Below are positions 1 to 64,000 of a DNA stretch of 64,000 nucleotides, piece by piece. Source of the stretch: Eledone cirrhosa (lineage: Eukaryota); contig OZ024747.1 in assembly GCA_964016885.1 (NCBI GenBank), positions 74,152,001 to 74,216,000 of the forward strand, read 5' to 3'. Under the pieces are notes generated by a model that ran no database searches, had not been told where the DNA came from, and was given only the letters and a program-made list of their open reading frames with translations. A program made the position numbers and the translations under genes. How positions within the stretch are numbered: the first letter of the stretch is position 1; each line of letters opens with the position of its first letter.

Positions 1-483
1 AGATGCTAATTAAAATTTCGACGTTTACTTTCCTTCATTTTACTTAGAATTTTGGACGAACGAATAAAGGATAATAATAATAAATAACTGATAAGAGAAA
101 TGTTTTCGTTGCCTTCATCTAAACTAATTCTTACCCACATGTCACATTGTCTTCTTGAACATAGGTGGACATCAAACAAGGAGCGGGGACTAACTGCTGA
201 TATAATAATAATTGATTAAACTATTGATCGCATCCATAATGAATGGAAGATGGATTGACCCGTCTTTATGAATTGGGTTGAAAATTCGGAATTATATGAC
301 AGACACTTTTACAGTACTGAAGGAGTTGAATTTTATGAATGAATTTTAGATTTTGAGATACTTTTGAAAAGTAAACACCAAATATTCCGAATCCTCAACC
401 TGAAGAACGCCTGAGGTTTTGTATTCAATATGGAGATGAAAACGATTTCTTCTGTTGAAGAGAAGTTATTTAGTTAAAACTCA

Positions 484-605
484 CTATTACAAATTCAATT
501 ATAACATGTGACCGACATTTCCGCAAGTTGAAATTGATTTATGATATTTGAGACCTTCAATAAGTCAAGGAAGACCTCCGGCCTTAGCCATACTCGGCAG
601 GAAAC
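484..605 (+). pseudogene. hAT transposase C-terminal dimerisation-domain relic
   Basis: Translates as IITCDRHFRKLKLIY/(frameshift)YLRPSISQGRPPALAILG, matching the hAT motif 'ASCERSFSKLKLIKxYLRSTMSQERLxxLAILSIE'. Confidence 0.7.
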
Positions 606-841
606 TGAAAACTCCCATATATTATTTTTGCATGAAGTAAAGTACATTTTTAAAATGAAGTTGAATATTTTCATAAAACTACCTAAATATTTGTGCAAAC
701 AACACATTTCTTTTAAAGAGAAGCACAGTATAGCATTTTAATATATATATATATATATGTGTGTATGTGTTAGGTAATTCCGAAGGAAAAGCAAAGAAAA
801 AAAGAGTGCTCTATGTATAGAACAGAGCTATTTAATTAGAA

Positions 842-1117
842 AGTGAACAACACAAAATATAACTACTCCATTACCAAAGGTTTCTGGTTCCCTATTGCTA
901 TATATTTTTATTTATTATTTTTCTTACCCTTGTTTTCTTATGTATATTTCCCGTTATTTTTCCAGCCGCACTTCCAAATTTTAACAGATTTTAAATCTCA
1001 TTTCACATTTTTTATCCATAACATCTCTGTCTGAGGACCGATCTAGACGTATATTATTATTGTCTGGGATCCAGAAACCTTTGGTAATGGAGTAGTTATA
1101 TTTTCTGTTGCTCACTT
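842..1117 (+). mobile_element. Short Penelope-like non-autonomous element with inverted copy of its 3' end
   Basis: 842-892 is the reverse complement of ~1066-1117; contains a hammerhead motif; followed by (TA)n. Confidence 0.65.
1025..1092 (+). ncRNA. Type I hammerhead ribozyme motif
   Basis: ctctgt-CTGAGGA-[stem II gatctagac...gtctgggatc]-GAAA-CC ttt GG-TA-atggag; stem I ctctgt/atggag, GUA cleavage triplet. Confidence 0.8.
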
Positions 1118-1120
1118 TTT

Positions 1121-1182
<62 letters not shown>

Positions 1183-1190
<8 letters not shown>

Positions 1191-1393
1191 GTGAGGTTTT
1201 TTTTATAAAATGAAAAATAACCGAGATGTCCTACACGAGTGAAAGTATAAAGAAAAAGAGATGAAATCGAAAATGCAACTGGAGTCTTATTTTTTTTTTT
1301 TTAAATATATATATTTATTTGGTTCCTTTACCGGTTTCGCAGTTCTTCTGCTTTTCAAAAGGTGAGTTGAGATGGAGGGTCTGTGGTTTTTCT

Positions 1394-1396
<3 letters not shown>
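1183..1396 (-). mobile_element. (TA)n-flanked repeat family, second copy at 9494-9810
   Basis: Shared 'tattagaaagtgaggtttt...gtcctacacg' and 'gaaatcgaaaatgcaactggagtcttattt' segments, rearranged/inverted between the copies. Confidence 0.75.
1325..1362 (-). ncRNA. Minimal type I hammerhead with U3-A8 variant core
   Basis: cctt-TTGAAAA-gcag aagaa ctgc-GAAA-CCG-GTA-aagg on the minus strand. Confidence 0.65.
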
Positions 1397-1427
<31 letters not shown>

Positions 1428-1617
1428 TATATTTTGATTATATTTTTCTTCCCAAACTACCAAACCACACATTTATTTGTATATGCGCTATACGTTATGT
1501 ACATGTTATATTTATCGCATATCGAAGTATTTTTATATCATGGTTGATATTTGATAATATATTATGTTAACCTTCATAGTAAAATGTTGGTCTTGTCATA
1601 ACTTTTTCTCCATATAT

Positions 1618-2411
1618 TTGCCAATGCCTAGTATGTGTATTGCCAGTTGGTAGTATGCCTATTGCCAATTGGTAGTATGTGTATTGCCAATTGCTAGTAT
1701 GTGTATTGCCAATTGCTGGTATGTGTATTGCCAATTGCTTTTATGTGTATTGCCAATTGGTAGTATGTGTATTGCCAATTGGTAGTATGTGTATTGCCAA
1801 TGGCTAGTATGTGTATTGCCAATTGGTAATATGTGTATTGCCAATTGTTAGTATGTTTATTGCCAATGGCTAGTATGTGTATTGCCAATTGGTAGTATGT
1901 GTATTGCCAATTGCTTGTATGCGTATTGCCAATTGGTAGTATGTGTATTGCCAATGGCTAGTATGTGTATTGCCAATTGGTAGTATGTGTATTGCCAATT
2001 GTTAGTATGTGTATTGTCAATGACTAATAGGTGTATTGCCAATAGCTAGTAGGTTTATTGCCAATTGGTAGTATGTGTATTGCCAGTTGTTAGTATGTGT
2101 ATTGCCAATGGCTAGTAGGTGTATTGCCAAAGGCTAGTATGTGTATTGCCAATTGGTAGTATGTGTATTGCCAATTGCTTGTATGTGTATTGCCAATGGC
2201 TAGTAGGTGTATTGCCAATTGGTAGTATGTGTATTGCCAGTTGTTAGTATGTGTATTGCCAATGGCTAGTAGGTGTATTGCCAATTGGTAGTAGGTGTAT
2301 TGCCAGTTGTTAGTATGTGTATTGCCAATGGCTAGTAGGTGTATTGCCAACGGCTAGTATGTGTATTGCCAATGGCTAGTAGGTGTATTGCCAATTGCTT
2401 GTATGTGTATT
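1618..2411. repeat. 22-bp minisatellite (tattgccaattggtagtatgtg)n
   Basis: About 35 tandem units with variants; internal palindrome ccaattgg. Confidence 0.97.
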
Positions 2412-2943
2412 CAGGGAAATATTTCAGTGGTCATTTTGCTACAATCACTTTGTAATTATGGGAAGCAGTAAATGTAATATGACCTGCTTGGACACTAATC
2501 GCATTTTCTGGCCATTTTAGAGTGCAAAGAGATAAAATGTTTAGTGTTGATATGGAGTTGGGGATTGGAACTGATTACCGTGTAGTAGGTATAGAGAGAC
2601 GGAGAGTATACTGGTAATTAATATAGAGAGGGGTAGCGAAAGAGAGTGATGTGTGGTAGATATAGAGAGGGGAAGAGTTTGTTGGTAAAGTATATAGAGA
2701 GTTGGATTAAGAGCGTGTTGTATGGAGAGTTGGAGAAAGTAGTGGTAATTAATATAGGGAGGGGGATTAGGAGTGAGAACCGTGTGGTAGATATATATAG
2801 AGAGAAATGTAGTATTGAATGATTAGAGAGTGTGTTGTATATTAGATACAGAGAGGGGGAGAGTTTGGGGTTGATTACTTCAAAGAGTGTTATTGGGAGA
2901 GTGTTTTTATGTTAGATATATAGATGGGAAGAATTTGGTGGTT

Positions 2944-2989
<46 letters not shown>

Positions 2990-3032
2990 AAATATACATA
3001 CATACACACACACATATATGTATATATATATA

Positions 3033-3358
3033 TAACGAATAAAGTGTGGTGAGGAACCAGGTGGACCATAACGCATCAGAGTACTTAGGGTAGTAGAGTG
3101 GGTAATGGGAAGAGTTCGGACCCCGACGGCTGACCTCAAGCCGTTTCAACAGCTATACATAGATATATATATATATAGGAAAATGTATGACCCGACGGCA
3201 GAGCTCAAGCCGTTTCGACGGCTATTTCAGAAATAGCCGTCGAAACGGCTTGAGCTCTGCCGTCCGGGTCATACATTTTCCTATTACCTACTACCCTAAG
3301 TATTGAGTACTCTGGTGCGTTATGGTCCATCTCGTTCCTTACCACAACTCCTTCGTTA
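3033..3358. mobile_element. Fold-back element family A (gacggc..gagctcaagccgtttcgacggctat), nested inverted copies
   Basis: Same sequence at 6153-6283, 13883-14080, 28072-28272, 55217-55270 and 56155-56285, always next to (TA)n. Confidence 0.85.
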
Positions 3359-3589
3359 TATATATATATGTATGTATACGGGGGCGGTTAATATATTTTC
3401 CCCTGCAAACTACCAAAACAGACATATATTTGGATATACGCTACAATTTATGTTTATCACATATCGAAGTTTTCTCACCGTTTTAGAGGGCAAGGAGTTT
3501 ATCTAATCACTACAAATACATTGACCAAACTTGACTACACCGGACCGTGGAAAGGGATAGAATACACTACGGCGAATAGACATGGTTGA

Positions 3590-3621
3590 TACTACTACTA
3601 CTACTACCACCACTACTACTA

Positions 3622-3688
<67 letters not shown>

Positions 3689-3698
3689 TACTACTACT

Positions 3699-3772
<74 letters not shown>

Positions 3773-3780
3773 TACTACTA

Positions 3781-3868
<88 letters not shown>

Positions 3869-3870
3869 CA
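3590..3870. repeat. (CTA)n microsatellite
   Basis: Direct observation; source of the poly-T/V/L ORFs. Confidence 0.99.
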
Positions 3871-4131
3871 ACTGTATCGTTAAGATAACACCGCCCCTAG
3901 CACTATGATAGTATTACCTCCTTTAGAACACGACTATTACGACCTCCTGCTACCGTCAACCTTATCACACTCCAACTATTACTGCCATTTCTACACGAAC
4001 TTTACTACTGCCACCACGTCTACATATGATTAACACCTACTATTTTAACCACACCTTATTAATTCTAGGTATGTTACTATTGATTTCTCCACCCTGCTCA
4101 CACTCTGCTTCAATCTCTACCTCTTTCTCTA

Positions 4132-4169
<38 letters not shown>

Positions 4170-4465
4170 CTCTCTCTCCCTGTAACACTGATAGTCTCTC
4201 GTTCTCTCTAGAAATTCATGCAATATAGTCCCATATAATGTTCAATCAAACTCGCATCATTTTTACCGTCTAGCAACATGACCGTCTGTATGTCAAGCAC
4301 GATCTTCTCCACAGTTCTATTCCCCACCCTTCTATCAATCTCCCCTCTCTCTCACTCTCTCTCACTCTCGCTCTTGCTTTATGTCTAATTACGCGCATAA
4401 TGCCTATATACAGAAAAAGCTTGATGGATACATAGATCGATAGATAGATAAACATATATACATAT

Positions 4466-4581
<116 letters not shown>

Positions 4582-4954
4582 CACATACATCTCAACTTTT
4601 CCTCAGACACTCACACAGAGACACACGCACTTATATAAGTGTGTATATATATATTTATATATATAGATATATGTATGTGTTTGTGTGTTATATTATTAAA
4701 TATATACATATATACATATATATGTTTACAGAAACGCACACGAACACACACACACACATATATATATATACAGACTTCCAGCGACACTACAAAGGATTTT
4801 CTGCTGCAATCAATACATTGTAATAAACACAAATCGATATATCAATACTAATGAGTTATAACGCACCCTCTTCCTTTATGCTGAATGTCACTCCCACCTA
4901 CACATTGATTGCATTGTCGCCACACCTTTTCTCTACCTTTCATTTATTTCTCCG

Positions 4955-5021
<67 letters not shown>

Positions 5022-5122
5022 GTCAATCCATCCATCGATCTGTCTGTCTATATATATATGTGTGTGTATATTGAAACATGTATTTCATTATCTACCCATC
5101 AATCTACTTATCTGTCTATCTA

Positions 5123-5189
<67 letters not shown>

Positions 5190-5191
<2 letters not shown>

Positions 5192-5311
5192 GTTATTCCG
5201 GGTTGAATCGGAGGTAACCACAGTAAGTAAGGTACTCATGATGATTTCTAAAGAATGATGATTTCTAAAGAATGAAACAGTTCTAGTCCTGTAGAATCTC
5301 ATCTATATTAA

Positions 5312-5315
<4 letters not shown>
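5190..5315. mobile_element. Interspersed repeat family C, also at ~16705-16880, 51320-51430 and 58885-58945
   Basis: Shared 'gatgatttctaaagaatgaaacagttctagtcctgtagaa' or its reverse complement, adjacent to (TA)n. Confidence 0.7.
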
Positions 5316-5346
<31 letters not shown>

Positions 5347-5641
5347 TATTAAGTTGTTGAACAATATTCCATGTTTATGTCAAACAATGAGTTTTACAGT
5401 AGATTGGAAGCACTGAACGGAAAAAAATTATTTTCAGGAGTTATTAATATTATAATATAAGTATTAATAAAATAGATGTTCTTTTGATCAATTAGATTTT
5501 ATTATACTACCATGATTAAATCTTAACCATTTAACATCTCAGGGTATGTCATGTATCATTATATTTTGTCTGTTGTACATCCGAAATATGTATAATAAAA
5601 TGTAATTGATCAAAAGAACATCTATTTTATTAATACTTATA

Positions 5642-5726
<85 letters not shown>

Positions 5727-6052
5727 ATATATATGTATATATGTATATGTATATATATACTATCTATCTATTTAACTATCCATCTATGTATTTATCATCG
5801 TCTATCTCTCTACCTCTCTATCTCTCTATCTCTCTTTCCCTGCCTCACCTCCTATTATCTCTCTCAGCTTGCCTCTCTCTATATATCTCCTTCTCACTAA
5901 TTCTTACAATATTCTTCTCATGGTAACACACAGAAATCTATTAATGAACTATTCTTGTTATCAATGGGACTGATTCAAATCATGTTTAACTTTCCCCCTC
6001 TTATTCCCTTCCAGTAAATACACTTTCTTTCACTACCCTATCTCTCTCTCCT

Positions 6053-6322
<270 letters not shown>

Positions 6323-6450
6323 GTGAGTAAACATATATATATATATATATAGCTACATATGTATATATCACATAGAGCCTCGAGGGCTTAGAGTTTTGTC
6401 TTAAAGTTCGTGTCAAAATAATGTGTACGTGTGTATATATATGCGTTATC

Positions 6451-6502
<52 letters not shown>

Positions 6503-6894
6503 TTATATATGTATATATGTTACTCTCATACACTCAATATGTATTTCTTACTCCTCAGTCAAACTTTGTGTAAAACTTTCTTCCCTCGTCTCTCCCTCTG
6601 TCTTTGTTTATCAACGTCACTTGTTCACATTACCTTTCTTCCACCCACTTGCTTTAAAACTTACATTTAGTTCAATCCTACCGCCATCATTTCTATACAT
6701 AGTAATTATTCTATCCTTCATTCATGCCAAGACAATTTCTACCACTTCTTCTACACTGATTTCATTGATTTCAAATCTTCATCTGTTTTCCGAGATACTT
6801 ACTCCACTAATTCTTTCCTCTGGCCACTATTTTCTTATACACCATACTCTTTTCCCTTACATCCGTCATTTCCCTCTATGATACACACACTCTA

Positions 6895-6997
<103 letters not shown>

Positions 6998-7319
6998 CAG
7001 TTCTCTCCTGGGTTTTCGCGGGGGTAAGGTTCCTAGAGCACCCTCGAAGAAAAATCGCCTATCAATGTCAAAATATAACATGAAATATAATTTAAAGAAT
7101 AGGGAGTCTCTTATGCGAGGGGCCTTCCATTAGTCCGGCAAACACAGTATGTTGTTACTAATAATTTAGCGTTAAAAATATATATATATTGCCACGATAA
7201 AAAGCCATAAATAATCGCGGAAGGTATTTACGATTCCGCGAATACGCCGTGTTTTCCACGAACAATTATTAGTGAGGTTCTACAGAAAATTCTGCGAATA
7301 ACTGGGACCGCGAATTCTG
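6998..7319. mobile_element. Tc1/mariner (Tigger/pogo-like) MITE
   Basis: Begins TA|CAGT..cct..tttcgcgggggtaaggttcc (Tigger-like TIR) and ends ...gaccgcgaattctg|TA; TA target. Confidence 0.55.
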
Positions 7320-7329
7320 TAGAGTCGTT

Positions 7330-7460
7330 AGAGCGTCGGATAGAATGATTTGCGGTATTCGTTCTGGATCTCTGCTCAATGAATTCAAATCCCATTGATG
7401 TCAACTTTGACTTTCATCCTTTCGTGGTAGATAAAAAAAGTACCAATTTATTATTGGGGG
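7330..7460 (+). mobile_element. Cephalopod-type SINE fragment
   Basis: gaattcaaatcccattgatgtcaactttgactttcatcctttcgtggtagataaaaaaagtacc, similar to the other SINE copies. Confidence 0.7.
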
Positions 7461-8805
7461 CGTTCCTTCCTCTATATATCTTTCTCACATCCTTTCTTTC
7501 ACTCTCGATCCTTCTCTGGAAGAAACCTAATGCATTCAGGCCTGTAGAAGAGATGGAATACACTAGGTTTAAATTCAAAATACCAAAATACGCCAGTGTA
7601 GCGCCCCTCCTGGTGTAACAATTCCATGCCATGACAAACAAGAAAAAATATGTCACAGTAGGTAAATGTAAAATGTTCAGAGATTACATATTAAGCGATT
7701 TGAGCAATGCAAAAATCTTTGTGAACATAATGAACATTTGAAAGATCCTTCAAAATATTTTTAAGATTTTGTGTGTTAAATACAGAGGAATTTCAGGGGA
7801 ATTTCACAATGCCAATATTTCAATTTATTACATCGTTCTTAATTCTTTGCAGCCTCGATTACGCTTCCCTAAGGAGGTCCAATAATACTGAAACATGTTC
7901 GACATTGTCAGAATTTCTACCTCAGGTCACATTCAATACATATCTGTGTTAAAATGAAATTTTAGTTAATTGAAATTTTCGGGAGTTCTATCTCTTTCCC
8001 TTCTAAGAAAAAAATTTAATTAATGCTAATGACAATTTTCTTGTTAGAGCTGTAATTCTAATTAATTAAACATTATTTTTGGTTTGGGGTGTCAAGTCTG
8101 GTAACCGAGCTATGTTAGAAATATATGCAAGATCCCTGCAAACATTTTCATCACACTGCTTGATAAGCTAACTGGGGTGCAACAAAATTATTTTCTTGAC
8201 ACCAGTAATTAACAGTCAAAACTCCCTTAAATCATGCCCCACCGACTTCGATGTAGAATAAATGATATAATGCAATGGATTCCACTGCAATGTCTTTCAT
8301 CTTTGGTCTGCTCAATAAATGGCAAGTTGGGGCCACACAACACAGAAACAATAACCTACTCGACCATATATTATCGATAGAACCCAACAACATCAGTGAT
8401 TTTAGACTTCCCCCTGTCTATCACCAGGGCTTTCGATCATTTGTTGGAATAACTGACATGTAGAATACAATTTCTTTACCCCAGGAGGGACGCTACTACA
8501 TGATAAACATATGTTTGTATTGTTCTGGGAAATATATTGGAAGCATATATATAAACCTTTATTGTTATAATATATATAATCCTTTCGAGCCCTCTTCGGA
8601 TTTTTGTCTTCACATTTACAGCTTCTCTCCCTTCTTTCGCCGAAAAGAAGTAAGTGACATAGTCACTACTTTAAAACTGATAGCGAATGGTCTTTTTATT
8701 GTTTTAAATAAACATACGGTATATTGCCAAATATACTATACATACATTCATGTATACATCGCTATTTCAGAGCATCAATCCTAATATATATATATATATA
8801 TATAT

Positions 8806-9450
8806 ATATTGTTATACTTTGGGAGGGTCATGTTGCCAATAAGAAACACACGCACCAGTTGCTTTCACTTCAATTAATTATATATTTATAAATTCATAAA
8901 TTTATAGACCTATAAATTTCTGGTTGGTTGGTTGGTTCCACAACCAGATAGTTGTTTATATATAGTCATAGTTCTTTCGTCACACACTCTGTGACCTCTT
9001 CAGTGACTGGGGATTCCTTTCTTTGTTTCTGTGCCTCTCCTTTGTTCTGTCCTACGCCATTTTGTTTCTGTGTGTGTGTTGTGTGCTCAGTCTGCGCATG
9101 CGCCACATCCGGGTGTCTGTGTGTGTTTATGTTCATTTATTTATTTGTTTATTTACATGTTACTGGTTGGTTGTTTGTTCTATGTGTGTGTTTTCATTTT
9201 GTCCTTAATTGTAAGTTGTGATGTTGCTGTTCCACTCATATTTTCTATTTAATTTTGGTTGTGGAACCAACCAACCAACCAGAAATTTATAGGTTTATAA
9301 ATTTATAAATTTATAAATATATAATAAATTGAAGTGAAAGCAACTGGTGCGTGTGTTTCTTATTGGCAACATGACCCTCCCAAAGTATAACAATATCGGT
9401 TTCAACACACGATTTCAGATAAAGAATCTTGCTAAACAAATTCAGAAACG

Positions 9451-9453
<3 letters not shown>
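8806..9453 (-). mobile_element. Penelope-like element family B with ~140-bp inverted arms
   Basis: 8806-8947 inverted at 9257-9395; internal hammerhead; (TA)n on both sides; related sequence at 39866-40930 and 56030-56135. Confidence 0.8.
8964..9008 (-). ncRNA. Minimal type I hammerhead ribozyme
   Basis: agtca-CTGAAGA-g gtcaca gagtg tgtgac-GAAA-g aa c-TA-tgact; perfect 5-bp stem I and 6-bp stem II. Confidence 0.85.
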
Positions 9454-9502
<49 letters not shown>

Positions 9503-9583
9503 GTGAGGTTTTTTTTACAAAATGAAAAATAACCGAGGTGTCCTACACGTGAGAAAAACCCAAGACCCTCCATCTCAACTCTA

Positions 9584-9620
9584 CTTTTGAAAAGCAGAAG
9601 AACTGCGAAACCAGTAAAGG
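9584..9620 (+). ncRNA. Minimal hammerhead, U3-A8 variant (second copy)
   Basis: ctt-TTGAAAA-gcagaagaactgc-GAAA-cca-GTA-aag. Confidence 0.55.
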
Positions 9621-9688
9621 AACAAATAAATATATATATTTAAAAAAAAAATAAGACTCCAGTTGCATTTTCGATTTCAACTTTTTTT

Positions 9689-9766
<78 letters not shown>

Positions 9767-9802
9767 AAAAAAAGTTGAAATCGAAAATGCAACTGGAGTC
9801 TT

Positions 9803-9849
<47 letters not shown>

Positions 9850-10637
9850 ATGTATATATGTGTGCGTGTATACGACAGTATTTTTGCATGTACCTATATG
9901 TCACTCCATATTTAGACGGATATATATATATATTCACTTATCTAAACATGCAGATATGCTTTTAAACTGTCTTTGTTTGGAATAACTGTTGAGGTTGGAA
10001 ACTGGGCTGGATAATATATTTGGACAATTGACAACACACTGAATGACTTTGTGTAGCAGCAGATAAAATGACTTCTAGATCACAGCATATAAGTTTAACC
10101 TAACTTTTCAAATTGGTTTCAAATATATATTACTAAGCCGATGGAGATGTATGTACGTATATGCTGATCTTCCAGAAATCGAACAAATATTTTTTCAACA
10201 AAGAAGCAATCATAACACCGTATACTAATACGAAATCTTGACACAGAGAAAGTATAATTGGATGAAAATTTAATATTATTTGATTAAAATATATTCAATT
10301 CAATGCATTTATTCCACAATCTCTATATTATTCCAGACACATAGAATTCACAAATATAATTATCTCATTCCGCATACCTACAGAAAATTAAGTATTTTTG
10401 CAACAAAGCAACTACACACACGCACACATACACATACACACACACATTCACACTCACATACATATATATATATATATAAATATGTGTGTGTGTATGTGTG
10501 TATGTGTGAATGTACCTATATGACATTGCTCGTATCTATATGTACACGGTCATATATTCATATATTTAAACATGCATATATGCACAAACTGATAGCTACA
10601 CGTACGCACAAATATATGTATGTATATGTATATATGA

Positions 10638-10714
<77 letters not shown>

Positions 10715-10871
10715 TGTGTGTGTGTGTGTGTCTGTCTGTGTCTGTGTGTCTATGTGCGTGTCTGTGTGTGCGTGTGTGTGTGTGCGCGCGCGTGTGTGTG
10801 TGCGTGAAAAAAGATATACATATATAGAGAGAAAGAATGATAGTTAGATAGATAGATAGATAGATAGATAG

Positions 10872-11520
10872 ATTTCTTTTTTTGCCACAAGGGCGCATAA
10901 GAAAAGGGGACAATACAAAGACATGACGGGGATTTTACATACAGTCGTGTAAACAATATAAAACAAACAATTATAACAATCGAAATCCCCAATAGGGGGG
11001 AGGCGCCACAAATGGGTTGTTTAATACCCCGTCGATAGAACAACCCTCAACTTCAGGAGCATGTTGTGCAAGTGCTCCTTTCTTCCTTTTGCTCTCTTCT
11101 TCAACCTACAGGTTTATATACAGAGAAGGCCCAATCACTCGGGCCATTTTTTCCACATTCACCCACCTTTCAGTAAAATTACTGGGGTGCAGTGCCTCTC
11201 TCTCCACTCTGATTCTCATTCTAAAGTGGTGTCTAAAGAAGGGAATGAGTTGTTGTCCGGAGAGAAAGGCATCTGTCCTCAGTCCTCTCAATCTCGTCCA
11301 CCATATAACATCTTTCACCATAGCCGCTATACAGAGGAAAAGTGCCTCTCTTTCGTTTTTGAAAGAAGTTGGCGGTTTGTTCCTTACTACTCGGCAGTCA
11401 ACTGGATTTGTCCCATACGCGACAGCAGTTGTTCCGCGTAGTTCCACAGGTCGGGCAATTTACAATTGCGTGCAGGACGGTTGCAATGTCCTGCGCGCAT
11501 CTTGGACACATTTTAGTGAC
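10872..11520 (-). mobile_element. Tx1/L1-clade LINE 3' fragment (ORF2 CCHC zinc finger and C-terminus)
   Basis: CPRCAQDIATVLHAIVNCP (zf-RVT-like CCHC) followed by ...MVKDVIWWTRLR...; 3' end runs into an A-tract and (TCTA)n. Confidence 0.75.
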
Positions 11521-11695
11521 ATATTGACATATAGACAGACAGGTATACAAATATAACACTTGTATGCCTGTCTCTCTGTCTGTATATGGGTGTATAAGTA
11601 CGAATGTATTTGCGTACATACGCAGACTTCTGTCTGTGAGTATATATTATTCAAAATATTAACAAATGAAGATATTCACATAATCAAAATATAGG

Positions 11696-11756
11696 CTTTA
11701 TTACATATATTTCGAAGGTACTGTGTTGTTTTTTCAGTGCGTCCTCGTCAGATAAG
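11696..11756 (-). ncRNA. Type I hammerhead ribozyme motif
   Basis: ttat-CTGACGA-ggacgcactg...cagtaccttc-GAAA-tatat-GTA-ataa; imperfect stem II. Confidence 0.65.
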
Positions 11757-11799
11757 ATATATGATTTGATATATGACATACCTCTACGGTCTTGATATT

Positions 11800-12172
11800 A
11801 CACACTTCTGTCTGTGGGTATATATACACACACTTTAGTCTGTGAGTGTATAGACACTTCAGTCTGTGAGTATATATACACACACTTCAATCTGTGAGTA
11901 TATATATACACACTTCAATCTGTGAGTATATATATATATACACACTTCAGTCTGTGAGTATATATATACACACTTCAGTCTGTGGGTATATACACACACT
12001 TCAGTCTGTGAGTATATATATATATACACACTTCAGTCTGTGAGTATATATATACACACTTCAGTCTGTGAGTATATATACACACACTTCAATCTGTGAG
12101 TATATATATATATACACACTTCAGTCTGTGAGTATATATATACACACTCCAGTCTGTGGGTATATACACACA
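11800..12172. repeat. ~26-32-bp minisatellite (cacacttcagtctgtgagtatata..)n
   Basis: About 13 tandem units with variable TA length. Confidence 0.95.
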
Positions 12173-12417
12173 CACGTTCGTGAAAAACTTAGCATCTGAA
12201 GAAAATCGAAACCAAAGTGCAATGTAGAAAATAATACTTTAAAAGAAACGAAAAATACTCCATAAATGTTGTGATTTTAAGGTTTCATCTTTCATTTTCT
12301 GACACTGTCAATCAATATCATACTATGAACATTTCCTCATTTCTCTCTATATATATACATATATATACACATATATATATATACATATATATATACATAT
12401 ATATATATACATATAGA

Positions 12418-12459
<42 letters not shown>

Positions 12460-12548
12460 TATATACATATATATATATATATACATATATATATTCATAT
12501 ATATGCATATATATAAATATATATATATAAATGCATATACATACATAC

Positions 12549-12597
<49 letters not shown>

Positions 12598-12647
12598 CAC
12601 ACACACACATATATATACATACAGACACACATATATATCTATATATG

Positions 12648-12686
<39 letters not shown>

Positions 12687-13838
12687 ATGTATGTAAATAT
12701 GTATGTATGTATATATGTATATATGTATGTAAGTATGTATACATGTATGTATGTATATATGTATATATATATATATGTTCATATTTTCTACTTGTTTAAC
12801 CTTAACGTTTTTTTCTTTTCTTTCTTCCTCGTATAATTTGCTTTTCTCTTGGCTTTTTGAAGCCCTGTCATAGATTAACACTTCTTTAATTTCCCTATTC
12901 AGACAGATTGTAAGCTATCTCCTTTCTCTTAAACTCTCTCCTCTCTCTCTATGTATATATATATATCTTACACACACACTCTCTCTCTTTTCCATTCTTT
13001 CTCTATATATCTATCTATCTATCTCTTTATATTTCTGTCTTTTCATATCTCCACCCTCACTCTCATTTTCTCTTCCTCTATATATCGATTAATCTATCTA
13101 TATTTCGATCTTTTCCTCTCACTCACTCCCTCACACACTCACTCTCTCCCTCACTCTATCACTCGTTCTTTATCTAGATCTTGCTATAAATTTCTCTTTC
13201 CTTATTTCTTTCCTTTACTATATTTTTTTAATCTTATTATTCCTTTTTTCTCTTTCATTTCTATTTATTTCTCCACTTTAACCAAATATATCTTAAATTG
13301 TTACAAACCTAAATAGAGTAGAATGAAAACTTTCATATCTTTCTTCTTATTTTTCTTCTCATATGCAAAAGACATAAAAATCCAATTAAGTAGATCTTTT
13401 GATGTGGAGATCAAAACAGTTAGCATTGGCATGCAGAGTTTGGCAGCAAACTCAACGATAAAACACCTTAGACTTGTCAGTGGTGAAACTCCAATATCAT
13501 AATCACAGAATACCTTTTCAAATAATGGCGTTGCAATAAGAAACGTTACTCATCTGGCACGTTTCCCGCACAACCAATACATTGATGGATCGTTCGTTAT
13601 CGAGAAAGTTTATACTTTCTCACGCAATGTCTATTTCAGAACCACAGTTGAAACAACAAACGAACAATTGAAGTCAAAACAAGACTTACTAGTATACATA
13701 GATATATATACATACATACACACACACGCACACACACGCACATATATATATATATAATATAATTGTATATATACATGTGTGTGTGTGTTTATGTATATAG
13801 ACAGAGAGAGAGAACAGACACACGTGTACACATTAACG

Positions 13839-13880
<42 letters not shown>

Positions 13881-13882
13881 TA

Positions 13883-14078
13883 TAGGAAAAGTTTCAGGAT
13901 CCGACGACAGAGCTCAAGCCGTTTCGACGGCTATATCTGGTCCAGATATAGACGTCGAAATGGCTTGAGCTCTGCCGTCGGGGTCCTGAACCTTGTCCTA
14001 TTACCCAGTATACTACCCAAAGTATCGAGTACTCTGGTGCGTTATGGTCCACCTGGTTCCTTACCTCACTTCCTTCGT

Positions 14079-14080
<2 letters not shown>
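13883..14080. mobile_element. Fold-back element family A copy
   Basis: Palindrome centred at ctgg-t-ccag (~13941), flanked by (TA)n. Confidence 0.85.
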
Positions 14081-14130
<50 letters not shown>

Positions 14131-14445
14131 CATATATAATTGTAGAAATCATTTGGTAAAGATATGGAAGGTCTAGTGCATCTCAAGCCCGTAGGGTGAG
14201 TTTTAATTATTAAGGCCAGTTGCTACATCAGTGCCATACCAGGTACCTACGTTTCGTTAACCCGGAGGATCAGGTTGATCACTGTAGCTCTGTACGTATG
14301 TATATATGTACGTATGTAGGTATGTATATAGGTATATTTATGTATCTATATATGTATGTAAATATGTATGTATATAGGTATATGTACGTATGTATATATG
14401 TATGTATATATGTATGTATATAGGTATGTATATAGGTATATGTAT

Positions 14446-15055
14446 GTCAGGTCACCACTTGGTGCTACTGGTAACATGTATTCCAGTACAACCTGTCTCA
14501 TGGTCGGGTCGTTGGCGACTAAACTGGCAACCCCACCAAGGTTTCTTGGTGAGGAGGGTGACTTTGGACATCCTGCAGGACTAAAAACAAAACCTGTCAA
14601 AGGGCAAAGGAGCTCTTAAGAGTCAATGGCCATCCAAAATCACCGGGAGAGATGACCCCTTAGCCTTTGTCAAGGCAGAATTCTAGGAGAAGGAAAACTC
14701 TGATATAACCCCTGCAACCTTGATGGTATCCAATGATGTTGACTTGTTCTTCTTTTTGGTAAATATCATCTTGGTTAAGAGAGTGGGACTGGCTTTGTGG
14801 AGTGCCTTTGCTCACTATAAAAGCTTCACGGCACAGGCATTGCTTTATATCTGGAGATCTCTCTGCACTTGTCGTCACATGGTACCAAAGGCAAAGCACT
14901 ATGTGTCAATAATTGTCACAAGTGTCGTGTTTGTACCAGAGTTTTCAAGTCGCTGGCTGGACTAAAAGTCACACTCGTTCAGCGCATCGGTAGGGGTTCT
15001 CCTACATGGATATAAAGTAGTGGCCGTACTCGAAAACGAGTTGGCAGCCACCATA
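14446..15055 (+). mobile_element. Non-coding interspersed repeat family D (RTE 5'-UTR-like)
   Basis: Near-identical to 56735-56960 and similar to 15365-15860; contains 'gaaggaaaactctgat'; 3' end resembles 31621-31656; embedded in (TATG)n. Confidence 0.7.
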
Positions 15056-15364
15056 TAGGTATATGTATGTATGTATATAGGTATGTATGTATGTATATAG
15101 GTATGTGTATGTATGTATATAGGTATGTATGTATATAGGTATGTATATATGTATATATAGGTATGTATATATGTATGTAAATGTGCGTGTATATAGGTAT
15201 ATGTACGTATATATATATATGTATATATGTGTGTATATAGGTTTATGTATGTATATATATCTATGTACGTACGTATGTATATATATATATGTACGTATGT
15301 ATGTATGTGTATAGGTATATGTATCCATTATGTATGCATGTATGTATATATGTATGTATATGAC

Positions 15365-15860
15365 AGTATAACCTGTCGCATGGTCGGGTCGTCGGCGACT
15401 AAACCGACAACCCCACCAAGTTTACTTGGTGAGGGGGGTGATTTTGGACACTCTGCAGGACAAAAAACAAAACCTGACAAATGGCGGAAGAACTCATAAG
15501 AGTCAACGGCCATCCAAAAGTGTGTAAATATGTATATACACATGTACCGCGAGGTTAAACCACTGGGTGTGAAGTGCCCCTAGCCTTTGTCAGGGTATTC
15601 TTTTAGGGGAAGGCAACTCCGGAAATTGGGATAACTCCGATATAAAACCTGCGGCCCAGTAATTGCCGATGATGTTGATCTCTTCTTCTTTTCGGGTTAT
15701 AGCTACTGTCGCTCAGAGAGTGGGATTGGCTCAGTGCACAGTCTTTCCTCACTTTAAACAAATCTTCACTCACAGGCATTGCATGATAGAATTAGTTAAT
15801 AATTATTAATAATAGTATATCGTGCAATGGCCATACTCGATAACGAGGGGGCAGCCATCA
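15365..15860 (+). mobile_element. Repeat family D, diverged subfamily copy
   Basis: atggtcgggtcgtcggcgactaaaccgacaaccccacc... ending tggccatactcgataacgagggggcagcca. Confidence 0.7.
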
Positions 15861-16495
15861 TATAGGTATGTCTGTATGTATAATTAGCTAAATTATTATT
15901 TGTCACTTTAGGTTTGGGTAGAAGTGTATTAGATATATTAATGCCCATTACATAATAGATTACGTGAATTATTTCTTTCTAGATAATAATGCAAATTTAG
16001 CAGAGCTCTAGAATAATGTTGAGGTATAAGCTATAATAGGAATATATGACTTGAACATAAAATAATTTGATTAATCTTTCGTTAGATTACAGGATTCCCG
16101 TTGAGCCATAGCTATATATGACAGAAAAGGCTTGCATTAATCTAAACATATCTAACATTATAAAATATTCATTGCTTTTAGTATCTATACACTTGTTACT
16201 ATTAACTCCTAAGTGGAATATATAGCTTAATGTCATAGACATCTAAAAATATTGATCTTTTGAGTCTCTCTTATAAATACACGCCTGCACTCTACACACG
16301 CATGCACTCTACACACGCATGCACACTACACACGCATGCACACTATACACGCATGCACACACACACTCTCTTACATGCCATAACATCCCCCACACATGCA
16401 CTCACGCACACACCCACACTCGCTCACAAACACATAATTGTATATATATATATATCCTCACTGAACTTATAACATGAAGTTCACATGAAGATATA

Positions 16496-16550
16496 TTTAT
16501 CTGACGAAAGCGTACTTAAATATTAGTACCCTTGAAATACGTATAATAAA
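16496..16550 (+). ncRNA. Type I hammerhead ribozyme motif
   Basis: tttat-CTGACGA-aagcgtact taaatatt agtaccctt-GAA-ATACGTAT-A-ataaa; palindromic stem III typical of Penelope-associated hammerheads. Confidence 0.8.
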
Positions 16551-18279
16551 ATAAATATGGTTTTATAAAGATATTTTCCATTCATTAATATTATTGATAT
16601 TAATGATACTCCGGATAAACCCGTTAGGTGCTTCTAATCTGTTGTAAAATTAACTTTGTTGAATAATCAACAAACCAAATAACTCATTGTTTATATATAT
16701 ATATATCAATATAGAAAAGTCTTCTACAGGACTAAAAAGGTTTCCTTCGTATGAAAGTAGGAAATCAACGGATACGATTAATTCATACAAAACAGTTCTA
16801 CTCCTGTAGAAGCCATTTCTATATCATATAATGATGTTTACACTCAACTCATATGTTGAGTACCTTATTAATTGTGGGTACCCCCAACTTAACCCGGGAT
16901 CTACACACACACAAACGCGTCCACACACACACACAAACGTGCACACATCCATTAGATAAAGCGTAAAGGCAAAGGGGTAAAGAAGGGCAGATCTGGCTCT
17001 ATGGGAGAGGAAAGGACTATAGATTGTTTAACAGTAATATGAATCAACTAACTAATCAAACATGAACGAAAGAAGCGGTCACCTGACCAGCTGAGCAACC
17101 GAAATTATTGAATACCATCCTGCAAAGACGAACTTCTGAGAAAATGTGCACGGTGATTGCCGAGACGATTATACATAAGAAATAAACGGGAAGGTAAATA
17201 TATATGGGCGTGATGTGATGTTCAACAGCTATATATACATTATCACCTTAATTGATCGTTTTACCTAACACATCGACTGACTCAAATGTTCAGACTGTCT
17301 CAACATTTTCACCTTTCAATCATCTGCAGATAAATTAGCTGGAATTTTCTTCAAATTATTTCCGGCACTTGGCAAAAATAGAGAAAATAGATAGCGAGAG
17401 AGAAAAAAGAAAAGAAAAACGTAATGCAAACAAAAAGCATATTAACCCATGTTTGGCACGCGAACAGCAAACTCTCGACCTGAGCTACAATTAAAGTAGC
17501 TATTAATCGCTAACCTTTGCTCTTGTGTAGGATATTGCCAATAACACTTCTCTGTCTATATCACTTCATATTAGTTTTGCTTGAAGAACTTCTAACGTTT
17601 CGTCTTCTCTCAAACACCAGGCAACTCGAGAATATTTAGATTATAAGACAGACTTAACAATTCTCGTCTTGTCCATCTTTAAACGCTATGCTAAATATTT
17701 GCATGGACGTTGCTTAGAAAAACTAAGGATAGGATTATGATTATCTTAGAATTTTCTTAGGATATTGTTTCTTTTATTTTAGGTTAAATTTTAAGATTAG
17801 TTCTTATTATACATTATGAAATATAATGTAGAATACATTTAATGTAGGATTAACCTTATGAAATATTTATGAATGTAATTCAGAAGGATTAAGGGAAGTA
17901 TTTGAAAGAATTATGACAAATGTATGAGAGTTGTTTGTATAGAGAATTGCTTAGACAGGGGAAAGTGACTCCACTTTTGACTTTTTCCGTGGCCTCTTAT
18001 GTTTAACAGAAAATGAGGAAGTTATCCTCAAACTGATGCCATGACCCCTATGCTTACAAAAGCAAGTATACCATTTTAAAGTACATTTATGGTTATTTAT
18101 ATCACAGACAAAAGAGGATCGTGAGATATGATGGTACATATATCTATTCACGTGTGGAATATCAATTTCACCATACCATTTCAATTGACATTCGCATTGT
18201 ATAATGTGTTGTTTATAACAGAGAGAAACATAACACAGTCGAAGATAACTAATAATCTATTAATGATTTGCTGTGTTCA

Positions 18280-18604
18280 ATGTGCAAAATATCTGGAAAC
18301 CAACACACGTGATATTGTAGTTATACACAGGAATAGGCGAGAATGTAAGATTAATGATGGTACCATCCCAGAATCCCAAAATATTGCCATGAAGGAATTA
18401 AAAAAAACTAACGAAATATACTTACATAAAGAACGACTTCGCACGAATGTGTTTGATACCACCTTACATCACCACAATAGTTCCAGTTATAGGAGCTTTG
18501 GTCTAGAAACCATGACAAAGGACCTCTAAACACAAAATACCCTTCTACCAAAAGCTTCCCTCCTGGGTACTGCTCAAATAATCAGAAAAGTACTATCTAT
18601 TTAA
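18280..18604 (+). mobile_element. R4/Dong-like LINE 3' relic (restriction-like endonuclease)
   Basis: NTRDIVVIHRNRRECKINDGTIP..NIAMKE, IVPVIGAL, and KASLLGTAQIIRKVLSI*, with frameshifts. Confidence 0.8.
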
Positions 18605-18707
18605 GGTTCTTCTCGAAATGTGTAATATATGTATCTTCATTTTATTTTAACCATTCATCACATTGTGTTTTTATTTTCCCTATTATTTTGAACATCATTA
18701 TTATTGT

Positions 18708-18778
<71 letters not shown>

Positions 18779-18779
<1 letters not shown>

Positions 18780-20285
18780 TAGCAGTTTAGCCCGGCGTTG
18801 CTCGGGTTTGTTCATTTGCTATGAAAAGTTATATACAGGTAAACGTGGCTTGAAAGCAAATAAGCTTAGCAATTAAAAGTTATTAAAAGTTACGAACCAA
18901 TTAGCATTTTGGACAATCTTCCAATAATCTTCCAATAATCTTCCAATAGCGAATTTAGCAAGCAGACCAAAGTTGGAAGATGGTGGCCCTGATCCTGCTG
19001 GGTATCAGATCTGTCCCCTATGGGTGACCCTATCAGGAAATAGTTTTCCAGACGGCATAGCTCCAACACCTCCAACACCTGCACCAACATCTATAGCACC
19101 TCTTTGTAGACGATATTGCGTGTCATCCCTTGAGGAGTGTAAGCAAAAAGTCCATTCCTGCTCCCTACGCGGGAACAGGCAACATAAAGTTAGCCATGGG
19201 AGAAGCATGGCTCCCCTAAATAGATGCCCGCCACCGACAATGTTTGCCCTTGTGACTTATTAATGGACATGGCAAAACATGGTCTCACCGGGAATTGGGA
19301 TCGCCGGAAATCGAACGGGATATCTGACGCCGAGGGAAAAAGGTTCATCCTTGGCAGTGTATTCGGCAGAATTGCCAGAAGTACAACACTATGGGTGTTG
19401 TCATATTAATATTTAACCAATTAAAGTTGTAAAAAATAAATAATTTAAACATTCCGATTCATATATCTATAGCATTAATCTGTTATATGAAGTGTTATTT
19501 TGCGGGTTGTTATTTGCAATAAGCCGATTTAAAATGCCCCAGAAAAGCCGTATGTCAATACGGACTCAAATGCAGTTAAATTATAGAGAGGGGGAATAAT
19601 CTATTATAGAGAGAGGGAAGAGCGGCGGAAAGAATAAAGCTAAGAAACTATAGGGAGATGTGTAAAACAGTGTTCTCATATAGAGAGTGAAGAGCGACAG
19701 AGAAAGTAAAGCAGTTAAATTATAGAGAGGGGGAATGATCTATTATAGAGAGAGGGAAGAGCGACGGAGAGAGTAAAGCTAAGAAACTATAGGGAGGTGT
19801 GTTAAACCTCAAAGCATGAAGAGAGTAAAGCAGTTAAATTATAGAGAGAGGGAAGAGCGACGGAGAGAGTAAAGCTATGTTTGTTGTTGTATAAATTGAT
19901 GTGTTGCTTAGTTTTCAAAGTTTATGTCGCGTTCCTGAACGAAGTTTTGTCGCTATTGTAAACTGTAATGGTGATAGGGTAGTAGAGGGAGGCATTAACC
20001 TTTTTAAGAGAGTTGCAACATGTATGTAGTTTCATAGATTGTTGAGGGTAGTAGAGAGAGAGATTAAGCGTGTAAGAGAGAGGGTTACAGCATGTATTTA
20101 ATTTTATCAATTTTTTTCATAGAAGCAGGAAAGTTTTGGCAAAGTTTATTACGCGTTGACCATCGTTGGTAAATTTGGAGAAGATTGGAAAAAAATCATC
20201 AAAATCGGTAGTGAAATGTGGAAATGCGTAAAAATCATACACACACAGACAGACATCTTCCGTTTTATATATATATATATATAGA
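18779..20285 (-). mobile_element. Non-autonomous Helitron
   Basis: Minus-strand 5' TCTATATAT..AAAACGGAAGATGTCTG; 3' hairpin cccgagcaacgccggg followed by CTAG|T; internal tandem repeats at 19570-19880. Confidence 0.9.
19091..19357 (-). pseudogene. Helitron Pif1-like helicase C-terminal fragment
   Basis: LPRMNLFPSASDIPFDFRRSQFPVRPCFAMSINKSQGQTLSVAGIYLGEPCFSHG*LYVACSRVGSRNGLFAYTPQGMTRNIVYKEVL*. Confidence 0.93.
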
Positions 20286-20620
20286 ATTATTGTAAAGGAT
20301 GATGTGTCCATGCGCAGAGATGCTATAAAATATCTTATAAAATAGGGTAAAAATCCTTAAAGGCGGAAAACGAATTTGTCATAGGCTGCTATGAGACTCT
20401 AATCTCCCAGTTATCAGCTAGGGGCTTTACACCATTAAGATAGGGGACTGTGACAACCCTTAGCGTCTTAAATTAAATGGCAGCTTTCTGGGAGATATGA
20501 GACTCAATACTTTATAGTGGCTGATGGCACTTCTTTTTCTGTCTTTTAAGGGTTATCACCCTATTTTATAAGCTATTTTATACCATCTTTGTATACGAAT
20601 ATATCATCCTTTACATTAAT
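20286..20620. repeat. Degenerate ~335-bp inverted repeat (old MITE or fold-back)
   Basis: tgtaaaggatgatg...ttataaaatagggt mirrored by accctattttataa...atcatcctttaca. Confidence 0.65.
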
Positions 20621-20768
20621 TCTATATTCTTAGCGCTTCAAAGTTCAATCTCTGGGCTACGAATACCTAGCTTTGTTTATTCCTCATATCTGATTAACTT
20701 CCCATACACTTTCATATTGCCTAAGCAATTACACTCAAGTTTCTTATCAATTTTTCGTTTCATTTGTC

Positions 20769-21067
20769 TTATTTAAAAACTTTTTTTTTTAATATATAAT
20801 CTCGTTCTGGTTTGTTCTGCTGAAAATATTCGTAATGTCTTCTGTACCTGCTGAAAGAATCCAAACAACATTAGTCATTGATTGCTAATATTTTTCTTTT
20901 AGGTACCACTTAATGTTTTTGATTTAGATATTTGATATTCTCATCAATAGATATGTTACCACTTATTTAAATATTGTTTATCTCTTTTTAAAATGGAGAC
21001 TAACAATAACTGAATATTTTCATTTTCTTCTCCAGCAAGAGTACATTGTCGTAAAGTCAATTTAGTG
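20769..21067 (-). pseudogene. Two phase-compatible exon-like segments (20960-21067 and 20769-20850)
   Basis: AG/GT-bounded; they splice in phase 2 to give TKLTLRQCTLAGEENENIQLLLVSILKRDKQYLNKCRYRRHYEYFQQNKPERDYILKKKVFK*. Confidence 0.4.
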
Positions 21068-22834
21068 CTAACATACTTAATGGAATGAGAAGGAAATGTA
21101 TTTAATTCATGATTGTTGAGCGGTTTAGAATACAAAGCTCAATGTTAAAAAATATTTTAATCTGATGTTAGCAGGGACGAACAACAACTATGGGAATGTT
21201 TCGTTCTTATTCAATCTCCTTAAAAAAGCATAGATTTCTCGGTATTTGAATATTTAATGAGAGAAGATATCACTCGAGTGTTATAATATTTTGCTGGGTA
21301 AATTCGTGGGAATTCAGTTTGGCATTGAATCAATCTCACATGCTTACCGTACTCAGATCATTAGATTTAGGTATAACAGTTGTCAATGGAGTCAGAGATT
21401 CCAGGGCACTTTCTCTCACATCTTTTCTTCTCGACAATTGCCAGGCGTACGAATCTATCGTCTGCTTTAATTAAACCGTGTGACAAGGTGGTGTCATAAA
21501 GATCTTCCTTTCAAGATACGGGCGATAGGGAGATCTGGATGGAAAATCGATATGCTTGGACGTGAACAGTAATGAAGAAGAAACTTTCAATCAGGTGGGC
21601 AAAATTGGAGAAAATCGGTTACGGATGAACCTTAGATTTTCAGTTCCTTTACAGTATTTTCGTTCGTTTTTTTTGTGTGTTTTTTTTTTTTTTTTTTTTT
21701 TGCTCATATAAAAGTGATGTATATACAACGTGGTGTATGTGCAAACAACAAAACTGTCATTGTAACTACGGAATAGTGTTTTGTTTTGCTTTTTCTTTTC
21801 GAATTAATACACGAAATAAGCTTTACTTCGTTTATATCTAATTTACTCACATACATATGCGCTCACATAAATACATATATCTATATGTGTGCGTGCGGGT
21901 GCGTGCGGGTGCGTGTGTATTATCTGAACATGCACACGTGTGAATTAGAATACGAATTAGGATATTGACTTGTGGTGGTAATGGTGGCGATGATGGTGCT
22001 GGTGGTGATGATGGTGCTGGTCATATGGTTAACACTGATATTGATGCAAAGCTACGTGGCCTAGTGGTTAGGTTGTGTAGGCTTATTCTAGAGTCGATGT
22101 GATGATAGAGTTGAAACGGATAGCTGAGAGAATGGTGATAACGCTTCTGGTTGTGTTTATATCGATGAAGAAGTAGTCTTCATGTTATAAATCTAAAACT
22201 ACTGGATCTTCATGAAACATTATCATAAATAGAAGAATGTAGGATTTTGCCAAATGCAATGGTTATAAGATTGTGGCGCTTTTAAATATAAAATGATATG
22301 AATTATTTCTAGTTACACATTATGAAAACTGACATCCTAACGCTAGGCATACATAATAGTACAGAGAGAGAGAGAGAGAGAGAGGGGGGGGAGAGAGAGT
22401 AATTGGCATAGACACAGCTCCTTCCTCCTTACTCAAGAAGAAAAGAAAGATAGCCCATGTTATTAACATATAAAAAGAGATTGTGAGGAAGGTGTAGTCT
22501 GGGAACTTAAGTCGCATGGAGGAATGAAGACTTCATTTTTGTATGGGGCCACCTTTGACCTTTTTTAGTTTGACCATAGACCATATATATATATCATAAT
22601 ATATTTTATACGTTCTGAGACCCACAGAGAACAACTCAATAGCGGACTTCTGGGAGGACATGGTCTACAGGGTGCCAACCCTTAATCTAGTTGAAGTCAA
22701 ACATTTTTCATCTAAAGAAATCAACACATTATCTAATTTAATACAGTAAATATGATATGGTGTTATGTACTGTTGATTTAGCAAGCGTGTGGTTAACTCC
22801 TCACAACAACATGTGATTTATTTGAGTTTTTTTC

Positions 22835-22936
22835 TGATCTACTGTGCTTGTGGACCAATTATATTTATATTATTTTCATATTTCAAAGAATCAGCCAGGG
22901 AAAGAATAAAAGTCGAAGGACTCTGTAACACGTTGC
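22835..22936 (-). pseudogene. Exon relic resembling Cys-loop receptor M2 and M2-M3 loop
   Basis: QRVTES/(frameshift)TFILSLA....GPQAQ*I after a ttctttag acceptor. Confidence 0.3.
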
Positions 22937-24881
22937 CTAAAGAAGATATCTTCAGAGCAAACTCACTTCGCTAAACATTGCATCTTATATAGAATCTTGA
23001 CAAAGAAGTTTCAAAGGATTATTTTCATATTCTGGCATGAATGCGATCATTGTATTTTTTATTGTATAGTTTCTTATTTCATTTAAGAGAAAGTCTAGAA
23101 TGTTATTAAAGGAGTTTATATTCCCAGGAATCTGACACGAGTCAATATAAAACATAAAAATAATGCGTGTTTTAATAATAATGAGACATATATCTTCCCT
23201 GCCTATATTTATCATTGGATTATATTAATATATGGAAAAATCCCTGAAGGTTAGGCTATACGATTTGGCTTCCAAGAAGATCAGAACGGAAACGTGCGAT
23301 TGGCACTTTGCAGCTGAAATATGCTGTCTCATCTGCCAAAGCTATTTTAGAATTTCTTCTTCTAAACTAATAGTTGTCCACCAGAGAAAAAATTGTTACT
23401 CAATTATATACAGAATATTGTCTTGCAATGATAAATGGTAATACATACTAAGAATGCCATTTGCGTAGAATATATCACATTCAGCGAAAAATCTCTACAT
23501 TAAAATGAACAAATCTAAGAAATGTAAAATTCTTTAAATTCATATTTAATAGAATAGATATGGATTCGTAATACATATTAACTCAAAACATAATAGAAAA
23601 GTCCAAGAATATTTCGTTAACACATGATCAAGTGTTCGTTAATTAATCTTAATTGCAAACTATCGCTGGATTCACATGGTAGGTACGGCGTAAAAGCCCG
23701 TTAGGATAAGAAACTCAAATAAAAAAGCTGTAAAGCCGTGATTATTTCCTAGCGTGTTATCTTCCCTTGATTTCACATCAGTATATGTCCAAATTACATC
23801 CGTCAATAGTTTTAGCATACAGTTTGACCCTTGGATCAATATAGTAGAGTCTATTCTGTTACATTAGACCTTAGTTCTTTACTGTCAGTTTCAAATTCCC
23901 TGAAAAGTATCATGGGCGATCGTCTTCCTCCCTCTTTAAACAGTAAAAAGAAAACGGTCCCAATATTAAGGAATATCTATCTTATAGGTTTTGGAAATAC
24001 ACGATATATTTATAGTCTTAAATTGCAGTGGAGTTTCTTTGTTAAAGGTTGGGAGAATGAACAGCATTGTTCGATATATGTTTGAACAAAGGCAGACTAT
24101 AACATTGATGATATCACTCCCTTAAGAAGAGTAGTTTAAGGTATCTAGAAGCAAATATTTCGGAAGCAAAAGAAATGTTCTTTGTGTTGTAGGCTTTACA
24201 TTCTCTATAAAGGTGACAATTCCTATATCATTGGGCTTATAGGATGCCTTTAAAAAAATACGAGAAGGAAGATAGACGGAATAGCTTACCATATATCTTC
24301 GTAAGAAGTTAGTTTTAGAAAATACGTCTTAACTTTGTTTCACATCATTCCTGCTGCAGAAAGCATTTCTGATGGAAGTGGAATTGGATAGATAGAAACG
24401 GAATTGGTGTTTGCTTCTTTCTTTACATGCTTTTCGTTTTGGTTTCATTATCTTTTTTCAAAATTTCTTTGTGTTTCCTACAGAAAATGGTCAAATTGTT
24501 TTGCGTTGTTTAATGTTTTATTTTTTTGCATACAAGACACGTATTCAATTTATTAAAGACTCATACGAGAAGCAATTATTTTTCTCTATAATTGTTTAGA
24601 AAATACGACTCACTATACGACATATGTGAGAGCCTACTGCAATCATTTGAAATGTTTCAATTATTTTCAAACTTCGTAATTATCACAGTTTTTGATCAGA
24701 AGATTTCAGATAGATCAGGTTCTATATCTACAATGTTGTTGTTATGTTTGGTTAACTCCCAGTTCAGTCTACATAATTATACCGAATGTAGATATTTTAA
24801 TATTCTTGGCGGATATTCGGGTTTTACTTTCGGTATGTGTAGATTCCTTCAGTTTGGTCATGTAGCTGGGCATTTGTGTGT

Positions 24882-24954
<73 letters not shown>

Positions 24955-25115
24955 CACATTTGCATGTGAGTCTACATGTGAAAACATATTTGAGGAGCTT
25001 TCGATTCCACAGTCAGAAACGAACATAATTCGATCGTTCCTCGAGTTGATCAGCAGTGAAACATATGTAATATGTAATCATATATGTATATGATGTAATA
25101 CTGATTGTTTGTTTC

Positions 25116-25151
<36 letters not shown>

Positions 25152-26537
25152 GCATTTTTATCTGCTGTTGTCTCCATAGTTAAAGGTTAAACCCCATTTT
25201 ACGACTATTTATGTTTCTGTATATATATGAGCGTTTGTTGATACATGCGTCTGTGTGTGTGCACGTATGTATGTGTGCCCTGTCTTATGTGGCGTATCGT
25301 TATGTTTTGTGTGTTAGTAAGTATGTTTTTGTTAATATGTGTATCTATGCAGATAATATGCGGTGCATATGTTTATAAAAGTGTGTGTGTGAACATGCGT
25401 ATGGATGTACGCTTTACTGTGTATTGTATGTATGAGAGAGGAAACGTGTGTATGCATGTGAGGTTGTATCAAGTTGTATGTGTATGTGGTGATGTGTTTT
25501 CTCTGTACTTACCAGAAGTTTTCTGTTTATAATTATATAAACAGTGTCGCTCTTATTGGCAATTTGTCACTGGTGGTTTATGTACGTCAGAACTATTTAA
25601 GCAGTTGTAAAAAATTGAAGTCAAATAGTAATCGCTTATATTTCATTAGTTTATTTGAGTCACAATATAGGTAAGTATAGAGAGAAAAGACGGAGAATAA
25701 AGAGTTAGAGATAAGTGGAGAGCTAGACAGACATAAAATAAATATGGACGTTGTAGTTTGATATCTGATTACCGCAAGTAACGTTCAATGCTGTGGTTTA
25801 AGTTGATGTGGCTGAATAGTTTCAAATTTAATTGACGTAAGATTGAATGTTTTCAAAGCACTTGGCTATAAGGACTGTAGAACTGAGAAGTTTGGCAGAG
25901 AGGATTGCCTGCTATTGGGAATATTGTACCACGTTGAAATGAGTATATTTAGTAAATATATACGGTGTATCCACTGGAATAGATTTGGTTATAAACGTTT
26001 TAAACCTTCTCGATCGTATGTAACAAGATCAAAGAGGAACATGATGTAAGGTTAATAAGAATGTCTCTATATGTCAACCATATTAAAGCCTAGTTATGAT
26101 TGATGTCGTTCAAATCATGAATATCTAGAGATATTTGAATACTTGGTGTATTTAGATCTACATTTCTTAAACTAGATGAAGCAGCTAAGGAGATTACATA
26201 AAGTGTCCCCTATAATTTAAATAATCTAATTCTTATCCTACGAAAAATATTGTTAACTTAAAATTGCCAAAGTGTCTGGCGACATTCAGAAAACTGAAAT
26301 GAATGACTTGATATTACTGCCAGGAATGTAACAGAAATTCAGAGACTAGAAATTAGGTAATGTGGCAATTCTGAAAATAACAAAAGCAATAAGAGACGCA
26401 GGAAAAGTAATTGTTATACTGGGTCATTTATCTCCGTCGTTCTCAATTTTCCTAATATGATTTGTTTTAGTAATTTAGATATGTTACATCCACTAACGTC
26501 TAACAAGGCAAGATCTTTCCTCGATTTGGTGAGTATA

Positions 26538-26739
26538 TTAGAATTGAATCCCGAATTGTGTTTGGAAGCTGGAGGCAATTTCCTGAATGCCCTCAATTGT
26601 GGAGTATTTTAAAACATTTATAGACACAGCAACATTCGGAAAGACGGCTACCTGCTTGAGGAGGATCCCTCGTCAGGTGTGGTGGCTGTTGAAGTGGGCG
26701 TCTCTGGCCATTCTTCGGGTTAACAACATGAGACACGAC
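26538..26739 (-). pseudogene. Exon relic resembling the start of a Cys-loop ligand-binding domain
   Basis: VVNPKN..LTRDPPQAGSRL/(frameshift)PNVAVSINVLKYSTIEGIQEIASSFQTQFGIQF*, resembling 'PP..LPVxVSIxVLxIxxIxE...FxxQFxL'. Confidence 0.45.
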
Positions 26740-26859
26740 CTAGACTCGTGTATAGTTTCTGTCCCACTCTCTCTCTCTTGGCCTTACTGTCGTTGCTTGA
26801 TTCTTTCCTTTCTTCTTTTCATGTCCTTTTTTTCTTTCTTTTCTGTTCCCTTCCATGGT

Positions 26860-26933
<74 letters not shown>

Positions 26934-27239
26934 GTGCGCGTGTGTGTGTGTGTGCGTGCGTGTGTGTGCGCGCGTGCGTGCGTGTGCGTGTATGTGAGTT
27001 TTGTCAGAACAGTTTGCAAAATAAAATATTCCCTTTGAAATAAAATTACCTCCTAGTAAGGAAAATTAAATGCCTCGTTCTAATGTGATGTATTTACTAG
27101 AAGGAAATAAATGTGGTTACCATGAAATATCATTAGAAGTCGTACATTTTAATAATTTTAGAGACTGTGTGTTGTAAGGCTGTGTTCAGCACGTGAGTAT
27201 TGAATATTATTGAACTGCTGTTGGTGTTATTATTTTAAC

Positions 27240-27390
27240 TTTGACGCATAGAGTTACGGCCCTTGCCATTCTGAGTTCAAATCCCGCCGAGGTTAACTTT
27301 GCCTTTCATCCTTACGGAGTCGATAAAATAAAGTACCAGTAATGTACAGGGTAATTGCTGGCCTTGTGCCAAAAAGTAGAAAGAATTATT
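27240..27390 (+). mobile_element. Cephalopod-type SINE
   Basis: Nearly identical to the minus-strand copy at 60780-60940; B-box-like gagttcaaatcc. Confidence 0.85.
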
Positions 27391-27439
27391 TTAACTATCT
27401 GCCTATATGTCTGTCTGTCTATCTATCAATTTATCTCTA

Positions 27440-27486
<47 letters not shown>

Positions 27487-27498
27487 CTCTCTCTCGCA

Positions 27499-27538
<40 letters not shown>

Positions 27539-27544
27539 CACATT

Positions 27545-28036
27545 AATCACCTTCACCGACCAGTCTGTCGGGCGTCCATTCAGCGCCGCTGGTCACAGCA
27601 CGCCGTCCATTCCTCTCTGGATCGTGCTTTCCTCATCCCTGTATTCCCAATCGTATTCTTAAAATCGTAACTCCACCCTCGTGGAGGCCTTCCGAGTGGT
27701 CGTTTCCGCTCGCGCGGGTACCACTCGGCAACTGCGCGGGTCCACCGATTATCGGTAAACCGGGCGACGTGTCCAGCCCATCTGAACTTGCTGCGCATAT
27801 ATTCCGTGATGATGTCAATCACGCCGGACCTCTGTCTGATGACTTCACTCCTGATGTTCTCTCTCAACAAGATTCCTAGCATTGATCTCTCCGTGGCTCT
27901 TTCCGCCGTTACCAGCCTCTGCTCTTCTCTCTTCGTTGTAGTCCAACTTTCACTGCCATATAACATTGCAGGTAAAACTGTGCTATTGAAGAGGTTGGCG
28001 CGGGTGGTCTTGTCCAACGTCCCCTTCAGCACATCA
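27545..28036 (-). mobile_element. RTE-clade LINE 3' fragment (RT thumb/C-terminus)
   Basis: ANLFNSTVLPAMLYGSESWT...KFRWAGHVARFTDNRWTRAVAEWYPRERKRPLGRPPRGW; open frame, young. Confidence 0.92.
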
Positions 28037-28071
28037 CTATATGTATATATATATATATATATAAGTGGATA

Positions 28072-28272
28072 TAACAAATGAATTGTGGTAAGGAACAAGA
28101 TGGACCATAACGCACCAGAGTACTCAATACTTAGGGTAGTAGAGTGGGAAATAGGAAAAAGTATGACCCCGACGGCAGAGCTCAAGCGGTTTCGACGGCT
28201 ATTTCTGGACTGAGTCCAGAAATAGCCGTCGAAACGGCTTGAGCTCTGCCGTCGGGGTCATACTTTTTCCTA
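28072..28272. mobile_element. Fold-back element family A, 121-bp near-perfect palindrome (28152-28272)
   Basis: Centre at 28212; right arm GAAACGGC-ttgagctct-GCCGTC. Confidence 0.9.
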
Positions 28273-28292
28273 TATATATATATATATATGTA

Positions 28293-29006
28293 TGAAAAAA
28301 TGGGGAGAAGAATACTGCAGGTTGCACATGGATAACATGTTATAAAATGAGTCCCTCATCAGTGATTTGCCAACGATCATAGATATTTCATTGCATTAAT
28401 AATCATATACCTCACGTTGGTGCAATAATAACTAAATTAAGTTATTAGGACAATTAAAACGCGTAAAGCGAGTAAGACAAGTAAACAACAAAGAGGAAAG
28501 CTAACCGTAGATAGGAAGGGTACAAGCTACATAGTTATTCTGTCAGCTTAAGCTGGGTGAATATATGAGCGCGTAGAAAAAAGACCTTTCGAGATGAATC
28601 CAAATGTAAGAAAGAAGGAAATTGTATTCGTCGCGAACGGGGTGAAGTGAGAAGGGGGGAAACAGTGAGTGAGTGAGTGGAAGTGTGAGGAAGAGGTCAG
28701 TAGAGAGAAAGTGTTAACTGACATGACAGAGGGGGCGAAAGAAAGTAAGAGAAACAGAGAGAACGAGGGAGCAGTAAGAGAGAGAGAGAGAGAAAAAACA
28801 GAATCGCAGTTTAGGTAAATATATGTGAAAAAATGGGGAGAAGAATACTGCAGGTTGCACATGGATAATATGTTATAAAATGAGTCCCTCATCAGTGATT
28901 TGCCAACGATCATAGATATTTCATTGCATTAAAAATCATATATCTCACGTTGGTGCAATAATAACTAAATTAAGTTATTAGGACAATTAAAACGCGTAAA
29001 GCGAGT
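28293..29006 (-). mobile_element. ~180-bp direct repeats (28293-28473 and 28826-29006) around unique sequence; partial-tandem pLTR-like
   Basis: Near-identical repeats 533 bp apart, flanked by microsatellites; CTGATGA on the minus strand. Confidence 0.65.
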
Positions 29007-29016
29007 GATATATATA

Positions 29017-29140
<124 letters not shown>

Positions 29141-29306
29141 TCTGTGTATGTGCATGTGTGTGCATAAGCAAGTAAGACCGGGAAATATATAAATCTGAAC
29201 GCAGAGTAGTTATTGAAAGTCCCTATACATAAATAATACAACCCCAAGTACAAAGCCAAACAGAAACAAGACGTTTCGTAGATAAGATCATCGAATATAT
29301 ATACAT

Positions 29307-29340
<34 letters not shown>

Positions 29341-29349
29341 GCACACACA

Positions 29350-29396
<47 letters not shown>

Positions 29397-29402
<6 letters not shown>

Positions 29403-29495
29403 GAATAGCTTTCACCGTATTTTTTAAGTAAAAAAATACGGTGAAAGCTATTCTATTTTCTAATTTCAAACCTGCTCACTGTTTCAAAACATATT

Positions 29496-29498
<3 letters not shown>
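29397..29498. mobile_element. Fold-back element family E, also at 55285-55517
   Basis: aaaatagaatagctttcaccgtatttt..aaaatacggtgaaagctattctatttt within (TA)n. Confidence 0.8.
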
Positions 29499-29557
<59 letters not shown>

Positions 29558-30334
29558 CATATATGTATATATTATCAGTAAGCTATTCTGTGGAGTGATT
29601 GGTCAATTTTATTGATGGAGCTGGAGGCTGTGTAATTATTAGGTATCGAAACTGAACCTAAGGGTACAGTGCAAGATGATATGGGGCTATACCAGAGAGT
29701 AAGCAATCGCGACTGAAGGTATTCTCTCGTGAGTTGAAATCCGATAATATGATTCTTATTTTCAAACACTAATATCTTCTTTTTAAATATCTGAAAGATC
29801 ATTAATCATTTACTTTCAAGATTACATACAAACTCTTCTCTGTCTACACACTTCATTTAAAATTATAAAACACGCATATATATATATACGTAAGCTAGCA
29901 CAATGCATAAGCACAGACACACACCTAAGCAATTAAAGTTTCATTTGTTTACTAATTCTCACCATGTTTGCGTGACCTTTAGCCATCTCTATGTCAGACA
30001 TATTGAGAGACCAACGTAAATTGGTTTTGTGATATACAGCTGTATCTATGTCAGCATTTTCAATAAGTAAAATTTTCTTTAAAATTTTATAAAACTAAGT
30101 TTGATACAGATTGCATATATTTATGTATATGTTGTGAGTAGAAGTCTGATCGTTAATGGAATTTCAGAATCTGAAAATCGATTCTAAGAGATGAGATAAG
30201 TGACCAATTATGTAACAACAGCTTCAATGTAAAGAATATTTTAGAGTATTTTCTCTTTCTATATATATATTTCTATATATTTCTCATTCTCTTTCTCAAC
30301 CACGCTCTCGCTTTCTCTATTTCTTTCTCCCTCT

Positions 30335-30393
<59 letters not shown>

Positions 30394-30934
30394 ATATCTC
30401 TCTATCTCTATCTCTCCGATCTCTTTATCCCAAACCGTCTTTCTTATTTCAATGGATCATTCAACCAGAGGATTTAATATTTTCACAGAACAAAATTTGA
30501 CATTTAGAAAAGCAATTTTTGTCTCCAAAGGCGCATTCTTCGCTACTTATCCATCTGTTTTTATGGTCTCACCACATTCACTACTTACTAGATTATCTGT
30601 AAAACTACAACACAACTACATTTCTTTGTAAGATTTTTATTTTATTTTACCTTACTTGGTGACAACACAAACACCCATAAATTATCTTAGAAGAAAGCAG
30701 GAAACATGAAAGTATTTTATGTAAAAGGATACTATATTTTTGTCAAAGGTATTTTTTCAATGTCTGTGGAAGCTTTTAATTATTTTTCACCTTCTTCAAT
30801 AAATGGAATTTAAGCCTTTCCCATAGAAGAGAATCTATAATGCTACACACCTTGCTAAATGATCAATGTTCTATGCAGCAAATTCCTATCATGCATTGCG
30901 GTAACTATTTATCTTCATTATTTGGCAGTATCGG

Positions 30935-31105
30935 TAGAGGGTCGGACGCCATGATTTGCAGCACAGTTACGTCCCTTTACGGACTGAGTTCAAATCCCGC
31001 CGAGGTCAACTTTGCCTTTCATCCTTACGGGGTCGATAAAATAAAGTACCAGTAATGCACTGGGATAATTGCTGGCCTTGTGCCAAAAGTAGAAACAATT
31101 ATTTT
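30935..31105 (+). mobile_element. Cephalopod-type SINE
   Basis: gagttcaaatcccgccgaggtcaactttgcctttcatccttacggggtcgataaaataaagtacc. Confidence 0.85.
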
Positions 31106-31228
31106 ATTTATATTTCTGTGAAATGTGTTTACTTGTCAATTCTGATACAGTAAACTCGACTTTCTTGCACAAAAGCTGTGTTATGTGCACAAGATCACAC
31201 CTTTCATTCTCTTGCAAACACCCACACG

Positions 31229-31318
<90 letters not shown>

Positions 31319-31429
31319 CACTAATGTTACTGTAGAAATGTTTTAGAACTATTCATACACGTTTATCTGTAATTTATTTAAAAGTGACAGTTACAGGATA
31401 AGTTCTGTGACTTTCGTGTTATGCAACTA

Positions 31430-31564
<135 letters not shown>

Positions 31565-32223
31565 TTTGCTTGTGCGAGTGTATGCGTGTTTATTATGTTT
31601 TTTTTTGTTTTGTTTTTCGTGCAATGGCCATACTCGATAACGAGGGGGCAGCCATCGTGTATGCATATATATATATATATAACCATTTTTCACTTTTTTA
31701 TTGTGTTTTTGTTTTGATATGCGCTCTAATTTCCTGCTATTAATTTTATCTCTCACTCTTTTATGTTGTGAAATAGACTGGTTTTTACGCACGCGGCTGC
31801 CACATTTCAGCTCGCTACTATGTCGCTTTATAATGGATAATAGCATTTAAAGTCCGTTAAAGATTGTTGGCACTGCCATTGTTACTATCGCTTTCCTCTA
31901 GCCATGGGACTTGGAGATATGAGCTGAATGCTACCATTCTATTATACATCGATGTAGGACTGCTTTTTCTAGTAACCATCCTTTCACCTCTTAGTAATTT
32001 GTGTGAGAAACGTTGACTGAGAGCTTTTGCCGCGAACTAAAAGATTGGTTTTCTATTCTCCCGTCACCACGTAAAATGTGTAAATCGGTGGCTAGTTGAG
32101 GGACAGAGTTGTATCGGGTTCCAGTTGCTAATTGCTTTACCGTGTCGGTTGTCACAAACAGTCATGACCGGCATGGGCTGGGGTTTGGATTATGTCGATC
32201 GATTGGTTATTGATTAGGCGATA

Positions 32224-32334
32224 CCCGCTGATGAAGCCGCATAAGCCGAGTGTGCATTGTTGCATAATATATGCAGACGGATGGTGCAGTGCAGCTTACT
32301 GCTGCATTAAGTGCGGCCGAAACTCAAGTCCGGG
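32224..32334 (+). ncRNA. Type I hammerhead with extended stem II
   Basis: cccg-CTGATGA-a gccgca..(long insert)..tgcggc c-GAAAC tcaa GTC-cggg. Confidence 0.8.
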
Positions 32335-32523
32335 AACTATTATAGGCACCCATTTTACATGTGTTATATGGAAGCGAATAACTATGTGTATACTCTGGGG
32401 TGTATCTTACATTGCCATTGGGTACGCTGAGATACAACCGGTCCTGGCATTGATAAATATGCTGGATCCGTCAACTCCTTATTATATATACATATATATA
32501 CGTTTGTTTGTGCGTGTGTATGC

Positions 32524-32590
<67 letters not shown>

Positions 32591-32624
32591 GAAGTTGTAG
32601 TTTACTTGAAGCATTCCGTAGTGA

Positions 32625-33219
<595 letters not shown>

Positions 33220-33316
33220 ATACACTCTGTCTAGCTCTACACCTCGACACTGAAGTGAACCTAAACATCGAATGCTCACCCGGGTGAACCTACAGTAACT
33301 CCATGTTACACTCCCT

Positions 33317-33398
<82 letters not shown>

Positions 33399-33743
33399 AT
33401 ATGTATAGATATATATAAATGTCTATATAAATAGTTCAACGACGCTAATCTGGTATAATCTGTATAGATTGAACAATGAAAACCAAAAAATACGACGTTT
33501 AGTGGTTAATTAGTTTATTGTTTTACGATCGTTTCAAATGGGTGAATGAGCCATCATAATATTGCGCCTTATTGCTGAGTTAGTATGGGCAAGTTGTTGA
33601 TTAGTGGTTAGCCCTTTCGGATCTAACATGTTTCGTCATACTCTGGTGTTCCTCTTTGGGCAATTCTGAACCATCGTCGGAGTGATCTTGACACTGGGAA
33701 ACTCATGTACACATATTCCGACCCTACGAGGGATGTCTTGGCA

Positions 33744-33807
33744 GAAGAAGAAGAAGAAGAAGAAGAAGAAGAAGAAGAAGAAGAAGAAGAAGAAGAAGAA
33801 GAAGAAG
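33744..33807. repeat. (GAA)n microsatellite, possibly a retroposon tail
   Basis: Direct observation. Confidence 0.95.
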
Positions 33808-33887
33808 CTATAATCTCGATTATTAGATTTTCAATGCTCCTAAAGGTTTAGAATGATATAAAAGTCTCTTGCTAATACCGTGTGTCC

Positions 33888-34042
<155 letters not shown>

Positions 34043-35486
34043 GCACACGCACACATATATATATATTCATATCATTATGGGTTTGACTGAAAGTATGAAA
34101 GTATGTACTTGGAATTAAATTCATTCGATTTGCGAATATAATTTAAGTAATATGATAACAAATAATGTTGGTGTGATACTTAGAATTTCTCTACGTACTC
34201 GAGATAACAGTTGTAGGTTTTAACTAAGATGTGGTGGGTGAGAGAGATGCTTATTTAGTGGAGAGTAAAGTATAAATTGCTGGAATATTGGTTATAAGGA
34301 GCAATTAGCAAGTCGTTTCTAGTTCTTGGTCAAGAGACTTCTCTACTTGTTATCAATGATTCCTACTGGCCGGTGATTGTTGCCTGTATGAAGGTGGGGA
34401 CAGAGAAGGAAGGAGAGGTAGGGACAAACAGTGAGGAAAGATGAAATTACCAAAGTCACCAGATCGGAAGCGATCAATTTCTGTGGAATCTCATTCACTT
34501 GTGAAAGAAGGACAAAATTGATTGTAAAACCACTTTATAGGCTGGTGTTTTCGTTGTTGTTGGTTTTATTGCTGTTTTTCTATAATAACACAATATGGAC
34601 AGGGTTAGGATGAATTAATATCAGGAGTGTAGCCGATATAAACTATCGGAGCCCAGCAACAGAAATGAATATTTCGACTAGAAATACAAGAGTAGGTTTG
34701 TATATTAACCTCTTCAGAAATGTATTATTGATAACAGAATATTGATATGATAGAATATTTGATGGTTCAAACAGAAAGTTTGTTTATGAATATACACTAT
34801 TTCAAGTGCACCTTTCGGTACCAGTTGCTGTTGAAGATGCGTTTGGGTTTATATGTACTTATATATATAGTCAGTTGTGTGTTTGCCTAGATGTGTGTTT
34901 ACCTATAACTGTAGCTGAGTAGTGAGTAGATATCAAATAAAAGACATGTTCAATGAATGATTGAAACTATAGAAAGTGACGTGGGTAACCCATTAAAATA
35001 TGTGATGTTAAGTAAAAGTGTTTGCTAATATGTTAAACCTTCCAGCACTCAATGTCACTCCCTTTCACTCTCTCCTTCCTATCCTCTCCCTCTCCCTCGT
35101 TCTCTCCTACTTCTCTCTCTTTGATACACACATTCTCTGACTTCCTCTCTCTTAATTTTCTGCTTCCATTCAGCATTCACACGCTTTTCCTATTCCACAG
35201 ATCCTATTGGAAATGTTAGTTTCTTTAAGGAGTTAAATAGATGAAAGCCTATTTAATGATGAAAATATTAAAAAGACAGTATATTCAAATATATCAAAAC
35301 AGAAAATTATATATATTATAGTTTTTCTCATCGTGTAATCCACACAATATTGAATGTCTATTCCTTTATTAATGGTCTTCAAATGAATGCCATGATTTCA
35401 AAACATTTTAGTTTTTCAGTATTATCTTATTCTTTGTCAGGTGATCTGAACTCTCTCTTGCGTTTTAAGTTTAAACACACACACAT

Positions 35487-35572
<86 letters not shown>

Positions 35573-35619
35573 TCAATGACAAAATCGCGAAAACTGTTAC
35601 TTCTTCTTTACTCACCTAT

Positions 35620-35810
35620 TCCTAGGAAGGACGTGAGGGCAGAGTACTCAAACCCTCCTTCCAGGTTGTGCTGTCAGAAGCAACAATCTCCAACTGATTC
35701 GGAATAACGGCAAACAGAGAGAAGAGAGAAAATTCTTGAGTCAGAGTCAGAGATGTTCCGCAAAATCCGCGTTAATATTGCGGTAGACCATCTCCGCTAC
35801 AATAACACCA
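35620..35810 (-). mobile_element. Old RTE LINE 3' relic
   Basis: IPNQLEIVASDSTTWKEGL resembles the RTE C-terminal 'WExxAxDRxxWR' motif. Confidence 0.45.
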
Positions 35811-35998
35811 ATCGAATATGTTCCTTGTTCGTGTTTGCCATAATTCCTTTTATTGATTAACTTATTATACAATTCACACCTGATGATGTCGCCAGGGTCC
35901 TACGTAACCAATCCATTGAAATATTTGCAACAAATATTTGCAACAATGAATCTTTAAATAGATATCACCACTCCACCTTCCTGTTGATTTAATCAAAT

Positions 35999-36128
<130 letters not shown>

Positions 36129-36845
36129 AGTGTGTGTGTGCATGAGTGTAAGTATGTGTATTCATATTCGTCCTTGTGATCTGTGTGTGTATGTGTGTGC
36201 GGATGTCTGAATGTATTCTGTCCACTTAACACGCCATCAAACTTATCTTTTCGCTCTTCTGGATATCGGCTTCTAACGATATTTTATCTTCTATTCAATG
36301 AAAGAGAAACTTTCAAGAAGCCACCATCAGTTCAATTGAGCTGATTGCTAATTTGTTTTCAATACTTTAGGACTGTAGACGCGTTTAAATAACAACAGAA
36401 CAAGCTTAGAAATATACTTTTTGGCAAATCACACAGAATTTCTAAAAAGAAATTCTTTGTCATCGTTTAACACATCAGTGAAATAAAATAATCTATTTCT
36501 AATATTTCTGGGTCGCATGGCTAGACCCTGTGAAAGCAAATTAATCATATATTACACACATGCTTACATACATACACATATATATATAATTGTAATTGTA
36601 TCTATATATAAATAAATATATATATATACGGGGTAACAGATTATTGTTATAAGTAGTCCATTTAAGTGTAGTCCAGTTATGGTACTCTGGGTAGTGGATG
36701 ATATCAACGCTTGGCTAAGTTTGACTCAACAAGGCGTTTCCATAGTGATGTTGCGAGTACGCTGTAATTCCTACGTTGGAGTAATGATAAATCAGGAAAG
36801 AAGAGTGACACGGTTTGCTATACAAAAAAGGTTTTTAATCTCATT

Positions 36846-36951
36846 GCTGACAATTGTTTCTCTGAACTGGTAGGTCTAGAGATCGCTACCCGCTTGTTTT
36901 CACGTTATTCGATCACCAATACAAAGTTGTAACCAGTCAATTCATCGGAGC
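36846..36951 (-). ncRNA. Degenerate hammerhead (U4 to C)
   Basis: gct-CCGATGA-attgactggt...accagttca ga-GAAAC aatt GTC-agc. Confidence 0.55.
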
Positions 36952-37447
36952 TTGTGAGAATGAAAGGAATATACAGGTATGGCTACTATATATAGTAGTA
37001 ATGGCATTCAATCAGAACAATAACAACAATACTAACAATGCTAGCAATAAATTATTTGAAATAATCACAACATCAATCTAGGTGGGAAATATAGTATATC
37101 TACGATTTTAGCGTGTAAAACTAGCTGACATGAGGCAGATGTATAAAATTGACATGTAAAAGCTGTCATGGGGTGTATTATATATAGTGTAAAGATAAGC
37201 CGGTGGCTTTAAACAATGTAGGTCTGGTGGCCGTAAGAATCATTTATTATCTGACAGATGAAAAATTTATCACTGTAGTGAGGATAGTAATATTTGTGGT
37301 ATTAGGTTCAATATTTGTGTGGTCTATATTAGATGAAAGGGTTGTCTAGCTTTCTCATCATCAATAACATACATGTATAAGACAACATTAACAGAGTAGC
37401 AATATAATAGGCAAGTTAATACAGAGGTTAAGGAGGCAATATATATT

Positions 37448-37504
<57 letters not shown>

Positions 37505-38264
37505 AGAAAACATGCTGACTACAATTATAACAGGAGGAAGGTAAAGTTCTGCTGTAGTAGTATTTTGAAATTTTCTTGGATTTAGGATCATTTGTTGAGA
37601 GTCAAGGGTTGAGGAAGATGTGTTGACAGCAGCTGAGAAGAGATATATTTATAGGTTGATAAGGTACTTACAGACATTAGTGTGGTATAGAACTAAGAAG
37701 GCTAGAATGTACTTAATGATTATATTTCTGTGGTGGTTCGTGCAGTATAGTGGGTATCCTAAGTTGAAAGCTAAGTTACGTCGGTTTGATTCACGGAGGC
37801 TTAAATCTTGTGAATTTAGTGGCGATCCTGTGTCTGCAGAAGATTGATCTTTCTAACTTGTTGTTGAGTAGCCTTTTTACATTTCTAAGGATATATATAT
37901 ATTCTAGATCACAGAGCCTACAGTGGGACATACCGGTACTGTAGGTCTTTGCGGCCGACAACCTCGACCAGTTGATACTGTAGTTGGTGTTATTGTCCTT
38001 AAGTTCTCAGATGTTTTTGGTGAGGGTTGTAGAACCCATAAGTGCACGGTTTTTCATCGAGTGTCTGTGCACATACCATCTTTTTTTTAAAGTACCCGCG
38101 GTGGATCCAACGTAATGCCAAGTGGATTTGTCTGAGTTGACCGTACACATGTTCACTAGGCTCGAATCAAGGCATCTATTCGCCAATGGGCATATATATA
38201 TATATATATAAATAAAATAAAATAACAGGAGGCTGGACTGGTATAAATCCTTGAAAGTTTTATT

Positions 38265-38322
38265 ATACTATGATCATTTCAATGACCGGGTTCCATATGA
38301 ATCCGGTGATATCATCAGGTAT
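38265..38322 (-). ncRNA. Type I hammerhead ribozyme motif
   Basis: atac-CTGATGA-tatc accgg..ccggt catt-GAA-ATGATCAT-A-gtat; palindromic stem III. Confidence 0.75.
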
Positions 38323-39469
38323 TGGAATATAACAAAGGAATATGTAAAAAACCATGGGTCCGAAAAATCAGAGACAGAGACAAAGAGGACGACTGACCAA
38401 CTAGCTGCCATTATCTCGGCCAGTCGCCCTCAAAGTGGTGGCAACTGAATCTACTAATGAACATCTGGTGAGGGGCCGAAGGCTTATAATGCACTACCAC
38501 CTCTCCGTCAAAGAAAAAGGGGAAGAAAGAAAGAAAGGGAGAAAGAAGTTAGCGTAAGGGTCACACTACATTCATGCTAGAAAATTCCGCGAAAAAATGC
38601 TACTCCAAAGAATCTATAATGGGTGTCTGTATGGTCTAATGTGTGAACCGAAGATTGGAACGTTAAACTTATGTTGCGAATTATAGGAGGAAATTAAATT
38701 AAATTAAAAATATTAAATTGCAAAATGATAAATTGAAAAATAAGTTATTAGAAAATTAAAGGTTAAGGAAGCGAGATTAATTTAATGAACGGAGAGAGTC
38801 TTATATGAAAAAATGTATCTCGATAAGATATTAGGATGGGATATAGAGTAAAGATTTCGATTGTGAGTCCCAGCCAGCCAGCCCCCCCCCCCCCCCCCAC
38901 CACCACCACCACTACCACCATGAGTCAGCCAGTCTCGAGTGGTATCGTCCAGCGAAAGAAATGGAAATTAATTTTTCCGAGTACTCTAGGAACGTAGCTA
39001 CCTTAGGCCCCGGGAGCGCCAGCGGGAACTCCACAACTTCGACAGGCCATCGTCTATACCAAACGAATATTATTAAATCACACATGAGTGGTTTATTTAC
39101 GTGCCAGTAGAGGCATGATACAGCTAATAGTTATGCCTAAACCTGGAGTTTATAGGTATAAGTATAATATGGTGGCCAAAACAGGCGGCGTGGTGGGACC
39201 GGGGCAAGGCAACTCGCACCGAGTAATTTCGTTTACCGAAAGAGGAGAAATTTATTTTTCCGAGCACTCAAGGAAGGCTGAACTTTCCGAGTGCCCAGCA
39301 CGCAGCCGGGAAAAGCCACCACACAAGTCGAAGGTAGCAACCTAATGAAAAGTGCAAATAGACCAAAATTATTTTAAAGTCCCAGTTAGTCCGGGTTATA
39401 AGTAGTGTGGTTCTTAGGTGGGTAGGGGGCTATGAAGGTGCATAATGACCTGAGTAAGAAAAGTTACAA

Positions 39470-39585
39470 AAAAATAATTGTTTCTACTTTAGGCACAAGG
39501 CCAACAATTACCCATTGCATTACTGGTACTTTATTTTATCGACCCCGTAAGGATGAAAGGCAAAGTCAACCTCGGCGGGATTAAG
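39470..39585 (-). mobile_element. Cephalopod-type SINE fragment
   Basis: Reverse complement of 30990-31105. Confidence 0.85.
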
Positions 39586-39796
39586 CAGGATACGAAGATA
39601 AAATACAAATATAAAGATAGAATACATTTATAAAAAAATACATTAATAAAATAATAAAAAAAATAAAAAAATATACATTAATGAAATATTAAAATAATTA
39701 ATAAAGGTAAATAACTTGGGATGTAGAAAGACGGAAGTATATACGAACGTATCGGAGGGATCACAGTGTAGGGGAAATACAATATAGATTATATAT

Positions 39797-39866
<70 letters not shown>

Positions 39867-40123
39867 CGGCGATGAATTAGTTTTGCGAGGTTTTTGATAT
39901 GAAATCGTGTGTCGAAACAAATATTGTTATACTTGGGAAGGGTCATATTCGTGTAATAATATTAATAACAGAACACACTCACTGTTTGGTTGGTTTTCGC
40001 TTCTGTGTCTTTTATATCGGTTAATTTAATTTAATTTATTCGGTCCTCAATGTTACCATTGTCTGACCAACGATCAAAAACACAGATACAATATAGACAC
40101 AAACACATATATATATATAGTCT

Positions 40124-40165
40124 AACAAAGTTCTTTCGTTGCACATCTGCAACATCGTCAGTGGT
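40124..40165 (-). ncRNA. Minimal type I hammerhead
   Basis: acca-CTGACGA-t gttgca gatg tgcaac-GAAA-g aa c-TT-tgtt; homologous to 8964-9008. Confidence 0.7.
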
Positions 40166-40439
40166 GCTATTATGTTTCCTGCCGTTGTATTGCATGCCTA
40201 CGCCATCTTTATTTAGTCTGTTTATTTATTTTTTTTTGTCTTCTCTGCGCATGCGTTTGCGTGTGTGTATAGTGTTTGATGTGTGTTCGTGTTTGGGTGA
40301 CTGTGTATTGGTTAATGTATTCTATCTTAGTTTACTAGTGTGTGTTTATATGTGTTTGGTGTTATTGTGCTTGTGTATGTATTTATTTATTTATTTATAC
40401 TTCTCTTAGGTCAGTGTTGTTTGTTTGGGTGTTGTTGTT

Positions 40440-40600
40440 ACTCCATTCATTTAATCTGTTTAGCCTTGGCCTTCTAAGTTCTATTTTGCTGGCCTCTCTG
40501 ATTTGCCTATCTGCTGGGTCATTTCTATGTTTATATATTATTCTAATTTCTATGTTGTCTATGTTACCGTCGTGTTGTTGTCTGGCATGTTCGTATAGTA
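40440..40600 (-). pseudogene. Penelope GIY-YIG endonuclease C-terminus
   Basis: LYEHARQQHDGNIDNIEIRIIYKHRNDPADRQIREASKIELRRPRLNRLNEW (H..H, RxxxEA, PxLN motifs). Confidence 0.8.
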
Positions 40601-40927
40601 ATGACACATATAAACAAACACATATAAACACACACCAGTAAACCAAGATAGAACACAACAACCAACACACAGTCACCCAAACACCAACACACATCAAACA
40701 CTACACACACACGCAAACGCATGCGCAAAGAAAACAAAATATATGTGTTTGTGTCTATATTGTATCTGTATTTTTGACCGTTGGTCAGTCAATGGTAACA
40801 TTGAGGACCGAATAAATTAAATTAAATTAACCGATATGAAAGACACAGAAGCGAAAACCAACCAAACAGTGAGTGTGTTCTGTTATTAATTCTGGCAATA
40901 TTATTACACAAATATGACCCTCCCCAA

Positions 40928-40984
<57 letters not shown>

Positions 40985-41153
40985 CATAAACGGAGAAAGC
41001 TAATAGCGATACTCCGGCCAAATTCCAACTCACTCAACAAACATTAGGAAATACCTGAGTATATTCCTAATTTAACGTTCGGGGTGCTAACTAATTGTAT
41101 AGTGTGGAATATGGGTGTATCAATTCATATGAGATATATCAAATATATCTCTT

Positions 41154-41270
41154 CCCAGACGACTCGTTTCATTATAAGATTTCTACAAGTTGGGTGAAAT
41201 TATACCAAATTATGTAGAAGCTTGTATAAGATCAACAGATACATGTGGGCTCTTATAATTCTTCAGTGGG
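41154..41270 (-). ncRNA. Type I hammerhead with extended stem II
   Basis: ccca-CTGAAGA-attataaga..(long insert)..tcttataat-GAAACG agt CGTC-tggg; canonical core and GUC triplet. Confidence 0.88.
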
Positions 41271-41505
41271 TGCCCAATAATATTAATATTGATAACCAAA
41301 TCAACATCAATATTTAGCGATAATCACCATCAGTGCTTGAGGGAGCTGCTAGGTTGTTAGTCCAGCAGTTCTAAAGAAAATCTCATAATGTCTCGAAAAG
41401 GAGACTACCGCCAAAAACAATACATGCGCAGGTCAGTTGAATTCCGATACGAATTCAAGCCACGTGCTTAGAACTCAATTGGATATGAAAAAATAACCAT
41501 ATGTG

Positions 41506-41546
<41 letters not shown>

Positions 41547-41623
41547 TATTATTATATATATATATATGTATATATATAATTGTAATTGCATCTATATATA
41601 AATAAATAAATATATATATATAC

Positions 41624-41680
<57 letters not shown>

Positions 41681-41711
41681 ATTGTAATTGCATCTATATA
41701 TAAATAAATAA

Positions 41712-41790
<79 letters not shown>

Positions 41791-41839
41791 GTATATATAT
41801 ATATATATATGCAGATACATATATTTATACATACATATG

Positions 41840-41902
<63 letters not shown>

Positions 41903-42035
41903 GTACGTTAAATATGTTGACTAATGGGGTACTGCTTATACAACGCACTAATCAGTGAACAATGATGCAATTCGCATTTTCCTTATTCTACATACATATA
42001 TAAATATCTCTCTCTCGCTCTCTCTCTCTCTTCCG

Positions 42036-42108
<73 letters not shown>

Positions 42109-43235
42109 TGTGTGTGTCTGTGCGTGTATAAACAACAGCAAAAGCAACATCAACAACAATAATTGTTTCTATTTTTAAAAAAAGCCAGAAGTTTTGAAGA
42201 GGGGAAAGTCGATTAAATCGACCCCAATGTATGACTGGTACTATCGGGGAGGATAAAATAAAGCAACATTAAAGCACTGGAGTCTATGTAATCGACTCTC
42301 ACCTCCCCCTAAATTGCTGGCATTGTGCCTAAACCACAAATAATTATTGTTGTTGATGTTGTTTTTATTTTTGTTTTATTTTCGTTGTTTTCTAGTTCTT
42401 CGTGGAAACAATATTCTTATGTTTGAAATAATCTTGGTCATTATTTCAAACGTTAGAAACGTCAAGTGGTGTCAAAACTAACTGAGAATCAAATGAATTC
42501 GAGGTTACTTCTTGTATAAACCTCCCGTGAATTTTCTTTAAAAATACATTTTTGTCTTGTCAGTAACTTCTTGTTAAAATCAAAATTTCACCACATCATT
42601 CTTTCATCACAGATACTTCTTGTGATCTTAATACTTCTGATAGCTAAAACATCTAATTCCCAGATCAAAGGGTTGAATCAGTAGCTTTGAATGTTCTATA
42701 CGATATTAGCTAAAACATATTTCTTTTTCTTTTACCATAAAATGCGAAGATTCTTGTTTGATAATATTCCAGATGAATTGTTTAAAGTGAGATTACTAGT
42801 CAGACGACTTAAAATGTCGTGCTAGGCCACGTGGTCTTAATTCCTGCTTGGATTATAGGGACGCCAAGTGCTTGAGCATGTAAACTGATTTCTTTCACAG
42901 ACAGATAGAAAGATAGATAAAGAGAGAGAGGGGGGGGGGTTATTTAGAAAGTGATATAGAGGAAGAATCGACTCCCATACTTTATTTGTCGACCTTGTCT
43001 GGGTTTGAACTTAAAGCGCAGAAAGGAAGATTAAATACCATGAAGTAATTTATTCAGCGTTCTAAAGAAACTGCCAATTTGTCGCTATGAGTTTAATATA
43101 TTGGTTGAATAATATCCCACCAAGTGATATATTACATTATGGAAATCTTGCAATGCAAAGTTATATATTTCACTTGATATTTAATTGATTTAAATGGAGA
43201 GATTATCAGCTGTGTTATGTATCAATGATATTTTA

Positions 43236-43307
43236 TATTTGAGCAGACACTGCTACACAATTAAGGATTTCATAGTTGCAGGTGAAAGTGGCATAAGCAG
43301 AAATGAG
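43236..43307 (-). pseudogene. Possible LDLa-like exon relic
   Basis: LISAYATFTCNYEILNCVAVSAQI* (FTC...CV spacing). Confidence 0.25.
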
Positions 43308-43574
43308 ATTAACATGTTATACAACGGAATTCAAACCATACTCAAGAACCTGTACTGTGTCTATACGGAATGAACATATCTCCTCTTGATTCTGAATGCA
43401 TTAATGGGGAAAATAACTGTATACGGTTATTCAATGGTTGAATATTTAGTTGTAGAGAGTTTATCAATTAGCAAAGTCGACCGTTCCTAAAATGGCAAAG
43501 TGCCCTTCATTTGTATTCATTAACACATAGACACGTGACTGTATAATGGATTCTGATTTAGACATAAAACCTTC

Positions 43575-43690
43575 TGGAAGAAGTAGATTGAATTGACACA
43601 AGTACATTAGTGGTACTTTATTTTATCCATCCCTTAAGGATGAAAGACAAAGCTAATCTCGGTGGAATTTGAACTCAGAACGCAATGAAA
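43575..43690 (-). mobile_element. SINE fragment; similar diverged copies at ~42160-42345, 42960-43090, 47050-47220, 51450-51620 and 62095-62245
   Basis: ggtactttattttatc..aaggatgaaag.caaag...ggaatttgaactcagaacg. Confidence 0.75.
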
Positions 43691-44713
43691 ATATGCAGAA
43701 AAAAAAACAATTTCGTATGGATCTCTGTTTTAATAAATAAATATATAAATAAATACAGTTTAAACTTTTAGGTTCATGCGCTACATCAGGGGGATACCCA
43801 GAAAGGCAAAATAAAAAATGCCTTCTTTTATCTTATATCAGTCTTTGTGATCAATAATGTTTACTTTTTCTTTTCCGATAGCCACAGCAGAAAATCCGTG
43901 TTTGTGCCAAACCGGTAGAACGAATACTAGATGTTTACATTTTCGCTGATATAACTGCACTCTCTCACACACACACACGATCAACACACTCTGTCTATCG
44001 CTCTCTCACACACACACTTCCTCTATCAAGTATAGACTGGTGTCTTCCCAACAGTACACCTACTTAATGACGGTCTCTGCAGCTATCGCTTTAGCATATG
44101 TGAGAAGTCGCATATATTGTAACAATCAGTTGTATATATTTATTAAATGTGTGAAATATCTCTCTGCGGGACACTATTGTTTAATTTCAAGCCATTAAAC
44201 TACTAACAATTCTATAAGTATAACATTACTTCCACCTTTCATGAAATCCGCAATCCTAGTGTAATTAACTGCAGTAATTGTAGGTCTTAGCTACAATACT
44301 ACTCAATACAACTTCTATTATAACATTATGTTCATATAATCCCAGAGGTTTTTCACGAAACCGGAGGCTCATCATGCCGGTGTATCCCGGTTTCCCTGAC
44401 GTTCATCGACTGAGAGTGTAAAACTCCCCCTACTCATAGAAAGGAGGTCAGTTCCTCACAGATGTAGACCCCCAACAATTGGCTTAGCGTTACGGGAGTT
44501 GGATTTACGATCATAATGTCGTGGGTTCGATTCCTGGAGTTTTTTGTTTTGTCTTCTACAGCAAAACACTACTCTTCGCATTGCTCCAGTATACTCACTT
44601 CACATCTATTTACATATACTGAAACGTAATAGTAGCATTAGAGTTCATAATTATTCCTTTTGTTCATCAACTTGAAGATCAAGTTTAATCACAGTCAGCA
44701 GCTATCAATTTAC

Positions 44714-44941
44714 CCAGGAGCAATGTATATTTTTCTATTAAACAACCGCCTGTAACGATCTTGTTCAGCGCCAGTTAAATCTTCTAGTAGTGGCCGCCAG
44801 GCAATAGTCCCAACACGAGATTTGTATAAGCCAGTGAGTGAGAGCTCAATGACATCAACTTTATGAAGAAGATGCCAAATCCTCAGGTCTATGAATCCTG
44901 TGAATCTTGAAGTAATGTAATTCGGAGTAAATCTTTTCATA
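44714..44941 (-). CDS. Candidate 228-nt internal exon (phase 2-2) of an unidentified or decayed gene
   Basis: gttag|...|gtaaat; MKRFTPNYITSRFTGFIDLRIWHLLHKVDVIELSLTGLYKSRVGTIAWRPLLEDLTGAEQDRYRRLFNRKIYIAP; complex, non-repetitive. Confidence 0.55.
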
Positions 44942-45003
44942 CTAACAAATATAAGTAATATCTGCAAAACGAGTTGAGTTCCCTATTATTTCCTTCCGCC
45001 TAC

Positions 45004-45073
<70 letters not shown>

Positions 45074-45932
45074 CTGTGTGTATGTGTGATTGTTCGCATG
45101 TATGTATATATTCTTGTTTGTTACTACGTATGTATGCATGTATGCAATTATGTACGTTAGCGAAAGAAGTAAGGGATAAAAAATTTGAAAGAGCAATGTT
45201 ATAGAATTTCATTTGCTTCGACTAAAAGATACTTTTTAGGGGGGAATACAGTTACTTTCCCTGTGTGCTGGTTCTTTGCTTCTGGTTTTTTGTTGTTTTT
45301 TTTTTTCTTCTTTTATAGTATTTCTGTTTTGCTCTTCATTGTAAAGCTCTACAATTTCGTTTGTTATCATGGCGGCTACTAATTCATTTGAGAACCATAA
45401 AAAATGTGAAAATTTCTTATTCTAAACCCGGCAAGTCATAAAAGGAATAATCATTAAAAAAAATTCTAAATGTAATACAGCAAAAAATATGTCATGAATG
45501 AATGATAAAAATAGTGTGTAAACGAAATAAAATCAAGGAAACTAATTTTGTGCATATTGAGTAAGAAACTGATGCAATACTCTTTATGATGTAAAGGGGT
45601 GGGTGGGTATGGGATTGAAATAACACAACTAACTAGAAAATTAGAAAAGGCGATATGTTTTAATTTTCAATAATGTTTGCTTCTGAAACCCATATGGTTA
45701 CAGCAATCTCTCTTTAAAAATAGCCTCTTTGATGTAAATGCGATAGATTTCTTTGTAACAAAGTTGTAAAAATATTATTGTGAAATTTCAGCCTTTTTTT
45801 TTCATTTACTTTTATACTTCATAATCGTTTTTTGCGGTTTCTTTATGCTCTCATGTTCGTTTTATTTTCTCCGGAGATCGTTAAATGTAAAATGTTATAT
45901 GCTGCTAGATTTGACTGATACCAGTATTCAAC

Positions 45933-46181
45933 CTGTCAGTGAGAAACTCCCACCCACCTCTTCGACACTCTGGGTTAATGGCCTACATTTTGTGACATTT
46001 TGTGACAGCCAAACTCACAACACAAAATATTGAATAGAAAGCCTTTACATATTTAATAATTTCTTGCAATAATATATTTAATTCGCTATGTTCTTTATCT
46101 CCATTTAAACAATATACTGGTTTGATTTGGTGAAACAAGCCGTGAACAATTGTCGCCAGAAGCCTTCCCGGACTGGTGATG
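45933..46181 (-). CDS. Two candidate exons (46049-46181 and 45933-45982) phase-compatible with 44714-44941
   Basis: ITSPGRLLATIVHGLFHQIKPVYCLNGDKEHSELNILLQEIIKY|AINPECRRGGWEFLTD; 66-nt GT-AG intron. Confidence 0.4.
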
Positions 46182-48124
46182 CTGACATATTTAATGTTTC
46201 TCAAACAACATTAAGGATAATGTACAAAATAATTGCTTGATCTTTTTGATTGATTGCTAGAACAGAATTGACATGTTAAGGTCAGTAGACATTGGAATAA
46301 TAATGTCAATTTATATTTTTTAATTTTTAAACAACACACGGCCCCATTCAGGAAAACGCCGTATGTTGATAAGGCGCCCCTACGACTCTCTGAAGAGTTA
46401 CAGAACTATGCCATGCATGCAATAACAGTACAATGAAACCCGTAATATTCATTAAATATTACAATATAATGTTGTCTTCTCCATCACAAACACAACAACG
46501 AATCCATTGAACATTAGCAAGTATATTCACATATAGACATACAAGTTGTTTACAATTTGATATTGATAATATCATATTCCATATATGTGTTGTGACTACG
46601 AATATTCAACAGGTTATCTCAAATAGTGAAGAAGGGATATCAGTGTTGTTTTTTTTTCTCCTTTTTTTGTTTGTTTTGTATTTGTTTTGTTTTATTCTCT
46701 TTCCTATGGTGAGAACAGCAAATATTTTCTATAAGGAAAACGTCTATTGTCTCAGCACAGAATATGTCGGTCAGTACATTTCACCTACTTCGAACACACA
46801 AATATTTTAGCATACAGAATAACATACGACTGTAGATGTATGTAAAACTGTGTACGTGTATTAAATATGATATAATTAACAGGAAAATAAATAAACTGAA
46901 ACAGATTTGCAAGCATACATACGTGGATAGATTTATTATATTTATCGTGTTTTATATACTTCTTCAAATATATCCCTCTCCAGGACTGAATGCAGAAGAT
47001 TTCTTCCATGGAAGTATAGAGAGAATGAGGGAATGAAAGTGAGAAAGAGATATAGAGGAAGAGTCGACTCTAGTACTTGACCGTTACTTTGTTATCGACT
47101 TCGAATGGATGAAAGGCAAAAGTTAACTTCGCCAGGATTTGAACTCAGGGAGCAGAGAAAGGAAATAAATAACGCAAAGCATTCTAACTAATGTTCTAAC
47201 GACTCTTCTATTTCGCCAGCTATAAGACAAAACTATTTAAACAACTCCAAATAGCAAATAGAAATATTTTTGAATTAAAAAAAATAAGCTGTATTGGAAT
47301 GGACCATTTAATATTCTGACAGTTTATATTGTTTTACCTCGTGAAAAGTCTCAACCAAGTCCTTAACGAAAATATAGCTTCTACATAGCCAGCAGCATGG
47401 CAGAGAAAAAATATATCCACCCTTGGGATTTAATAAAAGAAACACACACACACAGATAATTCAGATGTGTGTGCACATATGCTTACGGATGATAATTTCA
47501 CACCTGTAACTTTCATTTAGTTTCATAAACAAAAAAATATATATAATCTAAAATATTGTAAAATACGAAAAGTGAGATATTTGCAGAAAATAACTGGCGT
47601 ATCTTTCCACATTCATGCTTATTTTATTCTTTTTTGTTCTTTTATTTTTATCAAGATTAAAGAACTGAATACATGCTATTATGGTTGGTGTTTCTCTCGT
47701 GTTTATGTTCACACGAATACTGAAGCCTTTTCTCCTACTGCCATTCTATTTCAATAACATATATATTTCTCCACAAACCGTACACAACATTTACACACTG
47801 ATTCACTTTCATCTTTATTGTAAAGATATACTTCCCTATGAATTTATGAAATCATTCTTTACTCTCTAACATTCAGACACTTACACAAAAACACATATAA
47901 AGTCCCCTTCCTTCGCAATCTCTATTTCTATGTCTCTCACCGTTTCGCACTTTCAGTTTCAGCTCAGATAAATTGAGATATTGTTGTATTATTGTTTAGA
48001 GAATTCGTTAGAGGCATCCAAGGAAACTCGACTGAATAGATACGTAGACGCACACACATACCTAAGCACACACACACACACACGCACACACAAGCATACA
48101 TAGACAGACACTCATACACACACA

Positions 48125-48185
<61 letters not shown>

Positions 48186-49774
48186 ATACCGTATACATAA
48201 ATACATGTATACATAAAATACATACATCGATACATTCACACACACACGCACACACATATATATATATACAAATGCATAGTTAGACACATGCATACATATA
48301 TTCATACATACATACACACATATACATACATACATACATGCATACATACATACATACATACATACATACATACATACATACATACATACATACATACATA
48401 CATACATACATACATACATACACTATAAATGCAATGAAACACACAGCTTCATCCAAATGGGATGAAATCAAAAATAGTTAGTTTTAGAAAGCGGTTCTAG
48501 CAATGACAAAAGCATTGGTGATATTTCCAATATATGGCAGAGTTTTCAGTAGAATCTCCTTTATATTGTAGGATAATGATCATATTGCAAGCATTCATAT
48601 TATAAAGAGAGACTGTGGTAAAAGATGAGAAGAGATATGGGTGATATTATTTTAATAGGTAAATGAAATAATGATGACATATACTATAGCAATACATATG
48701 TAACCTCTCTCTATCTTTTTACACGTCTCTTATATTCTCTCTCATCTACTCACTTTCTATCTCTTTTCTGTTCTGTTCTCTTCCTTTTCAATTCGATAAA
48801 AGAAAATATGTATGATGAAGGAGGAAGTAGGAGAGAGAATGAGCTGAGAGAAGGAGAGAGTGGGGTGTGTGAGAGAGGGAGGGTGTGAGGTGTGAGCAAG
48901 AGAGAGGGAGTGAGACGAGAGACTGAAAGAGAGAAAGAGAGATAAGACCTAGAGAGAAGTAAAAATTGGCTTTCGAATAAGATAAGGAGACAATACGAAA
49001 CGAACAAAGATCCAAAATATTGACAAAGACTTAGGATAAATAACCTGCGATACTCTCACAAACCTATACAGTCTGATCATGAAATTAACGTGCAAGTGGC
49101 TGAGCATTCGACAAAAGTCATCCTTAACGTAATTGTCAGGCCGATACACCGTAACATAGAAAATGATATAGTTGACAACTTATATTTACCAATTGATATA
49201 TGTGTGGTAACATTTGTCAACCGATGAATGTTGGGCAAATATATTTGGGCAGTTCATTTCACGTATGTATATGTATATATTTATGTATATATTTATGTAT
49301 ATATTTATAAATGGGGATGTTGTGTGTATGAATTTACAAATACATTTAAAGCAAATCTAAAGATATAGAATACAACACAGCAGAGTTCTATAACCCCAGA
49401 CTATCGCTAGAAACTAAGACAACTATAAACCAATGATGTATATTATTTGGATATATATAGGGGACATGGGATCAGGTTACAATAATTTAGAACTGACAAT
49501 ATATTTTTTGACTTGTAGTGCAGCGAAAGTAACTAAATATGAAGGGAAATATCCCAAAACAACAACACCGACACATAAAAACAAAATAATCCGCGTGGGT
49601 TTAACGTTCCCCTGGCTAGGTAGCTAATCTTATTTAAAGTTGCGTCTCCCCGGCTTCGATCCAACATTCATACCAAGCCAAATTCAATGAATAGAATAAT
49701 ATACACATCAAATATGAATACGACACTAATCTCATATATATGTTTGTGAGTGTGTGTGTGTGTGTGCGTGTGTA

Positions 49775-49829
<55 letters not shown>

Positions 49830-50291
49830 GTATAGACAGACATAAATACATATGTATGTTTATATTTGCACATATGTAAATGCACATATACAGATAACAC
49901 ATTTAATTTAATTCAGGTTAAAATTTAGATAGAGTATCAAGTTTCTCGGAGACGTCTCTTGATAGTTCAACAATGGAATTCTACATTGAAATACTTAGCT
50001 ACATATCTTACTACTTTAATACTGTCGCGCTAATCGATTGAATTGAGAGAATACTTGGCAATAATGTTTCTTAAATTCCTGCAGGCATTCTTTAACTGCA
50101 TTTATCTTGCACGATGTCGAAGTCATCCGGGGGAAGAGGTTTCAAATGGTACAATTAATCAATAGACAATATGGATGCACACATATACATGCATATATGC
50201 AGGTGCCTTTGTTTATATGAATATACATACCTGCATGCATATCTATATATATATGTATATGTGTATATGTGCATGTGCGTAAATATATGCG

Positions 50292-50355
<64 letters not shown>

Positions 50356-50507
50356 GATATTTATAGATAGATATAGTTATATATAATTGAGTGTAATTAA
50401 TATATATATATATATGTGTATGTATATAAATATGCGTATATATATATATATATATATAAATATATGTTTATATACACATATGCAAATATATATATATACA
50501 CATACAA

Positions 50508-50539
<32 letters not shown>

Positions 50540-50564
50540 GTGTGTGTGTATACACACACACATG

Positions 50565-50643
<79 letters not shown>

Positions 50644-51057
50644 AACGCACGCATATGCTTATATCTGTGCGTGTGTATTTTGATTATAATTATATATGAA
50701 TGGGCGTATATGTGTGTATGAATGAATGCGCATATTTTTTGTGGGTTAATTTAATGAATGAATGTCCCAGTTTCGGCGACACAAAAATTCAATAAAATGC
50801 CAAAGGGAAAGTTATCTTATGCTATTATAGATGTAAATGCATCACTATTTCTTCACTATTTCTTCACGGAAAAACACATTTCTTCCTACCAAATAATCTC
50901 GCCCTCGTCAGTTATACAGAAATGACTCTGTGTAGCATTGCGACATATTATACTCTACTATGCTACTAATCTATATCGGCCAGTACTGCTTGTTCTAAAT
51001 TAATAGGAATCATCGTCAGATCGGGAATGTGAAATTGTATACACACAGAAATACACA

Positions 51058-51204
<147 letters not shown>

Positions 51205-51231
51205 TATATACATGTGTATGTGTGTATATAT

Positions 51232-51285
<54 letters not shown>

Positions 51286-52016
51286 TATGTGTGTGTGTGT
51301 GTACATCATCAATGAATTCGGAAGTAGCCACAGTTGAAAAGGTACTCAATACTTTATTTGAGTGTTAACATATTAACTAATATTGAAATGGCTTCTACAG
51401 GACTAGAAATGTTTCATTCGTATGAACTCATCAAGAATGGGTATCCTGAAGGAGGAAAGTCGATTAAATCGACCGCAGTACTTTCCCTGATACTTTATTC
51501 TATCGAACCCTTGGAAGGGTGAATGACAAAGTGATCCATAGTAAGATTTGAAATATGAACGTCAAAGCTGTTAATTTACAGCTCCAAACATTTTGTCCAA
51601 CGTTCTAACGATGTTACCAATCCACTAAACTTGTATTATATTGTTAAACACATCTCCAAACTTGAATAAAAATCCTGTACAGTATAGCGGCAATAATTAT
51701 AACACGATATATGGATCTCTTATTATATATATGGGCTACAAATACAAGATCGTTTGATCCCATAATCCTGTCAAGGAAAAATAACAGAAAAGCATGTGAT
51801 CCAATCAGTTATTCTCGTTAAATGTCAAATCGAACAATGTAAGTTTCATCAATAGATAATTCCAGGTCAATAAACTTTACACGTAAATATCTGTAGAAAA
51901 CAATTTAAAACTAATTCATATATCCAACAACAACAACATATCGTTACAAGAAAGTCTGCCGAAACATCGCTGTTTAATTGTTCGTGGAGAAAGAATCTTG
52001 TCTTTACAGACAAGAA

Positions 52017-52092
52017 ACGTCATCTCCTCTACGTGGGCGACGTCATCTCCTCTACGTGGGCGACGTCATCTCCTCTACGTGGGCGACGTCAT
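52017..52092. repeat. 23-bp tandem repeat x3 (acgtcatctcctctacgtgggcg)
   Basis: Perfect copies; CpG-rich. Confidence 0.95.
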
Positions 52093-52300
52093 TCCAGCTA
52101 AACTCAGCCAAAATATGGCAGAATGGTAAAAGAGGAAAATAAAAAGAAATAATGTGTGGAACCATAAAGGGAGGAAAATACATCATTACACATCTCTCTC
52201 TCTCTCTCTCTTTCTATCTCTCTTTCTTTCTATCTCTCTCTCTCTTTCGCTCTTTCTCGCTCTCTCTCTCTCTTTCTCTCCACTCTCTCTCGCTCGCCCC

Positions 52301-52332
<32 letters not shown>

Positions 52333-52454
52333 ACCTCTCTCTTCTATATGTATTTCAATCACCGCAAAACATATCTGGTAATACATATGGAAAAAGATTT
52401 AAAATGTATGTTACCCACACACACACGCAGGCACACACGCAGGCACACACGCAG

Positions 52455-52535
<81 letters not shown>

Positions 52536-53488
52536 CACACACACATACACACACACACACGCACACATATATATATATATACATACATATATATATATTT
52601 ATATATATATATATTGTATTATATTCCATTATCTTTTTTTATATTATATTATATAGTTATGTTTATACACGGAACAAAAGCGCTACCTAAAGTTTCAAGG
52701 CCCAATATTGACCAATCTCCAGAATATATATATATATATATTAAAAATTGCACCAACTACATATACAAGTGTAGACATCGTGCTGTAATCGAAGGAAATG
52801 TTTTGTATCGCTGTTGATTATATCTGTGTGTGTGAGGATGTGTGTATTAGTGGAAACTGCGACTGCAGAACTCAATTTAAGAGGTCTCGACAAATGACAG
52901 AAAACTATTTGCAGAGAAATAATCCTCCCACTGCATCAGACACTTTGTTACAAAAAAATATACGTGTGAACATTAAACCATATATGTGCGGAAGTATGGA
53001 AATCTCATTAAGTACACCATACAAATATACAAATATATATATATTAGTACTTACATATATGTGTGTGTGGATATATGTTAACATTTCTGCATTACGATGT
53101 TGTATTGTCTGACGTCATTCACAGATATATCGTTGAACTGTTGTTGTACTTTTGACCCTCTCGGGCTAAACGATCGTTATATCCTATACCATACTTGTTT
53201 TTATGTTTCGTTGTCTTCTTATTTAATTTCTCTTAACGATTAATTGTATTCTACTTTATTTCTCTTCTTAATTCTGCTGCACTCTTCTTCTAGTCTCATG
53301 TATCACCACTCTCTCTATCTCACACACTCGTACAACCCACATATAGGTCTAAACTACACATACACACAAACATATATTTGTTATGTATATATGTATCTCT
53401 ACCTATGTCTCTCTGTCTCCTCATTTTTCCATATACCTTCGGGTCGCCTATATTGGGGGGGGGGGGATAACCGGGGATTGGAAAATCG

Positions 53489-54570
53489 GAAATTTTGGCA
53501 CTACAACGGAATTGGCTGTCAGAAGTGAAAGTAGAAGAATTTGACGTCAATCTGACGTCATTCGTCAACCTTCTCAATCGTCAACCCTTCGTTTATTTCC
53601 GTATCACCACCACCACCACGTGTAAATAAATAAACTTTGAAATCACCACGTTGGTTTTTCACTTTGGGATAATACACGTATTTGCAACTTGAAATATATG
53701 AATTCTACATTATACCCCAGCGTAAATGGAATTAATCATCGCGATATTTCCATCGCTACCGCTACTACAGCAGATACCATTAATTGGTTGAAAAAACATA
53801 GACTTAATCCTGTATGTTATTAAAAGGTTCCCGAGTAGTACAGTAAATTAAAGCCTTTACGAATGGAACTATGCAATGAAAGTATTTTAATAAGTGTATC
53901 TCATCGTAAACGTATCTCTTAGAAATTCATAAATGGCTGTGTAAACCCTTACACTTTAAAATAAAATTACAAACCAATTATGTGGTCATGAAGTTGCTAG
54001 AAATAGCAGGCAAATCTTATACCCTCTACCACATTAAAAAAAAAGAAAGAACGAAAACGGGAGTAACTCGTTAATATTTATTGAAATATTCTAAGCGTTA
54101 CTGCTTCGGATGTGATAAAAAGAAAATTATATAGAGAATTTTAAATATTTCGAAAGCACAAGCAATCGTCAAGGACTTTATATACTAATTCCTTTCTTTC
54201 TGTGTTCGTGGCAGCTGAGTATCAACCACCCATAAATAATTTTTACCCGCTAAGAATCTCAATGGGGAAAATTGTCTTCAATTTCTGCCAGTATTACAAA
54301 ACAAGGTTATCTTGTAGTTACCCGCGTTAAATTGTTTTTTTTTTTTAAGAAAGTCGGTAGTGTCGGCCCCATGAACTTAATTTGTTTTCTAATTTGATAA
54401 CTATGACTATACATCAACGTGGTGATTTCAAAGTTTATTTATTTACACATGGTGGTTATGGTGATACGGAAATAAACGAAGGTTTGGCGATTGAGAAGGT
54501 TGACGAATGACGTCACATTCTTCTACTTTCACTTCTGACAGCCAATTCCGTTGTAGAGCCGAAATTTTTC
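53489..54570. mobile_element. ~1.08-kb non-autonomous DNA element with ~160-bp terminal inverted repeats
   Basis: 53489-53653 is the reverse complement of 54415-54570; no ORF. Confidence 0.8.
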
Positions 54571-54989
54571 TAGGTTGTCTCTCTTGATATTTTTTTAATA
54601 ACCTGAATTTGTCGTTTAGTTTACATATTGAGACTCCAAACCATCCTATTTATTTATAACGTATGTTCATATCTTGTCATGTTTAATGGTTTTAATGTCT
54701 AAAGAAGATTGTCACAGAAATGCTCCCACTTAAAACAAACTTTCGCCGGAGATAGATTAGAAAACCTTAATAATTGGATGGCGGAAAGACTCAACAATCC
54801 ACACATTTTCTCATACGAGGCAGCATGGTTCTCTCAGAAGCCCTGATAACGTTTTTTTTTTTTTTTTTTTGTAGAAGACTAGCTGTCGCCCGTGCATAGG
54901 AGTTTGCTTTCTCCACGCCACTCATGTTATACAAGAGAAAGATAATGACCGATACCCTTGGCAAAACTGCTGTCGCAACTCATTTCTAC

Positions 54990-55123
54990 AGCTGAGCGGC
55001 CTGCAGCAAAGTGAAATAAAGTACCTTGCCCAAGGACATAGCACCTCAACTAGTCCGTGTGTCGAACTCACAATCTTCCGATTGTGAATCCAATGTCATA
55101 ACTACTAAACCACGCACCTTCAC
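54990..55123 (-). mobile_element. tRNA-derived SINE head
   Basis: A box gtggtttagtagtta, B box gtgagttcgacac, then tgtccttgggcaaggtactttatt. Confidence 0.7.
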
Positions 55124-55148
55124 TATATAATATATATATGAGTGTGTA

Positions 55149-55216
<68 letters not shown>

Positions 55217-55284
55217 AAATAGCCGTCGAAACGGATTGAGCTCTGCCGTCGGGGTCATACTTTTTCCTATATATATATATATAT

Positions 55285-55517
55285 ATGAGTAAGTATGTTT
55301 TGAAACAGTGAGCAGGTTTGAAATTAGAAAATAGAATAGCATTCACCGTATTTTTGACTAAATAAATTTTAGCCTGATAATGGGGTTTAGAACCCTCAGA
55401 TAAATGGAAAAAGATGAGTATTGATGTACATCAATACTCATCTTTTTCCATTTATCTGAGTGGGGTTCGAAACCCCATTATCAGGCTAAAATTTATTTAG
55501 TCAAAAATACGGTGAAA
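55285..55517. mobile_element. Fold-back element family E with ~175-bp palindrome
   Basis: 55342-55516 palindrome centred on tgtaca (~55428). Confidence 0.88.
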
Positions 55518-55994
55518 TATATATATATATATATTACATATGTATATTTGTGTGTACGGGTGGGTGGTTGTGTGAATGTATGTTTATATGTCGGCATGTA
55601 TTTAGGTATTTAGACATATATCTACAAATGTGTGTACATGTTAGGGTGAGTGTACTTGAGGGTATACATGTGTATATGTGTGTTTAAAGACAAATTAGAG
55701 AAAGAAGCAAAATGTCTTTACTCAATGGGAATCTCGACAATATATAGATTTACACCAGCAGCAAAAATAGCAGCCAACAAAACCAATACATATATAAGCA
55801 ACTTCATTGATAACCTGCCAAACAATTCATAGTTTCACAATGAATATATATACACAGTCATATATACCCAGATATATCTACGCATACAAACACACACATT
55901 TTGTATGCATATATATATATACCGACACATACCCACACATGCACACGCATATATATATATATGTGTGTGTATATATGTGTGTGTGTGTGTATGT

Positions 55995-56029
<35 letters not shown>

Positions 56030-56034
<5 letters not shown>

Positions 56035-56285
56035 CGTTTCTGAATTTGTTTAGCAAGATTCTTTATCTGAAATCGTGTGTTGAAACCGATATTGTTATAC
56101 TTTGGCAACATGACCCTCCCAAAGTATAACAATATATATATATATATATATATATAACGAAGGAAATGTGGTAAGGAACCAGGTGGACCATAACGCACCA
56201 AAGTACCCAATACTTAGGGTAGTAGAGTGGGTAATAGGAACCAGTAAGACCCCGACGGCTGAGCTCAAGCCGTTTCGACGGCTAT
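56030..56285. mobile_element. Adjacent family B (56030-56135) and family A (56155-56285) fragments
   Basis: Match 9365-9453 and 3033-3152; separated by (TA)n. Confidence 0.85.
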
Positions 56286-56297
56286 ATATATTCATAG

Positions 56298-56353
<56 letters not shown>

Positions 56354-56734
56354 GCGTACATACCATGGTCCATACTTATTTATTTATAAATACATACATA
56401 TATATATGTGTGTGTGTGCTTATATGTCTGTGTATATATATATATATGTGTGTGTCTGTGCATGTGTGTGTGGGTGGGGGTGCATATTCATGACCTTGGA
56501 AGTGGTGTATAATAAGTAATATCCAAATAAGGTGTATCTAAGAGGGTGTATATTTATATTTTATATATTTACGTATCTGTGTATATTTATCCATATACAT
56601 TTATACACGAAAGCACACAAATATATATATATGATAAATATATACGTATGTATGTATGCATGTATGCATACATACATACGTATATATGGTCAGGTCACCA
56701 GTTGTATGTATGCATACATACATACGTATTATGG

Positions 56735-56960
56735 TCAGGTCACCAGTTGGTGCTACTGATAACATGTATCCCAGTACAACCAGTCTCATGGTCGAGTGGT
56801 TGGCGACTAAACTGGCAACCCCACCAAGGTTTCTTGGTGACGAGGGTGACTTTGGACATCCTGCAGGACTAAAAACAAAACCTGTCAAAGGGCAAAGGAG
56901 CTCTTAAGAGTCAATGGCCATCCAAAATCACCGGGAGAGATGACCCCTTAGCCTTTGTCA
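56735..56960 (+). mobile_element. Repeat family D 5' part
   Basis: Near-identical to 14446-14670. Confidence 0.8.
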
Positions 56961-56961
56961 A

Positions 56962-57453
56962 CACACTTCTACAGGCATCGCAGCCCACCAATATTGCCAA
57001 AGTTGCCGATAACAAGAATTGTAATTGTCACCTACCTGAAACCTGTCCATTACATAATGAATGTATGCAGTCTAACCTGGTTTACCAATGTACAGTAGAA
57101 TCAGACAACCAGAAATGGTATTACATCAGACCGACTGGGAATACATTTAAAGCTCGTTGGTATACACACCGTTACGCAATGAAACATTCCAGCATCGTTA
57201 TGTAACTACCCTTGCGAACAAGACCTGGCAACTGAGGGAAAGTAACCATCAATACACCCTGAAGGTGAAAAAATTATCGAACGCGCCCTCATATCGGAGT
57301 GGTATGAGAAGCTGTCGGTTATGTGACCTTGAGCTGTTCCATATTTTGAGTTCAAAGAATAAGTTACTCAACAATAAAATCGAAAGATCAATTTATTGTA
57401 ACCATAGACTCAAAGAAAAGTTATCGCACTACAAGTGCAAATCGAACCCTTAA
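56962..57453 (+). pseudogene. Penelope-like element GIY-YIG endonuclease (5'-truncated)
   Basis: NCNCHLPETCPLHNECMQSNLVYQCTVE..YYIRPTGNTFKARWYTH/(frameshift)..TTLANKTWQL..SCRLCDLELFHIL..LLNNKIE..CNH. Confidence 0.9.
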
Positions 57454-58239
57454 CCTCTTACTACCACCTGACAAACTGCATATACTTAGATTGTCTACCC
57501 TCTTATTGTATCTAACCCCTTTAATTACCCACAATAACCAATACCTATATCCCTCCCTCCTCCTTCGTTCCTTTTCTATTTCTTTTCTATTTCTTTTCGT
57601 TTTCTTCCTTTCTTCTCTCCCTTTTTTGCTATCTTTTCTTTTCTTTTTTCTCTCTCTATCCCCCCCCCCCCCCCCTCTCTCTCTCTCTCCATCCCTCCCA
57701 CTATAAACAATTTAATTCTCTTTAACTCCCTACACTGTAAATCGACGACTTGATGTCTACGAATCAAAACTGATCGAGGAATCCTTCCACCTCTACCCCT
57801 CCCTCCATCTCAGTTTGACACTCTACTTCCTAATTCTTCTACCCCTTCCTCTCTCTCTATACTATTCCGTTTGTCAATCTACTTTCTAATTCCTCTCCCC
57901 CTTCCTCTCTCTCTATACTAGTAAATACAATTCCAAAAAAATGTTTTTCTATATATTAAGAACCTTTTAAGAGTAACTTATTCACTATTTTGAAAATTTG
58001 GAGGTGAACAACAACTATTATTGAGTGGCTGCTATTTGCAATATAGTAATATAAGGTTGCACTTACCAATGAAACGGTCGTAAATACCTGGATAAAATCC
58101 TTTTTATCCTTTATACACCAAAATTGAACGTAATTCTTACAAACTTGTGGAGTTACCCCTAACCGTACGTTGAAACCGTCCATGAAAGTGGGTGGCTTTC
58201 TTAACCACGAACTGGATTAAAATAAGCAATTTTCTGCTT

Positions 58240-58315
<76 letters not shown>

Positions 58316-58479
58316 CATCTTTTAATCGTGTGTTAAAGTGTTCCATTCTGAGATTTCATCTATTTTCAGCCGTATTATTATGTTCCACCTCGTGTGGTGA
58401 AATATCTCTAGCTTGTGATTGCAGCTACCATGATATTATTGTTTGTAACATCATTGTTATTTTTGTAACCTGATTACAT

Positions 58480-58870
58480 ATATACTCTTCTTACCATTCT
58501 ATTTCTGCATTCCATGTTCGTTATTGTCTTTGTGTGTATGCGTTACTGTATGTGCTTTCATATGAGTTTTCCCTTTATTTTCTTTTTAAAATACTTAAAT
58601 CCTTTCCTTTGCTGAATTGTTGATTCTATGGTGTTCATATTATGTTTTCTTAAGCACTTTAGTTGTTTTTTATTTATTCATTTTTGCAGCTTATATCTTC
58701 TCTTTAGGTAAAGTTTACTTTTAGTTTTGTTTTCAGTTCTTCAACATATCATCGGTTTCCTGGGATAGTTTATTATTCTTTTCATCGTGTGATTCCCGGC
58801 TGACTTCAGCTTCCTTCCATGAGGGCGTTTCATAGGTTGTTGGAGGATTTATTAAAGCAAGCTTGAGATA
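58480..58870 (-). mobile_element. Old RTE-like LINE internal relic
   Basis: NKLSQETDDMLKN and KHNMNTIESTIQQRKGFKYFKKK, resembling the RTE EN-RT linker. Confidence 0.5.
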
Positions 58871-59342
58871 GGTGTATTGGTATTATATGATGATTTCTAA
58901 AGAATGAAACAGTTCTAGTCCTGTAGAATCTCATCTATATTAAAATTATATATATATATATATATATATCGATTAGATTTATCCCAGACCTCGTTTGCTT
59001 ACCAAGTTGGGTGGAACTTGTCAAATCAGACCAAGGAAACAATGTTCCATTGGTCTTTTCATTTCTGATACTATCTACCGGTTGAAATTCCTGCCAGAAT
59101 TATATTAACTTGAATAAACGATTATGAACTACGAGTACGTTACTACAAATAACATTGTTTAATTTAATGATAACAGCTGCATTATGACAAGTCGGAAATA
59201 AATGCATATATATGTCTTATATACTATAGTTGATTATGTACGAAAAAAGATTGCAGGAAATGGGATGTCTTAATTCTAATTTACCTTTTTCTTTGGGAAT
59301 AAGAAATAAGAAAGCTGGATGTCTAGAGGAAAATCCACTTAC

Positions 59343-59405
59343 GGAAGGAGAAATCTGAGCGTTGCAGATTCTCAGAATTATCATACGAACTGCTTGATCC
59401 AAATT
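59343..59405 (-). CDS. Candidate 63-nt symmetric exon
   Basis: Strong ttttgcag acceptor and gtaagt donor; open in at least two frames. Confidence 0.3.
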
Positions 59406-60779
59406 CTGCAAAATGAGCCACAGTAGGGGTTATTGGAGATAGAGGAGACTAAGAAGGGTCACAGGATATCAAGAAAAAACATCATATCTTGTATTTGCTT
59501 CCGCACAGCATTAAATTCTTTATATCTTATATAGAACAATGTTAGATATAAACAGAATCATTTTTTTCATTCTTGTAAAATATACATTCTCCGCGTAAAA
59601 CAAAAGAAACCAATAAAACAAATGGGTTTGTAGTTGTTGTATTTATTATAATTGTTGGTGTTATTTGAGCTCAGATCAGTCTTAAATATGGAGACGTATG
59701 ATCAAATATTTTTGAGCCTCAACTTATTATATTTTTTTCAAACTACATAGGATGGATGTAATTTGAGGGATATTTGACTACTATTACTATAAAGTTGTGT
59801 GAAAACATGGAGTCTACCAGATTGAATATACAAAAAACGTAAAAAAGAATTAAAACCAATAATATCCAATAATATATCTGGAAGTATTGAAGGCCTTAGA
59901 TTTCTAATTATTTTTATAAAATCGAAAAGAATGATTGATGGCAGAAATATCTGAGATAATTTACAATATTTTCTTTTGGGTGAAAATATCAAAATATTTG
60001 TTCAATTGTAAGCATAACGATACTAACAAGCAAACACAAAAAAATGGTACGAGTGAATGTAATTTCTTAAACTGGCAGGAAGCCAAGGCTATATTGCAGA
60101 GAGAATTTGGGTAAATTGAATTGAAATAATTCTCTTACTGATTTCATCAAACCAAACATACAAGAATGATTTGAACTCGGAATTAAAATATTTGCTCATA
60201 CACTTCTCCTGATAATTAAGATTTCCCGTCTGGACAAAAAGTAACAAATTATTGATGAAGAATCCGTAGATGAAATCGACACCACTACTTCTCTCTCTAG
60301 AAAATTACTTCATTCGACGATTCTCTAGACTACTCAGTTGGAAAAGGATGGGGATTTAACCCTGCCTGGACTGGTGTCATGTCCAGAGAGGAGTCTTGTA
60401 CTCTGAGTCGCTTGATGCAACGGACACACACACACACGCGCGCATATATATATATATTAATGTATGTATGTGAGCATATGCGAGTGTATTCGTATGAGTT
60501 TATGTGCATGCGCATGACCATGTTTATATATAAATATGTATATCTATTGCATTCTGCATGCATAACAATATCAAACCATTTGATAGAAGAGGCATATTAA
60601 TTAGAACGCATGAAATGTGCTAGTTGGTCACGTGCTCAACATTGATTAGTTCCCAGAATATACAATTATGTTATGGCGCTGTAGTCGTCTTCCTTTCACC
60701 AGATATCTGTCATTATTCATCAGCTAAGTGAAAGTCAACTGAGGATATTTCTTATCTCTGCTATGATTTTAACTAATAA

Positions 60780-60940
60780 TCGTTTCTATTTTTGTCACAA
60801 GTCCAGCAAATACCCAGTGTATTACTGGTACTTTATTTTATCGACCCTATAAGGATGAAAGGCAAAGTTAACCTCGGCGGGATTTGAACTCAGAATGGCA
60901 AGGGCCGTAACTCTATGCGTCAAAGCATGGCGTCCGACCC
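60780..60940 (-). mobile_element. Cephalopod-type SINE
   Basis: Near-identical to 27240-27390. Confidence 0.85.
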
Positions 60941-61069
60941 TCAATAATATTTACTGTTTAGAATATAGCATCTTCAAAAGCTTTAAGTATAGTATAAGAC
61001 ATTGCACAGCAGCAATTGTAAGAGAAGAGAACAGAAGCAAGTGTATCACAGACAAGAGGAACGAGGACG

Positions 61070-61720
61070 ACCATGGAAACAACAACAACAACATCATCAT
61101 CAACAGCAACAACAACAACAATAACAACAACAACGGTGACGTCAACAATGGCAACGGCAACGACAATAACAACGACAACCACATTAACAGCGACAACGAC
61201 GACTGCTACAAAGACAACGACAGCGACAATAGCAACTACAGTAGCAACGTCAACCACATTAACAACAACAACGGCAATAGCAACGTCAACCACATTAACA
61301 ACAACAACGATGATGACAACGACGGCGGCAAAAGCTAGCAACGACATCGCCAACAGCAGCGAGAACCACATTAACAACAACAACATCGACCACGGCAACA
61401 ATAATAGCAACGATAACGACAACAGCAGCAATGACAACATAAAACCAACAGCAGCAATAACAACACCAACAACCTAAAAAAATAGCAACATCAGCAGCAA
61501 CAACAACAGCAGTAACACCATAAAAACAACAGCAAGAACAACCACAACAGCAGCAGTAACACCATAAAAAACTACAACAACAACAACAGCAATAACACCA
61601 TAAAAACTACAACAACAACAACAATAACACCATAAAAACTACAACAACAGCAATAATAACATTAAAACTACAACAATAACAACAATAGCAGCAGTAATAA
61701 CATAAAAAACAACAACAATA
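61070..61720. repeat. Degenerate (AAC)n low-complexity region
   Basis: Direct observation. Confidence 0.95.
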
Positions 61721-62275
61721 TCGGTAACGCCAGTACCGATGATGATATTTACGAGCTAATAATTGTCTTTTTTCCCGAGTTTGCTTACCTACATGCAACT
61801 CTATAAAGTGGTCCCTTATATTATAGTCTGTTCTCATATGGGAGACAGCCTATCAACTGAATAACATCACGTTTCTTTACTTTATGTAAAACAGCAAAGC
61901 GCCATATCAATGAGGTTTAGCTAATATCTCTAGCAGATCACATTCAGATTTGAATCTCTATTTTTGTTGTTGCTTATATCATCTGGCTCACAGCTGCTAT
62001 GTACGTTTTACTGCTCATTCTCTATATAACACTGTTTGATCACAACTGGAAGACTTCTAACAGCTGAATGACATCTCCTATAAGATGACAGTTGGCGGTG
62101 AGTTGTTACAACGTTGGATAAATTACTTTGCCGTATACATTCCAGCTTTCTGCTCACTCAGTTCAAATCCCACCGAGGTCAACTTTGCCATCATCCATTC
62201 GAGATCGATAAAAATAGTACAAATCAATTACTGGCATCGATTCGTTATCTATATCTATTTATCTATTTATCTCAG

Positions 62276-62348
<73 letters not shown>

Positions 62349-63543
62349 AAGAAATCTGCTGCATTTAGACCGGGAGAGGATTGGGCTCCGCCATGTTTTT
62401 AAAAAGGTGCTCTTGGAACGCCGTATGTCAATACAGTGCCCCTGTGGCTCCCTCGCGGGAGTTACGGGACCATAAGACTATCATCAACAAGGTAAATTTG
62501 TCTCAAAGATATAGACACAAATGCCATTATATTTGACTGTATATTTTATCATTGTGTGACCTATGAAATAAGTATCAGTCATGTATTCGGGTCAATTAAG
62601 TCGACTACAACCATATTTAAACATGTTCCGTTTCTGTGACTAGGTTTCAAATACATATTACGCGATAACGTAATAATTCCATCGATACCCTGATACTGAA
62701 GTTTTTATTTAACATAAGGTGGATACCAAGTATCTTGTCTCCTACATATTTTCTAACACATTACTGGGTAATTGCTGGCCTTGGGCCAAAAGTAGAAACA
62801 ATTATTTCCTATATGTTTATCGCTACTTTTTCTCAGCCGTTTGAAGCGCTGATTAATCATTTATTTCGGATAAATAACTATATGTTGACATGATATAATT
62901 AATATCGCTATAATATATTGAAAGTTGTTTCTATATAGTCTAGAAGCAGTGGGGGACATTCACCTTTCTATTATATGCTTTATGTTTTGCCATATGTTAT
63001 TTACCATTTATGCTGCTGTTGTTATTGTTGTTACTCATGGTTAAGGTGGCGGTGATGGTGGCGTTGATGGTTGTTGTTGTTGTTGTTGTAGTGATAATGA
63101 CCTTTCGTCTGGTTAGTGAATCACGAGAGGCTCTATTTAATCAACTTAAAATTATTGATTTTAGACAAAGATGCGAGTATTCTTAGTGTAAATGAGATGC
63201 TATGAGACGTTATCTCTTCCGAGTTGATTAGGGACTTGAGCTGGGCTGAACACAGCCCAGGATCGAAAATGAGTCGCATATTTAAAGTCATTAGATTTTA
63301 TTCTCTCAATCTGTCTGTCTGTTTGTCTTTTCCTCTCACCCCTCTCTCTGTTCCCTCGTAAATTTCAGGTTGGGTTTGTTCAAAATAACATTTTAATAGC
63401 TGCTGTTGCCGATTATTGTTTCGTAACTGTTCTTGTTACTACGAACCTGACGAATTTGCAGGGTCGTTAGAACGTCGAAGAGAATGCGTCTTCCATCATT
63501 ACCAGATCGGTAGAAAAGTACCAAGCCAGTGCTAGGTCGATTG

Positions 63544-63623
<80 letters not shown>

Positions 63624-64000
63624 ACTCTCTGATTCTCACACTCTCTCTCTCTCTCTATCTCTCTATCTCTCTCATTCTCACACTTTCCCTCTCTCCCTCT
63701 CTGTTGTTCAGAGAGACATGTCTTCACCAAAATCTAAATGCCACCGACCGTACGTATGACTCTATCAGGTGATATGTAATGTGTCCATATGTCTCATTAG
63801 AAAAGATATCTGCACCACAAGTAATGTTTGTGAGTTTATACCCTCCATTACTGCGGTTCTTCAGGAATCTTTATATGGCATTGATGTCTTTCACCAGAAT
63901 GTAAAAGACAAGGTAAAAATAAATGATAATTCAGTGTATTTCCGTACACTAATAGAAGCTTCTTACAAAATGTTAATTCTTGAACACCGTAAAATATCTT

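What the first reader, a model, noticed from the sequence alone, without database searches (positions are those of the whole stretch)
28152..28272. Fold-back apex falls in ribozyme stem II, leaving half-hammerhead palindromes (family A)
Seen: the right arm reads GAAACGGC-ttgagctct-GCCGTC-ggggtc, i.e. GAAA, a 5-bp stem III, a GUC triplet and a stem I 3' strand. The CUGANGA half is absent from every copy here, and in the palindromic copies it is replaced by an inverted copy of the 3' part. Independent copies (~3229, ~13941, 28212) turn around at slightly different points 12-19 nt upstream of GAAA. Inference: nascent cDNA snaps back at the stem II hairpin and self-primes second-strand synthesis, so the ribozyme structure dictates the inversion point.
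Basis: partly seen in the sequence, partly recalled or inferred. Interest (0 to 1): 0.75.

Follow-up and report, generated by a model that had tools for sequence, protein, structure and literature searches.

The report
Penelope palindromes centre on RNA start
This palindrome is one of about 15,000 short head-to-head insertions of a Penelope-type jumping gene in this genome, and its centre likely marks where the element's RNA begins, inside a ribozyme, with the two halves likely written by two separate reverse transcriptions rather than by one folding back.

Summary
The palindrome is real (28151-28273, 123 nt) and is the short end of a Hydra-like Penelope retroelement inserted in (TA)n. The missing ribozyme half exists, but as UUGANAA (U3-A8 core; 4,220 hits), not CUGANGA (0 hits). 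The hotspot is real: 14,747 junctions lie in stem II, and 49 of 100 unselected copies end 11-22 nt before GAAA.

Snap-back at the stem II hairpin is not supported. The natural loop is kept in 1 of 75 inversions. The tail-less arm is at least 10 nt longer than the tailed arm in 20 of 75, so it cannot be that arm's copy. 0 of 18 ORF-long copies stop there.

Ends pile at the A of a conserved TYAGT, 18 nt before GAAA, in two diverged subfamilies, often with one untemplated G, as at this copy's centre. Best reading (0.65): two cDNAs primed at two fixed sites run off a capped RNA start and are joined head to head. No RNA data were available.

The scan reached the same reading before on other DNA of this genome (AI notes, not independent evidence). 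The inverted architecture itself is known.

The parts
28071..28211 (-). Tailed arm: from A(-18) through the 3' half of the ribozyme to the distal end ...TTGTTAT (about +120), the likely distal reverse-transcription start
   Evidence: same end in tandem copy L094 at 3989
28071..28150 (-). Tail (~77-80 nt) present on one arm only
   Evidence: one tailed plus one tail-less arm in 15 of 15 GAAA-anchored two-arm inserts
28212..28212 (+). Single central G, not templated by the element (natural base here is T); likely the copy of an RNA cap
28213..28273 (+). Tail-less arm: from A(-18) to ...TTCCTAT (+42/43), the likely proximal reverse-transcription start
   Evidence: second arm ends at +43 in 61 of 75
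28213..28219 (+). AGTCCAG: first bases of the arm; A of the conserved TYAGT motif (likely transcription start)
28220..28230 (+). 3' strand of hammerhead stem II (AAATAGCCG-T-C); its partner strand is absent from this copy
28231..28253 (+). GAAA, stem III with palindromic loop, GUC; predicted cut after 28253
28254..28258 (+). 3' strand of stem I (GGGGT)
28040..28062 (.). (TA)n target, left
28272..28290 (.). (TA)n target, right
3175..3361 (+). Sister two-arm copy, ends -14 (tailed) / -12
13882..14083 (+). Sister two-arm copy, ends -17 (tailed) / -15
6152..6284 (+). Sister asymmetric copy: long arm from about -14, inverted arm stops near +9; long arm ends early at a GTTAT
3030..3157 (-). Single tailed arm, no inversion, ends about -8
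56152..56285 (-). Single tailed arm, no inversion, ends about -8
55217..55270 (+). Single tail-less arm, no inversion, begins about -11

Best explanation
The palindrome is two short, oppositely oriented copies of the ribozyme-bearing end of a Penelope-like retroelement in a (TA)n repeat, likely made when both strands of the cut target primed reverse transcription at two fixed sites on likely the same RNA and both cDNAs ran off that RNA's likely capped 5' end, 18 nt before GAAA, and were joined head to head. SHOWN: the element (ORF with telomerase-like RT fold, complete U3-A8 hammerhead), one tailed plus one tail-less arm, a sharp outer edge of arm ends at the A of TYAGT in two subfamilies, an untemplated G there, either arm longer, and arms usually of the same variant. 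INFERRED: that the edge is a transcription start; that the G copies the cap; that one RNA serves both primers; that joining is by template jump or end joining with 0-4 nt overlap or short inserts. A predicted consequence is that the transcript begins inside its own ribozyme, so its 5' copy could not self-cleave while the complete 3' copy could. Long copies would come from a different, read-through RNA.
For: Cliff: of 100 tail-anchored copies, tail-arm ends fall at -22..-11 in 49, -10..+75 in 39, -23..-200 in 2, beyond -200 in 10. Of 61 arms reaching -11, 49 stop by -22 against 4.1 expected. 10 of 16 do so in 504 kb around the window. Word depth in public contigs rises about 13-fold across L094 3838-3853, where -18 = 3849 (one study, and depth is not copy number). 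Same edge in diverged subfamily B: in the first 50 of 302 junctions 44 arms reach A-18 and only 4 continue with the natural T (hand tally). TTAGT is kept there though its flanks differ. Untemplated G: in the first 50 of 731 junctions where both arms reach -18, 20 have exactly one base between, G/C in 20 and A/T in 0. The natural base is T in 13 of 13 pattern-matched complete ribozymes of that type (L063, missed by the pattern, has C). Among 64 single arms beside (TA)n, 44 stop at -18 and 13 of these have G in front, against 3 of 50 ending at -14..-16 (Fisher p 0.005, or 0.028 with equal gap limits). G:A is 13:4 against 0.07 expected from the target (p 2e-12). Two cDNAs: the second arm is longer by 10 nt or more in 20 of 75, the tailed arm in 4. 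The G precedes the tailed arm in 10 and the other arm in 11 of 21. One tailed plus one tail-less arm in 15 of 15; tail/tail in 1 of 75. The same two-arm plan holds in kb-long copies. Same template: arms share the +27..+42 variant in 49 of 58 against 12.5 shuffled. Literature: a purified PLE cuts and extends both strands and starts at two internal sites that bound the tail (PMC11167929); Penelope transcription starts within the upstream pLTR (PMC2377424).
Against: No RNA was seen, so start site and cap rest on DNA footprints. 0 of 18 ORF-long copies with an upstream pLTR end at -22..-11: a transcript starting at -18 does not look like the template of full-length copies, so a second RNA class must be assumed. 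The TATA-like TATTTA 29-31 nt upstream in subfamily A is absent in subfamily B. In subfamily B the commonest junction (30 of 50) is -18/-17 without a G. In subfamily A some arms run on to -19..-22 (6 of 100 tail arms). Secondary deletions inside palindromes could make some asymmetry (at least 2 internal deletions seen by eye). Shared variants could also reflect one active source at a time or later homogenisation. The base tallies are by hand from the first 100 rows listed, all from contigs C1-C2.
Confidence: 0.65

Rival explanations
1. Two cDNAs, but the stop is structural: the RT stalls in stem II, or the 5' RNA strand of stem II re-pairs and displaces the cDNA just after the 3' strand has been copied.
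For: The pile lies right after the 9-bp helix. Its distance from GAAA is the same in subfamily B, where the helix is kept by compensatory changes.
Against: Of 18 ORF-long copies, 17 cross the same ribozyme and none stops at -22..-11, against 49 of 61 for ordinary copies. A stall does not predict an untemplated G at one position. The upper helix differs between subfamilies while TYAGT is kept.
Confidence: 0.13
2. One cDNA runs off the same RNA 5' end and folds back on itself through 1-3 bp, priming its own second strand (self-priming, but not at the natural stem).
For: 39 of 75 inversions have both ends in the pile, many with 0-4 nt overlap. Arms share variants. Self-priming was proposed for PLE palindromes in PMC3846280. 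It may account for a subset.
Against: It needs the tailed arm always to be the longer, but it is shorter in 38 of 75. Within the pile it is 16 longer, 14 shorter, 9 ties. The G sits before either arm equally. One-base and zero-base centres leave no loop. 2 of 58 inserts carry arms that look like different subfamilies (by eye).
Confidence: 0.1
3. The RNA end at -18 is made by processing (a nuclease cut, a lariat branch near A-22, or splicing) rather than by transcription initiation.
For: It would explain a fixed end without a conserved TATA box. A yUnAy branch-like motif lies at A-22 in subfamily A.
Against: The branch-like motif is not at -22 in subfamily B. A TTAG splice acceptor would give an end at -16, not -18. 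A processed end does not predict the extra G.
Confidence: 0.07
4. One reading: the cDNA snaps back at the natural stem II hairpin and self-primes.
For: The location; one copy (C1:5808799) keeps the natural loop and fits (by eye).
Against: 1 of 75 inversions; arms end before the partner strand is copied; arm asymmetry; single arms end at the same place.
Confidence: 0.04
5. An ordinary MITE with TIRs and a TA duplication, or an assembly artefact.
For: Palindromic, inserted in TA.
Against: Variable centres, unequal arms, continuity with an RT ORF. A strand-switch contig with the same centre region occurs in a public run of another organism label (X5 record 19).
Confidence: 0.01

Closest known systems
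Hydra clade of endonuclease-bearing Penelope-like elements (Craig et al. 2021, PMC8557442; includes Hydra-1_Obim)
   Same: Single ORF (~719 aa from the first ATG) with RT then GIY-YIG-like end; RW[K/R], DKT, CxCx5C, CxxC and CxH motifs; (TA)n target; hammerhead; inverted 5'-truncated copy and one-sided tail.
   Different: Unit ~3.5 kb in tandem arrays against 'generally <3 kb'; tail ~77 nt against 30-40 bp; core U3-A8 rather than the canonical HHR reported. Identity with Hydra-1_Obim was not established: two motifs were not found in the one supplement file held as text, which is a metadata table.
Poseidon of Anolis (PAc), in vitro (Frangieh et al. 2024, PMC11167929)
   Same: Two internal RT start sites that bound the tail, cutting and extension of both target strands, AT-rich target, predicted dimer, ribozyme just upstream.
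   Different: In the parts read the paper does not link the two starts to inverted copies, nor map a transcription start inside the ribozyme.
PLE hammerheads (Cervera and de la Pena 2014, PMC4209133)
   Same: Long stem II with an unpaired base at its 5' end, short stem I, U3-A8 core variant in Schistosoma, pairs of ribozymes on opposite strands.
   Different: Here stem III is a full 5 bp and stem II carries a ~33-nt insert; about nine in ten copies lack the 5' half (12 of 100 tail arms pass -22).
Adineta Penelope palindromes and self-priming model (PMC3846280)
   Same: Inverted pLTR with palindromes at the junction and a one-sided tail.
   Different: That paper reads them as self-priming on an antisense template; the counts here favour two primers on a sense RNA.
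LINE-1 twin priming (recalled; no call)
   Same: Both target nicks prime cDNA and give an inversion.
   Different: In L1 the second primer copies a different, more 5' part; here both primers copy the same stretch from fixed sites ~77 nt apart, giving a duplication.

Membership tests
EN+ Penelope-like element | Telomerase-like reverse transcriptase | tested here: met
   AlphaFold model (pLDDT 88.6); top three Foldseek hits are telomerase RTs, E 9e-9; YRDDGL invariant in 35 of 35. Sequence profiles gave nothing (Pfam; PDB).
EN+ Penelope-like element | C-terminal GIY-YIG endonuclease in the same ORF | tested here: inconclusive
   IY..YIG..F.R motifs are conserved and the top homologue carries PF01541 (family name recalled), but no profile hit on this protein and the domain was not fold-searched alone.
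EN+ Penelope-like element | Partial tandems (pLTR), inverted 5'-truncated copy, one-sided tail | tested here: met
Hydra clade | RWK, DKT, CxCx5C linker, CxxC and CxH motifs | tested here: met
   RWR here (K in 24 of 35 aligned proteins), DKT, CNC-x5-C, CNLC, CKH against the description
Hydra clade | Insertion into (TA)n | tested here: met
Hydra clade | Phylogenetic placement with named Hydra elements | not tested
Type I hammerhead ribozyme | Three helices around the core, with covariation | tested here: met
   Three-way junction from RNAalifold; 92% of cells paired, three stem II pairs change on both sides between subfamilies (essentially one A/B split, few independent events). Single-sequence MFE folds differ from it.
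Type I hammerhead ribozyme | Canonical core CUGANGA | tested here: not met
   0 matches with stem II. The core is UUGANAA with free N7, the U3-A8 covariant known from Schistosoma PLEs. GAAA and GUC are present.
Type I hammerhead ribozyme | Self-cleavage | not testable with these tools
   Weak hint only: 11 of 39 early tail-arm ends lie at +17..+26 around the predicted cut (p 0.004, window chosen afterwards), 5 of 19 second-arm ends (p 0.31).
MITE | Fixed TIRs and constant length | tested here: not met
   Variable centres and unequal arms
Non-LTR retrozyme | Head-to-tail tandems of short units with complete ribozymes | tested here: not met
   Short copies are head-to-head and lack the 5' half

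The most novel reading that the evidence does not exclude
Penelope-like elements integrate by default with two primers on one RNA. A protein dimer starts two cDNAs at two fixed sites. The element's promoter starts transcription inside its own hammerhead, which switches the 5' ribozyme off by omission. The complete 3' ribozyme cuts away the downstream start sites, so ordinary transcripts yield only cap-marked palindromic stubs, while full-length copies arise only from uncut read-through or circular RNA.
Probability: 0.35. Interest if true: 0.72.

Novelty: new member of a known kind. Interest (0 to 1): 0.5.

Why it matters
How Penelope-like elements form their tandem and inverted structures is named as an open task in PMC8557442. 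This family supplies ~15,000 natural junctions with base-level footprints (a fixed edge, an extra G, two start sites, arm asymmetry) that separate self-priming from two-primer integration and make sharp bench predictions. It would also give a role to ribozyme placement: a transcript that starts inside its own hammerhead. The element type and the inverted layout are already known, which caps the score.

Tried and rejected
- CUGANGA-based searches: 0 hits with stem II. Of the 35 loose hits, those seen (output cut; L001-L022 visible) were junction inserts, flanks or inverted arms, not ribozymes.
- Rfam scan of the window: no hammerhead among the best 150 of 251 rows shown.
- Pfam and PDB sequence searches found nothing for the ORF. 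The ESM Atlas gave no answer.
- RNA: no RNA holder listed; no evidence either way. Contigs showed no informative splice joint.
- Lariat branch point at A-22: not kept in subfamily B. TATA box: not kept in B. A DPE consensus at +28..32 was not seen by eye (consensus recalled).
- Ribozyme cut site as a second pile of ends: weak.
- The first automatic parse gave spurious AT-rich partners and was redone. still miscalls a few rows (e.g. C1_3547691 and C1_1614461 are internal deletions, C1_4525525 is subfamily B); no row was dropped from its counts.
- Literature searches for a published two-primer or cap-G account of PLE palindromes found none. Searches for a citable cap-G paper gave none usable, so cap copying, the Inr and TATA consensus and L1 twin priming are recalled. 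One search fetched an unrelated paper.
- A sequence look-up in earlier findings returned nothing.

Full report
Observation. The finding is in the sequence as described. 28151-28273 is a 123-nt palindrome with one mismatch and a single central G at 28212. I number from the G of GAAA (0 = 28231 on the right arm). The right arm runs from -18 to +42 and meets (TA)n. The left arm, on the minus strand, runs from about -18 to about +120 (28071), so it has a ~77-nt tail that the right arm lacks. Six more copies lie in the window: three two-armed and three single-armed. The genome is 3.0 Gb and holds 16,047 exact arms, 49,258 exact tail motifs and 14,747 junctions with at most 30 nt between the two stem II strands. 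Reversed control patterns gave 0.

The ribozyme. Longer copies show the real one: ACCCC-TTGANAA-G-N-T-CGGCTATTT, 4,220 exact matches. N7 is free and 24 copies fold into a three-way junction. A diverged subfamily B (72 complete matches) keeps stem II by compensatory changes (these come from essentially one split). The core is the U3-A8 covariant reported in Schistosoma PLEs (PMC4209133, part 1 of 4 and passages read). Cleavage was not tested.

The element. Twenty long loci chosen for ribozyme hits often show kb-long inverted arms of unequal length with one tail. L094 holds a partial tandem with a long open frame. Pfam and PDB profiles miss it. It has 2,054 homologues at E 1e-20 or better among 7,996 candidates scored. 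A model from 35 aligned sequences (pLDDT 88.6) hits telomerase RTs first. Its motifs match the Hydra clade as described in PMC8557442 (passages, section 11 and a supplement search read). The inverted 5'-truncated copy with a one-sided tail is described there and in PMC3846280 (passages), which proposed self-priming.

Where the arms end. I took the first 100 tail matches on C1, an anchor that does not select for the 5' end. Tail-arm ends: 49 at -22..-11, 39 at -10..+75, 2 at -23..-200, 10 beyond -200 (all 100 counted, a few miscalled). Of 61 arms reaching -11, 49 stop within 12 nt, against 4.1 expected. Around the window 10 of 16 do so.

Snap-back fails. 75 of the 100 are inverted; the second arm ends at +43 in 61. 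A fold-back of one cDNA needs the tailed arm to be the template and hence the longer. It is longer in 26, shorter in 38 and tied in 11; it is shorter by 10 nt or more in 20 and longer by as much in 4. A fold-back at the natural stem would keep the stem II loop: I see 1 such case in 75. Single arms joined straight to (TA)n end at the same place. Of 30 loci whose tail runs on into the ORF, 18 have an upstream pLTR and at least 1.4 kb of ORF side; none ends at -22..-11. The other 12 are: 4 begin near the tail end, 2 cross the ribozyme with a short alignable ORF side, 3 short ones end at -14/-15, and 3 end elsewhere. This argues against any stop built into the structure.

The edge looks like a capped RNA start. 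It falls on the A of TYAGT, which both subfamilies keep while its flanks differ; its likeness to an initiator is recalled. In subfamily B, 44 arms among the first 50 of 302 junctions reach A-18; 4 continue with the natural T and 5 have a G (hand tally). In subfamily A, 20 of the first 50 of 731 junctions have exactly one base between two -18 ends, always G/C, although the natural base is T in 13 of 13 matched complete copies. The finding's centre is this class. For single arms, G precedes 13 of 44 ends at -18 and 3 of 50 ends at -14..-16, and G:A is 13:4 against 0.07 expected from the target. That reverse transcriptases copy a cap into an extra base is recalled; my searches found no citable paper. 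The G stands before either arm equally (10 and 11).

Mechanism. The ends at +43 and about +120 bound the tail, as the two in vitro start sites of the Anolis element do; that enzyme cuts and extends both strands (PMC11167929, parts 1-2 of 4 read). One tailed plus one tail-less arm is the rule (15 of 15; tail/tail 1 of 75), and arms share their variant in 49 of 58 against 12.5 shuffled. I infer two primers on one RNA, run-off at its start, and head-to-head joining. Penelope transcription is known to start inside the upstream pLTR (PMC2377424, passages).

Against this reading: there are no RNA data; ORF-long copies do not end at -18, so they need another RNA class; the TATA-like box of subfamily A is absent in B; most B junctions lack the G; and the tallies are by hand from the first listed rows.

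Prior notes and novelty. After I had formed this reading, the search of earlier findings showed that other agents of this scan reached the same two-primer, start-site reading on other DNA of this genome. These are unreviewed AI notes and add no support. Searches of the paper library found no such account in print; subscription journals and bioRxiv supplements are not covered. The retrozyme preprint 10.64898/2026.07.22.740005 (passages) does not address it in the passages seen.

Noticed in passing
window 55341-55517: A second, unrelated ~177-nt palindrome beside (TA)n with hammerhead-like motifs in its arms; likely another family with the same layout.
   Followed up: no
window 33135-33208: 74-nt palindrome of another sequence.
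   Followed up: no
window 1486-2420 and 3524-3940: Tandem arrays of 22-nt and 9-nt units.
   Followed up: no
G000 C1:91.476-91.487 Mb, C1:437.200-437.211 Mb, C2:320.55 Mb: Head-to-tail arrays of the whole element, period ~3.54 kb, 3-4 units; candidates for the read-through RNA that gives long copies.
   Followed up: partly
G000 C2:356.030-356.032 Mb: Seven matches to the tail/ORF junction at 299-bp spacing; a retrozyme-like or satellite derivative.
   Followed up: no
L275, L282, L286, L290: ORF-long copies whose 5' end falls at about the distal start site (the tail end), without any ribozyme part.
   Followed up: no
G000 C1 tail-anchored sample: Early ends of tailed arms gather at +17..+48, just inside the stretch where the other cDNA would already be paired; 11 of 39 lie around the predicted ribozyme cut.
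   Followed up: partly
junctions listed: Several centres carry short inserts copied from the arm itself, as in templated end joining (by eye).
   Followed up: no
L116 and L147 (G000 C1:493026, C1:5867912): Arms joined to element sequence several hundred nt upstream, skipping the ribozyme 5' half; internal deletion or template jump.
   Followed up: no
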